Shown here in pieces: positions 1-14,000 of a stretch of DNA of 14,000 nucleotides. The notes beneath the pieces are model-generated. The model was given only the letters and a program-made list of their open reading frames with translations. It was not told the DNA's origin and searched no databases. Made by a program: the position numbers and the translations under genes. Origin of the DNA: Takakia lepidozioides (lineage: Eukaryota > Plantae > Bryophyta); the NCBI GenBank assembly GCA_030704615.1, contig JAKLZA010000300.1, positions 1-14,000 of the forward strand. The letters are read 5' to 3'. Position 1 is the stretch's first letter, and each line of letters begins with the position of its first letter.

Positions 1-14
1 CATGCGAGATAAAC

Positions 15-140
15 TACAGCCTATCACAGCCCAGCACGGCGCAGTGCAACACAGCCTATCACAACCCTACCACAGCGTGTCACAGCCTATCACAGTGTAC
101 CACAGTATGGACACACCTGTCACAGCTCAACATAGCCTAC
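15..140. repeat. CACAGCC tandem array of the flanking sibling element
   Basis: ACAGCCTATCACAGCC units; reverse complement of the 6178-6330 array. Confidence 0.85.
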
Positions 141-841
141 TAGGATACACGATCCATAGAATCAGTGACAGGTGGGCGCACAATAAACTTTAGGAAAATG
201 GCTGCGGAAGAAAAGGACGGAAACCAGTTAAAAATAGACACGTGGAAGTCAGTGCGCGCCACACAGCCGAGAAGGAAGTGAAGAACAAGAACAGGTGTCA
301 AAAGAAGAGGACAAGAACGGCCGTCAAAATGGATGAAAGGCGGCCATTAAGAAATACGGAAAAAAAAAGGGGAACGAACAAACGGCAAGTACAGAAAAAG
401 CGAAATTCGTGCCACATGTGTGATCTAGTGGACTATCCAGCAGTGAACGTCCACTAAAGAAAATGAAAGCTAAAAATCAAGTCACAGTGGTTACAGCCAA
501 TAGAAAGCAGAGAAAGATCAAGAAATGGGAGGGAAATTAAGCGCAAGAGGCGGCGTCGTTTTGAGTAAAACGGGTCGTCTCGAAAGGACAGACCATCAAT
601 TCTATAGCTTGAAACTATGGAGGAGGAGGAATAACAGACTATACGCTTGAAATACTACTTACGCAGTTGATAGGGACGACGAAACAAACAGAGCGGATAT
701 TTTCTCTTTGAGCGATGCTTGACAAGCCCCACAGGCTTACAAGAAATACCCCATAGCTTTTGTCACAACCATACTTTTATGCTTGTGCATACAGGCATTT
801 CTCAGTTGTTACAGCCAAAACATTTCTGTGCGTCTTAGAAT

Positions 842-846
842 GCCGA
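842..846. other. Candidate left 5-bp target site duplication GCCGA
   Basis: These 5 bp flank the LTR start, and Gypsy elements typically make 5-bp TSDs. The partner copy would lie outside the window, so this is unverified. Confidence 0.45.
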
Positions 847-1886
847 TGTCGCGCGGCTTTTCTCACCCATCCCTTCGCTATTCGAGGCGGAAACTCCAAG
901 ATTGAAGAGTTGGAAATCTCTAAGTACTCAGCCCGCGCAGAACAATCAGTCATGACCTACAGCTAGTGTATCATGGGGGGGTGTTCTTATTTGTTTCCCT
1001 TTTGGTATTCATGTTAACTATCTACCATTGATAATTAAGTATCAGTTTGCTTTATCAATCTATTGGATTCCATCAACTCATCCATTCATTCCACAGCTTC
1101 ACTCAGATCTCTCTACACAGTGTGATTGTATCGTAAAAGTATCCGATTATGATTTATCAGGTATCAGGCCGAAGCCATTGTGTCTCTAATCTACTCTACA
1201 ATATCATTAGCCTTGCATATATCAAGCATCTACTCATCATCTTCTATCTTCACTTCCGTTCTTCATCTCTGCCCGATCCCCTCTCCTCTATCACCAAGAA
1301 GTCCTCCTCGAATCCCCTCCCTCAATCCCCGTTTCTCCCTTTATCTTCCTATCCGCGGTTCTAACCGTTTCCCTCACTAACCGTCGTCTGTGAACTAACA
1401 TGTTCCCTTCGCAGGTGTTGTTCACTGTCTGACTCTTCGTTCCCTATGATCTGACAGCTGTCAAGCTGTGACTGGCTGTGTGAAAGTGACGGGCTGTGTG
1501 ACTGGCTGTGTGACTGGTGTTTGATGTGGTCGGGAGTGACTGGTTGTGTGACTGGCTGTGTGGTGTGAGGGCTGTGTCGGCTGTGTGGCTGTGTCTGCTG
1601 TGACGACTGTGACGGCTGTGTGGCTGTGTCGACTGTGACGGGATGTTTTCTTCTGCTGTGTTGATGGTGTTGTGGTGTCGTGTGAAGAATGTGGGGGCTG
1701 TGTTGGCTGTGTGTTGGCTGTGTGTCGGCTGTGTGACGACTGTGACGACTGTGACGGGCTGTGTAACCCCCCTCTACAGTGCGCTGCTGTCACCCCTAAG
1801 GCTCCTGTTGGTCTCAGTCTGTGCAAAAATTAAGGGTACCCTACAGATCCCGTATAAGTGTCTAAGTCCCCGACAGTCCTCTAACA
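847..1886 (-). repeat. 3' LTR (~1040 bp), TGT...ACA termini
   Basis: Aligns with 13180-14000 (for example ~868-975 is essentially identical to ~13201-13308). The right end CTAACA (1886) abuts the polypurine tract. An alternative end at CGACA (1875) is less likely. Confidence 0.88.
1457..1765. repeat. Tandem array inside the 3' LTR (U3 side), (GG/GA)CTGTG core, mostly 9- and 12-bp units
   Basis: Repeated units ACTGGCTGTGTG, GGCTGTGTC and GACTGTGAC. Confidence 0.92.
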
Positions 1887-1902
1887 TTACCCTTCCCCCC
1901 TA
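1887..1902 (-). promoter_or_regulatory. Polypurine tract (plus-strand primer)
   Basis: Minus strand TAGGGGGGAAGGGTAA immediately precedes TGTTAGAGG, the start of the 3' LTR. Confidence 0.85.
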
Positions 1903-1915
1903 AAAAGCCGTGTCC

Positions 1916-4900
1916 TCACGGTTTACTGATTTCGACTAGCAAACCTTTGTGAGTGAGCACCTCTTGACGTTGAGAGTTTCGTGGCGGACTGTGTGTACGA
2001 GCCCGAGGTCTGTCTCTGGTTGACGAGAGATGGTTGATCACTACCTGGATAAGTGAGGCCCTCTGGAGGCTGATATCGAGGTGGAGGTAATTTTCCGGCA
2101 TAGGAGATCCCCGTCGCTTCTTCTCTGCCATCTGAATTGCATAGTCTTCTCCCATGTCAAAAGAATTCGGTGAAGAAACAGTTGTATCAGAATCCTCATC
2201 GCCTCTCAGGTGTTTTAATTTTCGAACTTTTTGTGAATCATCTGGGGCATACAATGTGTCTACTACCATGTCTGGAAGTTTGTATTTTACAACATTGGTG
2301 TAACCGCTGAACAGCAAAATTGGTGTAGACACTGAGCTCTTGTCTGTCCAGGTGAGTGGGGGGGGTACCAATTACTGGTGCAGCGTGCAAGTACTTCCAT
2401 GCCACATGTCCCTTATAGAAAATGTCATCAATGCCGAAATTTCTGTGTTGACAAATGGTTGCAGGCCGCTTGAAACCATGAACGAATTTGAGAATCCTTT
2501 TGCATCATAACTTTTGGGTCATATAGGTACATATGAGGTGGCACCGAAGGTAATACCCAATGATCTCCACTGAATAACTTTGAAAGCGTGTTTGCATCTT
2601 TTGTTGCTCAATGTGGTAACGTACCAGAAAACAAGCAGCGTAGTATAACCCGCACCCCATGACAATACTTGCTATCTCCTTGGTCTTGGTATAAATGAGT
2701 CCATGTACAACCTGGAAAGCAATCAATTCCCTCAACATGGTACCTGCCTCGTGCCAGTATTGTGCAAAGTGATGATCTTCAATATGTCGATTGTTCGGAA
2801 GAACTTTAGTCCTAGTTGCCACTGGCAGCCAAATACGCATGATTTGGTAGTAATGTGCGAATGACTGCGGAGGACTAAATTCTTTCCAAGCCAAATCCAA
2901 CATGATGGGAATTTGGTTGAAGGGCATAATCATAGCCCTACTGTACTCCCTGCAGCTGGAGTTTTAGGTGGGTTTAAAAGCGGCATTGCCCCATACCTCC
3001 GGCTGTGGTGGCTGTGGTGTGGTGTGGTTGTAGTAACCACAGGTTCAGCTACTGGTACAGTGACTTGTTGTGGTGTGGTGGTACTGGCTCTTGTATCATT
3101 GGCATCTCCTGCACCTCCTGTGAAGACTGAAAAGCCAAAGTTCTGGCTTGTAAATAAGAAGCCATTAGCTGTTCCTGAGGGATATAGACTCTTTGGTCGA
3201 TGTTTGAAGTGAGTTCTTCCACTTGAGTCTGGAGTCCGTCTACATCCTCTTGTAACTCTGCTATCCTACTATAGACATTGTCTATAGTAGTTGTGGCAAT
3301 GTTCTGCACCTGCAGCCTGAGCTCATTCATCTCGCTTTGGGTGAGCTTCCGTGGTGCTTTGCCCTCTACTGGCCCTTGTGCTAACCAGACCTGCATAAGG
3401 CTGTTATCCACCAAGTTGCTTGTGGTTCCCCTGAGAGTTTGCTCCTCTCTTAGCTTGTACAATTCCAACTGCTGTTGTAAAGCCTCCATGCGCTTCGCCT
3501 GAGGTTCAACCAATTGCGCATAAGCAGCAAGTAGATTATTGGCTTCCTTCCAAGCCTTGTTATTGACCGCGATTTCATTTCTATTGGCCATGATGGTTTG
3601 TTGCAACTCCACGATGTGCTTTCTCTTGATCAGCTTCAATCTGCCTGTATTGCTTGAAAGTATCTTCATTGCGACAGATTGTATTCTTCATATCGACAAT
3701 GAGCTTCATTTGCTCAACATTCTCTTCTTCTGCCTTCGTACATTTTTCCGCTTGACTGTTTATTTCTTTTGTAGATTGGTCAAGCATAGTTGTAAATGTA
3801 GCACATTGTATCGCCATCCTGTTATGCACTGTCTGCAACTCCGTATGTAGTGCATTCAGTTCTTGCAACTTGCTTTCATGCTGCACCTGCATTTGGTATA
3901 GCTGTTGCTTATGTGCTTCGTGCAACTGGTCTTGCGCGAGGCCTGCCTCAATCAATTGTTGCTTGGCCAATTGCAAAGCCATTTCTGTATTTCCAAGTCC
4001 TGCTTCATCTTGAGAGTGACCTCTTCATCGACCTTGTTTGCACACTCAGTGGCAAGTCGAGCCTCAAACTCCTTCCTGAGTTCCTCTTTCAAGGCTGTCA
4101 ATTGGGTAATTGGAACATGGGATTTGACATAAGTCCCCAACAAATTAAGTGTCCTGCCTATGGAACTCATCAGCATTGCCTGTTGAGGGTCATCATGGTG
4201 AGGTTGCTGCTGTTCCTCCTGATCTTCAACAGTGTGATGTCTCACTAACCATTCAGGCCATTGTCCCACCGGATTTTCTTCCTGAACTACTTCATCTATC
4301 ACCGGTGCTACAGTGTCATGACCTTCCGCCTGTGGTACCTCCGACACAGGTGTGTGTATTATATGCACCTCAGGATTTCCCTTGGGCAACTGTTGCACCT
4401 CTGGGTTCTGTCTCCTTGACCAGACCAGAATATTCATAGAGAAGGTCCCCCTTCTCTATTTCTGCCACTATCTGTTCTGTAGTTGGAATATCTAACCCTT
4501 CACTTTCCAAATCAATTATTTCTGGTTGAGCTGCATGGATAACTTGTGACCTTGTGACAAGTCGTTCAGGTGGCTGTGATGGTTGTGATGCAGAAGTAAC
4601 TTCCTCCTCCCTCTCTGAAGGTCCTGCTTCCAGTAATAGCATTTCTCTGTGCTGCTGTGCCCCTTCCTGGCCATGAGCTTGGGAAACATTATCATGCGGA
4701 ATCCGTGAAGCCAGTGGATCCGCCACTACAGTCTTTCCCCGTCTCTGCCTCTTAGTCTGGGTTGCCCTGCTAGTCCACCCTCACTATGTGTGAAGAGCCT
4801 TGCTCTTCCATTGCAGTTGTTCTGGCTCAAACACTCCCATTTCCTTTTTTCTTGCGCATTAAGTATGCCAGAATCAAGGATTATTTGAGCAATGATTGGG

Positions 4901-5705
4901 CCAGACACTATTATAGGAGACTTTGCGGTAGTACCTTGTAATCTTTTCATCTCCTCTACCAGTGCGTTGTACATTATGTCCGCCCATTGTACCTCTTGTC
5001 CCTTCAGGCCTTTGAGTATTTCCTCCGTGAAGGATCTGCTCAAATACTGTTGGTTCTGTTTCATGGCAATCAATCAGAACGTTCAATACCTGGCCTACCT
5101 CTTTTAACCCTGGGTACACAGCCTTGGTACAAGCATAACCCTGAGTTTTAAAGAAACTCCCTTCTTGGAATAAGTCCCCTATTTGCAGTCTTGCCCTGTG
5201 TTGCTCCACATGCACCTGACCTGCTGGCAATCGAAACAATTGCTGGAGGTATAGGGGAGTAATCATTAATTCAACTCCCTTCACCGTTGTTGTTCCTGTC
5301 TTGGCTCAAAGTTCTGCAAAAATTGTAACATGTACTGTCTATGGTGTGTAGTGTCCAATCTAGGCTTTGCAATCCTTGCAATCTCAGCTCCTCCAGTATC
5401 TGTATCGCCTGTGGGGTAGCAATCGTTTGTTTCTGCAGAATTGTGGTGCTCTTCACCCTGATTTCCTCCATTCCTCTCACTCTCTTCATTTTAGACTCAC
5501 AGAACTGTTTTGGCTGTAACAACTGCAGGAATGCCTGTAGTGCACAAAGCATAAACGTATGGTTGCCGCAGAAAGCTATGGGTAATTTCTTGTAAGCCTG
5601 CGGGGCTTGCAAGCATCGCTCAAGAGAAAAGCTCCGCTCTGTCCTTTCGTGTCTATGCCACTGCGTAAGTAATATTGCGAGCGTATAGTCTGTTAGTTCC
5701 TCCAT
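1916..5705 (-). pseudogene. Large sense-strand extra ORF downstream of pol (plant-transposon-protein-like domain + coiled coil + unknown C-terminal domain); frameshifted, probably a single ~1200 aa gene
   Basis: Minus-strand ORFs tile almost without gaps: 6038-5271, 5284-4874, 5073-4726, 4726-4370, 4437-3952, 3982-3581, 3669-3049, 2933-2505 and 2371-1916. The final stop is 13 nt before the PPT. Candidate starts are ATG 5705 and ATG 5489. Confidence 0.75.
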
Positions 5706-6177
5706 AGTTTCCAAGGTATAGCATTGATGGTCTGTCCTGTCGAGACGCCCGTTACTCAGAACGACGCCGCCTCTTGCGCTCAAATTCCCTCCATTTTCTT
5801 GATCCTTTCTCTGGTTTTCTATTGGCTGTATCCGCTGTGACTGGATTTTAGATTTTATCTTCTTTAGTGGACTTTCCCTGTTGGATAGTCCACTAGGATC
5901 ACACATGTGACAAGAATTCGGCTTTTCTGTACTTGCCGTTCGTTCCGTTTCCCTTTTTCCGTACTCATTAATGGGCCCGCCTTTCATCCCTTTTGACGGC
6001 CGTTCTTGTCCCTTTCTTTTTGACACCTGTCCTTGCACTTCATTCTCGGCTGTGTGTCGCGCCTGACCTCCACGTGTCTATTTTTAAAGTAATTTCCGTT
6101 TCTTCTTCCGTCAGCCATTTTCCTGAAGTTATTATGTGTCCACTTGTCACTGATTCTATGGATCGTGTAACTTTAGT

Positions 6178-6470
6178 AGGCTGTGTTGAGCTGTGACAGG
6201 CTGTGTGTCATACTGTGTTACGCTGTGATAGGCTGTGATGCACTGTGGTAAGCTGTGTGATAGGCTGTGACACGCTGTGGTAGGTTGTGATAGGCTGTGT
6301 TGCGCCGTGCTGGGCTGTGATAGGCTGTGTTGCGCTGCTGGGCTGTGATAGGCTGTGTCACGTCGTGATGGGCTGTGATAGGCTGTGTCACGTCGTGATG
6401 GGCTGTGTGTGATGTGATAGGCGTGTTGCTGTGATGGATGGTTTGTGAGCTGTGATAGGCTGTGTCACGT
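6178..6470. repeat. Internal tandem array with GGCTGTG core, ~10-bp subunits and a 30-bp higher-order unit
   Basis: 6341-6370 and 6371-6400 are identical copies of GGCTGTGATAGGCTGTGTCACGTCGTGATG, flanked by degenerate copies. Confidence 0.92.
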
Positions 6471-7895
6471 TTGTTTGCCCACCCTGGTCATATATGCTGG
6501 GCCTAGCGACAAGTGTTCCATACTCCGTTCGTAACACTGGTGCAGCCCGTGACTGCTCTTGCGGTTCAACATGCAAATCATGCTGCAGGGGTTTGTCATG
6601 GATACCACTGTACCCCTTCAACTTATTGCATTGACTCTTCCCAGCATTTCTTTGTTAATGGTTTGTAACATGGCGGTGTGTGTTGTATCATACATCTTTT
6701 GTATGACATAAGGTCCTTTCACGGTGATTTAAGCTTAGAAGCTTGAATCTTTCCTTTCTTCTGCAACCATAGAACCAAATCCCCCGTCTTAAAAGTCTTT
6801 AACTTGCCTTCATCAAACTGTTCCTTTCGCTTCATCTGAATTCTGGTCATATTATCAGCTGCATCAGCACGTACTTCTTCCACATGGTATAATTCATGTT
6901 TCCTGACCTTGATGGAGTCTTGCAATTCCATTCTTTTCCCCACTCCGTTCTCATGGTAGGTAACAGGAATTCCACTGGAAGTAAGGCTTCCATACCATAA
7001 ACTAATTGGAATGGTGTATACTTAGTGGTGACTTTATATGAAGTCCTGTATGACCACAAAGCTGTCAGCAGCTTTGTATCCCAATCCGTTCTGTTTGCAT
7101 TGACTATCTTAGCCAAGATAGTACATAGTATTTTGTTGGTAGCCTCTGCCTGCCCATTACCCTGTGGGTAATATGTTGTACTCTTTCTATGCACAATCAT
7201 AAACTCTTTAGTCAACAACTCAATGGTCTCATTCATGAAGTGACTTCCTTGATCACTGATAAATTCTAAGGGACAGCCAAATCGTGTAAGTATGTTCTCG
7301 TACAGGAACCTTGCTGTGGACTTGGCTGTGTTGTCCCTCAAAGCTTTAGCTTCCACCCACTTTGTAGTATAATCAGTGGCTGTAATTATGTACCTGTTTC
7401 GTGTATTCTTGGATGGTGGGTTAATTGGTCCAACAAAGTCTAGTCCCCATTTCTGAAATGGTTCCGTAGGCATTGTAGGATGCAAGGCCATCCTTCCAGA
7501 TCTCTGCAAAGGTCCTAGCCTCTGACATTCATCACACTTCTGACAATACTCGTGTACATCTTTGAACAAAGTAGGCCACCAGTATCCTGCGAGTAGTATC
7601 TTTCTACTGGTAGTCTCTTCTCCAAAATGACCTCCAGCCACTCCTTTATGAACTTCCGCCAAAACTTTATTTACTTCATGGTGGTACAAGCATCGTTTAG
7701 TACTCCATCAGGTCCTAACTTATACATTCTGCTTCCTACCATAGTATAAGGTAAAGCTTTGATAGCGATTCTCTTCCTCTGCTCCTTACCATAACTAGGT
7801 GGGCACTGACCATGAGCAAGGTAGTATCTGATTGGCCACTGCCAATCTAACCATTCATCTGCACTTCCTTGCACCTCCATTACAAAAACTCGCAT
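6388..7895 (-). pseudogene. pol: Integrase (HHCC, DDE core, GPY/F C-terminus, low-complexity tail); frameshifted
   Basis: Motifs EVHKGVAGGHF...CQKCDEC, WGLDFVGP, ISDQGSHF, GNGQAEATNK, FKTGDLVL, KGPYVI and RVN..KLKGY. The last frame continues to a stop at 6388 inside the tandem array. Confidence 0.95.
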
Positions 7896-7939
7896 CAGGT
7901 AACTGATCGTCTATTCCTGTGGCGGCCTCTCCTGTTGTT

Positions 7940-8300
7940 AGTCGTGACAAATGATCTGCCACAAGATGCAAACGGCCAGGCTTGTAAATAAACCTCGAAC
8001 TCAAACTCGTGCAAGATTATTAACCATCTTGCTATTCTTCCGCTTATCAGAGGTTTGTTTACCAGGTATATCAGAGCCTGGTGATCCACATAGAACATAA
8101 ACTTCTGCCCAACAGGTAATGCCTGAATTTCTTCACTGCATAGATCATTGCCAATGCTTCTCTTTCCGTTGTGCTATAGTTCCTCTCAGCACTGTTCATC
8201 AACCGGCTAGCATAGTACACAGGTGAATCTATATTCCCTGTAACATTCTGGGCTAACACCGCTCCCAACGCTTCTCCTGATGCATCGCAGTGAACATGAA
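7940..8300 (-). pseudogene. pol: RNase H domain; frameshifted
   Basis: Motifs [62 protein letters not shown] and VADHLSRL. Confidence 0.95.
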
Positions 8301-8341
8301 TACTACATGCCAGTGAGGGTTAATCAGCACAGGTGTAGTTG

Positions 8342-9326
8342 TTACTGACAGTGTGTAAGTTCCTCAAATGCCTGTTGACATTCAGCTGTCCAGGCAAACA
8401 CTGCATCTTTCTTCAGTAGTTTGCTCAATGGTGCTGCTATTTGTGCATACCTTTTGACAAATCTCCTGTAATAACTGGTTTGCCCAAGGAATCTCCGTAG
8501 ACTTTTAACATTCACTGGTGGTGGAGAGGCTTTAATGGACTCTGTCTTTCTGGGATCCACAAGGAGTCCCTCTTACACACAATGTGTCCCAGAAGCACCC
8601 CTGAGTTCACACAGAAAGTACACTTCTCTGGATTCAGGCCCAGACCTCTCATCCTGCATCTGGCCAAACATAACTCCAATTTATGCAAGTGCTCATTCTT
8701 AGAGCTGTACACACTGAAATCATCCAAGAATACCTGCATGAAATCATCCAGATACTCATGAAAAGATTCACTTATCACTCTCTGAAAGGTCGCTGGTGCA
8801 TTACAAAGTCCAAAGGGCATGACTTTGTATGCATAGCCCCCCAGTCTGTGATGAAAGCTGTTTTCCCTTGGTCTTCTTCTGCCACTTGCACTTGATTATA
8901 ACCACTGAAGCCATCCATGAATGAGTACATCTCATGGCCTGCCACAGTGTCTAATACTGCTTCTGTGAATGGCAAAGGGAAAGGATCTTTCTTCGTACAA
9001 GCATTCAGCTTCTTATAGTTCACACATACTCTTAGTTTGCCATTCTTCTTGGGAACTATAACAATGGGTGACAACCAAGTTGTATACTCTATTGGGTATA
9101 TAAACTTAGCCTCAGCCAACTTCTTTATCTCTTCTCCAACCTTCTGTGCGTAGTTGGGATTCATTCTATACCTCGCCTGCTTGATTGGTACTGACCCTGG
9201 TTCCAGTTCAATCTTATGCTGACAGACTTCAGGTGGTATCCCTTTTAGATCCTCATAGCTCCAAGCAAATACATCTCTGTATTTGATGAACAAGCTTTTA
9301 GCTTCTTCGAAGAATTCCGGCTCCAA
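8342..9326 (-). pseudogene. pol: Reverse transcriptase plus connection domain; frameshifted
   Basis: Motifs WLSPIVIVPKKNGKLRVCVNYKKLN, DPFPLP, FMDGFSGYNQV, MPFGLCNAPATFQR, VFLDDFSV, LNPEKC, LLGHIV and LRRFLGQTSYYRRFVK. Confidence 0.97.
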
Positions 9327-9769
9327 ATCAGCTCCTACTTCACCATCCTCGGTTCCTCTTTAGTTCCCACATTTACTTTCCTCACCTGCTCATCAGCTGT
9401 GATTGTCCAACCAGTCACCACTTCATCCTGTAAGCTCACAGTGGCTGGTTCTTCTAGGATTTCTATTTCTCCTTCTCTTTCTTCATAGAAATGTGATGGG
9501 TAAATGCTGGTTTCCTCTTCAGTTGGTGTTGCTGTCACTACACCACAGCAGATACCTCTCAAACAACTTAGGCTTTCCAGCCGCATCTCTGCAACCTGCT
9601 CCCACTCTGGGTGTGCAGCAAATAGGGTAGCTTCCTGCTCCTCATCCAGTCCTCCTCTCCAGTCATACTCTCTGACTCCTCGAGGTCTTCTTGTAGCAGG
9701 TAATCTACTAGATTTCTTTGTGGTAATTTGTATCTCGTGTATCCCATTATGCACGGTTAGTAACTGAGA

Positions 9770-10110
9770 ATTCCAGTCATGGAATACCCTGGCCTGTTTC
9801 AGCCACGGACGTCCCAATAATAAGGAGTAAGCCTCCATGACTTCATCCATTTTTAATACAGTTACTGTGATCATAAAGATCATTTTCTGTATCTGTATCT
9901 TAACTCCTCTTATTAATCCAATGGCTGTACACTTCTTTGATCTGCCATTGTTACTGTAAATGGGGCTGGTTTCATGTTACTTAGACCAAGCTTCTTCCTT
10001 AATTGGTCTGTCATGATATTTACTCCAGAACCACCATCTATCAGTACATCAGTTAGTTCTGTGCTTCCAATTCTCAATTGGATTACTGGCATAGAATCAT
10101 CAAAGTCCAT
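9770..10110 (-). pseudogene. pol: Aspartic protease domain of pol; frameshifted
   Basis: Catalytic motif VLIDGGSGVNIM, then VTMADQ and LLLGRPWL. Confidence 0.92.
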
Positions 10111-10649
10111 GACTGGTTTCTCGCCCTTCCGGCTTCACATTATAACTGGTCACCTTGCTGTTCAGGTCTGTGTTTCCTGTCTCTTGGGCAATTCGATTGA
10201 TTGCTTGATACAGCCTGTGCCTACAATAAGGTGCCACAGCTAATAGCTGTCCAATGGTAATTTCTGCTTTGGTCTGAATATTACTTCAGCCAAAGTCTCT
10301 TCATTACTTTGCATGTCTGCATCTTCTTTTTTCCTTTCTTCCTCACTCCCTTCTTTTCTCCATCCGAATCAGAGGAATCTGCCACAGGAATATCAGTACT
10401 CTTTGCATTTCCCTTATAGTATCTGCCACTTCCTTGTGCAGTTCCTTCTCATCTTTCCAAGTCTCTTCATCTTCAGGCATATCATTGCCACTTCCAGCTC
10501 ATCTTCTTCCTCTTCTACTGGAGGTATTAGTTTGGCTTTACTTCTTGTTACTATCATTGTACTTACTTCTGGTACAACACATGGCCTAACCATGTGAGCT
10601 GCCACCACTGGGCCCTCATTCACAGGAGCTCTCATCTCATTCTGGTGTC

Positions 10650-12505
10650 TTATCCAGAATGAACAGGCTGCCTTGCGATGTCCTGGCTGATTACAATAGT
10701 AACATAGCTCTTCACCATTGGGTCCTCGCCCTTGGTCTGTTCTTGGATTATTTCTATAATCCTGATTCCCGGGCTGGTAATTCCCCTTGGATTACCCTGA
10801 TAGTTGCCTCTGGAATTTCCTTGGTAATTCCCTCTTGAATTACCTCTCCCTTCCATGCCATTGTTATAACCACCAGACCTACCATAGTGGTCCTGATCAT
10901 TGTTTCTTCTTGGCTGGGCTGCACCTGATGCACCCTTACTTGCCTAGGTTCTCTTGCAGCTGTCCTTCTGTTGTAGTAACAATTCTCAGTAGAATGGTTA
11001 TCCATTTTACAGATAGTACAGTGTTTCTCCTTCATGTGGCATTCTGTGGTGGTATGGCCTTCATTCTGGCACTTTGCACACCATACACCCTTCCTCCAAT
11101 GTGTTGCAGCCTGTGGCATACTTCTTCAAGATTTCTTCCAATTTTTTTTATAGTTATCCTCTTCAACTTCTCCTTTCTCTTACTCTTTTTTTAGTTCTTG
11201 CTCTTCTTCTTCATCTGACTCATCCTCAGAGTCCTCATCTTCTTTTTCTCTCTCCTGAGCATTCCAATTGCTCAATTCTGTTCGCAGTTTCAAATGCCTC
11301 CTCCACTGTATTATGGGGTAACATATCCACTTTCTTTTGCAACTCTGGTCTTAGTCCACTCACAAACCAAGTCTTCTGTAACCGGGCGCTGGTACTGCAG
11401 CCAGCTTTTTCATCATCAATTCCATCTTCTCCATATCTCTTCAACAGTTTCATGCTTCTTCTGCTTCAGCTGTTGTAAACTTCCATACACTTCATCCTCA
11501 GTTTTACTTGTCCTGAACCTATTTCGAAATGCTGTTATTCAAGCCATTCCAGGTTAGGAAATGATTATCAGGGAATCTTGCATACCATTCACTTGCTTTC
11601 TTGATAAGTGAACAAGGAGGAAACAGTCTCATCTTGGCATCATCGCCATTCTCATTGTTCACTATACACATGTGCTCAAATTGGCTAATGTGTACATCGG
11701 GATCCCCTTTTCCTGAATATTGGAAAGGGTGGTTTTGCCCGTTGTTGGTGTAACGCCATCTGTGGCCCTACCTTCTGCCCACTGACAGGTGCTGGCACCT
11801 TGCTGGTGCTGGTCCTTCTGGACCTGTTGTTTTTGTGGTGGATCTCCACCACAAGTGTGGCCCTTGAGCACTCCCTGCTTCTGGCCCCACGATATTCACA
11901 GTATTCCCAGCTTCAGTTGCACTACTTCCCACACTCCCTGTCCCCCCAGAGCCAGATCCAGGCAGCCCGCCTGATCCCCCTGAGCCGACACCTTCGTTGG
12001 CCTGTGATCCAAGTGCTCCACTTGATCCAGGTCCAACGGGTTGGGATGTCCTGGTTGTAGTCAACCTCAGCTGTTGGGTCTACTTCTTCATATTCTTCCT
12101 CTTCTAATTTCTTCTCTCTGTTTTCATCCTCCAAGTTCTGCCCTTGGGTTTCTTCTTCACTCATGTAACTCAACTGTAATGGTGTTGGAGAGTCTGAAAC
12201 TCTCCGTTGGCTCTCTGCCACATCCTCTTCTTTCTTCACCTTCTGCTTCAGAAACTGGGAGTTCCTGCTTTTGGTGTTCCATGCCAACTCTTATCAAGAT
12301 TTTGTCAAGTCTTTTATCCAAGGATGTACCTCAGATCTTTCACCTCGTGATTGATCTTCTTCTGTACCAATTCCCTTAATCTTTCTTGCAAAGAAACAGA
12401 AGGAGGGCATCCAACTCTAGTTCTTCCGGTATAGGTGATGCCACTCTTTGATCTTGATGGTGTGAGAGGTCCAGATGATTCCCCTATGTCTATTCCTCTC
12501 CCCAA
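10650..12505 (-). pseudogene. gag: Gag polyprotein region (acidic and Gly/Ser-rich N-terminus, retrotransposon gag core, three CCHC zinc knuckles); frameshifted
   Basis: Gag core motif near 11730-11580 (KPPFPIF..DPDVHISQFEHMC...DDAKMRLFP..L.KKASEWY) and FVSGLRPELQKKV. Knuckles CAKCQNEGHTTTEC and CTICKMDNHSTENC at 10979-11080, and CYYCNQPGHRKAAC at 10663-10704. The start position is uncertain. Confidence 0.88.
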
Positions 12506-12519
12506 AGATATGGATAATT

Positions 12520-13203
12520 AGCTTTCAGATAGCTTTCTCTTTTTGCTGAATATCTCTGTCGTCTAGCTTCTTTTCATCACTCATGTCCCATGTCTTTCAT
12601 TTCTTTATGTGGCAATAACCAAAACTCTCTTCTGTAATATCTCTCGTATATGCCTGGTTTCTTTCAAGCTTCAATGCACCCTTGGCTATACTTGAAGTCT
12701 CCGTTACCATATAACCATATGGCAAACAAGTCTGAAAAGCTGTTCTTGGTGTGAGTTTGATCCACAAAATATCCTTTGGAATCCAATTCTTTACCAGTAC
12801 AAGCTCTTCATGCATATGAGTATAAACATTCACCTTTCTTTTTCCAGCCTTCAAACTCTACTCGTTTAATGGAAGCAATGCTATCACATAAACCAAGTGG
12901 TAACCAACGTGCTTCCTCTACAGGCTACCTGATAAATCTTTATCACTCCTTTCTCCAGACCCCATTCTGGATCAGCATCATGCACTCGTTTAAGAAATTT
13001 TCTTTACAACCGTCTGGCAATCCAAGAACCTTGAAAGAATGTTTGGACAATCTTTCTTCCTTCGTTCCACAGGGAATTTGATTCACTTCAAATTCTTTAA
13101 TGGTCCAACCACCATGATCCCACCAGATGCCTGTCACATCTGGTGGTTCATGTCCCAGGTCCCCAGTATGGTCGCCAAATGTCGCGCGGCTTTTACTCAC
13201 CAT
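12520..13203 (-). pseudogene. Unassigned ORF upstream of gag, or a long Gag N-terminal extension; frameshifted
   Basis: Successive minus-strand frames 13203-12943 (MVSKSRATFGDHTG...WRKE), a bridging frame (PVEEARWLPLGLCDSIASIKRVEFEGWK) and 12854-12597 read as globular protein sequence. No family recognised. Confidence 0.5.
13160..13177 (-). promoter_or_regulatory. Primer binding site, probably tRNA-Arg
   Basis: Minus strand TGGCGACCATACTGGGGA, 2 nt from the LTR end. It starts with TGG (complement of tRNA CCA) and resembles the plant tRNA-Arg-type PBS TGGCGACTCCACTGGGGA known from Ogre/Tat elements. Confidence 0.85.
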
Positions 13204-14000
13204 CCCTTCGCTATTCGAGGCGGAAACTCCAAGATTGAAGAGTTGGAAATCTCTAAGTACTCAGCCCGCGCAGAACAATCAGTCATGACCTACAGCTAGT
13301 GTATCATGGGGGTGTTTCCTATTTGTTTCCCTTTTGGTATTCATGTTAGCTATCTTACCATGATAATTAAGTATCAGTTTGCTTATCAATCTATTGGATC
13401 CCATCAAGTCAGCCCATTTCAATTCCACAGCTTCACTAGATCTCTCTACACAGTGTTATTTGTATCGTAAAAGTATCCGATTATGATTTATCAGGTATCA
13501 GGCCGAAGCCATTGTGTCTCTATATATGCTCTACAATATCATTACAGCCTTGCCTATATCAAGCATCTACTCATCATCTCTCTATCTTCACTTCCGTCTC
13601 CATCTTCCCCGATCCCCTTCCTCTATCCCCAAGAGTCCCTCCTCCGAATCCTCTCCCCTCTCTCCCCACCGTTCTCCATTTATCTTCCTATCCGCGGTGT
13701 TCAAAACGTTTCCCTCACTAACCGTGTCTGTGTTGAACACCTGTTTCCCCTAGAGGTGTCGCTTCCCCCACAGGTTGTTCCTGTCCTACTCTTCTGTTCC
13801 CTCATGTGATGTGCTTTGCGGCTGTGACTGGCTGTGTGAAACTGTGACGGCTGTGACTGGCTGTGCGACTGTGTTTGGCTGTGTCGGGCTGTGACTGGCT
13901 GTGTGGCTGTGTCGGGCTGTGTCGGCTGTGTCTGCTGTGACTGTGACGGGCTGTGTTGGCTGTGTCGGCTGTGACGACTGTGACGGGCTGTGTTGGCTGT
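13180..14000 (-). repeat. 5' LTR (partial, continues beyond the window)
   Basis: Direct repeat of the sequence starting at 847. On the minus strand it ends ...GCCGCGCGACA, followed by TT and the PBS. Confidence 0.92.
13819..14000. repeat. The same GGCTGTG tandem array inside the 5' LTR (partial)
   Basis: GGCTGTGACTGGCTGTGTG / GGCTGTGTCGG units at the position equivalent to 1457-1765. Confidence 0.9.

What the first reader, a model, noticed from the sequence alone, without database searches (positions are those of the whole stretch)
1916..5705. Very large (~1200 aa) accessory gene between integrase and PPT
Seen: about 3.6-3.8 kb of contiguous sense-strand coding fragments. The N-terminal part (5489-4850) has G(V)ELMITPLYLQQLFRLP and GQEVQWADIMYNAL...IVSGPIIAQIILDSG. 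This resembles the pattern of plant retroelement extra-ORF proteins (ATHILA ORF / Transposase_32-like, often labelled env-like). It is followed by an acidic disordered linker, a Q/E/L/K-rich heptad region of ~300 aa (about 4100-3200), and a globular C-terminal region. Established: extra 3' ORFs occur in Athila, Tat and SIRE lineages and are mostly of unknown function. Inference: this size and three-part architecture is unusual and may define a new accessory protein family.
Basis: partly seen in the sequence, partly recalled or inferred. Interest (0 to 1): 0.8.

Follow-up and report, generated by a model that had tools for sequence, protein, structure and literature searches.

The report
VANC-like accessory gene in plant retrotransposon
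A high-copy plant jumping gene carries, after its integrase, one large extra gene whose front domain is predicted to fold like VANC21, a transposon protein that undoes host silencing, so it likely binds the element's own short DNA repeats to keep it active rather than acting as a viral envelope.

Summary
The window holds a Ty3/gypsy LTR retrotransposon on the minus strand, likely from a non-seed plant, with one sense extra ORF from ATG 5489 to about 2100-1916 (about 1,110-1,190 codons). It is broken only by frameshifts, many likely assembly errors. Against a diverged relative, 16 of 24 listed differences are synonymous (6.8 expected). The N-terminal domain recurs just downstream of integrase in 21 of 30 distinct related plant elements (0 of 44 loci upstream). 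A C-terminal domain follows it in 8 elements. Neither domain matches Pfam. A language-model search of the window's own fragment points to Transposase_32 and ATHILA clusters (0.91, 0.89). An AlphaFold model of a homologous N-domain has VANC21 as best match among 48,161 chains (Z 6.5, 174 of 212 residues; modest). The C-domain has no fold match. One heptamer, CACAGCC, fills both the LTR array and a separate array upstream of the gene. Best reading (0.5): a VANC/PMD-like, sequence-specific anti-silencing or activating factor, not an envelope. Extra ORFs of this broad kind are known; the three-part family, its new C-domain and the candidate target motif were not found in print.

The parts
4822..5489 (-). 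Extra ORF, N-terminal globular domain (about 220 aa, in four frame pieces); predicted VANC21/PMD/Transposase_32-like
   Evidence: Read with X at breaks it scores 46.6 bits (E 1e-16) on a profile built only from related loci; best of 300 shuffles 6.2 bits. Atlas. Fold of a homologue.
4100..4821 (-). Extra ORF, basic patch (KRQRRGK, possible nuclear signal, inferred) then acidic, likely disordered linker
   Evidence: D+E 17%
3170..4099 (-). Extra ORF, Q/E/L/K-rich helical stalk; clear heptad repeat near 3290-3185
   Evidence: 0 of 300 shuffles; synonymous bias at 3250-3351; a diverged collinear 1,966-nt contig covers 3218-4482
2960..3169 (-). Extra ORF, Pro/Thr-rich linker
   Evidence: P+S+T 34%; a similar linker precedes the domain in P0122
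2340..2959 (-). Extra ORF, conserved C-terminal helical domain with no Pfam or fold match
   Evidence: P0122, E 8.5e-6; related loci; hhalign E 1.1e-4 over 99 columns, probability 56; model pLDDT 75; best Z 4.6
1916..2339 (-). Extra ORF, acidic and basic tail; true stop uncertain
6177..6465 (-). Tandem array (10/20/30-bp units) after integrase, rich in CACAGCC; candidate binding site
   Evidence: (13 motifs in 301 nt)
5490..6176 (-). Upstream region of the extra ORF, likely promoter or leader (an N-terminal extension is not excluded)
   Evidence: 84% identical to the inverted sibling copy at 16-835
1887..1901 (-). Polypurine tract
   Evidence: Sequence
847..1886 (-). 3' LTR (TG...CA, about 1.04 kb) with a CACAGCC-rich array at about 1460-1765
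   Evidence: 14 motifs in 487 nt
13180..14000 (-). 5' LTR, cut by the window end, with the same array
13159..13177 (-). Primer binding site TGGCGACCATACTGGGGAC (tRNA-Arg/Tat-like by recall, not tested)
   Evidence: Sequence
6500..12300 (-). Frameshifted gag-pol: weak protease match, RT, RNase H, integrase; no additional RNase H or chromodomain detected
   Evidence: Pfam; integrase relatives
16..835 (+). Inverted copy of 5493-6298 from a sibling element, ending at the extra-ORF start next to the 3' LTR end
   Evidence: 84% over 839 nt

Best explanation
The element encodes one large accessory protein that likely works as a sequence-specific anti-silencing or activating factor for its own family: its N-terminal domain is predicted to share the VANC21/plant-mobile-domain fold and would bind the CACAGCC motif repeated in the LTRs and upstream of the gene. 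The helical stalk would oligomerise it so that several heads engage a tandem array, and the conserved C-terminal domain would recruit or exclude a host chromatin factor. Shown: one long sense coding region under purifying selection, conserved N- and C-domains in a fixed position in related elements, and the shared motif in two separate non-coding arrays. Predicted: the fold. Inferred by analogy and untested: nuclear location, DNA binding, oligomer state and the effect on silencing.
For: Homologue model (pLDDT 64, pTM 0.60): VANC21 is top among 48,161 chains, Z 6.5, rmsd 4.4, 174 of 212 residues; next rows Z 5.0 over 84 residues and Z 3.8. Foldseek TMq 0.42 against at most 0.16 for the other listed rows; the second VANC21 entry also gives Z 6.5. 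The window's N-domain belongs to that family (E 1e-16). The only named Atlas families for the window's own fragment are Transposase_32 (0.91; 39% of members) and ATHILA (0.89; 77%). VANC resembles MAIN/PMD (PMC13547354, passages; bioRxiv 10.1101/2024.09.27.615353, passages). [quoted passage not shown] Here the heptamer occurs 51 times against 2.5 expected, at 17-43 per kb in the arrays and at most 1.5 per kb elsewhere in the element. VANC and Athila domains are modelled as coiled-coil oligomers. dN/dS is 0.26-0.36 in 4 of 7 N-domain pairs; the other 3, and all 6 C-domain pairs, are saturated at synonymous sites.
Against: Z 6.5 lies in the range the tool calls common, and Foldseek E was 5. The model is of a related locus read with X at stops, with residues 86-140 under pLDDT 50. 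No Pfam hit to PF10536, PF20167, PF03078 or DUF1985 in 21 members. Atlas scores near 0.9 arise by chance 4-10 times in 100. A shared fold shows no function, and host PMD proteins were first described as silencing factors (PMC5418596). Tandem arrays are common in large non-chromovirus elements (PMC6317226). Most of the 17 related loci scanned have no comparable array between integrase and the N-domain. The shuffle control for the motif does not allow for tandem duplication.
Confidence: 0.5

Rival explanations
1. Same fold, different job: the protein would tether the integration complex or particle to chromatin, or act as a nucleic-acid chaperone or scaffold, without changing silencing.
For: No chromodomain detected on the integrase. 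A nucleic-acid-binding head on a coiled-coil stalk is also the layout of retroelement chaperones (own knowledge). Chaperone roles are proposed for plant env-like ORFs (PMC7264820, first third of text). One copy sits at the start of a sibling element's extra ORF.
Against: The only fold match is a known anti-silencing protein; the motif arrays lie where promoters are expected.
Confidence: 0.22
2. The region holds two genes or alternatively spliced products (N-domain plus stalk, and a separate C-domain gene) rather than one protein.
For: No intact full-length homologue was found. The gap from N- to C-domain is 1.4-2.3 kb in 5 elements but 3.7-5.7 kb in 3. Several relatives with the N-domain gave no C-domain hit.
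Against: Coding signal is continuous with no in-frame stop between the domains. P0122 runs from a helical segment through the linker into the C-domain in one frame. Other copies differ by indels at several break sites.
Confidence: 0.1
3. An envelope-like or cell-to-cell movement protein.
For: Position and orientation match env-like ORFs; a heptad repeat is present; two segments reach hydrophobicity 1.71.
Against: Basic N-terminus with no signal-peptide-like stretch; both hydrophobic segments fall inside globular models.
Confidence: 0.06
4. A decayed captured host gene carried along without function.
For: This copy is broken, and the related copies carry many stops.
Against: Fixed position in 21 of 30 distinct elements; synonymous excess; very high copy number.
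Confidence: 0.03

Closest known systems
VANC21 (DUF1985) of VANDAL21 Mutator-like DNA transposons
   Same: Predicted fold of the N-domain (Z 6.5, 174 residues, chain range 317-528); accessory gene of a transposon; coiled-coil segment; short motif amplified in non-coding tandem repeats.
   Different: Here in an LTR retrotransposon of a likely non-seed plant, whereas VANC is described as dicot-specific. Identity 6%. The domain is N-terminal and followed by a stalk and an unrelated C-domain. Binding and demethylation untested.
Athila extra ORF: ATHILA ORF-1 (PF03078) and Transposase_32 (PF20167)
   Same: [quoted passage not shown]
   Different: No Pfam hit. More than twice the length of the 487-aa sunflower Athila ORF. 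Extra C-domain. PBS and RT motifs look Tat-like (recalled, not tested).
Plant mobile domain (PF10536): PMD-A of Gypsy elements, host MAIN/MAIL1
   Same: Gypsy-encoded accessory domain; structurally linked to VANC in print; found in 57% of Ogre elements.
   Different: No HMM match. Published PMD phylogeny covers angiosperms. No solved PMD structure appeared in the fold searches, so the link runs through VANC21.
Tat Z1/Z2 lineages (Tat elements lacking additional RNase H)
   Same: Reported from non-flowering plants and lacking aRH (PMC10508981); 11 of the 120 listed integrase hits carry an organism name, all fern or liverwort.
   Different: No tree with labelled references was built; the passages read say nothing on extra ORFs in these lineages.

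Membership tests
Ty3/gypsy LTR retrotransposon | Two LTRs, PBS, PPT, order PR-RT-RH-INT | tested here: met
Non-chromovirus (Athila/Tat) with eORF-3'F | Sense ORF of at least 250 codons between pol and 3' LTR; no chromodomain | tested here: met
   definition
Tat with additional RNase H | aRH domain in pol | tested here: not met
   Only the native RNase H was found in the pol fragments scanned; fragments are frameshifted, so a short remnant could be missed
Tat Z1/Z2 versus Athila | Placement on an RT/INT tree with labelled references | not tested
   No labelled reference set was available; the PBS resemblance is recalled
ATHILA ORF-1 / Transposase_32 | Pfam score above cut-off (PF03078, PF20167) | tested here: not met
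   0 of 21 members at E up to 1; 0 of 13 accessory-region fragments. The pieces are short or degenerate.
ATHILA ORF-1 / Transposase_32 | Remote likeness by language-model features | tested here: inconclusive
   0.91 with 159 shared features and 0.89 with 144; a lead, near the chance range
VANC / PMD fold | Structural match over the whole domain | tested here: inconclusive
   Best hit, Z 6.5, rmsd 4.4, 174 of 212 aligned; stands above other rows but is under Z 8
VANC / PMD fold | Pfam DUF1985 or PF10536 match | tested here: not met
VANC anti-silencing system | [quoted passage not shown] | tested here: met
   for this element; not general in relatives
VANC anti-silencing system | Sequence-specific DNA binding and loss of methylation in trans | not testable with these tools
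   Needs bench work
Envelope-like protein | Signal peptide and transmembrane anchor | tested here: inconclusive
   Hydropathy scan only: basic N-terminus, maximum 1.71 in two segments that lie in globular models; no dedicated predictor was run

The most novel reading that the evidence does not exclude
Non-seed-plant Ty3/gypsy elements carry an ancient VANC-type anti-silencing system: a DNA-binding head, a coiled-coil stalk and a new C-terminal effector domain, reading a family-specific motif amplified in the LTR and in an internal array. The so-called env-like ATHILA/Transposase_32 ORFs, PMD and VANC would then be one superfamily that arose in retrotransposons of early land plants, well before angiosperm MAIN/MAIL1 and dicot VANC.
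Probability: 0.3. Interest if true: 0.85.

Novelty: new variant of a known kind. Interest (0 to 1): 0.6.

Why it matters
The function of extra 3' ORFs in plant retrotransposons is a long-open question, and they are often filed as env-like without evidence. Whether such ORFs shape an element's methylation is stated as open in PMC12844716 (passages). This element gives a concrete protein and a concrete candidate motif, so the anti-silencing idea can be tested directly. It also bears on whether the plant mobile domain began in Gypsy elements or in host genes, left open in PMC5418596, and it defines a conserved domain with no known family or fold.

Tried and rejected
Homologue searches: an N-domain fragment (43 candidates) and the N-domain alignment (7,420 candidates, 386-2,000 aa only) found nothing; both are weak negatives. 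P0121 is a tandem-repeat translation and was rejected as spurious. Viral contigs gave no relative. PDB sequence searches gave nothing significant. BFVD gave no match at E up to 0.001 for the N-domain model and was not searched with the C-domain. The C-domain model had no fold match, which does not prove a new fold. The Atlas search of P0122 110-277 gave only scores up to 0.84. The first-half N-domain profile did not find the unjoined window fragments (best E 0.19), only the X-read domain (E 2e-6). The C-domain profile from related loci hits the window only at E 0.0095 and P0122 at E 0.36. The heptad scan in relatives had a biased control and is not used. No RNA holder listed; run X13 is only guessed to be RNA, so expression is not shown. 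No host genome is held, and the loci's records could not be scanned with PF20167. The VANC21 structure paper is not held, so its DNA-contact residues could not be mapped. The PMD sequence supplement of PMC5418596 was not read and may bear on membership. No complex prediction was run. Ten literature searches found no description of this family or of an ATHILA/Transposase_32-to-VANC structural link; most subscription journals are not covered.

Full report
Context. The window holds a nearly whole Ty3/gypsy element on the minus strand: 5' LTR (13180 to the window end), PBS, frameshifted gag-pol, a tandem array (6177-6465), the region in question, PPT and 3' LTR (1886-847). Pfam finds RT, RNase H and integrase, a weak protease match, and no additional RNase H or chromodomain. 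Of the 120 listed integrase relatives, 11 carry an organism name, all Adiantum or Riccia, at 48-60% identity, so the host is likely a non-seed plant (inference). The family is very abundant: tens of thousands of contigs of two runs from one sample lie along all 30 bins of 1880-6200.

Is it one gene? Stop-free frames tile 5489 to about 2100, and a codon model from the element's own gag-pol follows them. The breaks are frameshifts. In the non-repetitive part of the two LTRs there are 26 indel events (23 of one base) but only 19 substitutions, which suggests uncorrected long-read errors (inference). Other copies differ from this one by indels at or near several break sites, among the 12 of 34 indel rows shown. 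Differences to diverged contigs are mostly synonymous: 16 of 24, against 6.8 expected. The likely start is ATG 5489; the end lies between about 2100 and 1916.

Relatives. I fetched 80 metagenome loci with a related integrase; the tool does not name their host. They collapse to 52 distinct groups. A weak hit from one window fragment led to a domain of about 200 residues. It lies in sense within 4.5 kb downstream of integrase in 34 of 51 loci with at least 3.5 kb of flank, or 21 of 30 distinct elements; it lies upstream in 0 of 44 loci and on the opposite strand in 2 of 51. The profile was seeded from these same loci, so the count is not fully independent. A profile from those loci alone scores the window's N-terminal region, read with X at breaks, at 46.6 bits (best shuffle 6.2), and one unjoined fragment at E 7e-8. 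The C-terminal region found P0122 (E 8.5e-6, 22% identity; 1 real of 2 hits), and the pair found a second conserved domain in 14 loci, 9 distinct elements, 8 of them downstream of the N-domain. That link is weaker: hhalign E 1.1e-4, probability 56, over 99 nearly gap-free columns, and reciprocal E 0.0095. Both domains show purifying selection among relatives.

What the domains are. No member of either alignment matches a relevant Pfam family. For the window's own 83-residue fragment the Atlas lists mostly unnamed clusters (0.92), then Transposase_32 (0.91) and ATHILA (0.89); PMC11728184 (passages) calls these two families related. The AlphaFold model of the L014 N-domain (pLDDT 64) aligns best with VANC21 bound to DNA: Z 6.5 over 174 residues, where other rows cover at most 84, and Foldseek TMq 0.42 but E 5. 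The score is modest. Its weight comes from whole-domain coverage and from the hit being a plant transposon accessory protein already tied in print to the plant mobile domain, which Gypsy elements also encode. The C-domain folds as a compact helical unit (pLDDT 75) with no match. The middle has one clear heptad repeat. No convincing membrane anchor was seen.

Candidate target. CACAGCC occurs 51 times in the window against 2.5 expected: 14 in each LTR array, 13 in the array after integrase, and few elsewhere. The two arrays have different repeat units but share this core, as VANC targets do in non-coding parts of VANDAL elements. Against this, most of the 17 related loci scanned lack a comparable internal array, and tandem arrays are common in such elements.

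Mechanism. Shown: gene, selection, conservation, motif arrays. Predicted: VANC/PMD-like head. Inferred: the protein enters the nucleus, oligomerises through the stalk, binds the arrays and keeps the LTR and its own promoter free of silencing, with the C-domain as effector (0.5). Rivals are integration tethering or chaperoning (0.22), two separate genes (0.1), envelope or movement protein (0.06) and a dead passenger (0.03); the rest is unassigned.

Novelty. Sense 3' extra ORFs, Gypsy-encoded PMDs, the VANC-PMD likeness and the guess that transposon PMDs counter silencing are all in print. Ten searches did not find this family, its C-domain, or a VANC link for ATHILA/Transposase_32-like ORFs. 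One earlier AI note on another genome (e1-10601651) reached a similar reading; I saw it after my fold result and did not test it. Papers seen: passages of PMC6317226, PMC13468544, PMC13547354, PMC11728184, PMC5735166, PMC5418596, PMC12859917, PMC12844716 and bioRxiv 10.1101/2024.09.27.615353 and 10.64898/2026.08.24.746577; the first third of PMC10508981 (plus passages) and of PMC7264820; no supplements. Verdict: a real gene, a new variant of a known kind, interest 0.6.

Noticed in passing
window 16-846: An inverted, 84% identical copy of the region upstream of the extra ORF ends at the ORF start, right against the 3' LTR end. It is either an insertion into a sibling element at that gene's start or a rearranged derivative; the bases after the LTR (TCGGCA) faintly resemble the start of the PBS.
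   Followed up: partly
window 847-1390 versus 13180-13731: The LTR pair has more one-base indels (23) than substitutions (19), so this assembly likely carries uncorrected errors and the element may be younger than it looks.
   Followed up: partly
window 2197 / 6062 (tables 5 and 5c): One contig of run X3 joins an LTR-end and PBS-like stretch directly to the tail of the extra ORF; possibly a non-autonomous derivative.
   Followed up: no
window 5865-5895 and 426-456: A palindromic hairpin (TAGTGGAC...GTCCACTA) upstream of the extra ORF is kept in the sibling copy.
   Followed up: no
window 5500-5545: Pyrimidine-rich stretch with several AG dinucleotides just upstream of ATG 5489, shared with the sibling copy; possible splice acceptors.
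   Followed up: no
window 9340-9750: An acidic spacer of roughly 130-150 residues between protease and RT with no Pfam match, at the place where some Tat elements carry the additional RNase H (recalled).
   Followed up: partly
L022:1546-2007, L021:1504-1965: A C-domain homologue lies about 700 nt upstream of an integrase with no N-domain in the locus; likely a nested or rearranged element.
   Followed up: partly
L065:2407-3304, L067:5562-6430, L070:2669-3482; L020:19975-20413, L051:4660-5105: Related loci carry their own shared tandem arrays (AATAACC-type 10-bp units; GAGGTTGAAGG-type 29-31-bp units) that could be family-specific targets.
   Followed up: no
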